A stretch of DNA of 64,000 bases from Paraphysomonas bandaiensis (GCA_965644295.1 CBFFRP010000298.1:434001-498000), one strand, 5' to 3'; counted from the stretch's first letter, positions 1 through 64,000 are shown. Made by a program: numbers and translations. The notes: generated by a model from the letters alone, not told the origin.

Positions 1-1533
<1,533 letters not shown>

Positions 1534-2548
1534 TGAATCTATAGCACTCTAAACCTCTACAATTAGATACTATATATATATATATATATTATATATATAT
1601 ACATACATTATAACTGGATTTCCGAGCCTTTGACATGACTGGTAATCTAGTATATTAATGTTACTATACAATAACGATAATATCAACTATAATCTATATA
1701 TGATCATATGAATATATGAGTGTATTAGTAGTTAGTATAGTAACAATATTAAAATATACAAATACAGAGATAGAAACAACTATTTTTTTTTTAAACTATT
1801 AGAAATTACTTACCAGTTACTACCAGCGTATTATTCAATTTGATAGTGTTAAACTAGATGGATATATACACGATTAAGTACTAGACTATCACTAATCTGA
1901 TCAAACTCTACTATTAAAGTAAGTTAGTAAGTTTAGTTGATCGTATCTTGAAGAGACGCTATAATGGTCTGTATATATGCATATCCATACAGCTCTATGA
2001 GTATACATACATATATAGAGTGCACGATACATATACATACAGGGATACTGTAGTGTGTATATATGGGTAGATCTTTTTTGTCCACTCTACTGTATATTTT
2101 TTTGTAGTTTTTAGTAGCATATGCAAAAACATGTGATTTTATCTTCATAAACTCCTAATTTCACAAATATTCGACTTTTAGAACAATATTTTGTTGATGT
2201 GGTGTGTTGTATGAAGTGTTGAGTATATTTTTTCAGTAATTTTAGGTGTATATACAGCAGTCTGTATGTGTATGTATGTATATGTATGTATGTGTTGTAT
2301 AGGTACACACAGAAGGTGTCTCTGTATATGAGTTGGCTGTATCATATACAGGGAGGTCCTAGAGATACATGCATATATACATACATATGCAGGCATCTCT
2401 AGTTCATTGAATGATATAATTCATCTGCTCTGATTATCTTACCATCTCTATTGATTGAATAGTTTATCTATCATCTGTAGACAATTCTCTATACATAACA
2501 CTGTATTTAAATATACAATACAAACAATCTTTATAGAGATTCTATCCT

Positions 2549-5500
2549 ATGGAGAGTTACACTGTTGCAGCAGAATATCTTAAAGATGTGGTAACAGGTA
2601 TCAATAATTCTAAAGTTCAAGATGTTGCTGCTAGTAGAAATATATATATGGCTTTATGTAAAGTGGAATCAACTGCTAAAACAGCACCTGAAACTGAACT
2701 GGTAGCTACTGCAAGTTTATCAAATATAGAAGAAATATTTAACTCTAAGTTTATTACTTTAAATAAAAGCATTCAAGTGCTTTTGTATAGTATATATGAT
2801 ATATTGCTTCGTAGCACACCGGGATATGTTGTTCGGAATATTTTGAACTCTTTGTTGGTTGTTTGTAATAGTAAAGTTGCCACTGTATCGTCACGAGAAT
2901 GTGCAATCACTATTATTGGATACGTAATGGAAAAGCGCTCAATGGATATCGGAAGTATGATCAGTGATGTAGTTATGACAATGACACGAGTGATAAAGAG
3001 TACAGAGAATCCTACTCGACTAGCAGCCGTCCAGGCCACCACTCGATTACTCTCTGGTGCGGGGGCTCGAGTGGCGGATTGTCACGTGGAATTAGCCAAA
3101 CTATGTGCAAAGTATAATACTGATAGGTCTGTAGAGATTCGACAGAAGATTGCTTTAATGATTGGCGAAATCGGTTCAAACTCTGCTGGGTACACGACAA
3201 TCTCGTTTGATATTCTACATGGTGCTGCAGTGAAAGGTCTTGAGGATGAAGTGGGGGCTGTACAAGAGGCATATGCCCAAACTTTGGCAGTGCTATACAT
3301 GGAGCAGATCCATGCACATACTGAGGAACAGGAACAAGCTAAGATCGGACTTGCACGTGGAGGGTCGGCACCGGTTTCGGAGTCGCCCAAAGGCAAGGCT
3401 TCTTCAAGAGGCTCGTTGTCGAAATTGAAAGACATAGCGTTGAAGGACATTATGACTACAAGTACAACGAAGAAGACAGACGAAAATGACTATAAAACTG
3501 TAGTTAAAAGTGTACTACGAACAATGGCCAAGAGTTCTGCATTAGTTAGAGCTGGATATGTTTCTGTTCTACGCCACTTGATTCAACTGCTTCTGCCATC
3601 TTTGCAGCTCGATAAGGATACCCTGTCTTGGATGTCAACCCATGTAATTCTTGTTTTACGTGATTCTACGATATCCACGCTACCCTACGAAGAAATTGTC
3701 AATTTTCGATCACGCTTGGCCCACCTTATTCGCACGAGTATCACTTGCTTCCTCTCAGAACCTAATCAAATTACTTTTGCTTCTGCTCTGACCTCATTTC
3801 TGACGAGTACAGAAGCACGCTCCGAGCATGAATTACAGTTAGCTCTAGGGGAGCTTGGACATGTTGTGACATCACTTGGTGAGGCGTCTATAAGCGTATG
3901 CGAAGAAATTAAGGCTGCAGCCAATGTACAGTTGAGAAACAGCAGTTTTGGCGTACGAGCTGCTGCGGCATATGTGTTTGCCGCTCTTGCAAGTGTGATA
4001 CCGGCCTCTGCGGCAGGTTTTCTCAAAGACGCCTTGACTGGTGCTGCTGTTCAGGTGAAACAACTGCTGGCTTTTGAAGATGCGGATTACAACGCCACCG
4101 CTGGTAAATCTCACTTGACACCTGCCATTTATCGGCTTTGATACTGTCTATACTATACACCAATTTCACGTCTCCGTAAAATGTACTAATCTAAAATATA
4201 GCATCTGACAATGCTGGAGAAGGTGAACCTTCTGGGGGATCTTCGCCCGGTCCTGCGCGTAAGAACCCACGTGATGCAGAGAGGCTTCAACGCATGTTCT
4301 ACTTTCACGGTATTATTTGATGTGTGATGTGTTGTGTGTCGCTTTTCGGATATTATATGGTGTTGTGAAAAAGCAACGACTTACCCTTTTCATTCAGGTC
4401 ATTCCTTGGTTATATCTATTTTTCTCAAGAACGAGCGATCCTTACCTACGGGCTTGCCCTCTGAACTCGTCATGAATGCTTTTGATTTCGGCTTAGAAAT
4501 GCTCACCCTTGATATTCAGTCTGCCCCACCGACACTTCGCCATGTGGTGTGCTCTGTTATCCGTGCTGGGTCTCTTATTGTCTCGTCTTGTCTGAATATG
4601 GGATATAAAGTGGCTAAAAGTCGAATCGGAGTATTGTTGGACTGCTGTAATACGCTGTTGCTTCCAACGTCCTCTCCTCCTCCGGCGAGTTCTTCTGCTG
4701 CAGCTGGACAGGATTTGCTGTATGAGTTAATGTCTGCGGAGGCAGCATTAGTATGTATTTCAACACTGCTGTGGTTTTGTCCAGACTCACTTGTCTATGA
4801 TGCTAATTGCCTTATCACTATTGTGGACGGACTCGAGAATACATTCCGAGCGATTAAAACAAAATACCAATCAAAATTTCGTGGGCATTTCCGTTTTCGC
4901 ACTTTACATGTGATTCTATTGGAATGTTTCGCATGGCTTCCTCCAGGGTCATTCCCTAACACTTGTCCTCAGCTTTTTGTGGAGGCACTGAGGGTGTTTC
5001 GAGATAGTATATCAGCGGGATACGAATGCACATGCTTGTGTGAGTTTGTTCCACCAGATCATAATGTGCTCTACACATCCGGAGTATCGAAGCCACCCAG
5101 CCTGGGATTCGCAGATCCTCCGATGTCGGAAAACATGATGATGCTCAAACTCGAGCAGTACAGTGTAGCGTTACAGAAGAAGGAAAGCGAAGCGTTTTTA
5201 GCGTGTTTTTCGAAAGAGGTGAGGATGGTTTCTATGCGCTATGTATGTGTTATTGAATCACAGCTCCATTGGTATATATAACTTATGTGCGATTTGTATT
5301 ATAGGTACACATGCCGGAATTTCGACGGACTCCTTTGCACGCCACTGACTGGATGGAGCCCTCTCCCCCTGTCGCATTTATTGATTCCCGAACTGTTGAT
5401 GCTTCGATTGCACTAGTAGCAGCGACCTTCGGGCATCAAACCAATGACTATCAGGAAAAAGCCGTGCAGTTGTGTTCCCAGGCAATGGCGCAACATATGA

Positions 5501-8500
5501 AAACTGCTGGAGGAAGCTCGGCAGCATTGGGAATATTTTCATCTGAAGAGGACCGCAGAAAGAAAGACCGGAAGTGCTACGTTTCTCTGAAGAATGTCAC
5601 TGCTGTATTAAGTGCTATCATCAGGTCGTTTCCTTTTCATAATGGCATGTCGTTAGAGCTAGATTTACAATGGGTGCAAGTGGTTGCTGAAAGGTTATTT
5701 GAAATGCTTTCCTATTCAAATGTTGAGATCCGTAGTGCCTCCGCCTCTGCTCTGGGGGTATTTTGTTCGAAAATATTCGGAGCTCAACTGATGGATACAA
5801 TGGGCATGAAAATTACTCAAGCAATTAGAAATTCAGTCGACAGGAAAGGAGATAACATGGGTGAGCTATATGCAGGTGATTTTGAATTATGTTGTAATCT
5901 TGAACTGCAGCTGATTTATCGGGACACGTGCTGGCTTTGAGTTCTTTGTGGGTACATGCTGCGTCACAACCGGCTGTGCAGGATAACATACTCACTGTAA
6001 GTGTCGTTTCTGCTTATATGACAGTCTAATTTGGCTCACTGTACTATATAGATCGTACTGGACACGTTGAAACGTGTTGAATGCTCGCTTATGTTTCGTG
6101 CGTACGGATTGTTTTCATTGTCATGCATTCTGAAGTACCGTTCTATAAATCGGTCGTCTTGTGACATCGCTGACACAAACTCATTGATAGACCGCGTTCT
6201 ACAAATATTGGAAGTACATCTTGTGTGTGCTGGAACACTCACGGATCAAACGGCGCAGTATGAACACCCATTGTTATTAGTATGCTTACAGCGATTGGTC
6301 AATACCACACTCCCCATTATTCTCGAAGTTGATCCCCAATCGGAACACATTCAGAGTTTGGTCAAGATGTGGGACGTCATCCGAAAGTCATCCTCGCTTT
6401 CTGCGGTTCAGCACGAGTGCATGGAGTTCATTCTCGCGTCATCTGTGGTCCCTATGAAGACCCTGGACCCTGTTGTGGTAGCAGAATTTATAAAACAATC
6501 CTTGCAGCATCCTGAGCACACTAATACTGATCACCTTGGCAAAGCTGTGGCGTGCGTGCGTATACTGGTCGTACAAAATGTTGATGTTGTATGTTCGGTA
6601 CGTGCGTAAACGTTTGATTCATATGTACAGAATATCTTGTTTTATAGCCTGCTTGTATCATAAACTGGGCATGGATTCTAACCTCATTGTTTATTATAGG
6701 CGGGGCTAGATATTGATCTATTTACTTTGTTGGACTGGTGCATCGCAACATCAGCCACAAGTTGCACGTCTCCATACTGGGGTGTCGAACTTCGGTCAGG
6801 AATGGAGAACGTGGTGCTGGGAAATACACGAGTGTTGCAGCAAGAGATCGAAGGTGTGCTGGACTCACTAGTTGCGGTCGACGTGCAGCGCAATGCCGAC
6901 CAAAGGGCTGCTCATTGGGTTTTGCTTAGTCGTGTGATCGCCCTAGGATTGCGAAGTGGTTCAGGTGCACCTGTTCATGATGAGCCTGACAATGAAGACC
7001 ATAGAGACGAGAAAACCACAGGTGAGCTCGAAGAATCGACATCTATGACATATGTCCAGTTCTCTTCATGGTGTCGAGAGAACGCATTGAATAAAGGAAA
7101 AGATGTGCTGTCCACACGATTCAAACTTAAATGCGTCGCCCTACACTGCGCAACCACAGCTCTAATTGGAGAGTCCGACCGCTTGTCAGTTGCCCATTCC
7201 GACCTGCTGTTGGGCAGAAAACTCACCCAACAGCATCTGGATTCGTTGTGTACTGCGAAGCCTACTGATGAATCCCTTTCGCAGCTTCCCTGTTATCTAT
7301 CATTATTTATGCATGATCTTGTCAGTCTTGGGTGTGCCTGTGCGTCGTTCTCGATAGAAGACCACCGTTTGGTTTCACTTCAGTCATCATCTCTTGAATT
7401 TATTCAAGCAGTTGTGAACTTGTTTTGGAATTCCATTGACCCTGATGACAACGCGGATAGTTCTACCGCAATGATCACTGTTCCACACCATCAGAAAATT
7501 TTACAGCAGTATATGGCTCAGATAATAAGCGCTATTCGTCCGTCTTTATCAGCAGAGTGGGCACCAGCTTTACTATGGACTGCTGGAGGTCTGGTTTTTA
7601 ATTTTATTTTGGGAGGGCTTCTGACAGATAAAGTTGTCGTACGCCGGTTAGCCAAGATGCTGCTAGGTGTACTAGAGAAGAAAAATGCCGTATTTGATGT
7701 GAGGAGTGCTGTTTCACTGGATGTAGCAGGGGAAGTATCTACTATTCAGCACATCATCACCTCAACGAATATGGCTCGTTTATTTCTCTTAACTACTACT
7801 TATGGAGAGCAAGTCGGATCTGTTGGGAAGGAGGTTCGGGATACCCTTGCGGGCATGTTGGAAAGCCATTTACCGAAGATGACTGAGGTGTGGTATGCGA
7901 TTGGAGTGGACGGGGCTCGTATTCTTCAGGGGCATGGGGCGTGGACCACGGAACAGGCTACCACTGACTGCCGCCGAGGAGGTATGTCCTATGCTCCTAC
8001 TGTAGACGCCCTGAAGCTGCAGCGGCACTTCGAATATGCTCTACCATTCGTTGTTGCAGCCGCTTCGTTCTCTGACCACCTGCCAGAATATCGGCTCTCC
8101 CATTTGTACTCCTTGTCTGCCTCCATGTTAGGACACCTTGCCACTTACTCCACGCATTATTCAGTGTCTGCTTGTAGTGGTACTGAGGGCAGTCTGATTA
8201 AGAATATGAAAGGGTCATTGGGACCGTTAGTGCTGGCTGGTTTATGTTCACTTGCCCATAAACTTCCTCAAGCAACTAGGGATCAAGCTGATGACAAGGA
8301 AGTTCCTACTAACGCTTGGTGTCAGTTAGTAACCTTTTTGGCAGACGACCTTGCATCTGAAACAGTATCTGAAACACATATAGAAGAGACATGCACGCGT
8401 TGTGTTCTAATATCTCAGTTGATGGCGACATTGGCAACCCGTATTCTTAACGATTCAAGTACTGAGGCCACCAGTGATTCTCAGGATGGGAAAAACAGGC

Positions 8501-9825
8501 GCGACGACTTCATTCATTTGGCGTGCCGTATGTGGGTCTGCAATCTTATCATGGCACGAATGTGCCTTGGTGGTATATTTAGCGATATTCATGACCAAGA
8601 TGGAGATGTGGGATCTCATGCGTACGTATATCCTTTTATTCAAATTGATAGTCGCAAGAGCACGGATATCAGCAAATGGTGGCTGAATGATTCTCGTGGT
8701 ATCAGTGTAATTACATCGGTCATAAGCAGTATAGAGCAGGTTTCTCGATTTGTGGGTAACAATGATATGACTGTATACATGTGTAACTTCCTTGTTGCTG
8801 TGGTGCCATACTGCGCCCTGCATATTGCCGATGACTCTGCGCGGTATGGCGTGCTGAATGTAGTGACTACCTCTCTCGTAAAGGCTTCTGAATACTGTGA
8901 CGTTAGTGCTGTGCTTCTGAAGGAGCTTTGGGTATGGCAGGAGCTCACTAACGCCACGTCGAGTATATCTCTTGCTGGCGTGGATGAAGTGAAATGCGAC
9001 CCAGAGGAGAACCCTAAGCCCGAGTCTATTACCGAGTGCGGCAGAGCTATTTTTAGTGCCTGGATTCAAGTGTGTGTGGAGAACATTCATAAGGTACGGG
9101 TATTTAGTGGTAGAAAGTGGGATGAGGTCTAGTCTCTGATCCCGTGTATACATCTAGTGCTCGCCGTTTGACTATGTGTTATTTGTTCACAGAATTCTTC
9201 AGAGTATGAGATCAACGTTGCACCTCTAGTGGCCACTTTGATGTGCAAAGATACGTCTATGCACTACATTTCTGGTATTGTTGCAGCAGGTATGCGGATG
9301 GTACAGCACTACCAGAGTGCCCAGTCGCCTCTCGTGGGTACGTGTGTGGCGCTGTTATCGTCTACGTTGATACCTCCACTCCTTCGCTTTTCTGCTGCCA
9401 CTGCAACGGCTCCCACAGAAACCAATGTTCACATTCTGCTTCTTCAACTGGTCTTTGTAATATTTAACCTGTTGTCGAGTGATGAGCAGCGCAGCGCATA
9501 TGTTCGCTTAATTCTTCCTAGTCTCTGCCTGCTGATAGAAAAGCGTGGGGCCAATGATAACCTTTCTCTGGTGTGTGGCAAAGGGGTTACTCATATCGCC
9601 CGCACTCATCCTCAGCTTTTCCGAACAGAGATTGCAGTTCTACCTCCGTCACAAATAACTCTTTTACAGACAATCATGAGAACCGTTTTAGAGGCTATGC
9701 AAGGTGGTGTAAGTTCAGGGACAGCGCAGGCGGACGGAACTGCTCCAAGCACAAGTGCAGGGGCACCGTCATCTACAGGAGGTCTCAAGATGAAAATTGA
9801 CATGTCCAAATATCGTGGGTCATAG
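2549..9825 (+). CDS. HEATR5: HEAT repeat-containing protein 5 (HEATR5/Laa1/SWEETIE-like, AP-1 accessory protein), multi-exon
   Basis: Long helical ORFs joined by short GT-AG introns. Motifs include LGELGHVVTSLG, VRAAAAYVFAALA, ILQQYMAQIISAIRP, IARTHPQLFR and a C-terminal KMKIDMSKY typical of the family. Confidence 0.8.
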
Positions 9826-10258
9826 TTACATAATTTCTTCTTGATACCCATGTCGATTTAGATTATTGTAGTTTCAGCGGGAAAATCTGTTTGACAGTCG
9901 TAGTTGATAATAACTTTTGTGTTTTAAATTTGCATTATACATTATTAATATGATATGCTTTGTAGTGAAAGCATGCAGTAGATATGTTGTCGCAGTCGTC
10001 AGAAGAAAGTTTGATCAATGACTTCTTTGTACAGTGGCAGAAAAGTAATATAATAGAAAACGATATTGATTTTATTATATGCTGTCTCAATTTAAATTTT
10101 TGACAAGTTCAATTTTTGTTACGCAGTCCTGGTAACGTTTGCACAACTTATATTACAATACAATGCATTCATTCTCACAACACTTGTATTGGTCTATTAA
10201 ATAAAAGACTTTTATGGTCTTAAAGAAGTATCTTACTCGTGACTGTACTTGTCTATAC

Positions 10259-11133
10259 CAGGGATAGGGAACAATATATTGTATTGCAATATATTGTACA
10301 ATATATTGCAATATATTGTAAAATATATTGATTGGTGGACTGGTCAAATATTCCATCAATAGTGTTTCTGTTAATAGAGCTCACAATACTATTGCAATAT
10401 ATTGCAATCAATATTATGATAGTCATATAAGAGAAGATCCTCAACTGTATGGTGCAAAATATACGCCTCTGTATACAAATATCCGGAAAATAAGAAAAAA
10501 AGCCTATTTTTGATGTTATTTTCTATTTTTTATGTATCGCCAGCTCAAACAGCACTCTACACCTCTCCACATGTATGTACAGTACTTCTCTTAATATAGT
10601 ATATATATCCTATAGTGACAAGAAGAGACAACTGAATGATGAGTGCATACAAGAGTAGGGACATTTACCGCTGTTTTTGGAGTCCGGTCGAAGGTGTCCC
10701 GAACAAACACGAGTGTAAAATCTGCGGACGTAAACGACAACAGAATATTCGGAATGGATACAACAATCTAAAGGATCACACTTTCTCTCATGATGTGTGG
10801 GAGGAGACATTGAAGAGGTATTTACGGGCTGTCTGCACCAATGGTCCCATGGATGCTTTTGTTCTGCAGCCTTCAGACAAGGCGAAAACAATTTATGAGT
10901 GGGTGGAGTGGATTGTCGAGGAAAATCTTCCATTAAATTTCTTATAAAATATGGCAAGTACTAAAAATGAAAACTACGGATGTGTTTACTTACTGATTAG
11001 TCATACTAATATATTGCAATATATTGTACAATATATTGCAATAGTATTGTAGGGCCGGTTTAAAAAATCCATCAATACTATTGATGGAACGCTACCTAAC
11101 AATAGTATTGCAATATATTGTTCCCTATCCCTG
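10259..11133. mobile_element. Non-autonomous, internally deleted hAT-superfamily DNA transposon, 875 bp
   Basis: Perfect 23-bp TIRs CAGGGATAGGGAACAATATATTG at 10259-10281 and 11111-11133. 8-bp TSD GTCTATAC at 10251-10258 and 11134-11141. Subterminal CAATATATTG palindromic repeats at both ends. Confidence 0.93.
10636..10947 (+). pseudogene. Truncated hAT transposase N-terminus (BED-type zinc finger)
   Basis: CKIC...NGYNNLKDHTFSH zinc-finger pattern followed by AKTIYEWVEWIVEENLPLNF. The ORF stops before any catalytic domain and lies inside the TIR element. Confidence 0.75.
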
Positions 11134-11467
11134 GTCTATACCTTACTCAGGTATAAGGTCTATGCCTATGTCTCACACGTATGCGGACAAGCTGAGTTTT
11201 GATATTATAAATATAATACAATCAACTTTCTAGCAGAAAATAATTGTGTCTGGATTTTTGTATTACCATAGAAGAGTCTCCAGTATATTTCACTAAGACT
11301 GATATATGTAAGTCGACTTAAAAATTTACTGAACACATGCAGAGGACTAGAAAAATACATAAGGAACACAAGATACGGGGATAACAATGATTCTATAAGT
11401 CATAATAGATATACCCATGGTTCTTTAAGTTATGATATCATATATCGCAAGCATATCAGTATATACA

Positions 11468-11997
11468 TTACGCGTTTTGAGGCAACTTGTGGCTCTCATA
11501 GAGGTCGTCTCTACTCACAATTTCGCGAATAATTTGAGTAGTTGATATACCAGGCGTAAAAGGGACAATCTTAAGTTTGTTAAGACGTTTAGCATCACCA
11601 TAATACTTTTCCACACTCTCTTCTGTCCAATCACTTCCATGTGTAACGAAATCGATCTGGTTACGTTCAATGAACTCTGCGTCAGCCCTCAATGGAGCCT
11701 CAACTACTTCATCAGCAAATCCAGACATGAGAATAGTCTGAACACGAATCTCATACGACAACACCGGTCGACGCTTATACATTTCAACAGTTTCATCAGA
11801 GCACACACCCACAACAAGATGAATAGGCTCTGAGAATTGAGCACGCACGCGTTTCAGATATGACATATGTCCTGCATATAAACTCAATCAGCGAAAAGCA
11901 AACAAAAACAACAATATTCACCTAAATGAAACATATCAAACACTCCATCAGCATAAACTCGTAAGAGTCTTTTAGTTTTCTCTTGACTGGGTTCCAT
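11468..11997 (-). CDS. HxGH-family cytidylyltransferase (choline/ethanolamine/glycerol-phosphate cytidylyltransferase-like), single domain, 2 exons
   Basis: Removing a 50-bp GT-AG intron (11872-11921) gives RVYADGVFDMFHLGH. Also VVGVCSDE, YKRRP, IDFVTHGSDW and PFTPGISTT. Confidence 0.88.
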
Positions 11998-12633
11998 TTT
12001 GCTTTGTAGTTACTACTGAATCTATTGACTATATATGAGATGCTTGTATTTCATTTCGTTTAGTTCCACCACTCTAAGTGCATCTATGTACATGTGTTCA
12101 TGACAGGTGTGCAATATCCACATGTGTTGAGGCAGAAGATTCTCTGCTACTAACTCAGTTGTATGGAAACTTCCACATTGCTGTATGGATCCATATAGCA
12201 CTGCAATCACCATATGTTTCAATTCAACTGCCACCCGTGCTATAATATCCAATCAATTGTATATTATAGAATATGATTCGTCAATACTTCCTATGGTAAA
12301 TCACATATGTGGAAGTGTTAACTTCATAGCTATAACCAATAAACGTTGTAAGATAATGATTGATATGCTATAAACGGTCCACACACTGTATTCTATGTTA
12401 TACAGTAATACTACACTGAACATCTGTTTCCTTGAAACATCTGGTTCCTATTCACCAATCATTTTATATTCCTATTGTTTGATTCGACAAGAGGCAGTTA
12501 GCAGCTCAATTGTAGGAGAGTGTCATATAATCAACACACACAGCCGCATCACTGCATCATAACTTCATTGGAAATATTAACAGTAAATCACCATCAAACT
12601 TGTTAGTTTCATATATCAAGGTTGAGTTTAGCA

Positions 12634-13311
12634 ATGGGTAAACACTCCACTACCAATGGCAATTCGGATAATCATTACTCAGTCGGATTTAAGGATGTAT
12701 GGCACTTCTATCCTAACCTCATTGGATACTTCCGCTACTTTCTCTGTATAGTTGCTACTTTCACTATGTTTTCAGATATGCACTTATGCACTGGTTCATG
12801 TATATTGCTGTCCTTTATATTAGACATATTTGATGGAAAAATTGCCCGAGCATATAATCAATGTACAATCTTGGGCGATGGTTTGGATTGGGGAGCAGAT
12901 TTGTACATAGATATTCTTCTAATGGTATGGTGGGGAACTCTACAGAAAGAAATATTTCCATTTGCCATTCTGTGGACAATGGTTGAAGTGGTTGCTGCAA
13001 TATATGACTTTGCTATTGTTGCCTGTGACCGCTACCCTCCCAGACCTGAGCAGTCAGGACTGTGCATCATAATTCAATGGGCAATTCCAGGCGGAAAATA
13101 TTCGTTGCTTGGTTGGATAATATGGCTTTCATACCCATTTTTTATCACGGCTAGATGTTTTGATATTTCAGGTACACTTTCGTTTCTACTTCCATTTTGG
13201 AAGGTCATGCAGGTTGTACTCGTGATACCATCAGCCCTTTTTATTTGGTGTAATCTGGCGCTTCTTATATCTGGATTAAATCGATGGCAAGAAAAGCGAA
13301 AAGTCATTTAA
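12634..13311 (+). CDS. CDP-alcohol phosphotransferase (phosphatidylinositol-synthase-like), intronless
   Basis: PNLIGYFR, the full signature DIFDGKIARAYNQCTILGDGLDWGAD, and several hydrophobic helices. Confidence 0.88.
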   Translation: MGKHSTTNGNSDNHYSVGFKDVWHFYPNLIGYFRYFLCIVATFTMFSDMHLCTGSCILLSFILDIFDGKIARAYNQCTILGDGLDWGADLYIDILLMVWWGTLQKEIFPFAILWTMVEVVAAIYDFAIVACDRYPPRPEQSGLCIIIQWAIPGGKYSLLGWIIWLSYPFFITARCFDISGTLSFLLPFWKVMQVVLVIPSALFIWCNLALLISGLNRWQEKRKVI

Positions 13312-13764
13312 TATTATGATTACAATAATAATAGTTTTAATTGATCACGATTAATCGCTGCCATAACGATATAGTAATACTTTAATACAGCTGTAGAGGT
13401 CTCAGTTGATACCACTACGACTACTAAAATAAAAATAAAACCCAGTAATTCGGCAAAGCAGATTCGAGGAGACTGAATTGCTAGCTATGACACGACAGGA
13501 AGACGTGATCAGAAACGGAAAAGACTGTGCCGTGTTGGAGATAGAAATGCGCTATATTCCAATCACATCTGCTACGTAATATTATAACAAATAATGTAAT
13601 ATTTATTAAACTAATTATGCATCTGACACCGGCACAAGTTACTAACTATCACTAAAGCCCGCCATGTCTACCATAACCCACGACAAATCGAAGTACAAGT
13701 TCATATACACCATAGCAATCTCTCATCTTCCCATTGTATTATCCTATCGCTAATCAGAAGGTGT

Positions 13765-16171
13765 TCAATATCTCTTTTGAGTTAGACATGTGCGCGTCCA
13801 CGACTTCATGTCTATAGGATGGGAGTCTTCAGTGGCTTCGGTATTTTCTTTCCATATCTTGAGTGTTTTATCCGCCTCACATGTGATAAAGCGACTACAA
13901 AGGATACAACATGAGAACAAATACTTAGTAGGACTCACAAAGTCGTATGATCAATGTTGTACCTTCCAGATAGATCGAAGCACGAGGCGAATATTCCACT
14001 CTCGGCATCCAAGGACCCTGGGTAGAATCAATATTAGCTTACGCATAACATGGCTATATATAGGTGTAGAAAAAAGTTGGTTGAATAGCGTCTCCTACCT
14101 GGTTGCACTACTGTCTGTGTCTTCTGAAAGCAGTAACCGGAGTCATAGTCCCAGAAGTTAAGAGTACCATCATCACCCCCTGATACTAGCACACCGTCTT
14201 CGTTAATTGCCAGTGTGTTGATCACACTATTATGTCCAGATAAATTCTTCAGAAATCTAAAAATAATAACACACGTCAATAAAAGGTATGCCCTCAAGCT
14301 TATGTGAAGAAGTCGTGTTCGAATGAAATAACAAGTGATAGTAAGAAGTATAATAGAGCGTCACACGTACTTTCCATCTCTGCACTGCCATTTCTTCATG
14401 TTGTCAGCACTTGCCGACACAAAAGAAAATTCCTACAGTAGTACACAGTAAGAAACGTCATTCCGACATATGTACACAAATTATCATCTAGGAGTAGATA
14501 CAGCCAACCTACCCTTGGATTCACACAAACACTCCTGACTGCCTTCTTGTGGTGGGTGAGAGTGGTCATGGTTTTCCCCGCAGCGAGATCCCAAAGCTAT
14601 AAAATCACAACAATAAATATAAGACGCTCGAAGCGAGTTTTCACACAGTACACCGTATCCTGTGTAATACCCTGATTGCGAATACATGATGCCATACCTT
14701 GATGGTTGAATCGTGACTTCCAGTGATAACCTGAGGGTCGACCGTATTAGTGGCTATGGAGGCTACAGCCCCGCTATGTCCACCAAGCACCTGGATTTCG
14801 TGCTTTGTGCGAATATCCCACACCTAGACATAATATCAACATTTCTGTTACGACCATGTATACAACCTTCATATACTTACCCTAGCAACACAATCCCTCC
14901 CGCCAGTAACGAGAAGATCAAGCGTAGGGTGAATTTTGAGGTCAAAAACACCCGATAAGTGACCGTGATAATGCCGTACAACCTTATTTTGTTCGAGATC
15001 CCAACCTAAATAATCATTCAGTCTACTTAACTATACATTGGCTCATGATACTACATCAGTCCAACTGTTGCAAGAACGAATGATTCTACTATTGAGCATC
15101 GCTCATGTCATACTATTCATTCATAAGAGAAAAAACGGTACATAGATACGTACATTTAACCATCTTATCCTCTCCAGCAGAGAAGAGGTAAGGGTGCCGT
15201 GGGCTGACTGCGAGTCCCCTAATTGCACTGATATGGCCAGTGAGTGTCAGTTTCAGACCTCCTTCAGCGCCTGCACAGCACTTCGCCAGGTCCCAAATCT
15301 ATATCGATACAGCATGCATCAGTACTGAAGCTATTGACCAAAAATCACAGGGTATGGCATTGCATGCACGGCGTGTCGTAAATATGCTGCTTAATACAAG
15401 ACCTTAATCGTTCTATCAGCGGACCCAGTAGCGAACCATTCATTAGATGGGTCAAAGGCAATAGACCTCACCCATCCCAGATGACCGGATACCACTGCAG
15501 AAAGTTCCCAAGGGGCGTGCCACTGTGGTTTAGGAACTTTAGGAGGGGCACGACGAGCAACCATGGCAGTAGATTTCTAAAAAGAAAATAAGCAAATATC
15601 AACTATAATCTGATATATGAGTCATGCTTATACTTGCATAACACGTGCAATATATCACTCTATAATAATAATAGTATACTATAAGCCGATTTCAAAACTA
15701 ACCGCAAAATCAGCTGTAGAACTGTGCGCCACCAGAGCTTGTGCAGAGGTTGTTGTTCTCTCCTGTGCTGTGAGTTGTGCTGTTTCAGCAGCTTCACCAG
15801 GTTTATCCGTTAGAAGTAACATCTGAGGTGTTTCTACATGCAATAAATGAGTATAATTGTAATGTTATAGTGTAAAATAACAACATAAGGCACTTACCAT
15901 ACTGTGCTGTTGCACTCTTTATTGGCATTTTTGTCTCACTAATTTTATAATTAGCTGATAATTTCGCTGCACTTTTAATTGATCGACTACATAAATTTGA
16001 ATGATTAGATAGAGTGATATAAGAGGAGAGGGAAGGGGGGGAAGGGGATATATACCTGGGCTCATGAGGTCTTGGAACAAACGGATTGGAGTCAATGAAC
16101 ATGTCACGAGATCTCTCTATAGATTTAGATATCACCTCTTCAGGTGGGATTACAAATGCTGTATCTGTCAT
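13765..16171 (-). CDS. PLRG1: Pleiotropic regulator 1 / Prp46, WD40 spliceosome protein, multi-exon
   Basis: [88 protein letters not shown] and [15 protein letters not shown]. Confidence 0.95.
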
Positions 16172-17898
16172 ATGAATATAGTAAGAGGAATATTAGAGAT
16201 GTTTGTGTTAATATATATATATATATACTTATACTTGTGTTGGTGCTGTATATATATGTGTGTGTATAGATATGTAGACTGGTGTGTGTGTATACTGGTA
16301 TATGTACGAGTACATGCCACACATTACTACGAATATCGCGCTATTGTTTGCATGTAATACACGACGATTGTGCACTTGAGGCCCACACTCACAGCAATGC
16401 TGAGTGAGAAAAACTCCTACAATAGAGTTTTTATAGTAAAAACAGGGATTTATATATAAATACTGCCACTTTTATGCTAAAAACCTATATCGCGAGTGCG
16501 CTGTATGTATGTATACAATGCCGAATGCTCCCACAACCTATAGCAGTACTGTACTTTGTATACTATACCCAATAATTCGTATAGACAGAGCTGAAAGTGC
16601 CAAGATTAAATTAAACCCCCTATTTTCATACAAAAAAGGGAATTTTTGTACTTGCACTTCATACAAGTTGCATGCATCATACATACTGTACACACATGTA
16701 GCTAGCTGTGTAAGATATGCATATATCTACAGGAGGAGATCATGGTAATGCATTACATTCCTGAATAGGCTGAAATGAACACTATTAGAGAAATCATATC
16801 TTATCAATGTACAGTGTATGCATCCTTCATAACCTATAGATGAACACACACCAGTATGATCAGTAACTAACACATGCAGATCCATATATAGAGCATACAT
16901 ACATACTTATACACAGACAGTTCATACATACATACATGATATGCTTCTTTACAGTCTGTGTGTACTCACAAGTGACAGTTACTCATAACTGTGACCTCTG
17001 TCATACGATCACTATGATGATATCAATAGAGTTATATTCGACGTTGTGATGACGTGCTATATCTGAGTAAAGGAAAGGTCGCATGTATATGTGTTCGGAA
17101 ATTAAGCATAGTACTACGCACTACTAGCTATATAGTGTATAGGCACTGCTTGCATGCGCCAGTAACATTGCATTCTGCTTTGTACTGTGACCTCTATGCA
17201 AACATGCTAACGGCATTGCCATATCTGATAATTATTCCTTATTCAGGTCTAAAATTTACGACTCTTGCTAATTATCATATATGCAAGATACCTAATATAT
17301 AAGTAGCAGTACATTATAAGGCATTTATCATAAGGCAACTACCACTATAGATCATGATATATTCTTTTCTATAAGCTTTGTATTATGAAATGACGAGAGT
17401 AAATGATATGTAACATGAAAGTTCAATCACGAGCTTTTAAAATATTCTGTACTTCGGACTGTTCTGTAAGACTTAAGCAAACTCAGATCTCAGTGCCCTC
17501 TGCTTGCATATCTTTAGCACTATGCAACATCTATATGTTATAAAGCTGGTGCTTTAAACCCACATACAGATATAAGGTTCCAAATTCTGAACACTTTTAA
17601 TACGTGTCGAATAAACTGCCTAAGTGACAGTAGACGCAATACTTATTTCCACTTTAGTATTACGAAGTCATAACCACTTGATTTATAATTAGACTCTACT
17701 ACGATCGTAACTACTAACGTAATAAAGATGCTAGATTTCGATATGAAATTCTAGAACTCATATATCAAATAAACAAGAGTAGGAAGCTATGCCGTAAAAA
17801 AACAAGCCAATACATCTAATGTAAATTAGAATTCTATATCTAGTGAATGTACCAGTTTTGTGTCAATATGACTATAGTACATCCTCACACATAATCGA

Positions 17899-19659
17899 TC
17901 AATTCGTGTACTTATCCAATTCTTCTTTGTGGCGCTTAAAGAAATTACTGACATCCTCAACAATTAAATCTTCACTTTCTCTGATGTCCACCGAATTTCC
18001 CACTGCACTAGGACGAGAAATCTCAGACTGCATTGGATACTCCTGCTGCTGTGAATTGGTAATCACAGTCGAATCTACTGGGCATACTTGTGTGTGCATT
18101 TGTTTTTTCTTATCAAGGAACATTCCACTTTCCATCTGTTCCACTGGGATAACAGCAGATTTGGACCCACTCCGCAAGTATGCCAATAATAGGAACATAC
18201 AGACCGCTACGAAGAGCACCAAAACTACAAGTATAACAAAAATACAGATAGCGAGAGTCGTGTTCATTTCAACATAACTCTTTTCAATATTCCGGGTGAA
18301 TATTAAATTATTCCCATCACTTGTTGGTATCGGTGACACCAATGATATTGATGGCTGTATGTAGCCATTTTCACTAGGTATACTGGATGGTTTACTTGAT
18401 GGCTCTCCTTTGAATACTCCAAACGGCTCACCAGTCGGAACTCCACTTGGAACTTCAGATAGCTCACTTGAAGGTTGGCTTGTAGGTTCTCTAGTAGGCG
18501 CTCCAGATGGTTCACTTGACGGAACTCCACTTGGAACTTCAGATGGTTCACTTGACGGAACACCACTTGGAACTTCAGATGGCTCACTTGAAGGTTGGCT
18601 TGTAGGTTCTCTAGTAGGCGCTTCAGATGGTTCACTTGACGGAACACCACTTGGAACTTCAGATGGTTCACTTGAAGGTTGGCTTGTAGGTTCTCTAGTG
18701 GGCGCTCCAGATGGTGAAAGATCCAACAACCCCCACACATCGGAGTGTGAATTTCCTCCAAGTACCCACACACGATTGTTGTAAACCATACTACTATGTC
18801 GATAGCGAGGAGTCCAGGATATTGAAAATGAGGCTTCTGCCCAGTTCACGCCATCAGAGGAGTACCACATATCATCAAACGTATAGGGATAACCATATCC
18901 CCCAATCACCCACATAAGATCGTGGTATACCTCACACGTGTGGAAATAACGACCAAGCCACTCTGCTGCTGATGTGACTCGTTTCCAAGTGATGCCATCA
19001 GATGAACTGTAGACGTCCCTGTAATATGTCGCACCTCCTACGACATACCTACCCCCTAGTACCCACATTAGGTCGTTGTACACCAATGCCTTATGTGCCT
19101 CACGGATTGACCACACAGACAATATAACGACTTCATACCAGTTCACCCCGTCTGCTGATTTCCAAATATCATTTCGGTATGTACTGAACATGTCACGCCC
19201 GCCCATAACCCACATATGGTCTTTGTATACCGTGCTTGCATGGGAATATCTCGGTGTCCAGGCTGCTGAATAAATAGCTTCTGTCCAATTTTCACCATCC
19301 GTGGAGTACCACACATCATTATGATATGCAGAACCGGAATACCCCCCCATTATCCACATAGCATCATGAAAGACAACACTCGTATGAAACATTCTGGCAG
19401 ACCATGCTGCAACAGGTGTGACTTGAGTCCAATTGATTCCATTATTAGAGCTCCACACATCATTTTTATATCCACCAGCATGTCCACCTATGATCCACAT
19501 GAGATCGTTGTAGGCTACGGTAGTAAAGCTTTGGCGATTGCCTTCAGGTAAAGTTGATGTAGCCTCCTCCCATATAGATAGAGTCGTATATGTGGTCCCT
19601 GATGCTGGATATGCACATAGAAGCAATATGATTGCATGTGCATGAGATATTTGTATCAT
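17899..19659 (-). CDS. Type I membrane protein: signal peptide, about 6 Kelch/Asp-box repeats (beta-propeller), Pro/Ser/Thr stalk, TM helix; intronless
   Basis: Repeat W-x-x-R-x-x-H...MWxxGG...NDVWxSxDGxxW, then PSSEPS/PTSQPS repeats and the hydrophobic segment LAICIFVILVVLVLFVAVCMFLLLAYL. Confidence 0.82.
   Translation of the reverse strand: MIQISHAHAIILLLCAYPASGTTYTTLSIWEEATSTLPEGNRQSFTTVAYNDLMWIIGGHAGGYKNDVWSSNNGINWTQVTPVAAWSARMFHTSVVFHDAMWIMGGYSGSAYHNDVWYSTDGENWTEAIYSAAWTPRYSHASTVYKDHMWVMGGRDMFSTYRNDIWKSADGVNWYEVVILSVWSIREAHKALVYNDLMWVLGGRYVVGGATYYRDVYSSSDGITWKRVTSAAEWLGRYFHTCEVYHDLMWVIGGYGYPYTFDDMWYSSDGVNWAEASFSISWTPRYRHSSMVYNNRVWVLGGNSHSDVWGLLDLSPSGAPTREPTSQPSSEPSEVPSGVPSSEPSEAPTREPTSQPSSEPSEVPSGVPSSEPSEVPSGVPSSEPSGAPTREPTSQPSSELSEVPSGVPTGEPFGVFKGEPSSKPSSIPSENGYIQPSISLVSPIPTSDGNNLIFTRNIEKSYVEMNTTLAICIFVILVVLVLFVAVCMFLLLAYLRSGSKSAVIPVEQMESGMFLDKKKQMHTQVCPVDSTVITNSQQQEYPMQSEISRPSAVGNSVDIRESEDLIVEDVSNFFKRHKEELDKYTN
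18420..18710 (-). repeat. Coding tandem repeats built from 12-bp units (PSSE/PTRE/PSGV) forming the stalk
   Basis: Near-identical blocks such as TCACTTGAAGGTTGGCTTGTAGGTTCTCTAGT occur three times. Confidence 0.85.
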
Positions 19660-21012
19660 GGAATCCGTAATAGTGACTTCCGTTTAAATAGTAGTTAGTT
19701 TATCTAATACTTGATGCATGATGTTGCCATGAATCCTATGTGCTCGTGTACAATATTGTACACATGGTATTATACATGTACGATATACAGCAGTACAATG
19801 ATACTGCTGTCGTACAGAGTACTGTGTAAGCAAAATCCTGTTCAGCATTTTTAACCACCCAAAATTCAAAATTGTCTATAAAATTTCTTTTACTGTGTCA
19901 CTTTTGTCACGTAAAAATGAATCTCGAATCCGAATCTGAATTATTTTTTTACATTTATATGTACATTATTTGTATGATGCATATAAAAAAAGGGTATTTT
20001 GAACCTAAATTTCTTCAGAAATCTTCGTAATTTTCTTGAAATCAGACATGTGGGACATAGATGTACATACGATAGTACACTGTACCCTTCTGTATGATGA
20101 CTTAACTGCATTCCATACTACTCATATACCTTAACTATCTACCCTCACAGCTAACTCAGAGTTTGATAGTGTACTATGAGCGTGAGCACTTGTTTTGCTA
20201 ACATCTACAAGGTTTGTGTGCTGCAATGACTACACCCTGCGGGACATAAGAAAAAACAAACATTGATTTGTCTGTAAGCTGCATTGGGTGAGCTCTTTGT
20301 CATGTTCGCCTAACTAGGTATGAAAAACACATTACGTACAGAATGCTGCATTGAATACCCGACATACTGCATGTTGCATGTAATACCCGACAGGAAAATA
20401 ATTATTCTACTACATGGAGTGAGGAGGTAGAGAAGTGTATGGTGTACCTGGTAGAGTATTGCTAATACAGAACTTCCTACACTGGAGCATCCGTAGTTGC
20501 TGAACATGTCTCCCACAATAACATCTCGAATTCCTTATCAGAGCAATAAGCAAAGTATCAGTTTCAGATGAGAGCTGTCAAGTGAGTTACGATTCCCCCC
20601 ACCAGTAGAAAATTATTTATTCGACGAATTGACTGACAATAAACACGAAGTCAACCTTAAAATTAATTTGTGGTGAGGTTTTCCATCTACTTGGTAGTAC
20701 ACCATATTCATTTAGATAACTAATAAAGCATTTTTACGACATTGAATAATACAAAGCAACGCAAGTATTTCAGCTGTCATCGTAGAGTATTAAAATAACG
20801 TATCATATTGATAATGTCTTTTGAATTACATCGCATAAATAATGATTACTATCATCCCGACAAATTATTATTGGCCAGTAGGGCGATAGCTATGAGCTTG
20901 ACGTACTAGTCGATCACAGGTATTAGCACGATAGCTATGACCTACAAAGAGACAATTGGTAGTAGAAACAGCGCAGGTCAAAATACCATTTGAACTACGA
21001 TTTTATCAGTAC

Positions 21013-22468
21013 TTAATCCAATAGCAAGGAGAACACAGTAGCTGTAACAGCCTGAGTCTGAAGTGTCAACTGATCAGTATTCAGGTTCTCCAGCAAGTCT
21101 GTGGTCTTATGGTAAGAAGGGTAGGCAGTAGCCGAGTTTCCACTTTCAAAGAATCCTACGGACGGGTAACCGTTTTCGTAGAAGGACTGTTGATCCGAAC
21201 AACAAGCCCCAGTGTCAACAGTCGGTAAAGAAGGGACATATACAGCAGTCAATTCCTTAGCGTAACTTGTAAGCTCTGGGGACATAGAGCGATCCATGAA
21301 GCCTTGTTGCACTTCTGGGGTCGACTGGTAGCCCAGCATATCCGCATTCGCCATAGCGTATATGTTTTCTCCTTGCTCAGCCCACATGGACGCCAATGCA
21401 CGGCTGCCCAACAGACCTTGTTCCTCTCCTGTAAAGAGACATAGACGCAGGCCACGGTTCAAACTCAGCTGTGCAGAGTGGATAAGTCGAGCAATCTCCA
21501 ATATGCACGCTGAGCCGGTACCGTTGTCATCAGCCCCTGAAAAATAAAATTAGATTCATAACAAAACAAGATATTAGTGTGTTTTTAATACATTGCGCAT
21601 TCAAATTTTACTTTATTTAATACGAGATACAAATATCAGGGACAACATATTTCTGACACATACCTGGAGCCCTGTCTGTGCCAGATGTTGAGTCCTCAGA
21701 GCGTGAATCCAAATGGGCACCAGCCACAACAAATTCAGTTGCATCTGCATATGGTTCCCATGTAGCAATAATATTTGGAGCAATAGTCGGGAGAAATTTT
21801 TGGTAAGAAATCGTGAACCCCATAGACTCGAGTTCTGATACCACATATGCCTCAGCAGTGTATAGAGTGTCGGAATAGGAGTTGCGACTGTTAATCTCCT
21901 GCAATGTTTCGACCGTCTTTATAAGATTTTCTTTAGAAACAGAGTCAACTGCGTGTTGTACGTCTGGGTTTGCTTGAATATCACGTGCTGTCCATATCTG
22001 TGTTTGTTTCGGGGAGAGAGCTGGAGGGCTTACACTGTGAGAAGGAACAGGTATGATCGCAGTATCCTGTGCCGCTCCGCATCCATCCAATCCAGTAATA
22101 TTAGGTAGCAATGTTCCTCCACTAGCAACAAGAGATAAGCCTCTTTCATAGTATACTTTCTGACCGGCAGATACCAAATCTGACTTTGTCTTTGCTACAG
22201 CTTCCTCATTGGGCTCTTCAATGACCCATAATCCATCATCTCCAAGATGATGTTCAAGGAATACTTCACATCCTTTTATATCATCTGTATGTTCTTCAAC
22301 AAATAAAGAAAATTCCTTGAATTGTCCTCGGAATGATATACCAGATACATGAGAGTGTTGGTTGAGATCGACACCGAGTTTAGTGCTAGGCTCTGCGCAC
22401 CAGAAGCCATTCTCACGGCCAAGAGCTTGACCTAAAATAGAGGCTATTAAGGCGGTTGAAAATTTCAT
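21013..22468 (-). CDS. Secreted M28-family zinc aminopeptidase, 2 exons
   Basis: Signal peptide MKFSTALIASILGQALG. Zinc-ligand motifs GAHLDS, APGADDNGTG (spliced), GEEQGLLGS, ADMLG and YHKTTD. Confidence 0.9.
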
Positions 22469-22560
22469 AAGTGGATAGGGGGTGTAGAATGATCACTAGA
22501 TAGATAGATAGATAGATGTGAGCGAGGAGAGTTAAGAGGTGTGGGTATACTATACTGCTG

Positions 22561-22908
22561 TACATACCTACCTACCTACCTACCTACATACATACATACA
22601 ATCATACATACATGCATACATACATACATACATACATACATACATACATACATACATACATACATACATACATACATACATACATACATACATACATACA
22701 TACATACATACATACATACATACATACATACATACATACATACATACATACATACATACATACATACATACATACATACATACATACATACATACATACA
22801 TACATACATACATACATACATACATACATACATACATACATACATACATACATACATACATACATACATACATACATACATACATACATACATACATACA
22901 TACATACA

Positions 22909-22937
<29 letters not shown>
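22561..22937. repeat. (TACA)n tetranucleotide microsatellite
   Basis: About 320 bp of perfect TACA with a degenerate TACC lead-in. Confidence 0.98.
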
Positions 22938-22942
<5 letters not shown>

Positions 22943-23181
22943 CACGGACTACTCTCTGTATATAACTGGCCCAGAATGATTCTGTGTACTGTACATATGT
23001 ACTTCATTCGTATTTGAATTCTAGATGCTGTGTAGAGTATGTATGTACAGCAGTGTATGTATGTATGGTATTGTGGTGTGTGATCACACAGCAGTCCAGC
23101 CCATCTCATATATAACTATAATCACATACCACAACACATACATACATCCACATCACACTATACATTCCCGCAGTTGGCATA

Positions 23182-24844
23182 ATGACCAACAGAAAGCGGA
23201 GTTTTAATACAACAGATCACAGTGTATCAAATGGACCTGAATTAAAGAGACCAGCAGTGGATAATCAACACCCCTCGAAAGGTAATAGAAACCGATCACG
23301 TTCATACTCTACACGCAGTGAGAGTGAACATGATGATTCCATTGGACATTATTTAGGAAGTCGTGGGGACAGTATAGTTAATCGATGTGTGTGGCACTGC
23401 TATTCACTCATAAGGAACGTACTGATATGTTATGTTATATGAAGATGTTATATGTAAAGAGATTGGATTGGGAACCTTCGGGAAAGTCTTTAAATGTCGG
23501 GATAAAAAATATGACGACATTGTTGCGGTCAAAGTTGTGCGTGGCGTGAAGAAGTACGTGGAGTCGGCGAGGATTGAGGCTGACATTCTTGGGCATGTCT
23601 ACGACAGACAGAAGGAAGTCGGGGCTAATTGCTGTGTGAAGCTCTATTCTCACTTTTCATTTGATGGTAAAGTGTTTGGGTTTGTGGTTGCTTGTGTTCA
23701 CGGTAGCACTGCTCTGCGTTCGTGCATCTTTCTGCTGTCTCGAAGGCTTTTACTGTCTAGTCACTGAGAAGCTGGGGCTGTCGTTGTATGACTTCTTGAA
23801 ATTGAACAATTACCGGGGCATGAAGATGCGCGATATTCAGCATATATCACGGTGTGTACGTTACTTAATTTATATCTTAGAGCTCACATTTTTGGAATAG
23901 GCAATTGCTGGAGACTCTGGATTTTCTACGATCGATGAAACTTATACACACAGGTGGTCGTTGCTTCCAATGATTACCATTTTTTATCGGTAGTGTGCTA
24001 TTTGCTCACAGATCTCAAGGTGGAGAATATACTGTTCGTTGATGGATGCAACCGCAAGACGAAGGATGGGTCGTATCTCCCCACCTCCACCCGCATCAAG
24101 AGTGAGTGCTCTGACGAAGCAATTGCTGATGCGTTTATACTCTTTCACTCGGTGCAGTCATAGACTTCGGTGGTGCCACCTACGATGACGAGCATAAGAG
24201 CACCATAATTAATACTCGCCAATATAGAGGCCCAGAAGTCACTCTAGAACTCGGATGGTCCTATCCATCTGACGCCTGGAGTGCCGGGTGCATTATTGGG
24301 GAGATATATGCGGGCGAGCTATTCTTTCAGACGGTGGGATCACTAGCTCGTATTTGCCTTATTTCTTGATAATTTTCTCCACAGCATGACAGTCTGGAGC
24401 ATTTGGCTCTCATGGAACGGTGTATCGGAAGATTTCCCCATTGGATGGCCCGTGATTCCCCTGTCAAGGACGGTTTTTTCAACAGGTAACACTTGCCGTC
24501 CTGCACCTCCGAGGAAAAGCCTTTACTGACTATAGGAGGGGCGATGTGCGGTGGCGCGAGGGTCTTCCTCGTTGCAACAAGAAACATATCGAGAAGATGC
24601 CTACTATCAGAGTATGTGTATGCAGACAGGTGATACAGTCTAATTCAAACCGTAGGAGTATTTCGCTGAGTCGAGATCTCGCCCTGATAGAACTGGAATT
24701 GCAGACCTCGTCTTGGGACTTCTTAAACTAGATCCTATGGAAAGGTATTCACATATTAGTTGTAATTCTTTCATATTCTGATCGTTCCGTAGACTCAAGC
24801 CGAAACAAGCCCTAGCAATGCCTTTTTTCTCGCGCTCATTATGA
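23182..24844 (+). CDS. LAMMER/CLK-family dual-specificity protein kinase, multi-exon
   Basis: [56 protein letters not shown] and LEHLALMER (LAMMER-like). Confidence 0.92.
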
Positions 24845-25489
24845 TATACAAATACGATACCCATACCGTGTATCCCTACCTTGACAGGTTCTTAAATATG
24901 GCGTGATGAAAGGAATGTTTTATTTGTTCTACAAGATAACATAATTATTAATATATGGTGTGAGAATAAGTATCATATACCGTACGGTATCAACTTTTGA
25001 CATTTTGGATGGGTAAACTTATATAGCTGAACGTTGAAATCACGTAATAATCATTTGTAAAGTTATAAACTACATCTCTCATCATTCATTGTCATCAACT
25101 GTATTTATATTCTCTCAACTCCCTATTAATAGTGTCAGATCTTAAATAGATATGTTATTATACTGTCAAAGTATTTCCGTTTGTCTAACGTAATTAATGT
25201 ACAATAGTTTTCAACTACTGTGCGTATTCTTAAACTAACGTCATAATGAGCGTTCTGCTGAGCCCAATTCAGACCAAGAAACACTTTTTGAGACACAATC
25301 GGGGTAAAATATATTAAATCAAATTTAAAAATATGTTCAGCCTCAGTCAGTAGTATCTATTACCAAAAGGTCGGGGTAAATATTCACGTTTGGTATTACC
25401 CCGACATTATGTGACGATGCTATCAACTACCAATATATCAAGGATTGGAAACCATATAGAGCATTTACAGAATAATCAGTATTTTAACA

Positions 25490-25512
25490 CAATATATTAT
25501 TCCCTAACCCTG
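25490..25512. mobile_element. Solo degenerate TIR of the same hAT family as 10259-11133
   Basis: CAATATATTATTCCCTAACCCTG matches the right TIR CAATATATTGTTCCCTATCCCTG at 21 of 23 positions. Confidence 0.6.
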
Positions 25513-25771
25513 TATCTGTGAAGTACATACTTTTGATCACGAATTGATTACACACGATTGAGCTAGGTACATGTCATGTGTAATTTCGTCGATACAAGGA
25601 TGCACACAATGTACTCCGTTATTCCATACTTGTGATAACAATACTATTGCCCAACACGGTATTATCCAGATCACATATCATAGTTCTTAAATACTTAGTT
25701 TATAATACAAGCACCAGACTATTACATAGAAAAAACTAAGAGAGCAGTCTGAACAAATTGGCATACATACG

Positions 25772-28250
25772 CTAGCCGTCAGAACGCACAAATACGTGAT
25801 CTTGTACTGTGCGAATCTTGAGAGGTTCGGCGAAGCCCCAGTTAAAGAGCATTACATCCACTTTAGACTATTAAGGCATACTTTAGAACATGAACACGAT
25901 AATATTGTCGTGTGACTCACCTTTACGGTAGTATACAGTGAGTTAAATGCTGATGTTTTCGACAAACAATGAATTGCTATCATAACCAAAAGTTTTAAGA
26001 AATTAACATATGTAATTCCTTCCTTTCCTTTACTACTGAGAAAGGATGCAAGCGGAACGCCAGATTTCTCCTATAGCTGCCGTCAAAAATATATGTACGC
26101 ACTTGCAAATATCACCTGTGCCTTAACGATGAGTAGGAACAAACTCTTGAGCTCCTTTTTAGACATGTACGTAGGGATTACATCAAACTCCTGTGAATAA
26201 AACCTTCATGTGAACCAAATGGATATAATCTTCAGGTGTAGTACCTCCATAAGTCTGTACAGACCAGCACAGTTTCCACTTTGCGATGATAGGAAGGCGA
26301 GCTACATCATTCATACGTATTTCATTAGATAAAAACTAGGATGTACACAAAACACTAATACCCTATAAGACGGCGGCTCTGCAGCAATATTAAAACTATT
26401 CTGAAGTGCCACTGCGTTTGTTGCGATGAGATTTGCGATCTACATCACAGCGATACCAGTCAGAAAATTAAAATCGAATTGCAATATCGGCATCTCACCT
26501 CCTTGCTAGTAAGGGCTCCATGAGTTACACTCCAGAGTCTCCTGAACTCATTTGATAGATTCTCAGGAGGAGAAATCAGCAAACCAGCTTCAAGAGCGTC
26601 CAGGAGGTCCGCAGGAGGCGGGGGGGGAGGAGCAGACGCCAAAGGCGAAACTGGTGATGCCACGGACTTTCTCGCGGTTCCTATTCGCTGCGCCATTTGG
26701 TCGAGCTTGCTGACGCGCTGGCTCATTTTCCCGCCCGGATTCTTTTCTGATGACACATGTGGTTGGTTTACACTGTTTTGCGGGGTGGATGGAGGCCGTC
26801 TCGACGCTTGAGTGCCAGAGGCAGTGTTGTTTGAGCCCGCAGATAGACTTGCCCCTTCCTGTTCCTTTGCTGCTTGTAGAGCTCGCAATCGCGCTAGTTC
26901 TAATTTCGAAAGCCCTCCGTCATCATTTCCATTCCTCTCCCCATTACCTCTAGGAGAGTGGGACGGAGTCGATATAGCACTGCGTTCTCGGGATGGCTTA
27001 GTTGGCACAGGCGGTGGTTGAGATGGAAAGTTATAACCGGTAGCAGGCCGTGAAGTATGTTGCTGCTGTTCGTCCTCTTGTCTTTTAGCTGTGAGATCTA
27101 CAGTTGGTCGGAACGGACTGCCTTTGATGTGTTTCCCGTGAAGGGTCACCATCACAGATACGGATGCCGCAGTTAGGAACGGCTGGTCGGCAGGGTGCTG
27201 TGCTTCTATCGCACATGTGTACGTTCCGTCTCCATTATCTTGCAACCCATGGAGTCGAGCAGGACCCATCACTCCAAGCTCAAAAGGGTCTCCACCTCGG
27301 CGTTTTTTATTTCCGAATGAGTCCATGGCCGTTACAGTGAAAACTGATCGTACACCGGGGATAAGTTTAGACAGGGCATCTCCGCTGGCTACACTACATA
27401 ATGGATCTGTTTGCGAAGGCAACACTTCAACACTAAAGGGTGATCCGTATATGTGGTGCTCATCATTCAGTAAGATACTTAGTTCATATGTACCAGGACG
27501 ACTGATAACGTAAAATGCCGAAAATGACCCATTCTCGTTGTCATGCACACCAATATGATATAGGCATTCATTATCCATCAGGGAGGCAGTGAAAGGAAGT
27601 CCACCAGTACCTAACTGCTCTCCTTCGGGTGAAAATAACTGAATCATGAATTCAGCTTGCTGTCCAGCCTCGGCGCCAAATAGGCCGGATCCATATGCCT
27701 GCAGCACACATTAAATATATAATCAGATTTCTAGTATATTATAGACCTGACAGTTCTGGGCAATACTTTCACCAATAGAATACATTTGTTCGGAGTCCTC
27801 AAAATTCGGATCATATCCAGTTAGTGACTGCCTCACAAAAGTTGGTCTCTCCAAAATTGGTTTCCTCATGCTAGTGATAGCGTAGTTCAGAGACTCTATC
27901 CACTCATCTCTCTCCTTAAACTCATCACAACTCAAATGTAACATTGATCCATTTTGTAATTGTATTTGAAATTCATATTTTACACTTTTATTATGATGTT
28001 GTGATCTTCTTTCACAAAATATTTCTGTTCCTTGTAATGCAACAGTCCCTTTTAGTTTCCCTTTAGGACTTTCATAATATTTTAATTCATAGTTACGTCT
28101 TCCATTTCTTCCTTCTCTTCTTTCTAATATAAACCATCTTTTTTTCCAATTTCTTCTACCACCTAAACGATTATTGACTGCTCCACCTTTTTTATGCATG
28201 TATCCTTCAGTTCGCTTTAAGATTAATTCATCTTCATCAATTGAATTCAT
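25772..28250 (-). CDS. PH domain + two filamin/ABP280 Ig-like repeats + Pro-rich region, multi-exon
   Basis: EGYMHKKGG...NWKKRWFIL...ERDEWIESL (PH). HDNENGSFSAFY...HIYGSPFSV and DNGDGTYTC...HIKGSPF (filamin). The 3' exons are provisional. Confidence 0.8.
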
Positions 28251-28483
28251 TGTGAATGAGTAATGAAAGAGATGGAAAGGTTAGATAGTGTGTTATTTGT
28301 TTATTGAAGGTGTGTATGAGAGTGTGGTTATTGTGATGTGGTTAGGTCTGTATGTGTATGTGAGCTCCAAGATATTACAGACATGTATGTATATAGTATG
28401 CATGTATGTATATGTATATACTCATATAGGATACATACATACACATATATACAGTGCTCCACTTCAGTAGGGAGATGAGTACA

Positions 28484-28698
28484 TACAGCAGTATATATAT
28501 ATATACTGTGTGAGTGATACTTCGGCGATAACTTAACGATGTATTATTATACATACACAGCAGTATTCTATTTATACGGCAGTCACATCTCTTGTCTGTA
28601 GTATGTATATACTGTACTGCTGTACACTGTGCCTATAATGATGTACAGCAGTACATATCTACAGCAGTACAGTCAGATCATATCCACGTACTGCTGTA
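28484..28698. promoter_or_regulatory. Cluster of five TACAGCAGTA motifs in a divergent intergenic region (candidate promoter element)
   Basis: Exact copies at 28484, 28615 (rc), 28644, 28660 and 28689 (rc). The same 10-mer recurs upstream of many other genes in the window. Confidence 0.5.
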
Positions 28699-28769
28699 TA
28701 TACATATACATGTGGTCATATGCATATATATCTTGCATTAACCAACACCATATTAATACAACCAAACCA

Positions 28770-30146
28770 ATGACTCCATCAATAACATCAATCAAATCTA
28801 AAGTATTATACGGTCCATATGGACGAGGAGGTACTGTATCAGGTACCATTGAACCTGGATGGGAGCTCGTTCGAGCTGCATATGAGGCTAACTTCGCTCA
28901 TGATTTGGAACTCGGATCTCAGCTATGTATATATCATTCTGATCAATTAGTAGTTGATTTATGGGGTAAATCAAGTAAACAAATACAGTATTCTCCGGAT
29001 ACTATACAGAATATATACAGTAGTGGTAAGAATATGGAGGCAGTGTGTATGGCACTGCTAGTGGATAGAGGACTCGTGTCTTATGATGATAAGGTCTGCA
29101 AATACTGGGCCGAGTTTGGTCAACATGGTAAAGATACCATTACAATTGCAGATGTGTTAAGGCATGATGGAGGGGTTCCGTTTTTTTCTGATCCGTCAGA
29201 TATGAAGGATCGCAAGAGAGACAAACGGTTGTCTGAGCAAGATGTTCGCGACGTGGAACCTATGGAACGAGTCATCGAGGGCTCTGGTAAATGGCATTTG
29301 CTTGGACAGCGGCACTATCATGCGATTACCCGAGGATGGATACTGTCTGGCATAATACGTCGGGTGGATCCTGGAGAACGCACTTTGGGACGGTTTATGC
29401 GCGAGGAGATATGTGATCCTCTGGGGGCGAAAATATACTGCGGTATACCTCCAGCCGAGCAGAAGAACATGGAATTCGCAGACCTGACCAGTGTATCTCG
29501 GGAGTATGCATTATTACATTACTTCTTACCTGCGCGCTTGGGTCTTGGAGACCCGACAGTAGTTGGATTTGTAAAAACGTTTACTGATAAGCAGCACCCA
29601 ATAAGACGACACAGTAAGGCTATAGTATATAAACATTAGTCACAGTCAGTAATCATTATATGTACAGATGTAGCGGACTGGCTGCGACAGGATGTGGCAT
29701 GGCACAATACGGTGGTGGGAAGAGAGCTCGAGTTCCCGTCCGGCGGGATGCACGCCAATGCCAGGTCCATTGCACTTGTGAACAGTGCTCTGGCTGGGGA
29801 TGGACAGGTAGCTGGCATACGACTATTGTCCTCTGAGACGGTACGAGAGATGATGTCTGATCCCGTTGTTTCGAGCGACGCCTTCATGAATGCATCGTAC
29901 TCATTCTCCAAGGGTGGAGTGGCGAGGATGCAGGACATGAAGAGCTGTCTGGTACCGAATGATTTCTCAAGCACGTTTGAAGGGTTCTGGGGATGGGGGG
30001 GACTAGGTGGCAGCTGGTCACTGTGGCACCCGGAAAAAAATATCAGTTTAGCGTATACGCCAAATGCGAAAACAATACAGCCCCTAGGGGGGCCCAGGGG
30101 AGACAGGATCATGAAAGCAGTTCAGGCTGTCCTCAAGCGACTGTAG
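28770..30146 (+). CDS. Beta-lactamase-like serine hydrolase (class C / esterase family VIII), 2 exons
   Basis: VVDLWG, the SxxK motif YSSGK, ITIADVLRH, HYHAIT, FPSGGMHANARSIA and WGGLGGS. Confidence 0.88.
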
Positions 30147-31059
30147 GACATTGGTATAAAACGGTTTTATATCAAAGTGAAAGATATAATACTGTAAAGA
30201 TTGAAAATTAGGCATATAATGTTTGCATGTGTTGACTATTTCCAACTTAGACAAAATATACAATTTTGATTTGATGTGAAGTGGATGAAACGTCTCGTCA
30301 TAAATGAATTACGAATTTTGGTTCTATAATGTTGACGTTGACTACATTCACCTCGTCAAAAGTAAGCACACACTACCCATCAATTAAAACGGTTGCAGAC
30401 AATGTTGTGTACAGCAGTATGATGCGATTATAGAATGTGAAATTGAAGTGCGTTATAATAGTGTACTCATGTACAACAGGTGGAATCAACTCATAGGTGT
30501 AACGGGTGAATGTGGTTACGAGGAAAGTAAATTCAGTAACTGATGTGTGACTATATAACATATAAGAGTGACTAGTAAACATATGATAAACAGATGTTGT
30601 TGAGATTGGATGTTCAGTAGATGGTACATGAATATGTTGTGAAGTGTTAAGATTAATAACTATACTTTCTAACTTAAATATGCAATATGCAATATGCATT
30701 GTGTTCAAGAAAGCAAGGTTAGCATTTAAGTGTACAGTATATTTAACTTCAGTAATATGTCCAATTTTAGCATGGTATCAGGTGGTAGTTCTGAAAAGAA
30801 GGTGAAGGAGGGCAGTAAGGTGCTCGAGTTTGACACGTATCAGTCTGAGGTATCAGCTCAGAAGATCAAATTCATCTGATAAAGAAGAATCGAAATCACC
30901 TGGGGCTAGAGCCGAAGCTTGCTGGAAGAGGCAGAGCACGAGAGTTATAACATGGGCGAAATGACACCTGTGTTGCAACGATTTGGGAGGCTTGTATTGG
31001 AGGTTGTCAATCAATACATCATGGAGGCGAAGAGGCGAAGGCGCTACTACTACTACTAC

Positions 31060-31255
31060 TACTACCAGCTGATGATCCCAACAAGGAAGTTTTGTTAAAT
31101 TTTTACTAACAACACTTACATGCATTACAACAGGTCTCGCCTCGCAATCTAATAAAATACTACCAGCTGATGATCCCAACAAGGAAGTTTTGTTAAATTC
31201 TTACTAACAACACTTACATGCATTACAACAGGTCTTGCCTCGCATTCTAATAAAA
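31060..31255. repeat. 98-bp tandem duplication preceded by a (CTA)n run
   Basis: Two copies of ACTACCAGCTGATGATCCCAACAAGG...TCTAATAAAA with three substitutions. Confidence 0.9.
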
Positions 31256-31757
31256 ATTCGGCGGTTCCGAAAGGGTCATTAATATCATGTGTGTTTTGGC
31301 TACTAGTATAATTGTGAGTATCCGAAATAATAGGCTGTTTGAGTATTAACTATACTTAATACCTAACAACTTATCATTAATGCTCATAGAATACCGTTAT
31401 TAGCTAATGTATTCTCCAAATAGCGGTTATAATTAAAAAATTGAAACACTGCTTATAAGTTCTTTCCAATAAAACCAGAATACCAGGGCGTAAATCTGTA
31501 AAGGTAATCAGTCACACAGACTTTATACCGACTGTTCGATACTATGAATAAACTCAATGACAGTATCGGCAATTATAAATAGTTTCCGCTAAGGAATATA
31601 AACAGCATCGATTATGACACTGCGATTAGGTAAATAGTGCCATAGAAGAATAAGTACTTAGATTGGATAGCACTGCTTATTACAATCGTGCATCACTATC
31701 TGACAGGCAATATAAGTCAGCAAGATATCAAGCGCACGTTGTGCATGATTTAACGGA

Positions 31758-32966
<1,209 letters not shown>

Positions 32967-33112
32967 GGTTCTTATGTGTTATTATTGGGTAGAAATATGA
33001 AGCTCTTAATGAACCGTGCAGTCTAGAATACACTATAAAATCTATAGGTATGTATGTATATGTGTGTGAGGTGCAGAGAAGACTACACACGAGTATGGGA
33101 TGTATCTACAGA

Positions 33113-33433
33113 GTATGTATGTATGTATGTATGTATGTATGTATGTATGTATGTATGTATGTATGTATGTATGTATGTATGTATGTATGTATGTATGTAT
33201 GTATGTATGTATGTATGTATGTATGTATGTATGTATGTATGTATGTAGGTATGTAGGTATGTAGGTATGTAGGTATGTAGGTATGTATGTATGTATGTAT
33301 GTATGTATGTATGTATGTATGTATGTATGTATGTATGTATGTATGTATGTACGTATGTATGTATGTATGTATGTATGTATGTATGTATGTATGTATGTAT
33401 GTATGTATGTATGTATGTATGTATGTATGTATG
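33113..33433. repeat. (TATG)n microsatellite with TAGG interruptions
   Basis: About 320 bp of TATG/TATGTAGG units, the same family as 22561-22937 on the opposite strand. Confidence 0.98.
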
Positions 33434-33675
33434 TCTGTATGTTTAGGTAGGTATGTACGTACATGTAGGTCGGTAGGTAGGTAGGTATGTGTGTGTATGT
33501 TTTATGGGCATCTAGGTCGGTAGGTAGGTACATGTAGTCGGTAGGTCGGTATGTACATGGCATGGTATGGTGTGGCCAATAGAGGATGTCCATTCCTCCT
33601 TCTATTAGCATATGAGGCACACTCTCTACCACTCTATCACTCAACTTAACCCTTCCTATATCCTTATATACCACA

Positions 33676-35321
33676 ATGGACGATCCCAATGAACCAACAA
33701 GGCATATTTCTCTCCTAATATGACACTCTTACACCTAACCTATACACAGGAATAAGCCTAAAACAACAGCGAAGCGTATCGCTCCACAGAGACGAAGAAA
33801 TCAAATACCTGATGAAATAATTAAGAATGATGCTATTAATAGTGCAATATCATTGGTAGATATTGTTCTTTAATTGATCACATGAAACTCATCTCATATC
33901 TATTAGCTTCCCTCAAATTATAATTTTGAAATACATAAAACTATATGGCGAATCAAATCGGTATGTTATCTGCACTATATACTGTTCATTTTAATAGTTA
34001 ATGTAAATAGGATAATGCTCAATACGTTGCTCTACAGTTTCCAGAAGGATTGCTAATGTATGCTTGTGTTATTGCCGATATATTAGAAAAGTTTGCTCAG
34101 ACAAAGGTTAAGAACTGGCAGCGTCAGTGTATGTCAAGTCATTATACCACAGGTTATAATTTTGGCTGATGTGACGTATGGGGCATGCTGTATCGACGAC
34201 TTTACTGCGAAGAAATTAGGGGCGGACCTTCTGGTTCACTACGGTCATAGTTGTTTGGTACCCCTGAATATTACTCATACAAAGGTGAATCATTTCAATC
34301 TCGTCAATAATCCTGTTTTAATTGGCACAGGTCCTTTATGTCTTTGTTGAGATAGCTTTTGACACTGCCCATCTTATTGCCTGCATTGAAAAGAACTTTC
34401 CTGTCGAAACACGCCTTGCCCTTATGGGCACTATTCAATTCTCGTCCGCTATCCATGAGGCTGCAGGGCTTTTACAGGTGTGTATCAGTCGGAGCTGTAT
34501 GATGCTATTTTAACACCTCATATATCTATATTTCACAGAAGAGTTTCCCTTCCCTGCGCGTGCCTCAGGAGAAGCCTCTTTCGGGAGGTGAAACTTTGGG
34601 CTGCACATCGCCCGTGATCCCTGATTGCGATGCCCTGGTGTTTGTGGCTGATGGACGGTTTCACCTTGAGGCTGCTATGATCCGCAACCCGGATCTTCAT
34701 GCCTACCGATATGACCCATATGGTAAAACTCTAACCCGGGAAGGATACGACACGCCGAAAATGAAGAGTATGCGCTGGTGAGTGATTGTGCTATGACTGA
34801 GCACATGTTTGACAATATCTTCACAGGGATGCGATAAACGCAGCCAGACATGCGAAGACATTTGGGATTGTTCTCGGAACTCTAGGGAGACAAGGAAGTC
34901 CAAAGATATTCAACAGGATTAGGCGGCTTTTACAGGAGAGAGACGAACGCGAGGGGGCGCCTCAACGGTCACGCAGGTCGGCTGTACTCTTCCTTATGGC
35001 AGAACTTAACCCGAAGAAGATCGCCTGCATCGATGGAATAGATGTATACACTCTTTTAAGTCTGTTTCTTTCACTAATTGTGCTGATAGGCGTGGGTCCA
35101 GGTGTCGTGTCCTCGTCTCTCTATTGACTGGGGAACAGAGTTTACAAAGGTATGTGTATCGGTGTTACCTAATGTCATTATCACTTCAATGTATTTAGCC
35201 CGTATTGACCCCTTACGAATTCGAAGTCATGATTGGCAGCACTAGTTGGGAAGAAGTTTATCCAATGGATTATTATAGCGGAGATGGTGGAAGTTGGTCC
35301 AATAATAGTACACGTAAATAA
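33676..35321 (+). CDS. DPH1: Diphthamide biosynthesis protein 1, multi-exon
   Basis: [85 protein letters not shown] and YPMDYY. Confidence 0.95.
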
Positions 35322-35877
35322 TATATGTTTGTTCTTCCACTTTACATAATATATGTTTGAAGATGTTTGTTTTAGGTATAGACGTAGACTATTAATTATA
35401 AATGTAGCTCTACTGTTGACAATAGCCCTAATTAATATGATACAGCTCCATCTAAGTGTTGGAGTCTTTCCATCCGTCAACTAAAGAATCCTTGTGCTCG
35501 TACACCAAGTAGTACAACTAATAGCGAAACATCAATGTCAAAAGGCAATGTTAACTAATCACTAACAATCTGTCCAAATTTCAATTTTGACATCGCCTTT
35601 CTAGGGTTGTCGCTTATTTACTACCTCAATTAGAAAAGTAGATATACAATATACAACTACCTAATAAGAAGAAAATAACTATGTGTCTACTACTCATTGC
35701 AATTAGTTACATATTATAGTCATCTTTGCATTTTTAGTACCCTATCACGCTTCTGCACAAGCGTGTACTATTCACTCAAAATAGTGTGTATATCACATGA
35801 CTTCTGCTACTGTGAAAAGAGAAATCTCAACAAACTATTTCCATATCACATAAATTCGCTTTCAGTTGACAGATAAT

Positions 35878-36669
35878 TTACTCTTCCACCATGCCAGCCA
35901 CTTTCAGGTGCGAGTTATCGAAAAAGTTCTACATTGGACATTATGTTAAAATAAAAAAGACAATACATGAGCATAGTTATTACCTTGACGAGAGAGGCAG
36001 CACCATGAGAAGGTGGCTTGTACTCAGTTCCCCAAGCATCACTGCCAATTTCAGTGCTTGATGGGCGATAAGGGCCGACCTTTCTTTCCCTATCAGGCGT
36101 GGATTTATAAAATCTGTCGCGCGTGGACTTTGGATCAAATTCCGTCACTTTATTGCGGCCAATATCATATAGAGTTTCTCTTCTCCAAGTTCCAGAAGCA
36201 GACAAATATTCCTTTGGCGGGGCAGATGATGCTCTGTCAACATCCCCAAGGTCAATGGTTTGATTATTTTTCTTAAACATTGAGGCCTCTTTGCGAATAC
36301 TCTGGCGATATTGTTCAGTACGAATTGCACTGGTAAACTCATCTCTTCTATGAGCATCCTTACTTCCAAATCCCTTCTGTCGCTTTTCAAGAGGCTGAGT
36401 AGTCAAGTACATATTGGATTCCTTAAAGGCCGAGGGAACATACGTAACTTTCCCGAAGTTTCCGTTTTGTGCATTCATTGGTCTCAACTGCACCGAAACA
36501 ATTAACTTATTAATCACCTTACTATTACTCATACCTTGACAGTAAATGATTTCTCACCCTTCTTGTCTTGTCTGAACATGTTGGCAAGGGGGTCCTTGTA
36601 GGGGTCATTGATAGTGATGTACTTCCCCCCCTCCACATAATTCTTATTCACAAGCTTTGTAGAATACAT
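35878..36669 (-). CDS. Uncharacterised basic protein, possibly flagellum-associated, 3 exons
   Basis: Spliced ORF MYSTKLVNKNYVEGGKYITINDPY...KGFGSKDAHRRDEFTSAIRTEQYR...NFFDNSHL. The YITINDPY motif loosely resembles the CFAP96/C4orf47 N-terminus; that assignment is tentative. Confidence 0.6.
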
Positions 36670-37264
36670 ATTAAATAAAACTAATCTTGTCTTATAATAC
36701 AAATATGTTACTTTAGGACAGCTATATAATGCAGTGATTAGTTCTAAGAGTGTGTTGTTAGAAGCTGTGCATATGCATCATATGCATCGCTGAAATTTAC
36801 ATGCAGCTTATGACGACAAGTCTACTCCTCTGTGTAACTGCCGTGTGATCTGTAGTTGGTGTATGGTACAGTGGAGTAATCCGTAAACGGATTATAGACC
36901 GTATGTAATGTATGGTACCGGATGTATTCTTGTAGTTTATACTGTTGTGTATACCAGTATACTGTCTAGGAATTTCTACAGACTCCATACACATGTACAG
37001 CATACAGCAGTAGGAATTTCTGTGCTATATACTGTTTCGTACCCGTACACTTATACAACAGTACTAATAGTGGAGTACATCGTCCACACTGCTATATACA
37101 TACAGCAGTTCTGCTGTGAGCAGTTACTGACATACATGTACTTCTATACCACGTATACGTGTACATGCATACTGCTACAGGAGCCCCCAATAGATGCGTT
37201 GCATTTCACTGTGCAGTCCCACACTCATAACATAATCTAGAAACTAGATATAAATAGATTGCAA

Positions 37265-40200
37265 ATGGGGATCGGCTTGTCTGTGGAACTCCCATATGTG
37301 TTATCTGAGATCAGAGCATGTAAGACACATGAATTTACGGTGTATTATCTCCTATATATGCTAATATATGGGATATCGTGTAGGGCCATGGGATCGTGTT
37401 GAAACTATCATAAATAAGTTTCTAACCGAAGAATATCAGTTTGGACTGAGTTCTGGTGATATTCAGGAGCTCACTGGACTTGATTCGGAGAAATCAGAAG
37501 AGTTAGCGGGATGCTTATCGCGTAACAAACACAGATCGTGAGTGCAGTCGATACATATATATAGAGCACTGACATCTTCTTATAGGGTCAATGGGGTTGT
37601 TGCATTGTGTACCTTAGTAATGATTGCAGACAAACCATCAGCTTCTATAGATGTTCGCAAAAAGCGAGTATTTACGATCATGGACTTCAATGGTTTGGGT
37701 CATATAACAATGGATGAATTGGTACTAGTTGCTTTACGTTATAGTATTGCATAAAAGTAGTTTCACAGGAAATTCTCCTGTTTTGTGTTGCAGTTTCTAG
37801 TGCTTGTATACTCCAACGAAAGTCTGAGATACCAAAGTCACAGCAGATAAGATCCATAGCAGTCAAAGTTGCTGAGCGCATGGGGAAATCCCGAAACTCT
37901 GTCATCACCGCCGAAGAGTTTGTGGAGTGGGCCGAAGATGTGGCGCGAAACTCCCCAGAGTCAACAATATATGATGTGTTTAGATATTTTGTCCCAGACA
38001 AGGCAATAATATCCGATACAAACAGTGATGTGGGTCATATAAATGGGAGTATTAAGCATGAAGAGAGTGTTGATTCAAAAGGTGCTACTGATTCCGCAGG
38101 TGCTGTCGACAAGAAGGATGCTTCTGAAACGAAATCTGTTGATGCGCCGGGTACTGCGGAGGTTGACACTAAGATTGATGTATCTGGCAATGTGGTTGCT
38201 GATATAAAGTCTGCTGATGCAACGAATAATGCTGCTCCTGACAATTCTGCAGTTGACGCCGTCACGAAGGATGCTACTGACGGCTCCTCTGAAACAAAGT
38301 CTGTTGATGCGCCGGGTACTGCGGAGGCTGATACTAAGACTGATGTATCTGACAATGCGGTTGCTGATATAAAGGCTGATGATACAGCAGCAATATCTGC
38401 TGCTGATAATTCCGCAGCTGGTGCCGACACGAAGGATGCTACTGACGGCTCCTCTGAAACAAAGTCTGTTGATGCTCCTGGTGATGCGGATGCTGACACA
38501 AAAGCTGATGTATCTGACAATGCGGTTGCTGATATAAAGGCTGCTGATACAGCAGCAATATCAGCTCTTGAGAATTCCGCAGCTGGTGCCGACGCGAAGG
38601 ATGCTACTGAAACAGAGGCCGAAAGAGGAGAAAAAGGTATCAGTATACGAATTGAAATTCTCACAACTAATTTCAATATAGTTACTGATAAAAAAGAGGT
38701 TGATGAAGATAGTTTGAAGTATCCCGCTTTTACTGATAGTCATATATCCTTAATGCGGCAAAATCTAACTCCAGAGATGTTTGAGAATATGAAACATCGT
38801 CATACAGCCAGTGGAGTAGGCCTCATGGCACACATTCAGAGTGGTGTTAATGTGCCCTCTGCTGAAGTTGGGCTGACCGCAAGTGAAAACGAGAGCTATG
38901 ATACCTTCAAAGAAATATTTGATGCTGTTATTGAAGGTTATCATGGTGTGAGCTTATCAGGAGCTGACAGCGTACACGTATCGAACCAGGATAGCTCTGA
39001 GTTGGAGCGGATGGAAAACATTGATTATAACTACGTTATTTCTAGCCATTTGAGGTCTGTTAGGAATGTGAAGGGTCACCAGTTTCCCACCTCGATAAGT
39101 TCATCTGGCCGTCTGACTCTGGAATCCGCCTTGATGGATTCATTAGTGTCTATGAAGGGGGAGTTTTCTGGCACATATCAGAGTCTGCGAGACCTTGGAG
39201 CAGATGAGAAGCAGAGACTGGTGAACAATGGATTACTACCTTCCGCCCCCGCTGACAACTCACCGTATGGAAGTGCGGGTGTGGGAAGGGATTGGCCTGA
39301 TGGTCGTGGAGTGTTTAGTAATGGATCCAGTGAGTTTGCGGTGTGGATAAATGGAAATGACCACATCAGTGTGATCTGTCAGAACCAAGGGGGCGATATA
39401 TCAGCCGTATTTGAGGATTGGATCGGTGCTACGAATAGCATTGAGAGGTGCATGGTGTCAAGTGGGATGGAATTTGCCATGAGCGACCGCTTAGGCTACT
39501 TGACAACTTGTCCTTCGAATGTGGGGACCGGTTTGCGTGCGAGTATGGTGGTTCGTCTCCCTGCATTGGGGAAAAAGGAGCCTGAGTTACATAAACTTTG
39601 TGCGCAATGCGGCCTGACAGCACGTCGTGTTGATGGATCGGAAGACCACTGGGAACTTGGTAATAAGGCAACATTGGGCAAGACGGAGTTGGAAATTGTT
39701 CAGATGATAGTAGACGGTGTGGCAGTTGCTATTGCTCGAAATAAGGAAATCGAGGAAGATAGTTTGAAGTATCCCGCTTTTACTGATAGTCATATATCCT
39801 TAATGCGGCAAAATCTAACTCCAGAGATGTTTGAGAATATGAAACATCGTCATACAGCCAGTGGAGTAGGCCTCATGGCACACATTCAGAGTGGTGTTGA
39901 TGTGCCCTCTGCTGAAGTTGGGCTGACCGCAAGTGAAAACGAGAGCTATGATACCTTCAAAGAAATATTTGATGCTGTTATTGAAGGTTATCATGGTGTG
40001 AGCTTATCAGGAGCTGACAGCGTACACGTATCGAACCAGGATAGCTCTGAGTTGGAGCGGATGGAAAACATTGATTATAACTACGTTATTTCTAGCCATT
40101 TGAGGTCTGTTAGGAATGTGAAGGGTCACCAGTTTCCCACCTCGATAAGTTCATCTGGCCGTCTGACTCTGGAATCCGCCTTGATGGATTCATTAGTGTC

Positions 40201-42904
40201 TATGAAGGGGGAGTTTTCTGGCACATATCAGAGTCTGCGAGACCTTGGAGCAGATGAGAAGCAGAGACTGGTGAACAATGGATTACTACCTTCCGCCCCC
40301 GCTGACAACTCACCGTATGGAAGTGCGGGTGTGGGAAGGGATTGGCCTGATGGTCGTGGAGTGTTTAGTAATGGATCCAGTGAGTTTGCGGTGTGGATAA
40401 ATGGAAATGACCACATCAGTGTGATCTGTCAGAACCAAGGGGGCGATATATCAGCCGTATTTGAGGATTGGATCGGTGCTACGAATAGCATTGAGAGGTG
40501 CATGGTGTCAAGTGGGATGGAATTTGCCATGAGCGACCGCTTAGGCTACTTGACAACTTGTCCTTCGAATGTGGGGACCGGTTTGCATGCGAGTATGGTG
40601 GTTCGTCTCCCTGCATTGGGGAAAAAGGAGCCTGAGTTACATAAACTTTGTGCGCAATGCGGCCTGACAGCACGTCGTGTTGATGGATCGGAAGACCACT
40701 GGGAACTTGGTAATAAGGCAACATTGGGCAAGACGGAGTTGGAAATTGTTCAGATGATAGTAGACGGTGTGGCAGTTGCTATTGCTCGAAATAAGGAAAT
40801 CGAGGAAGATAGTTTGAAGTATCCCGCTTTTACTGATAGTCATATATCCTTAATGCGGCAAAATCTAACTCCAGAGATGTTTGAGAATATGAAACATCGT
40901 CATACAGCCAGTGGAGTAGGCCTCATGGCACACATTCAGAGTGGTGTTGATGTGCCCTCTGCTGAAGTTGGGCTGACCGCAAGTGAAAACGAGAGCTATG
41001 ATACCTTCAAAGAAATATTTGATGCTGTTATTGAAGGTTATCATGGTGTGAGCTTATCAGGAGCTGACAGCGTACACGTATCGAACCAGGATAGCTCTGA
41101 GTTGGAGCGGATGGAAAACATTGATTATAACTACGTTATTTCTAGCCATTTGAGGTCTGTTAGGAATGTGAAGGGTCACCAGTTTCCCACCTCGATAAGT
41201 TCATCTGGCCGTCTGACTCTGGAATCCGCCTTGATGGATTCATTAGTGTCTATGAAGGGGGAGTTTTCTGGCACATATCAGAGTCTGCGAGACCTTGGAG
41301 CAGATGAGAAGCAGAGACTGGTGAACAATGGATTACTACCTTCCGCCCCCGCTGACAACTCACCGTATGGAAGTGCGGGTGTGGGAAGGGATTGGCCTGA
41401 TGGTCGTGGAGTGTTTAGTAATGGATCCAGTGAGTTTGCGGTGTGGATAAATGGAAATGACCACATCAGTGTGATCTGTCAGAACCAAGGGGGCGATATA
41501 TCAGCCGTATTTGAGGATTGGATCGGTGCTACGAATAGCATTGAGAGGTGCATGGTGTCAAGTGGGATGGAATTTGCCATGAGCGACCGCTTAGGCTACT
41601 TGACAACTTGTCCTTCGAATGTGGGGACCGGTTTGCGTGCGAGTATGGTGGTTCGTCTCCCTGCATTGGGGAAAAAGGAGCCTGAGTTACATAAACTTTG
41701 TGCGCAATGCGGCCTGACAGCACGTCGTGTTGATGGATCGGAAGACCACTGGGAACTTGGTAATAAGGCAACATTGGGCAAGACGGAGTTGGAAATTGTT
41801 CAGATGATAGTAGACGGTGTGGCAGTTGCTATTGCTCGAAATAAGGAAATCGAGGAAGATAGTTTGAAGTATCCCGCTTTTACTGATAGTCATATATCCT
41901 TAATGCGGCAAAATCTAACTCCAGAGATGTTTGAGAATATGAAACATCGTCATACAGCCAGTGGAGTAGGCCTCATGGCACACATTCAGAGTGGTGTTGA
42001 TGTGCCCTCTGCTGAAGTTGGGCTGACCGCAAGTGAAAACGAGAGCTATGATACCTTCAAAGAAATATTTGATGCTGTTATTGAAGGTTATCATGGTGTG
42101 AGCTTATCAGGAGCTGACAGCGTACACGTATCGAACCAGGATAGCTCTGAGTTGGAGCGGATGGAAAACATTGATTATAACTACGTTATTTCTAGCCATT
42201 TGAGGTCTGTTAGGAATGTGAAGGGTCACCAGTTTCCCACCTCGATAAGTTCATCTGGCCGTCTGACTCTGGAATCCGCCTTGATGGATTCATTAGTGTC
42301 TATGAAGGGGGAGTTTTCTGGCACATATCAGAGTCTGCGAGACCTTGGAGCAGATGAGAAGCAGAGACTGGTGAACAATGGATTACTACCTTCCGCCCCC
42401 GCTGACAACTCACCGTATGGAAGTGCGGGTGTGGGAAGGGATTGGCCTGATGGTCGTGGAGTGTTTAGTAATGGATCCAGTGAGTTTGCGGTGTGGATAA
42501 ATGGAAATGACCACATCAGTGTGATCTGTCAGAACCAAGGGGGCGATATATCAGCCGTATTTGAGGATTGGATCGGTGCTACGAATAGCATTGAGAGGTG
42601 CATGGTGTCAAGTGGGATGGAATTTGCCATGAGCGATCGCTTAGGCTACTTGACAACTTGTCCTTCGAATGTGGGGACCGGTTTGCGTGCGAGTATGGTG
42701 GTTCGTCTCCCTGCATTGGGGAAAAAGGAGCCTGAGTTACATAAACTTTGTGCGCAATGCGGCCTGACAGCACGTCGTGTTGATGGATCGGAAGACCACT
42801 GGGAACTTGGTAATAAGGCAACATTGGGCAAGACGGAGTTGGAAATTGTTCAGATGATAATAGACGGTGTGGCAAAAGTAATTACTTTTGAGAAAGATAA
42901 CTAA
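37265..42904 (+). CDS. Probably N-myristoylated EF-hand protein with an acidic linker and four tandem ATP:guanido phosphotransferase (phosphagen kinase-like) domains
   Basis: 5' exons give MGIGLSVE and EF-like DFNGLGHITMDE. Each domain has IQSGVD, ESYDTFKEIFD, GRDWPDGRGVF, RLGYLTTCPSNVGTGLRAS and LGKTELE. Confidence 0.85.
38123..38612 (+). repeat. Three 165-bp (55-aa) Ala/Asp/Thr-rich coding repeats
   Basis: SETKSVDAPG starts at 38123, 38288 and 38453. Confidence 0.85.
38705..42874 (+). repeat. Four near-identical 1050-bp tandem units, each one kinase-like domain
   Basis: Units start at 38705, 39755, 40805 and 41855. Differences seen only at about 38849, 40587, 42637, 42860 and the end of copy 4. 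Confidence 0.97.
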
Positions 42905-44355
42905 GGCTTTTGTTGGTATGAAAGTCGGTCGACATAATAAATGTGGAATATATACATATTCGCGGCAATATATATCCGTAATAGAAGTTAAACAAAGTTT
43001 TCGTGCTATGTATTTTAGGCACTGTTTACTTTACATGAGTTGAAATTGTTTGTAACTAAGTCAGAGCAAAGAAGTACAATATTTATATATAGCTGTTATT
43101 ACGTTTTCGTCGTAAATAAGATTTATAGCTAGTCTTAGTGTTCAATGAAAGATATACTTCGTATTGGTTAGAAGGTAAAGATTAATTATTAAATATAAAA
43201 AACTTCACATGAGGGATTAAGTATAATAGCAAGAATAGCTGTGTGTGTTGGAAATTGCTCATTTTAAGCTAGATCACAGAGAGAATTTGTCGTAAGACTA
43301 GATATATTTATTAATAACGTTTACACGAAGTAGTGATAAACAACACCAACTCATTTTGATCCATGCATAATATCCTACATATGCGAACCTCTCGTTACTG
43401 AACATATCTTGAAAGATCAAACTATTTCAGTTTATCAATATCATCACAGCATTTGTACATCACTATATTTCACTGTATTCTTGTACATTGTCTTCAAGAG
43501 ACATACTGAATATACTAGAATAAGTTCCATATTCTAATAGTGTGCTGCTTGCTTCTTGTACGAAGAAATAGGTATTCCCTGACTAATATTTAGAAAGAAA
43601 AATCAAAATCAAAATTCTGTGAATGGGAAGTGTGCAACATTAATTCATTACAACAAATTTCCATATTTCAATATTCCACAACTAATGTACCTCTACCACA
43701 GAAGAATAGTAGAAGGGAATATTATATACTAATGACAACAACCAACCTTCGGCTCTGTGGAATATGACGATAATTATTCCGAAAAAAGTGCTTTGACTAG
43801 ACTGCAGTGTTGTTGATGGTGTTGATGAGAGTGTCGATATCAATACACCAACAGAACCTGAGAATATGGATGTTGATGAAGCAGGTGGACCTGTCATTGA
43901 AGTAGAGCCAGTCGTTTCAACCTCCATATACGTTGAACAGTTTCTAATCTGTATCTATTATGGTGGGACAGACTATGCAGTGCTACGTCTAGAAGAGGTT
44001 CCAGTTAGATTTTTTGCAGCTTCACCACTGAAGCTATATATATGTTGACCACCACAAGAGTCTGTGATAAGTGTCCCCCTTTGTATCACTAGGTAGTTTT
44101 TACTGCTATATTTAACTACTTCTGTAGAAATTTAACTCTTATAGAAGTTTAAATTAATAATAATAATAGTAATAATAATTTTTTTAAACATAACAATGTA
44201 TCTACTATTCATCAACAGAACCTGGCAAAATCACTTTACCAGGTTTGGGCATCACAGCCACTTATTGCAATTGCGAGGTATTGAAATTCGTATATAAGTG
44301 TGATAGTCGCGAATGTCTTATTATTAGAAATATGCGTTTAAAAGTCAGTGCTTAA

Positions 44356-44720
44356 CTGATAATATCCTCTACTATATATTTAACGCTACGAAATTGCTTG
44401 TGCGTCACCGTAAGCACCAAGGCGCAACCACTTTTGCTCTGTCATTCACAGCAAATGCAGTGAGCAAGCACAATGTTGATATACCTGAAATCTGCTAACA
44501 ACTTCAGGTGAACAGCCAAGATGTTTGACCTCAGCAGGCAGCACAATACCCCAGACCCCAAATGACCTTGAGGTGGGCACATTTGCGGATGCCTGTTTAT
44601 TCGTCAACGTCCAAAGACATCTACACAAGTGAATCATATTAGTTATTAGTGTCCCTCTTGTGTACCACACAAGCATTTTTAGCTATGAATGGGCAGAAAT
44701 TATCTGCTGAGTATATATGC
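44356..44720 (-). repeat. Dispersed repeat family, copy 1 (unclassified TE relic)
   Basis: Its reverse complement shares GACGAATAAACAGGCA, CAGGTATATCAAC and AGAGCAAAAGTGGTTGC with the copies at 51.5 kb and 58.8 kb. Confidence 0.8.
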
Positions 44721-45724
44721 TCACACGTTAGTAGCTTCTGATAAATTTCAATTCAGATACTGTTAAGATCTGAAGATTCTATATACTTGCAATTGAGTGC
44801 AGTACTATGTGAGATCACTGAGTGTGTGGTTTGTACACTATAGTAGTAAATTATGGTGTTGAACACATCGAATACAACTTAGGCTCTTTATCATGTAATG
44901 GTTAAAATTTCATCTTATCAATTGAGAATAGCTAACCTTAGCATATAAAGTCAACTTCTACTTTCGAAAAGGCAGTCGTGAAGATTCAATGTGGCAACGA
45001 AGCCGTAACTCGGACGGCAAAGGATCAAACTAAAATATATTTGTACGGTGCGAGACTAGTTCCGAATGACGACGCAGCGCAACGTTTTATTGATGGTAGC
45101 AGGCAGCAGAAGCGAGCAAGACTTAACCAGCAAACTCGTTACCGATGAAGCACTTGCATACCACAACCAATAAGGTTGAAAGGTTGTTCAGTAGAGCTAC
45201 GATTGTTATGACGGGCTTGCGCAAGAGCTTGACTCCTCAACATTTAAGAGATAATTATGTTTTTACGCATGAATCGTCGCCTCTGGAATGAAATGACAGT
45301 TGAGGTAGCTATATTGCAGTTAATTGCAATAGTTGAAATTGAGACAGCAAGTAATAATTGCAATTACAATTGACTGCAACCTGTGTCAATTAATTGGTAC
45401 GCAGCCCTGTCTGTTAGATACAGTGCAGTAAATCTACACTCAACAGTTGCATTTCGCCGAAGTCTTTGTCATATCCTACTATATATTGCTCATACTGATG
45501 TCGTGTGTATACATATGCATGATTTCAACAATTACATGCATGCTGCCCTAAATACTACTTTTCGAAGCCTTTATACATATTAAGTTGACACGAAATTTAT
45601 GGCTAACACAGAATACACTATTCGTCAAAGGACTATAATATTGTCAAACCAATAACTACAAATAGGTGGCTACATATATTAAGTACAGATATGAACTCAC
45701 GATTACTTCGGACCTGCCTGCATC

Positions 45725-47641
45725 CTATTCTTCCCATTCAGCACTTGTAGTTAACGAAGCCCTCCTACTGTCGCTCTCAGTACCTGAGTGCCAATCATCC
45801 ATATCCACATCAGTCATCGACACCGAAGTGTTGTCATCCGTATCATCGAAATCATCGAAAGCATAAACACCGCTACCCCTCGAAGCCCCACCAGCTCTTA
45901 ACGATGGACCAAGAGTGTGTGCCTTTGGAGCAGGCGTAGTGTTACCCATCCTACCCACTACTGGTACCGTGCCTACAGACCTGTACGCAGCCGAATGTAC
46001 TGAAGCAGAAGAAGGAGTGCCAATCCCAAGAGTCGGAGAGCTTCGCCGATTACCCCGTGATTTTTGCCCATTGTGATGTGCGGTCACATCATCCGCAAAC
46101 TGAACCTTAGTTGGGGTTTCCTTGGTACTAGTCGTGTCAATTACTTTATCTTCACTCAACTGCTTTCCAAGTGCTAAGAGTTCTCGCTACAGCAATATGC
46201 TAATCAACAATGCATAGACTATATGCGGTGATACAATAACCTTTTTCGACGAGTTCAGTAGCTGGAGTGCTCTAACTAGGCCATCAGTAGCATATTGTGC
46301 TTCGTCATCAACAGCAGCCACGCTGTCGCTTCCGGGTACTCCACTTCTACGCGACTGTGGCGTGATTACTGTAGACTCATCCACAGGTTTCTCTGTTCCA
46401 TCTCCTAGAACAGACGATATCACACCACTCTCGCGAAATTCAGCTATTCCAGCCACAACAGCCGACCATCCACATCTCTCTGCAACGGCACTGCAATCCT
46501 CACCCTCCTATGTATAGAATTAGGTACATCAAGGGCCAAGCGATATCACGCGCACCATACTCAGTGTGGACGGATCTGCCCCGTGAGTCAGCAGACAGGC
46601 AACGGCCTCGAGATGCCCACCTGCGCTTGCGGAGTGTAGGGGTGTCCATCCAATCTGCCATTCAGCTCTAAAACCAAGTTAGAAAGCAGGGATTCGTCGT
46701 ACCGCATTGGAGTCAACAATATTCTCGCGCATCAAAGGAAATAACGTCGTAAGAGTGGACACATGCCCTCCAGCTGCGGCTAAATGCAACGGTGTATCCC
46801 CGTTCTACAATGCTGTTAGTAAGTGACCTTCACAAAGCGTATAGCAACATACCGCTGCACGGATTGTCGAGATATACTTCTCGTTATCCCGCATAATTTG
46901 TATTAAGTATTTGGCTACTTCCTGATTGCCAAACATGCATGCCACATGTAGAGGTGTGCGACCTATCTGTGTGAGTAGTGTCCATACATAAGCATCAGGC
47001 GATACATCTGCTAATGTATGTATACCTTATCTGATGTAAAGATATCGGCTGATAGATCCTTCACGAGCCACTCGCATATGTCTTCATTACCACATTCAGC
47101 AGCTAAATGAAGTGCAGTACTTCCACTCTATTATCCCATTAGATACACTCGTATAACACCACTGTATATATACATACATATACTCTATAGGCTTATGTGT
47201 ACCTTGGTTTGAACGAGGGCATCTGATCCTTGAGCATAGAGGTACTGGGCTGTTGTGAGATGTCCACCCAAGAGTGCATATAGGAAAGGAGTTCGGCCAA
47301 ACTTATTATAACAAAATATATAAGACTATGTATGTATATATGTATGTATGTGTATGTATGTGTATATATAGTAACATACACACAGAGATACATACATACA
47401 CACATGTACATGCGTACATACAGGTACATATACATACATACATATATACGTATCGTTATCATACCATATCACAGGCATTAACATCCTCTTTCTTCAGTTC
47501 ATTCATCAATACATCAATCTTGCCTATTAATGCCAATCTATGAACTTCCTGCATACCAGTCTACAAACGAAGTGAGATATATCATACATACACAAAAAAA
47601 AATAGACTCACTTCATTCATTTCAGAGGAAAAAATTACCAT
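45725..47641 (-). CDS. Ankyrin-repeat protein (about 6-7 repeats) with a low-complexity acidic C-terminus, multi-exon
   Basis: Exons encode GRTPFLYA, GSTALHLAA, GRTPLHVAC, GDTPLHLAA and GWTPLHSAS. Confidence 0.88.
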
Positions 47642-48085
47642 GATGTAATTTTAACAAATTAGTGGTAAAATTTGATAATATTCAATAACATATTAATATA
47701 TATATAGATGTGTGTTAGTTAAAGTAATGACTACAATGCATTGCTGCTGTGTATATGTTTGGCAGATGTGTATATAAGCAAACGTCCAATATCTACTGTA
47801 GATATCAATATAAACTAGTAGGTATAAAAAAGCTGAAAAAATACCCTCGACCTCAAAAATTGAGAATTTTTTCACTGAAATTTTTATATGTATAGTACTT
47901 GTATATGAAAACTATCCGTACAGTTTGTAATGTACTCGAGTACAAACTGTCAAGTACAACTGCACTATAGCTACATGTACAGCAGTACATAGTACACATG
48001 TCCACCTCTACCAGTACATTGATACATATAAACATACATACATACATAGTATATGGACATAAGTACACATCATTAAAGTACCAGC

Positions 48086-49811
48086 ATGAGTACCCTCTGC
48101 CAGAATTATCTCCAATATCTACAAAACGATTCCAATGGCACAGATGCAACCCCGTACCCCTCCGTGTACTGGTGCCCCCCCATAGGTCCTCCGGAAAGTG
48201 TTAGTGATGCATGTAGAGGTGTGCTGGCTATATGGGATGCACATCAACAGACAGGAGCATCTCTAGGGCTTGTGGATGGACGTATTGCTGATGCGGTTAA
48301 TGCAGCCAAACATATATCATCTCAATGCAAACTTGAGTTCACTCGTGCTAGAGGAAGGGTGAATAGATATGAGGGGATAGGCAAAGGCCCCCCACACTGC
48401 AGGTTCATAAACAGATCTGCAATTAAAATGGCTAATATGAACGGCTTATTTCGGCTCAATGAGTTATGTGATCGTTCTATTGACCGCTTTACGTTTGTGG
48501 ATCTCTGTGGTGGACCGGGCGGGTTCTGTGAGTACTTCTTGCGCACGTTTCAGGCAAAACACATATTGGGCTTTGCAATGTCGTTGGTTATCGATGCTAA
48601 CAGTACAGCCTCATCTTGTAATTGGGATTTAGATCACATGCATGATCCTCCGCACACAGCTGTCTTGGGAATTGAAGGGGATCACATTCAAGCTGCACGG
48701 AAGTTGTTTATTCTTGATGGAGTTGATGGCACTGGAGATTTATTTCTGAAGGCTAATGTCGATTACTTATGTGAATTCGTGCACTCGAAGCTGTCTGTCA
48801 GTGACTGTTGTGACGGCTATGGAGGTGTCGACTTCGTATGTGGAGATGGAGGTAGCGGAGAGGGACGAGATCGTGAGGACCAGGAGCTTGTTATGCTGCC
48901 CTTGCTCATCTGTCAAGTAGTTGCAATGCTGGGAGTGCTCCGAAAAGGAGGGGATTTTGTTCTCAAGACATTTACCATGCACCAGGTGTATATATGATTG
49001 CTACTGATAGTATTTACTTTTTTTTAATCTGTTTTGTTAGCCGATTACTGTGGGGATGGTACATTTACTTTCCCAGCTCTTTGACAAAATTGCAATTGTG
49101 AAGCCGGTGAGCAGCCGCCCCACCAGTAGCGAGCGGTATATCTACTGTCGCAATCTTCGACACTTAGAGAGGGAAGAAAGAAATCATCTTCAGAATTTTT
49201 TATGGAAAGCATGTGGCGCTTTTCGAACCAGAGATTATTCACGTATGATATCACCGCTTTGTAAACTAATATGGTAATGATTTCTCCGTGTTAGTTTCCA
49301 GCTTCGGTAACTCAGACCACGTGAAGGTCATACCTGACTGTGCGACTCCACTGATAAATTATATTAGGCAATGCAACGAGGCATTGCTTTTCGTACAGGT
49401 AATATCTTCTCCTCTTAAATTACTATGTCTGATTCTTGTTGGTGGTAGCTGAGCCACTTTCTACAGGCGTTTGTGTGTGTTTGTGACGAATATGCTTTTG
49501 AGTTCAGTGTTACTGATATCAAGAATATGTTGAATTTATTATCTAAAATTCGCACCAGAATACCTATGGATCGAGAATGTATCGATGAAGATACCCATGA
49601 TAGGGAAATAGATGTACCACCACGTAAGAAGCGTATGCTCGTCAGAAATGACTACAAAACAAATTATGATGAGCAGTGTCCTACATTTCACTGCTGTTTC
49701 CTTGTTCTACATCAGATTTTACACGCAATGAATAATGAATTTTTTAGACAGTTGCTTTGTTCCAACTCAGTCTCCTCTAATGACTATTATGATTTATGGG
49801 AGCTGTATTGA
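48086..49811 (+). CDS. FtsJ/RrmJ-fold cap-specific mRNA 2'-O-methyltransferase (CMTR1-like), multi-exon
   Basis: FINRSAIKMANM, FVDLCGGPGGFCEY, CGDGG, GGDFVLKTF and KPVSSRPTSSERY provide the K-D-K-E tetrad. Confidence 0.85.
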
Positions 49812-50275
49812 AGAACAATGACTGCCGATATGTATATCTGAGTGTAAAATCTCTATAACATTATATTTTTTAATGTTATAGCTCCCCGCATGATATTGTA
49901 TATATAAAAAAGTGGTGTTTGGCTATGTGGTTATGAAATTATTGCTTAGCTTTCCAAATTAACGAAAGTCTCTCCACAACAAACCATAGTCACTACGTTT
50001 AATCTTGTCTACCTTGGAGATATACACTTTATCTATTGGTAGCAGCATTTACAATAATTTGCTGCATAGTTGTTTGTATTTTGGTTACTCATTGGTGTCT
50101 TTAGAAGATATGTACCACATTCTCAAGGCGCAACATAGTGTAGTGATAGTGATGATTATAACTTTAATAGAATCCCAGTGGCGCCAAGCAAGCAATCCCT
50201 CACGAGATCTCCACAATACTTTCGTGATCCATACTTAGACAGCGTGATATGCATGATAAGTAAAGCACGCAGCAT

Positions 50276-50941
50276 TTACTTCTTCGGTATTAGATCACGA
50301 TTAATAGTATTCGACTTGCAAATATTCTTATGGCGCTTCCAATCAGCTTTCTGGCATTCGACAGAGCAGTAATCCACGGAATGACAACGAGAGCATATTT
50401 TCAATTTTCTTTCAGAGGTGAAACAGTTCGCGCATGCTTTAGCGGCAGGTTTTCGAAGTGGGTTCGTTGCAACTGTGGTTTCTCCAGTAGCTGCATTGTA
50501 TTGCTCCTCTGTAAGCCGTGCACGCATTTCATGCAGTGTTAAAAACCAGTTAATGAAGCTGTTCGCATATATTGCTTTACATGTTGAACTATGATTATGC
50601 CAATTCTTCCGCATACAGTCTCTACTACAGTATGATGCTCCACACATACACACTGATGTACATGTATTTGTACAAGCATCACACTCTACTAATACCGCAT
50701 GAGGACTTATATCAGGTGCAGGTACACCTTCTTTAAGACGAACGGAAGCATCAAGCTCCTCTTGACTGCCTATGAAATCAATCATATCGGGTGTTAAGTG
50801 TAATAGGAGTGGACCCAACAGAGAGTGTTTCAGTGTGTCGTTAAATGGCCATTCAGGAGGGAAGGGCCATATAAAAGGGAGACCATCATGCTTAGAGCAG
50901 TAGTCTTTATAAGTTTTGCTATTGAATGGTATATGAGACAT
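50276..50941 (-). CDS. MYND zinc-finger protein (one degenerate and one canonical finger), intronless
   Basis: CANC...CSRCHSVDYCSVECQKADWKRHKNIC and CDAC...CMCGASYCSRDCMRKNWHNHSSTC. Confidence 0.85.
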   Translation of the reverse strand: MSHIPFNSKTYKDYCSKHDGLPFIWPFPPEWPFNDTLKHSLLGPLLLHLTPDMIDFIGSQEELDASVRLKEGVPAPDISPHAVLVECDACTNTCTSVCMCGASYCSRDCMRKNWHNHSSTCKAIYANSFINWFLTLHEMRARLTEEQYNAATGETTVATNPLRKPAAKACANCFTSERKLKICSRCHSVDYCSVECQKADWKRHKNICKSNTINRDLIPKK

Positions 50942-51464
50942 ATCTTATAGTTAATACTACTGTGCTATTGTATATGTATATATATGTATGAGGATGAAGT
51001 GATCTTGTATGGGACATATACAGCGATATGTACAGAGTACACTTGAATATCCTCCTACCGAGTACAGCAGTACAGTACCAGGAGCACTTGTAGTTGAAGA
51101 TGGGGCATAAGGTACATATACCGAATAGTATACTGCTGTATACAAACATATACACATACACCAGCAATTTTCAGTTTTTAAGTCCACGGACTCCCAAAGA
51201 TACGCTCTCATGAGCTGTATTGTACATTCTTGCTGCCTTTTCAATCATGAGGAAGTCATTCTGCCCTTTGCCAAAGAGATAAGAAGGTGCGCTTTAAACC
51301 ATTCTTACAATGATGAATGCAATAGAATACGTTAATATAATTTATTCAACCGCGTGGACAGTTTGAACCACAAAAAAATATCCACCACTTCTTCAGATTT
51401 TCATAAATATTAGGCATAGCTTCGATCATGGCAACCATGCTACCTAGTTACAGTGCTAATAGCA

Positions 51465-51893
51465 CCCCTCAATAAAGTCGGACTCCCACCTTTTCGCGGT
51501 GTTCTGGGGGATAAGTACCGGAGTTATTTCTCCGGGAAACTATCGTGAGCCGCATATATTAGTCAAAAGAAAACATTCTGCCCACTCATAGCCAAAAGCT
51601 TGTGTAATACAATGGACACAAATAAGTGTCACTTGAGTAGACGTGTTTGGGCCCTGACGAATACACAGGCATCCGGGAATGGGCCCACCAGAAGGGCATC
51701 CGGGATATTAGGCTTGTTTCTGAAGTCAAGCATCCGGGCTGTTCACCTTAAGGAGTCAAAAACCCTGAAGTTAGTAGATGTCAGGTATATCAACATTTTG
51801 CTTGTTTACTTTGAGTGATAGAGCAAAAGTGGTTGCACTTTGGTGCTTGCGGGGACACAAGTACATTTCGTAGCGTGAAATAGTAGGATATCA
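51465..51893 (+). repeat. Dispersed repeat family, copy 2 (longest)
   Basis: Aligns by eye with 44356-44720 (rc) and 58817-59109. Confidence 0.8.
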
Positions 51894-52451
51894 GGGGTAA
51901 CCACTGCCTAATTATTTAAATTAGTTCTGACTCTTGAATGGCTATTGATAATACTAATAGCATTATCTTTTTGGATACCGTAATATACAACACCACAATA
52001 CAATATTAATATTATTTTGACCATACACACTGTGATATGTTAAATGTTATCCATCATTGAAATTGGTATCGAGAAATTCGTCAATATCTTATTGAACTAG
52101 AGCAGGCAGTAACCGTAAACAGTCACTAATTCCTACTGAGTTCTGAAATAGCAAGAAATATAACCACAGTTCTACAAAAAAGATAACTAGCTACGACACT
52201 CTTGAGTGTGGGAAGTCTAAGTTGAATTATTAATACTTTAAATAAGAGTTAAATTATCAAACTAAAATATACACATTAAAGAAATCGGCATGTACTAGAC
52301 CTGCTATACGCTAGCGTATAGTAGTTTACTGGGTCTCTGGAACTATTAAGAGCGATGATCTTCACAAATCATATGCATTGGTCACCCATTACGTTATTGC
52401 TATCGTGCATTTAATTCGACCGAGCATTCTTGTAAGATTTCATTGATAAAC

Positions 52452-55400
52452 TTATTCTATTGCAATATCATCTGTAATGTTTTCCCTGTTAGCTGCAGTA
52501 TTGCCATGATTTGCCTCCATTTCCACATGTTTACTATCAGGAAAACAGGAGCAATTATTATCACTGCTACCCCTTGCAAATTGTGATATACAACATGCGG
52601 ACAAGCGAACCGGTTCGCGTTCGTTTGGGTGCAATTGCTTCTGTACATCAGCCACACATTTCACGCCGACATCGTTTATAAAACGTTGAAAAAGTGCAGT
52701 TGTGACTTCATTGGCAAGGTGTACCTTTTCCGATCCCGTTTTACCTTTTACATATTCCTCGACAATATCAATGTCATCATATTGATTCAATCCCTTCCTA
52801 GCGAGGTCACTTCCAACGCTTCTGACAATACAATCCGCCCTGTCCGTCTTCATGCGATCAACACTACCAAGCACTCTACTTTTCCTGCTTACACCCTGTG
52901 GTGGTTGTGCGGACGCACAATACTTCGAGTGCAGATTGCTGTCGCGCAAATCCACATTATTGTCTGCCTCAGGTATAACAGTAGAAGTCTTGCCAAATGC
53001 AGTGCTATTCGTAGAGACTCCACATCTCTCTTCACAGACAAGACGCTCTTGTGATACAGCATACTTACCCTTCCTTACATCACCGTCACTTCTATCTATG
53101 CTGATCTCATTATCCTTCACTTCAACAGTTTTCAATTCAGGACGCAATAAATGATCTTTCTCTAGCTTCCTTTCCTCACTCCACTCCTTGTCTTCTTTTC
53201 TTTCGCAAATTTCCATCTCATCAAGCGCTATACATTCAGTGCGACTGGCCTCACCTTTCACCAACGAGTCATGGATAGAGCTAAGCTGGCCAGATTTGCC
53301 GGTTACAATCTCGTCACACATCCCGACAACTACACTGCTATCGTAAGGTGAATGAGCTATACTCTCTCCTGATATATTCTGCATCGTTTCCGTTGCTTCT
53401 GGTTGTGATTTTTTTTGTGATCCACTCAACTCGGGATTAACTTCAAAATTCATCCAGTCCTCAACAATCCGGTTTACCTCTTTCTCCTCTTCCTCAAGTT
53501 GACGAAACTTTTCCCTTCGCTCAGTCGTTTCATTTCCATGGCTCGTACTTCCAAGAAGCTTCGACTCTTCTTGACGAGCCTCACTTCTTCTCAAATATTC
53601 TTCGTTAGAGAAATACTCATCCAAACCAAGATATCCGTTTGACACACCCGCAGAAGAATCACTTAATTCATTGGCTTGTAATGTATCCACAGTAGCATTC
53701 ATAACACTTTCACTCTTAATAGAATCAGATGAGCACAGCGTCAGCTCTTTGCGCAACTGATTGTACTTCCGTCGCTCTTCGTATGCGTGTGCACACACTC
53801 TCTGCTTTTCCTGCTCTATCTCCTCGTAAACATCTTTGTACTCTATTTCCAACCGACGTACTTCTTCCCGGTACTGAGCAGCAGAAATATATCGGCTATC
53901 TCTTGCATTGAGGCGCTGCTTTAACAAAGCAAGCTCGTGTTCAATCCGCCACCTTTCGATTTCAAGACGCATCGATAAGGACTTCTCTTCACTCCTTACC
54001 CGGTTGTCAATTTCGATTAAATAAGCAGCAATAATATCCACTTGCTCATCATTATCAGAGTTCGACAGTTGAAAACCGCTTTCTGAGCCGTTGACGCCAA
54101 CAGAGTAAGAGCAGTCAGTACATTTCTCACCAGACTCTTCTTGCTGACAATCATAAAGGAAATTCTTCACATCTCCGACGTTATTTTCATAACCTGGGCT
54201 ACGAGAGTGAAACGAAAAGTTATTAATCATCATCTCCAATGATTCGTCCTCCCTTGTATTTTTCTGGACTTGGTTCGTAGACTCCGCCAGATTCTGGTCT
54301 TTCTGTCTCGGCCTTATACCACTCTCCTTGTCAATGTTACCAGAACCTGTAGACGGGATCCTTGTACCCAAAGTTGTCTTAGGTGGACTTGGCACACGCT
54401 GTCGTGCACGAGGTACTTGTCTCTCCACTACCAGGAGCTCCTCCTTTCCTTGCTTGATCGCAAACTGCGCCAGGCGACATTTAATAGAGTCATCACTGGA
54501 AGCACTTCGGAGGACATTGTCCTCCACAGTCTCATCACTGCTGACTGCGGGCTTCATTATCTTCCAACACTCTACAGACTGCTCACTAATATCACTGTCA
54601 TATTCATATCGTGAGTTTTCCACGGATGAGCAGCTCCTGTTTCTGCCCATCGATACTGAAGGAGAGGATAGTGGACCTTCAGGGTCGACATCAAGTATAG
54701 CAAATAGTCGTGACTTAATAGAGGTCCTAATACGGGCCAACTCATCCACATTATCTACGACAGGGTCAACTGATCTGACAACTTCTTTCGCCATTATTTC
54801 TGGACGGATCTGCCTCAATTCACCCATATTCCCATTAGCGGATACCTCTTCAGCGTCGATAATGTCATCACAGGACGAACTCATTTTCCGCACTGTTTCG
54901 CGATCCACTCCATTCCCACACGGTCGAAACTTTTTGTCCCTACTAGCTTGTTTTCCCATCCTTGTTATCGTGACACTTTCCATATTGGAATCCGTGACAC
55001 TGTAAGGGTCTTCAGTGGCGTCCAGAGTAAGTGAAGTTGTAACCTTAGATCTGGGTTTTTCATCTCCTTTACATTCGGATGACAATGACTTCACATGAGT
55101 GCCCTCAGTCTCAGTTATATTCCACTGTTCCCATGCCTTTACCTCGATAGGACTGCATCCAGGATCAGCTGAAAACACATCCTTTATTTGATCCTGCGAC
55201 TGGGCATGTGTCCTAAACCGGCTATTATGTATTCCAACTACTCCTTTTCTCTTGACTTTGTTATTTCTAATTCTCTGCTCAGGGGCGCCTCGCACTACAG
55301 ATGCAGCGACCGCATCGCCACTACTGATCCGAAACTCACGGCATGGGTGTGTGTTCGACTTCCGTAAAACACTCAAACTACGAACCGGTGACGCATCCAC

Positions 55401-56669
55401 TTCAGGGGAATTCCCCTTAGACTTATTCGTCGACTGAATAATTTCCCGGCACTTTATTTCAAGGGACTCCAGACGCGCTTTTCTACATTCTTTTTGTTTG
55501 CACGCATATTCACGTTTACGCTTGACTTCCTCAACCATCCTACGCCGTCGCTGCTTCAGGTACTTTCTCGCTGCTTCCTTACGTTTTTTCCGCCGGCTCT
55601 CCAGTGCATGGTAGTCCCTTTGTTCACTATTGGCCACGGCGCTAGTACGCTTCTCATTGCCTCCTACTGCGATGTTACTTGGACTAGATATACTTTCTCT
55701 ATCAGACTGTTCCTCACACGGCGTAATACAGGTACTCTCCATTCCTAATTCACTACTAGTGCTAACAAATTTGACAGGAATCTGCCTGATTCGTATATTC
55801 ACGCCTGGGGAAGGTAACTCCACACCATCATCTGTGACATCCGTCAGCACCCGCATAATATCTCCAGCAGTATTTTCCCTCCCGTCGACGGTAGATACAT
55901 GGCAGGCACGATATGCTTCCTCTTTGCGATCTCTCATTACAACTACTTTGCTCAGTCGGGGAACTGGGGGAAGGCCGCTAAGGCTGGAGGATCTTGCCAG
56001 CCTCACAGCACTCCCGCTGCTACGACTTGCCACGCTCCTCAGGTACTGTTCCCTTTCTCTGTCCCTGCCCCGGAACAAGCGTCGGACCGCAGCCGTGGAA
56101 AAAGAAGCCAACTGGGTGGGATCCTTTCCATTTTTCACCATTACCATTTCTGCACGACAGCGTGCTTTCGCCTGCTGGGAGGCCTTCATTCGCCTCCTGC
56201 TGTCAAGCTGATGCACCTTTTGCATTCTCTGAAGTAGCCCTTCTTTAGACAATTGGCTCTGTGGCACATAAACACAGCACTAAGCATAGTCAAGTCTATA
56301 AATATTCATATCAACCTTATTCTTTTCTTTTTGAAGCCGTTTCGCAGCTTTTTGGGTTCGATTATTTCCAGGCCTTAGACGAGGAACAGTTGAGCCTGAA
56401 CTGTGACGTTGACGAGGCTTAAAGACCTCTGATGAGCCTTTACAGGGAGATCTAATAGGGACATATGATGATTTGTTACTGTTTTTCTGTCTTGATTTAT
56501 AAGAATGTGTATTGTTTCTTTGAGTTGATGCTATTTCATTTGAAAGATGAGATGATTTCCCCTCATAATCACTGTGATTAGATGGTAAAATGTCTTGAAC
56601 ACTACTATCCCATTCTATGACAACATCTGCGTCATTTCCATCCCCCAGACGCTTACCAGACACACTCAT
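52452..56669 (-). CDS. Large, mostly disordered / coiled-coil protein of unknown function, 2 exons
   Basis: A short first exon is joined by a ~50-bp intron to a 1271-aa ORF with charged coiled-coil segments (LSMRLEIERWRIEHELALLKQ). Confidence 0.65.
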
Positions 56670-57238
56670 TGTCTTCTCCCTTGCACTAACACGTCTGATA
56701 CATGAAGACAGTTCTTAATTAAGAACAGTTGATTGTATGGTACTATATATGAATATATATATATAATGACAGAGATGCCTATCTCTCTATAGACATACAC
56801 CCTCACTATTACTACTATATGATACACTATATACTATATACGGACCACTCCTTCACTTCACTTCACTTCACTTCACACTTTCATAATTCACTTATTTCAC
56901 TTCATTTCCAAGCCACATTCTGAGATCAAAGATTCCCCTCTATGTATACAGTGAAGAATACGTTCTGTATTCTATTGGACTTGACAGGAGTACGATGTAA
57001 TATACTGTAAGTGAAACGTACTTTTGGACCTATATATCTATACATACATACGATACATATGTACAGTTGTCCTCCTGTTAACGTACCATACCGCTAAAAA
57101 TTACATAACATATAGATATTTCTGTACAATGAAGTTGAATGGCATATTACTTCTATTAACAATACGTCCACTTATAACTTACTTGTTAATACTCTGAATT
57201 ATAGATTGAATTAATAGTATCAATAGAAATACTATACA

Positions 57239-58614
57239 ATGGGAGGTGGACAAGCAAAAGGATTCGTTCCTAATAATAAACCTGGACAAGGAGAGGACTG
57301 TGTAGCTGCTCTAAAGCTATTAGAGCTTTCACCACAAGAAATGGGAGTTATTCATTCATCATTTTGTGAGTTTGATACAGGTGGATCTGGAAATGTACTT
57401 ATATCAAAATTCTTATCCGATTTACTGCTCGGTATATATATACATCAGCCTGTGTCGCCCTGTCATATAATTCTAATTCACAGAGACCACACCTGTGACT
57501 AAAGAGGTCTTTGATATTAAGGTATCAACACAGACTATGAATTTCAAAGAGGTAACAGCACTATTGTCTCCTGCAATGTATGATGATATGTACTTAGTTT
57601 GCGATAAATTGTTGGTTCTTTTGCACAAAAACAAGGGCTGATGTTGCGGGCATGATTTTCGACATGTACGACACCAAGGGTTCTGAAGCCTTCGGTTCAG
57701 TGATTATGAACGGGTACCTTACCAACGATGAAATAAAAATTATGTTCAAAGAAGTCTATGGTCAGAAACCGTGCTCTGCTAACGTTGATGAAATTTTGTC
57801 TAAGGTATCACCACCTGACAAACTTTGGATAGAACTAATATTTTCTAGATGAACAGAAAAATTGAAAATCAGACTAATCGAGCGGAGTTTATGGAGGCAG
57901 CAGATGACTTTTCAGCACTGCTTTACCCTGTCTACAGTATGCAGTCGACACTTTGTAATAGGGTGGGTGGACAGCAGTTTTGGCGGAATGTATCGCAAAG
58001 AATGAAAAAGTCAGTACTATATATTTTCTGCTGACTGTTAAATTCTAAGGATTTTACGTAGTGTTATGGCGAACCCCCAGGCACAGGCCTTATTTTTGCA
58101 TAAGAGATCAGTTCAAGTGCGGAGATATTTCGAGCAGGGATCGCAATTCGTACCTCCCAATATGATGAGTTATCCACCACAGCAACAGATGGGTGTACCC
58201 CAAATGCAGCAAATGCACCCTCAAGCACAAGTGGTCAATGCACAGCCACACATGGGTCAACCTCAACAACAGATGGGCTATGTGCAGCAACAGCCACAAA
58301 TGGGATATCCTCAACAGCAGCAAGTAATGGGTTACCCTCAACAGCAACAACCACAAATGGGATACCCCCAGCAGCCAATGGGTTATCCTCAACAGCAGCA
58401 AGTAATGGTTTACCCTCAACAGCAGCAAGCAATGGGTTACCCTCAACAGCAACCACAAATGGGATACCCCCAGCAGCCAATGGGTTATCCTCAGCAACAA
58501 CAAGTAATGGGTTATCCTCAGCAACAACAAGTAGTGGGTTATCCTCAGCAGCAGCTACCCCAGATGGCTTATGCTGCTAGCCCACCACAGCAAGCGACTC
58601 AGCAGCAAGCTTAA
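57239..58614 (+). CDS. Probably myristoylated EF-hand (calcineurin-B/NCS-like) protein with a GYPQQQ-repeat tail, multi-exon
   Basis: MGGGQAK N-terminus, EF-like DTGGSGNVL and FDMYDTKGS...GYLTNDE, LLYPVYSMQSTL...GGQQFW, and a (M)GYPQQQ repeat tail. Confidence 0.75.
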
Positions 58615-58816
58615 CTTTATTTGTGTATAAGGTAGCATCAGTCACAATTAGACAGCAGCTACTTGATTGTAATTTTATGCGTTAAAAATAATATATCATC
58701 TTACCACGCAAGGCTACATCATCCATGTCACTCGACTTACCGCTGTGGAGTTGTCTTCTCACTGTAGCTAGACTCCTGCGATGACGTAATATATCTCAAT
58801 TTTGTGCTCTCTAACT

Positions 58817-59109
58817 CCCTCAACAAATTCGGACTCGCACCTTCTTATCGTGGTGTTCTGGGAGATAAGTTTATAGTCAGCAGATATTGTTCTGCCTACT
58901 CATAGCCAAATGCTTGTGTGGTACAAGGCACGCTAATAAGCGTCACTTGTGTAGAAGTCTTTGGGCCTTGACGAATAAACAGGCACTCAGGAATGGGCCC
59001 TCCTCATGGGTATTTGGGGTATTGGGCTTTTTGCTGAAGTCAAGCACCCGGGGCTGTTCTCCTCAAAGCAGCAGATGTCAGGTATATCAACCTTCTGCTT
59101 TCTCACTGA
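58817..59109 (+). repeat. Dispersed repeat family, copy 3
   Basis: Shares TCGGACTC..GGTGTTCTGGG.GATAAGT and CTGAAGTCAAGCA blocks with copy 2. Confidence 0.8.
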
Positions 59110-59838
59110 CTCTTAAACGCCTACTATTGCTTATAATATCTACCGCTCTCTAACTTTGTAATTGCTAAATGAACGACCTGATCTCTGCTCTATCGGTTTT
59201 ACTTTACCTGCTGTGACCTTTTTGTTTGTAATGACTTGGCTTATAATCAAAATTGATTAGACTGAATCTTTTATTACTTTGATTCGGCATTTACACCGAA
59301 ATTGGTGTGACTACATATTTCTACTAGACTCAATATTGAACACTATCACTATTGGGAATAGTACGTGTCATGCGTTTTATACACTAATAATACCCCTTGT
59401 ATTGAGGTAGTGAAAGTGACAGTTTAGCTGTTACGCTTGGCCTAAATAAGGATCATAGGCATGACCATCCACATAAAAATAAGCTTGACTCGTAAAACTC
59501 ATATCATCAAATTTGCTCACCTCATTTGTTTCCATATAAAACCCATTCGTACAAGTTGATTACATATTACTGGTCTAGAGATAGTAGCATTCTATGAGTT
59601 GATTAGATGTCATTGAGATACTAGGCGACCCAACTTCATCTGTATGGAGTGGAGATCCATTCTGTATCAATATCCTGTCCTTGTGATTGAATAATTTGAA
59701 GTGATGAATGAATAGATGACATATTGTAGTCGAATTTGATAATGAAACATGACTCTAATAGTGATCGCGGAGGTCTGTTTGATTCATATGAGATGTCAAG
59801 TGCTCTGAGAGTGTGATGTATCCAGCCAAAGACCTATC

Positions 59839-59951
59839 GGCAGTCAGCATCTCACTCTTCGGAAATAAATTGAAGAAAAAGTACTCTATATTACTGAAAT
59901 ACAACTACGGCTGGAATACAGATAATTGTTATCTCAATATTTGAGGCATCT
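59839..59951 (+). repeat. 113-bp direct repeat, copy 1 (copy 2 at 60920-61032)
   Basis: GGCAGTCAGCATCT...ACAACTACGG.TGGAATACAGATAATTGTT.TCTCAATATT.GAGGCATCT occurs in both copies. Confidence 0.85.
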
Positions 59952-60083
59952 AAGGAGGTATGTGAGGGCGCGGACCTTGATGAGTCTACAGTTAATGCTT
60001 GTGATGGAGAAGCTCATTGTGTGAAGCTCTCGAGCACTGAATTTGAGACTGAAGATTCTTCTATGGTTAGCAGTTAGCACCTG

Positions 60084-60805
60084 CAAGGATGAGGCTAAGC
60101 TGTATGCTTGTTATCCTTCCTCGAAACGTTTTTCTTCAGCACACACTGTAGGTAGAGTAGTAATATTAGTCAAAGTTTTGTGTGACACGGGTGCGATTGT
60201 GGCAAGAGATTGCTCCATTCTGAGCGCGTACTTAGGTAGATCCGGGAGGGTACCTAACTAATACTTGATTAAGTCCCATACGCTATTTGCTAGCTACCTA
60301 CTGAACCCAACTAGCTACATCATTATCACACGGTATTTAGCGCTGAATATTCAGTGAGAACCCGGGTAGGGAAGCGCTGAGCTAAGCAATATGTACATAG
60401 GTAGAGGTGCGCGGTCGCAGCACTCAGCAGCACCCACTAGAGGGTCGCACGCAGTGATTAGTTTCGCTGTCAATATGGGCAGAGATTTAGTAGAGAAACT
60501 TCGGGATAAGTTACAGCCAAGTCGCTTTTATAAAGTCAAGCATAGAGTGGTATATAGTCGAACACCTTCACTCAAAATCTTGGACTGTTCTGCTGTCGAC
60601 CAACACCACTCTATGCTTGACTTTATAATAGCGGCTTGGCTGTAACTAATCCTGATGTTTCTCTACTAAATCTCTTGCCACATAATTTGCCACAATCGCA
60701 CCCGTGTCACACAAAACTTTGACTATTACTATTGTACCTACAGTGTGTGCTGAAGAAAATCGTTTTGAGGTAGGATAACAGGCATATAGCTTAGCCTCAT
60801 CCTTG
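60084..60805. repeat. Long imperfect inverted repeat (fold-back) with ~190-bp arms and a 53-nt loop
   Basis: 60084-60211 plus 60488-60551 pair with 60605-60805. Confidence 0.9.
60212..60480. mobile_element. 269-bp insertion in the left arm of the fold-back (probable small non-autonomous TE)
   Basis: Flanked by duplicated AGAGATT at 60205-60211 and 60481-60487, absent from the right arm, with only weak terminal complementarity. Confidence 0.55.
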
Positions 60806-60919
60806 ACTAGTTCTTCTATCTCAAACTTTTAATCTATTACTATTGTACATACTCTACCTAGCTACAGTGTGTGCTGAAATATACAAACGATGCTGGCTGA
60901 TACGGATATAGTGCGTATT

Positions 60920-61032
60920 GGCAGTCAGCATCTTATTTTTCGGAAATATATTGAAGCAAATATATACTATATAACTGCAAGACAACTACGGTTGGAATAC
61001 AGATAATTGTTGTCTCAATATTAGAGGCATCT
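60920..61032 (+). repeat. 113-bp direct repeat, copy 2
   Basis: Matches 59839-59951. Confidence 0.85.
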
Positions 61033-61338
61033 TTCAACAAAAATATACAAAGGATGCCGACAGGATGGTCGGAAAAATCTGAGAGAAATGGGGGGTTTCT
61101 ACATGTAGAAAATGGGGATTATATAGTACAGTAGTTCACAGGGGGTACTAAAACAAGTAAAAAGCGGTTGTTTTGTGTCTGTTGTGTGTATATTCACTGC
61201 AGTATATTCATAGCATAACAGCTACTCTGTACTGCTGTATGTACAATACATATGTACATATGTACAGTACGTACTCCATACTGCTGTGTATCTCTCTATG
61301 AAACTACGTAAGCTCATAATATCTACTTCACAGCAGAG

Positions 61339-64000
61339 ATGTCCACCTATCCACCCCTGGGTGTTCTCATTATACCATTTGAGCCTCATCATGGTGGATT
61401 AATGAGTATGTCTATTGCCATAGGGGGCTTATGTATGATATAGCTGTGAGAGGCTGATAGCAGCTCGTCTCTTACATACCCTCATTATGAGCGATGAAAT
61501 GAAGCATTATACAGCAAATCACTATGAAGGGATGATGGAAACATACCCAGAAGAGTGGGATGATAATGACATGGATACAGAGGACATAAAGAAGAAAACA
61601 GATCAAAGGGATGTGGATTATGTTGGAAGACTTAAACGCAGATCGAATTTACTGGCAGATATGAGGAATGCTTACTTGCGGGATGTTATTGCTGTGAGGC
61701 ATCTAATTGAAGATATGCTGTCAGATGATGAACGTTCAAAGCTAATCAAACAGATATGTGAAACAATTCCTAGTTTAGATTTGAATCAGCATTTGAAACT
61801 TCACTCTCCTTCAAATACGTCAATGAATTTAATACCATGCGAAAGCTGTGGAGGAAGTGTAGAATTTCTGATTCATGATAGTCCAGAAATTTTAAAACTA
61901 TCAGAGCAGATAAATCACATGAATAGGAACAAGGCAGAGCTTCGAGTAGTAATTGCTACTAAAAATACCGAGCTAGAGGATTTGCAAACGAAGTTGGCTG
62001 AAAACGCAGCCAAGCACAGAGCTGAGGTAACATCTATTACGATTTTGTAACAGTGCACCGTAGTCAGTGTGTTTGTATCCAGAAAAATGTTTTGTTTGCT
62101 GAAATAAAAGAAGTGAAGTCTCAAATCGATATTCTCCGTAAGAGTAACGAACAGCTGGTCTTTGCTAATCATACCTATAAAACTGAGAACGCCGACTTGA
62201 AGCTGCTGACTACTGATGCAACAGAGCTGCGGCAAAGCTTGTTGGAGGTCGAAGCGGAACGTGATCATCTACGGCGTGAGCTGACTGAAGCATGTGCAAT
62301 GCAGCAGAAGTACAACGATCAAGTTATCTCTCTGAATGGTGATATGGAGGCCATGGTAGGTGAACATTCTCAATTATTTTGTTAATCTCTTGTCATCTAG
62401 GTGCATCGTCACGATAGCATCTCCCAGCAGCTTGAACAGGCTAAAGAAGATGTGAAGGTCACGAAAGAGGCTCTCAAATCACAGGAGAAGCACACACTGA
62501 CATTCCAGAAGAAAAGCATGCAACTGGAGTCTCGGTTGGAAACCTCGAAAATGTTGACTGAAACCCTTCAGGTACTTTCCATCTGTGTATATTTAACCTA
62601 TTTCATTGTAAATGTCTAGAAAGAAAAGGCGGGTCTTTCAGAAGAGCTTCGGTTATTAAATGAAAGTACCACTGCCGAGATTGGTGATCTGAAGAGGACA
62701 ATAGAGGAGCTTCATGGAGCGCAAGAGGTTTGTGTGGTAGACAATAACGTTCACACATCATAGTTTGTGAGCGTAGGAACTAGAAGGGGAGATGACGAGT
62801 GTGAAAGAGACCTTACAGAATAAATGCGACGAAATTGATGTTTTGAGGCAAGAAATTAGTGAATCTCTTACACAGTACGAGGAGTATAGCAGTGTCACTG
62901 AGCGGACTATGTCTGACCTCAGATCAGGAATAGCTGCTCGTCAACAGCGTGTGGACGACTTGGAGTCTGAGTCGAAGGATCTAAGAAATGTCAATGTGGA
63001 GCTTGAGTTGAGGGTGGAACAGCTTCAGAAGCAGGTTTCAGAGGTAACGATGCATTCCCAAGCACTACAGGAACGTGTAGAAGATTCTGAAAATAAGGTG
63101 ATGGAGCTCGTAGGAGAGGTAGCGAAAAAGGAGGAAGTCATCAAGAGCTTGGAAGAGACTGCTTTGGGGATCAGAGGAGAACTTGAGGAAGCAAAAACGA
63201 AGATCGAGCAGCTAGAAAAAGAGGCAGAGGAAAATGCGAAGAATTCTCGATCACGTTTGAGTTCTCGAACTGCCTTGCGTAGTATGTCAACGGCTTCACG
63301 ATCCAACTCAAGGGTGACTACGTTGAGTCGAGCAGGTGTCGAGGACACTGTGGAAGGGGATAACTTTTCCACTGAAGATAACAGAACAAAGAGAAGAAGT
63401 ATTAGGCCAATTATAAGAGGGGCCCGATCAGTGAGAACGGAGACAGATGATGCGGAGATGGGGAAAGATGTAGACGTGGAGTCAGGAAAATCACGTAGTA
63501 GTTTCGTTTCTCGCCGCTCAAGATCGATTACGAGGTCTCCAATATGTACCTCACCAACTCTCTCCAGATCTCCTAGTAGCAGTCGCTCTCTGACGAAGCA
63601 GTCCGACAAGAGCACCGAGGAGGTGGAGGTGGAGGCAGGCACTATAGCTGATAACGTAGCAGATTGGGAATCACCAGATGACAGTCCTGATAAGAAAGGT
63701 AATGGTACGGGACGATATCCAGAACCGTCCATTGAGCATGGATCGAATGATACTGTTATCCACTCGTCTCCCACATCTGTTGATATAAATGAGTCAGAAG
63801 TCAAACTTCCGGCACGGAACCGACGCGCTCCTGTATTACGACACTCACACTCCACTCCTCAAAGATCTATAAATAGATCTCGAAATGCAAGGCGTCTTCC
63901 GAAGTCGCACTCGTCTATAGCCTCATCAGAAACACTGCCATTCACCGATGACTCGTCGCGTTCTGATGGTTGCGTTATTTCGGGGTCTGAGAACTGTTAT
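61339..64000 (+). CDS. Long coiled-coil protein of unknown function with a CxxC motif, multi-exon, continues past the window end
   Basis: A first exon (MSTYPPLGVLIIPFEPHHGGLM) splices in frame to ...MRNAYLRDVI...PCESCGG, followed by heptad-rich exons. The frame is open to 64000. Confidence 0.7.

What the first reader, a model, noticed from the sequence alone, without database searches (positions are those of the whole stretch)
37265..42904. Membrane-anchored EF-hand protein with four catalytically degenerate phosphagen-kinase domains (candidate Ca2+-responsive pseudo-enzyme)
Seen: an MGxxxS myristoylation-type start, EF-hand-like exons, a 3x55-aa acidic linker and four 350-aa arginine/creatine-kinase folds. 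Known: active phosphagen kinases keep RxRxxR, DH(F)LF, WxNEEDHxR, the reactive Cys in CPxNxGT, RASVH and an RGxxGE loop. Here they read SHLRSVR (first Arg lost), NGLLP (His lost), WINGNDHIS (both Glu and the Arg lost), RASMV (His lost) and RRVDGSE (loop shortened); only the Cys motif is intact. Myristoylated multi-domain phosphagen kinases are known from flagella (e.g. three-domain sea-urchin sperm creatine kinase), but those are active. Inference: this protein is a nucleotide-binding or structural scaffold, or has changed chemistry, under Ca2+ control. It sits head-to-head with a possibly flagellar gene.
Basis: partly seen in the sequence, partly recalled or inferred. Interest (0 to 1): 0.8.

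Follow-up and report, generated by a model that had tools for sequence, protein, structure and literature searches.

The report
Anchored four-domain dead phosphagen kinase
A marine flagellate expresses a large, probably lipid-anchored protein with four near-identical copies of the energy-buffering enzyme phosphagen kinase; the copies have lost the residues needed for catalysis yet are strongly conserved, which points to an undescribed non-enzymatic role for this well-known fold.

Summary
A four-exon gene (37265-42904, +) encodes about 1826 aa. It has an MGIGLS start, an EF-hand-like head, a 3x55-aa acidic repeat and four 350-aa phosphagen-kinase (PK) domains that are 98-100% identical in DNA. 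An RNA contig joins all four exons exactly. DNA k-mer depth supports four copies (4.04x).

All four domains lack the equivalents of Arg124, Glu224, Glu225, Arg229, Glu314 (loop 8 aa shorter) and Arg330. The genome's four other PK genes keep them all.

The gene belongs to a small monophyletic clade (Paraphysomonas, environmental contigs, one in-genome paralog). In that clade E224->G and R330->T are invariant and the other old active-site positions drift. The fold is still under strong purifying selection (dN/dS 0.08-0.09 against the paralog; AF2 pLDDT 96.5, creatine-kinase fold).

The MGxxxS start is conserved in 3 of 3 genes examined. Ca2+ control is not supported for this copy: the EF loop has Leu at ligand position 5, and only the paralog has a canonical loop.

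Best reading: a lipid-tethered, non-catalytic PK-like array. I found no paper on PK pseudoenzymes.

The parts
37265..37319 (+). Exon 1: start codon and MGIGLSVELPYVLSEIRA (N-myristoylation-type MGxxxS start). The transcript contig begins at 37240.
   Evidence: Sequence. The RNA contig X1 record 1 covers 37240-37319 and then joins to 37384. The MGxxxS start is conserved in the paralog (MGVGNS) and in an environmental relative (MGNSNS).
37320..37383 (+). Intron 1 (64 nt, GT..AG)
   Evidence: Joint 37319->37384 in the RNA contig. The intron is retained in the DNA contig.
37384..37537 (+). Exon 2: helical head segment (WPWDRVETIINKFLTEEYQFGLSSGDIQELTGLDSEKSEELAGCLSRNKHRS)
   Evidence: Homologous exon in the paralog (30% identity, E=1e-8) and in L020. 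No Pfam hit.
37538..37585 (+). Intron 2 (48 nt, GT..AG)
   Evidence: Joint 37537->37586 in the RNA contig.
37586..37721 (+). Exon 3: EF-hand-like helix-loop-helix. The loop DFNGLGHITMDE lies at 37683-37718 and has Leu at ligand position 5.
   Evidence: Pfam EF-hand_6 E=0.014, 15.6 bits, below the cut-off. The paralog exon has the canonical loop DIDNSGYITMDE, EF-hand_1 E=1.4e-5, 24.7 bits.
37722..37768 (+). Intron 3 (47 nt, GT..AG)
   Evidence: Joint 37720->37768 (cut +1, so equivalent to 37721->37769) in the RNA contig.
37769..42904 (+). Exon 4: rest of the head, acidic linker, four PK-like domains, stop at 42902-42904
   Evidence: Open frame. RNA contigs of X1 cover parts of it. Marine poly(A)/cDNA metatranscriptome runs X4 and X9 each hold a 1080-nt contig over it, with 0 (X4) and 4 (X9) differing letters.
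37883..37918 (+). Second, non-canonical EF-like loop (GKSRNSVITAEE), partner of the exon-3 EF-hand
   Evidence: Read from the sequence. Gly at loop position 1. No Pfam hit. The segment is conserved in P0001, P0002 and P0004 and in the paralog (41% identity).
38123..38610 (+). Acidic tandem repeat, 3.0 x 165 nt (55 aa), the core of a 227-aa linker with pI 4.05
   Evidence: Tandem Repeats Finder, 88% matches. Composition.
38690..39739 (+). PK-like domain 1 (PF02807 + PF00217), catalytic signature H124 R126 G224 N225 S229 C271 R280 R309 T330, with a shortened loop and no E314
   Evidence: AF2 pLDDT 96.5. Creatine-kinase fold, TM 0.88-0.92.
39740..40789 (+). PK-like domain 2. Same signature, except His at the Arg280 equivalent.
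40790..41839 (+). PK-like domain 3
41840..42901 (+). PK-like domain 4 and the C-terminal tail

Best explanation
This is a real, transcribed gene of a marine heterokont flagellate (Paraphysomonas or a close relative). It encodes an approximately 1826-aa protein built of four parts:

1. An N-myristoylation-type start (MGIGLS).
2. A helical head of about 190 aa holding a degenerate EF-hand pair.
3. A flexible acidic repeat spacer.
4. Four near-identical creatine-kinase-fold domains, kept alike by concerted evolution.

The domains are pseudoenzymes. They keep the fold but have lost both Glu that polarise the guanidinium group and three of the six Arg that hold the phosphates. They should therefore not transfer phosphate between ATP and a guanidino compound.

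Most likely the protein is held at a membrane by its lipid anchor and presents four non-catalytic PK-like modules on a flexible tether, as a docking or regulatory platform. The flagellar or plasma membrane is the likeliest site, by analogy with myristoylated flagellar CK and AK. Function would then reside on surfaces other than the old active site.

Shown here: gene structure, expression, copy number, residue losses, clade membership, purifying selection, intact fold.
Inferred: loss of activity, myristoylation, membrane or flagellar location, scaffold role.
Ca2+ regulation is unlikely for this copy and possible for its paralog.
For: **Gene model and expression.** An RNA contig joins all four exons, and the gene appears in marine poly(A) metatranscriptomes.

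**Copy number.** Depth ratio 4.04 supports four copies.

**Family and fold.** Pfam finds four PK domain pairs. PDB sequence hits reach E=1e-106. The AF2 model has pLDDT 96.5, and Foldseek gives TM 0.88-0.92 to creatine kinases.

**Residue losses with an internal control.**
- This gene reads H124/G224/N225/S229/no E314/T330.
- The genome's own C414, C78b, C297 and C96 PKs keep R124, R126, E224, E225, R229, C271, R280, R309, E314 and R330.
- Glu225, Glu314 and Cys271 are described as essential, and Arg124/126/229/309/330 as phosphate ligands, in PMC11075012.

**Clade.**
- It is monophyletic (SH-aLRT 100) on a long stem of 0.99.
- E224->G and R330->T are present in 10 of 10 members.
- The E225, R229 and R309 sites vary freely.
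- 19 of 35 universally conserved structural positions are kept.

**Selection.** dN/dS is 0.08-0.09, with dS about 1.9, against the C78 paralog.

**Membrane heads recur.**
- MGxxxS is found in 3 of 3 genes where the first exon could be read.
- Clade members P0001, P0006 and P0094 carry a C2 domain.
- The more distant degenerate 4-domain proteins P0095 and P0096 carry a PH domain.

**Anchoring machinery.** The genome encodes N-myristoyltransferase and a Unc119/PDE6delta-family carrier. TbAK3 reaches the flagellum through Unc119 in a myristoylation-dependent way (bioRxiv 10.1101/2020.05.07.083568).
Against: - No biochemistry exists. Inactivity is inferred from residues.
- This gene still keeps Cys271, Asn274, Arg126, Arg309 and, in three of four domains, Arg280. 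Nucleotide binding, residual activity or a changed activity therefore cannot be excluded.
- Myristoylation is predicted from a motif only.
- There are no localisation data. The flagellar link is by analogy plus a weak neighbour lead.
- No partner is known.
- The full-length transcript was not seen as a single molecule. Contigs break in the repeats.
Confidence: 0.6

Rival explanations
1. Ligand sensor or buffer. The domains no longer catalyse transfer but still bind ADP/ATP or a phosphagen or guanidino compound. They would report or buffer local energy state at the membrane. In the paralog a functional EF-hand would add Ca2+ input.
For: This gene keeps Arg126, Arg280 (three of four domains), Arg309, Cys271, Asn274 and the GTG turn. 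The fold, including the N-terminal specificity-loop region (EVGLTA..ESY), is well conserved.
Against: Across the clade none of these ligand positions is invariant. R126 reads R/Q/E, R280 reads R/H, R309 takes seven different residues, and C271 reads C/S. A conserved binding pocket would be expected to hold them. Both Glu that grip the guanidinium are gone.
Confidence: 0.2
2. Still an enzyme. The domains would be active kinases or phosphotransferases with a rebuilt active site or a new substrate, for example a protein or another small molecule.
For: Strong purifying selection. Clade-specific invariant residues appear (N99, DSSEL 101-105, R107, Q231, D243, W321, K331). Cys271 is kept here.
Against: Positions lining the old pocket vary freely within the clade, which does not fit a shared new catalytic site. 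Three of six phosphate-binding Arg and both catalytic Glu are missing. McsB-type protein arginine kinases lack PF02807, and they match this domain only weakly (E about 1e-17 to 1e-20).
Confidence: 0.1
3. Prozyme-type partner of the active kinases. CK-type PKs are dimers. The dead domains would pair with the organism's active PKs (MGAGAS-type C414/C78b or the five-domain C96 protein) to dock or regulate them.
For: The best structural matches are dimeric or octameric creatine kinases. The same genome has four catalytically intact PK genes. Dead paralogs that control active ones are a known theme in protists (own knowledge: trypanosomatid prozymes).
Against: There is no direct evidence. The active single-domain PKs carry their own MGAGAS anchor, so they need no docking. 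The four tandem domains may simply pair with each other. No complex prediction was run, because homology to solved CK dimers would make a pass uninformative.
Confidence: 0.1
4. Artefact or decaying gene. The four copies would be an assembly duplication, or the locus a recent pseudogene.
For: The copies are almost identical, and short-read contigs collapse them.
Against: Depth ratio 4.04. The paralog also has exactly four domains. The frame is intact over 5.1 kb, the gene is expressed and spliced, and dN/dS is 0.08-0.09.
Confidence: 0.02

Closest known systems
[quoted passage not shown] 1997, cited in PMC3080659)
   Same: Several complete CK-fold domains in one polypeptide behind an N-terminal myristoylation site. 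Lipid association of a phosphagen-kinase array.
   Different: That enzyme is catalytically active. Here all four domains lack E224, E225, R229, E314 and R330 equivalents. This protein also adds an EF-hand-like head and an acidic repeat spacer.
Myristoylated flagellar arginine kinase TbAK3 of Trypanosoma brucei (PMC4517888; bioRxiv 10.1101/2020.05.07.083568), and the genome's own MGAGAS-type PKs (C414, C78b)
   Same: MG-type start on a PK-fold protein in a flagellate. Unc119-family carrier and NMT genes are present in this genome.
   Different: Those are single-domain and keep all catalytic residues (for the in-genome ones). TbAK3 belongs to the AK group, whereas this clade is CK/TK-like.
Two-domain arginine kinase of Anthopleura japonica (PDB 4rf6) and two-domain taurocyamine kinase (PDB 4wo8)
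   Same: Best sequence matches among solved structures (E=1e-106 and 1e-100). Contiguous PK domains.
   Different: Both domains of those enzymes carry the canonical RxR, NEEDHxR, CPxN..R and RG..GE motifs in the alignment.
C78 paralog in the same genome (C78:96374-103648, minus strand; first-reader note s1-452977)
   Same: Same exon structure and intron phases. MGVGNS start, EF-like head, acidic repeat spacer, four 350-aa domains with the same losses. 73-75% aa identity per domain.
   Different: Canonical EF loop (DIDNSGYITMDE). Spacer of roughly 900 aa made of units of about 98 aa, against 227 aa here.
N-myristoylated EF-hand proteins (recoverin/NCS family, trypanosome calflagins/FCaBP)
   Same: MG start followed by a helical EF-hand-containing module of about 190 aa. 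There is a faint FCaBP_EF-hand hit for the paralog exon (E=0.12).
   Different: No significant family match. Only one recognisable loop, and it is degenerate in this gene. The module is fused to a 1600-aa tail. A Ca2+-myristoyl switch was not tested.

Membership tests
ATP:guanido phosphotransferase (phosphagen kinase) superfamily, by homology and fold | N-terminal helical domain (PF02807) plus C-terminal alpha/beta domain (PF00217) | tested here: met
   Four copies of each: PF00217 E=6.1e-186 and PF02807 E=2.1e-88. AF2 pLDDT 96.5. Foldseek TM 0.88-0.92 to creatine kinases.
Functional phosphagen kinase (EC 2.7.3.x) | Acidic pair in NEED(H): Glu224 and Glu225, which bind the guanidinium | tested here: not met
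   Gly and Asn in all four domains. 100% Glu-Glu in 42 canonical PKs.
Functional phosphagen kinase (EC 2.7.3.x) | Phosphate-binding arginines (Arg124, 126, 229, 280, 309, 330 in Limulus AK numbering, assigned by motif) | tested here: not met
   His124, Arg126, Ser229, Arg280 (His in domain 2), Arg309, Thr330. Three of six are lost. Roles are taken from PMC11075012.
Functional phosphagen kinase (EC 2.7.3.x) | Flexible RGxxGE loop carrying Glu314 | tested here: not met
   The loop is 8 residues shorter and reads ARRVDGSE, with no aligned Glu314.
Functional phosphagen kinase (EC 2.7.3.x) | Reactive Cys271 and Asn274 in CPxNxGT | tested here: met
   CPSNVGTG in all four domains. Cys is replaced by Ser in 6 of 10 clade members.
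Functional phosphagen kinase (EC 2.7.3.x) | Phosphotransfer activity | not testable with these tools
   Needs an enzyme assay.
EF-hand Ca2+-binding domain | 12-residue loop with oxygen ligands at positions 1, 3, 5 and 12, Gly at 6 and a hydrophobic residue at 8, scoring over Pfam's cut-off | tested here: not met
   DFNGLGHITMDE has positions 1, 3, 6, 8 and 12 right but Leu at position 5. It scores 15.6 bits against the 25-bit cut-off. The second loop has Gly at position 1. Exons were scanned apart, so the pair as a whole was not scored.
N-myristoylated protein | Met-Gly start with a small residue (Ser/Thr) at position 6 | tested here: met
   MGIGLS. No upstream ATG lies in the transcript contig from 37240. 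The motif is conserved in the paralog and in L020. An NMT gene is present.
N-myristoylated protein | Covalent myristate on Gly2 | not testable with these tools
   Needs mass spectrometry or metabolic labelling.
McsB-type protein arginine kinase (the automatic name of some relatives) | PF00217 core without the PF02807 N-domain, and a retained catalytic Glu | tested here: not met
   PF02807 is present four times. McsB structures match only at E=1e-17 to 1e-20, against 1e-106 for AK. The Glu is lost.

The most novel reading that the evidence does not exclude
Catalytically dead phosphagen-kinase domains would form an undescribed, widespread class of protist pseudoenzymes. They would be built as arrays of one to five domains behind membrane-targeting heads (myristoyl/EF-hand, C2, PH). 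They would act at the flagellar or plasma membrane as docking or allosteric ('prozyme'-like) partners of the active phosphagen-kinase shuttle, or as energy-state sensors. In this organism one Ca2+-sensitive paralog and one Ca2+-insensitive paralog would divide the task.
Probability: 0.2. Interest if true: 0.8.

Novelty: new variant of a known kind. Interest (0 to 1): 0.62.

Why it matters
Phosphagen kinases (creatine and arginine kinase) are a textbook enzyme family. Every characterised member, including the multi-domain and myristoylated flagellar forms, is treated as an active energy-buffering enzyme. Here a conserved, expressed and strongly constrained clade keeps the fold but has given up the catalytic residues.

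A signature scan was run on 157 proteins: the 150 best profile hits among 1.84 billion representatives plus the nine multi-domain hits, two proteins being in both lists. It suggests that degenerate PK-like domains are common in uncharacterised multi-domain protist proteins: 83 all-degenerate and 16 mixed by my 10-residue criterion. They often sit behind C2 or PH heads. Four full-text searches on phosphagen-kinase pseudoenzymes or inactive domains returned nothing.

If confirmed, this adds a pseudoenzyme branch to the family. It would warn against annotating such genes as creatine or arginine kinase. It would also give a concrete handle, a lipid-anchored four-module array, on how flagellates organise energy supply or signalling at membranes.

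Tried and rejected
- **Shallow AF2 model.** AF2 with only the 9 clade sequences gave a poor model (pLDDT 61). It was replaced by a 71-sequence alignment.
- **'His lost' arguments.** I rejected them because the genome's intact PKs have KGF and Met at those positions, and Phytophthora's intact PK also has Met at the His284 position.
- **Full-length word search.** The 1711-aa exon-4 product found no close multi-domain relative, only distant ones at 27-33% identity. The tool is length-limited, so the later profile search was used for absence claims.
- **Pfam blanks.** Nothing for exon 2, the start of exon 4, or the upstream neighbour's pieces.
- **Neighbour gene.** The language-model search gave only sub-threshold leads (0.81) to ciliary microtubule-inner-protein families. 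The flagellar label was not adopted.
- **Literature.** Searches for 'phosphagen kinase' with 'pseudoenzyme', 'guanido phosphotransferase' with 'pseudokinase', and 'contiguous/inactive domain' returned nothing.
- **Complex prediction.** None was sent.
- **Spliced protein.** Exons were searched apart by reference. The head as a whole (a possible four-EF-hand, NCS-like module) therefore remains untested.
- **Organism identity.** It was not pursued beyond the best named hits.

Full report
**1. What is there**

The region holds one long open frame, 37880-42904, of 1674 aa. Pfam finds the two phosphagen-kinase (PK) domains, PF02807 and PF00217, four times each, with E=2.1e-88 and 6.1e-186. The four domains are 1050-nt tandem copies starting at 38690, 39740, 40790 and 41840.

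Copies 2 and 3 differ by a single nucleotide (Arg283His). Otherwise the copies differ at one further residue (N54D in copy 1) and at the outer edges of the first and last copy. A 165-nt unit repeated 3.0 times (38123-38610) encodes the core of an acidic spacer: 227 aa, pI 4.05, 50 Asp+Glu.

**2. Gene model and expression**

Reading the three forward frames upstream gave a GT..AG model with four exons:
- Exon 1, 37265-37319, starting MGIGLS.
- Exon 2, 37384-37537.
- Exon 3, 37586-37721.
- Exon 4, 37769-42904.

The introns are 64, 48 and 47 nt. Public reads settle the model. An 894-nt contig of run X1, from the same organism label, covers 37240-38292 and skips exactly these three introns. A 4.8-kb contig of run X20 is collinear with the genome. 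The EF-hand-like exons and the kinase array therefore form one mRNA.

Two marine poly(A)/cDNA metatranscriptomes (X4, X9) each hold a 1080-nt contig of the array, with 0 and 4 differences. In X20 the collapsed repeat contig has depth 370.9 against 91.8 for the unique flank, a ratio of 4.04. That fits four genomic copies, though contig depth is a rough measure.

Exons were searched one by one by reference.

**3. Are the domains catalytically degenerate?**

The alignment to solved two-domain arginine kinase (4rf6) and taurocyamine kinase (4wo8), and a residue table against canonical PKs, give the status of each catalytic position. Limulus AK numbers are assigned by motif, and their spacing agrees with the residue list in PMC11075012.

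| Position | This gene |
|---|---|
| Arg124 | His |
| Arg126 | kept |
| Glu224 | Gly |
| Glu225 | Asn |
| Arg229 | Ser |
| Cys271, Asn274 | kept |
| Arg280 | kept (His in domain 2) |
| Arg309 | kept |
| RG..GE loop | 8 residues shorter, no Glu314 |
| Arg330 | Thr |

PMC11075012 describes Glu225, Glu314 and Cys271 as the essential residues gripping the guanidinium. It describes Arg124/126/229/309/330 as holding the phosphates.

The decisive control is internal. The same genome has four other PK genes:
- C414 and C78:276158, both starting MGAGAS.
- C297, with a presequence-like N-terminus.
- A five-domain gene on C96.

All of these keep every one of the ten residues above. They also read KGF instead of DHF and Met instead of His284.

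**4. A clade, not a one-off**

The word search found seven proteins at 47-60% identity: Paraphysomonas MMETSP1107 and environmental contigs. They share the losses and stand well apart from the next hit, 558-623 bits against 327 bits.

A profile search of 1.84 billion representatives added only P0094 (C2 plus two such domains) and a fragment or two. The family as a whole has 5841 hits.

A tree places the clade as one branch (SH-aLRT 100, stem 0.99). Within it the domains cluster by gene. The four copies are therefore kept alike within each gene, by concerted evolution or recent amplification.

Against 42 canonical PKs, 35 positions are at least 95% conserved. The clade keeps 19 of them, the structural Gly/Pro/Trp type. 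It has lost or freed 16, including all the direct catalytic ones:
- Glu224->Gly and Arg330->Thr are invariant (10 of 10).
- The Glu225 site reads N/E/L/P/T.
- The Arg229 site reads S/C/I/R/T.
- The Arg309 site takes seven different residues.
- Cys271 is Ser in six members.

This pattern is a maintained fold with a relaxed old pocket. It fits a function carried by other surfaces better than a rebuilt active site or a conserved ligand pocket.

**5. The paralog and selection**

Contig C78 carries a paralog with the same exon structure. It has an MGVGNS start, an EF-like head, an acidic spacer of roughly 900 aa made of units of about 98 aa, and four 350-aa domains with the same losses.

Domain by domain the two genes are 73-75% identical in protein. 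dN is 0.155-0.171 and dS is 1.84-1.97, so dN/dS is 0.08-0.09 by NG86, with dS near saturation. The head is far less conserved (30-41% identity) and the spacer differs fourfold in length. The PK-like domain is therefore the most constrained part.

The domain folds confidently with a 71-sequence alignment (pLDDT 96.5, pTM 0.92). It superposes on creatine kinases at TM 0.88-0.92, about 2 A.

**6. The head**

Exon 3 holds one EF-hand-like loop, DFNGLGHITMDE. Positions 1, 3, 6, 8 and 12 are canonical, but ligand position 5 is Leu. Pfam scores it below threshold (EF-hand_6, 15.6 bits against 25).

The paralog's exon reads DIDNSGYITMDE, fully canonical. It scores 24.7 bits against 25.4 even though the exon cuts the motif. 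An environmental single-domain relative (P0002 on L020) has the same upstream exons, with an MGNSNS start and a loop DYNNLQRISADE, again with Leu at position 5. The second loop, in exon 4 (GKSRNSVITAEE), is non-canonical.

So Ca2+ binding is not a conserved property of this head, and it is unlikely for this copy. The MGxxxS start is conserved in all three genes where exon 1 could be read.

Other heads in and around the clade are also membrane-binding. Clade members P0001, P0006 and P0094 carry C2. The more distant degenerate four-domain proteins carry PH; one of these, P0095, comes from the chrysophyte Mallomonas annulata.

The genome encodes N-myristoyltransferase and a Unc119/PDE6delta-family carrier. 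In T. brucei a myristoylated arginine kinase reaches the flagellum through Unc119. Sea-urchin flagellar CK is myristoylated (reference in PMC3080659).

**7. Mechanism**

*Shown:* a spliced, expressed, four-copy gene; loss of residues required for phosphoryl transfer; a conserved clade; strong purifying selection; an intact fold; a conserved MG start.

*Inferred:*
- The domains do not catalyse guanidino phosphotransfer (I put this at about 0.85).
- The protein is N-myristoylated and membrane-bound (about 0.6).
- It acts as a tethered, non-catalytic platform rather than as a ligand sensor or a new enzyme (about 0.5-0.6 of the remaining probability).
- The membrane is flagellar (about 0.35, by analogy only).

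The rivals are listed with their tests.

**8. Context**

The divergent upstream gene (start near 36669, minus strand) has no Pfam match. It has only sub-threshold language-model leads to ciliary microtubule-inner proteins.

The genome holds only six PK-like genes, with 16 domains in all.

**9. Novelty**

I ran a 10-residue signature scan on 157 proteins: the 150 best profile hits plus the nine multi-domain hits, two proteins being in both lists. It classed 83 proteins as all-degenerate, 16 as mixed and 58 as canonical. My threshold was at most 6 of 10 canonical residues. Loop columns may be misaligned in divergent sequences, and the profile favours degenerate sequences.

Four full-text searches found no paper on PK pseudoenzymes. 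The library is incomplete, so this is not proof of absence.

I file the gene as a new variant of a known kind: a homologue of phosphagen kinases that fails the family's functional tests.

A follow-up had described the C96 five-kinase gene and suggested Paraphysomonas (s1-452792).

Noticed in passing
G000:C78:96374-103648 (minus); loci L013 and L014: Paralog with the same architecture, but a canonical EF-hand loop (DIDNSGYITMDE) and an acidic spacer of roughly 900 aa made of about eight units of about 98 aa. The two paralogs may differ in Ca2+ sensitivity and in tether length.
   Followed up: yes
window 35915-36669 (minus strand): Divergent neighbour gene (exon 1 MYSTKLVNKNYVEGGKYITINDPYKDP..., then a 205-aa ORF with GFGSKDAHRRDEF). 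It has no Pfam hit. Language-model leads at 0.77-0.81 point to small ciliary microtubule-inner-protein families (PIERCE1/2, CFAP90, FAM183, CFAP68).
   Followed up: partly
window 36670-37264: The roughly 600-bp region between the two divergent start codons is rich in TACA/TGTA-type words (for example tatac, gtaca, tacagcag). Another first-reader note in this genome (s1-440934) describes a (TACA)n tract between divergent starts elsewhere.
   Followed up: no
G000:C414:25067-26416 (minus) and G000:C78:275426-276886 (plus); loci L017, L018: Two nearly identical single-domain, catalytically intact PKs start with MGAGAS. This is also a myristoylation-type start, so they are likely the lipid-anchored active kinases of this organism.
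   Followed up: partly
proteins P0082, P0083, P0085, P0095, P0096 and others: Many uncharacterised three- to five-domain PK-like proteins in public protist and metagenome data have partly or wholly degenerate catalytic signatures. P0095 (Mallomonas annulata) and P0096 put a PH domain in front of four such domains.
   Followed up: partly
protein P0084: A 1246-aa protein labelled Rmarinus combines two canonical PK domains with adenylate-kinase (PF00406) and MORN (PF02493) domains. This looks like a fused energy-shuttle module.
   Followed up: no
window 32461-32883 (minus) and 48086-48997 (plus): Flanking ORF pieces match enoyl-CoA hydratase (ECH_1, E=1e-21) and an FtsJ-like methyltransferase (E=2e-14). 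These are ordinary neighbours.
   Followed up: no
window 40586-40588 (domain 2, codon 283): This is the only internal difference between domains 2 and 3: Arg->His at the Arg280 equivalent. The same site is split evenly between Arg and His across the clade (5 of 10 each). Short-read contigs collapse the repeats, so the difference could not be checked.
   Followed up: partly
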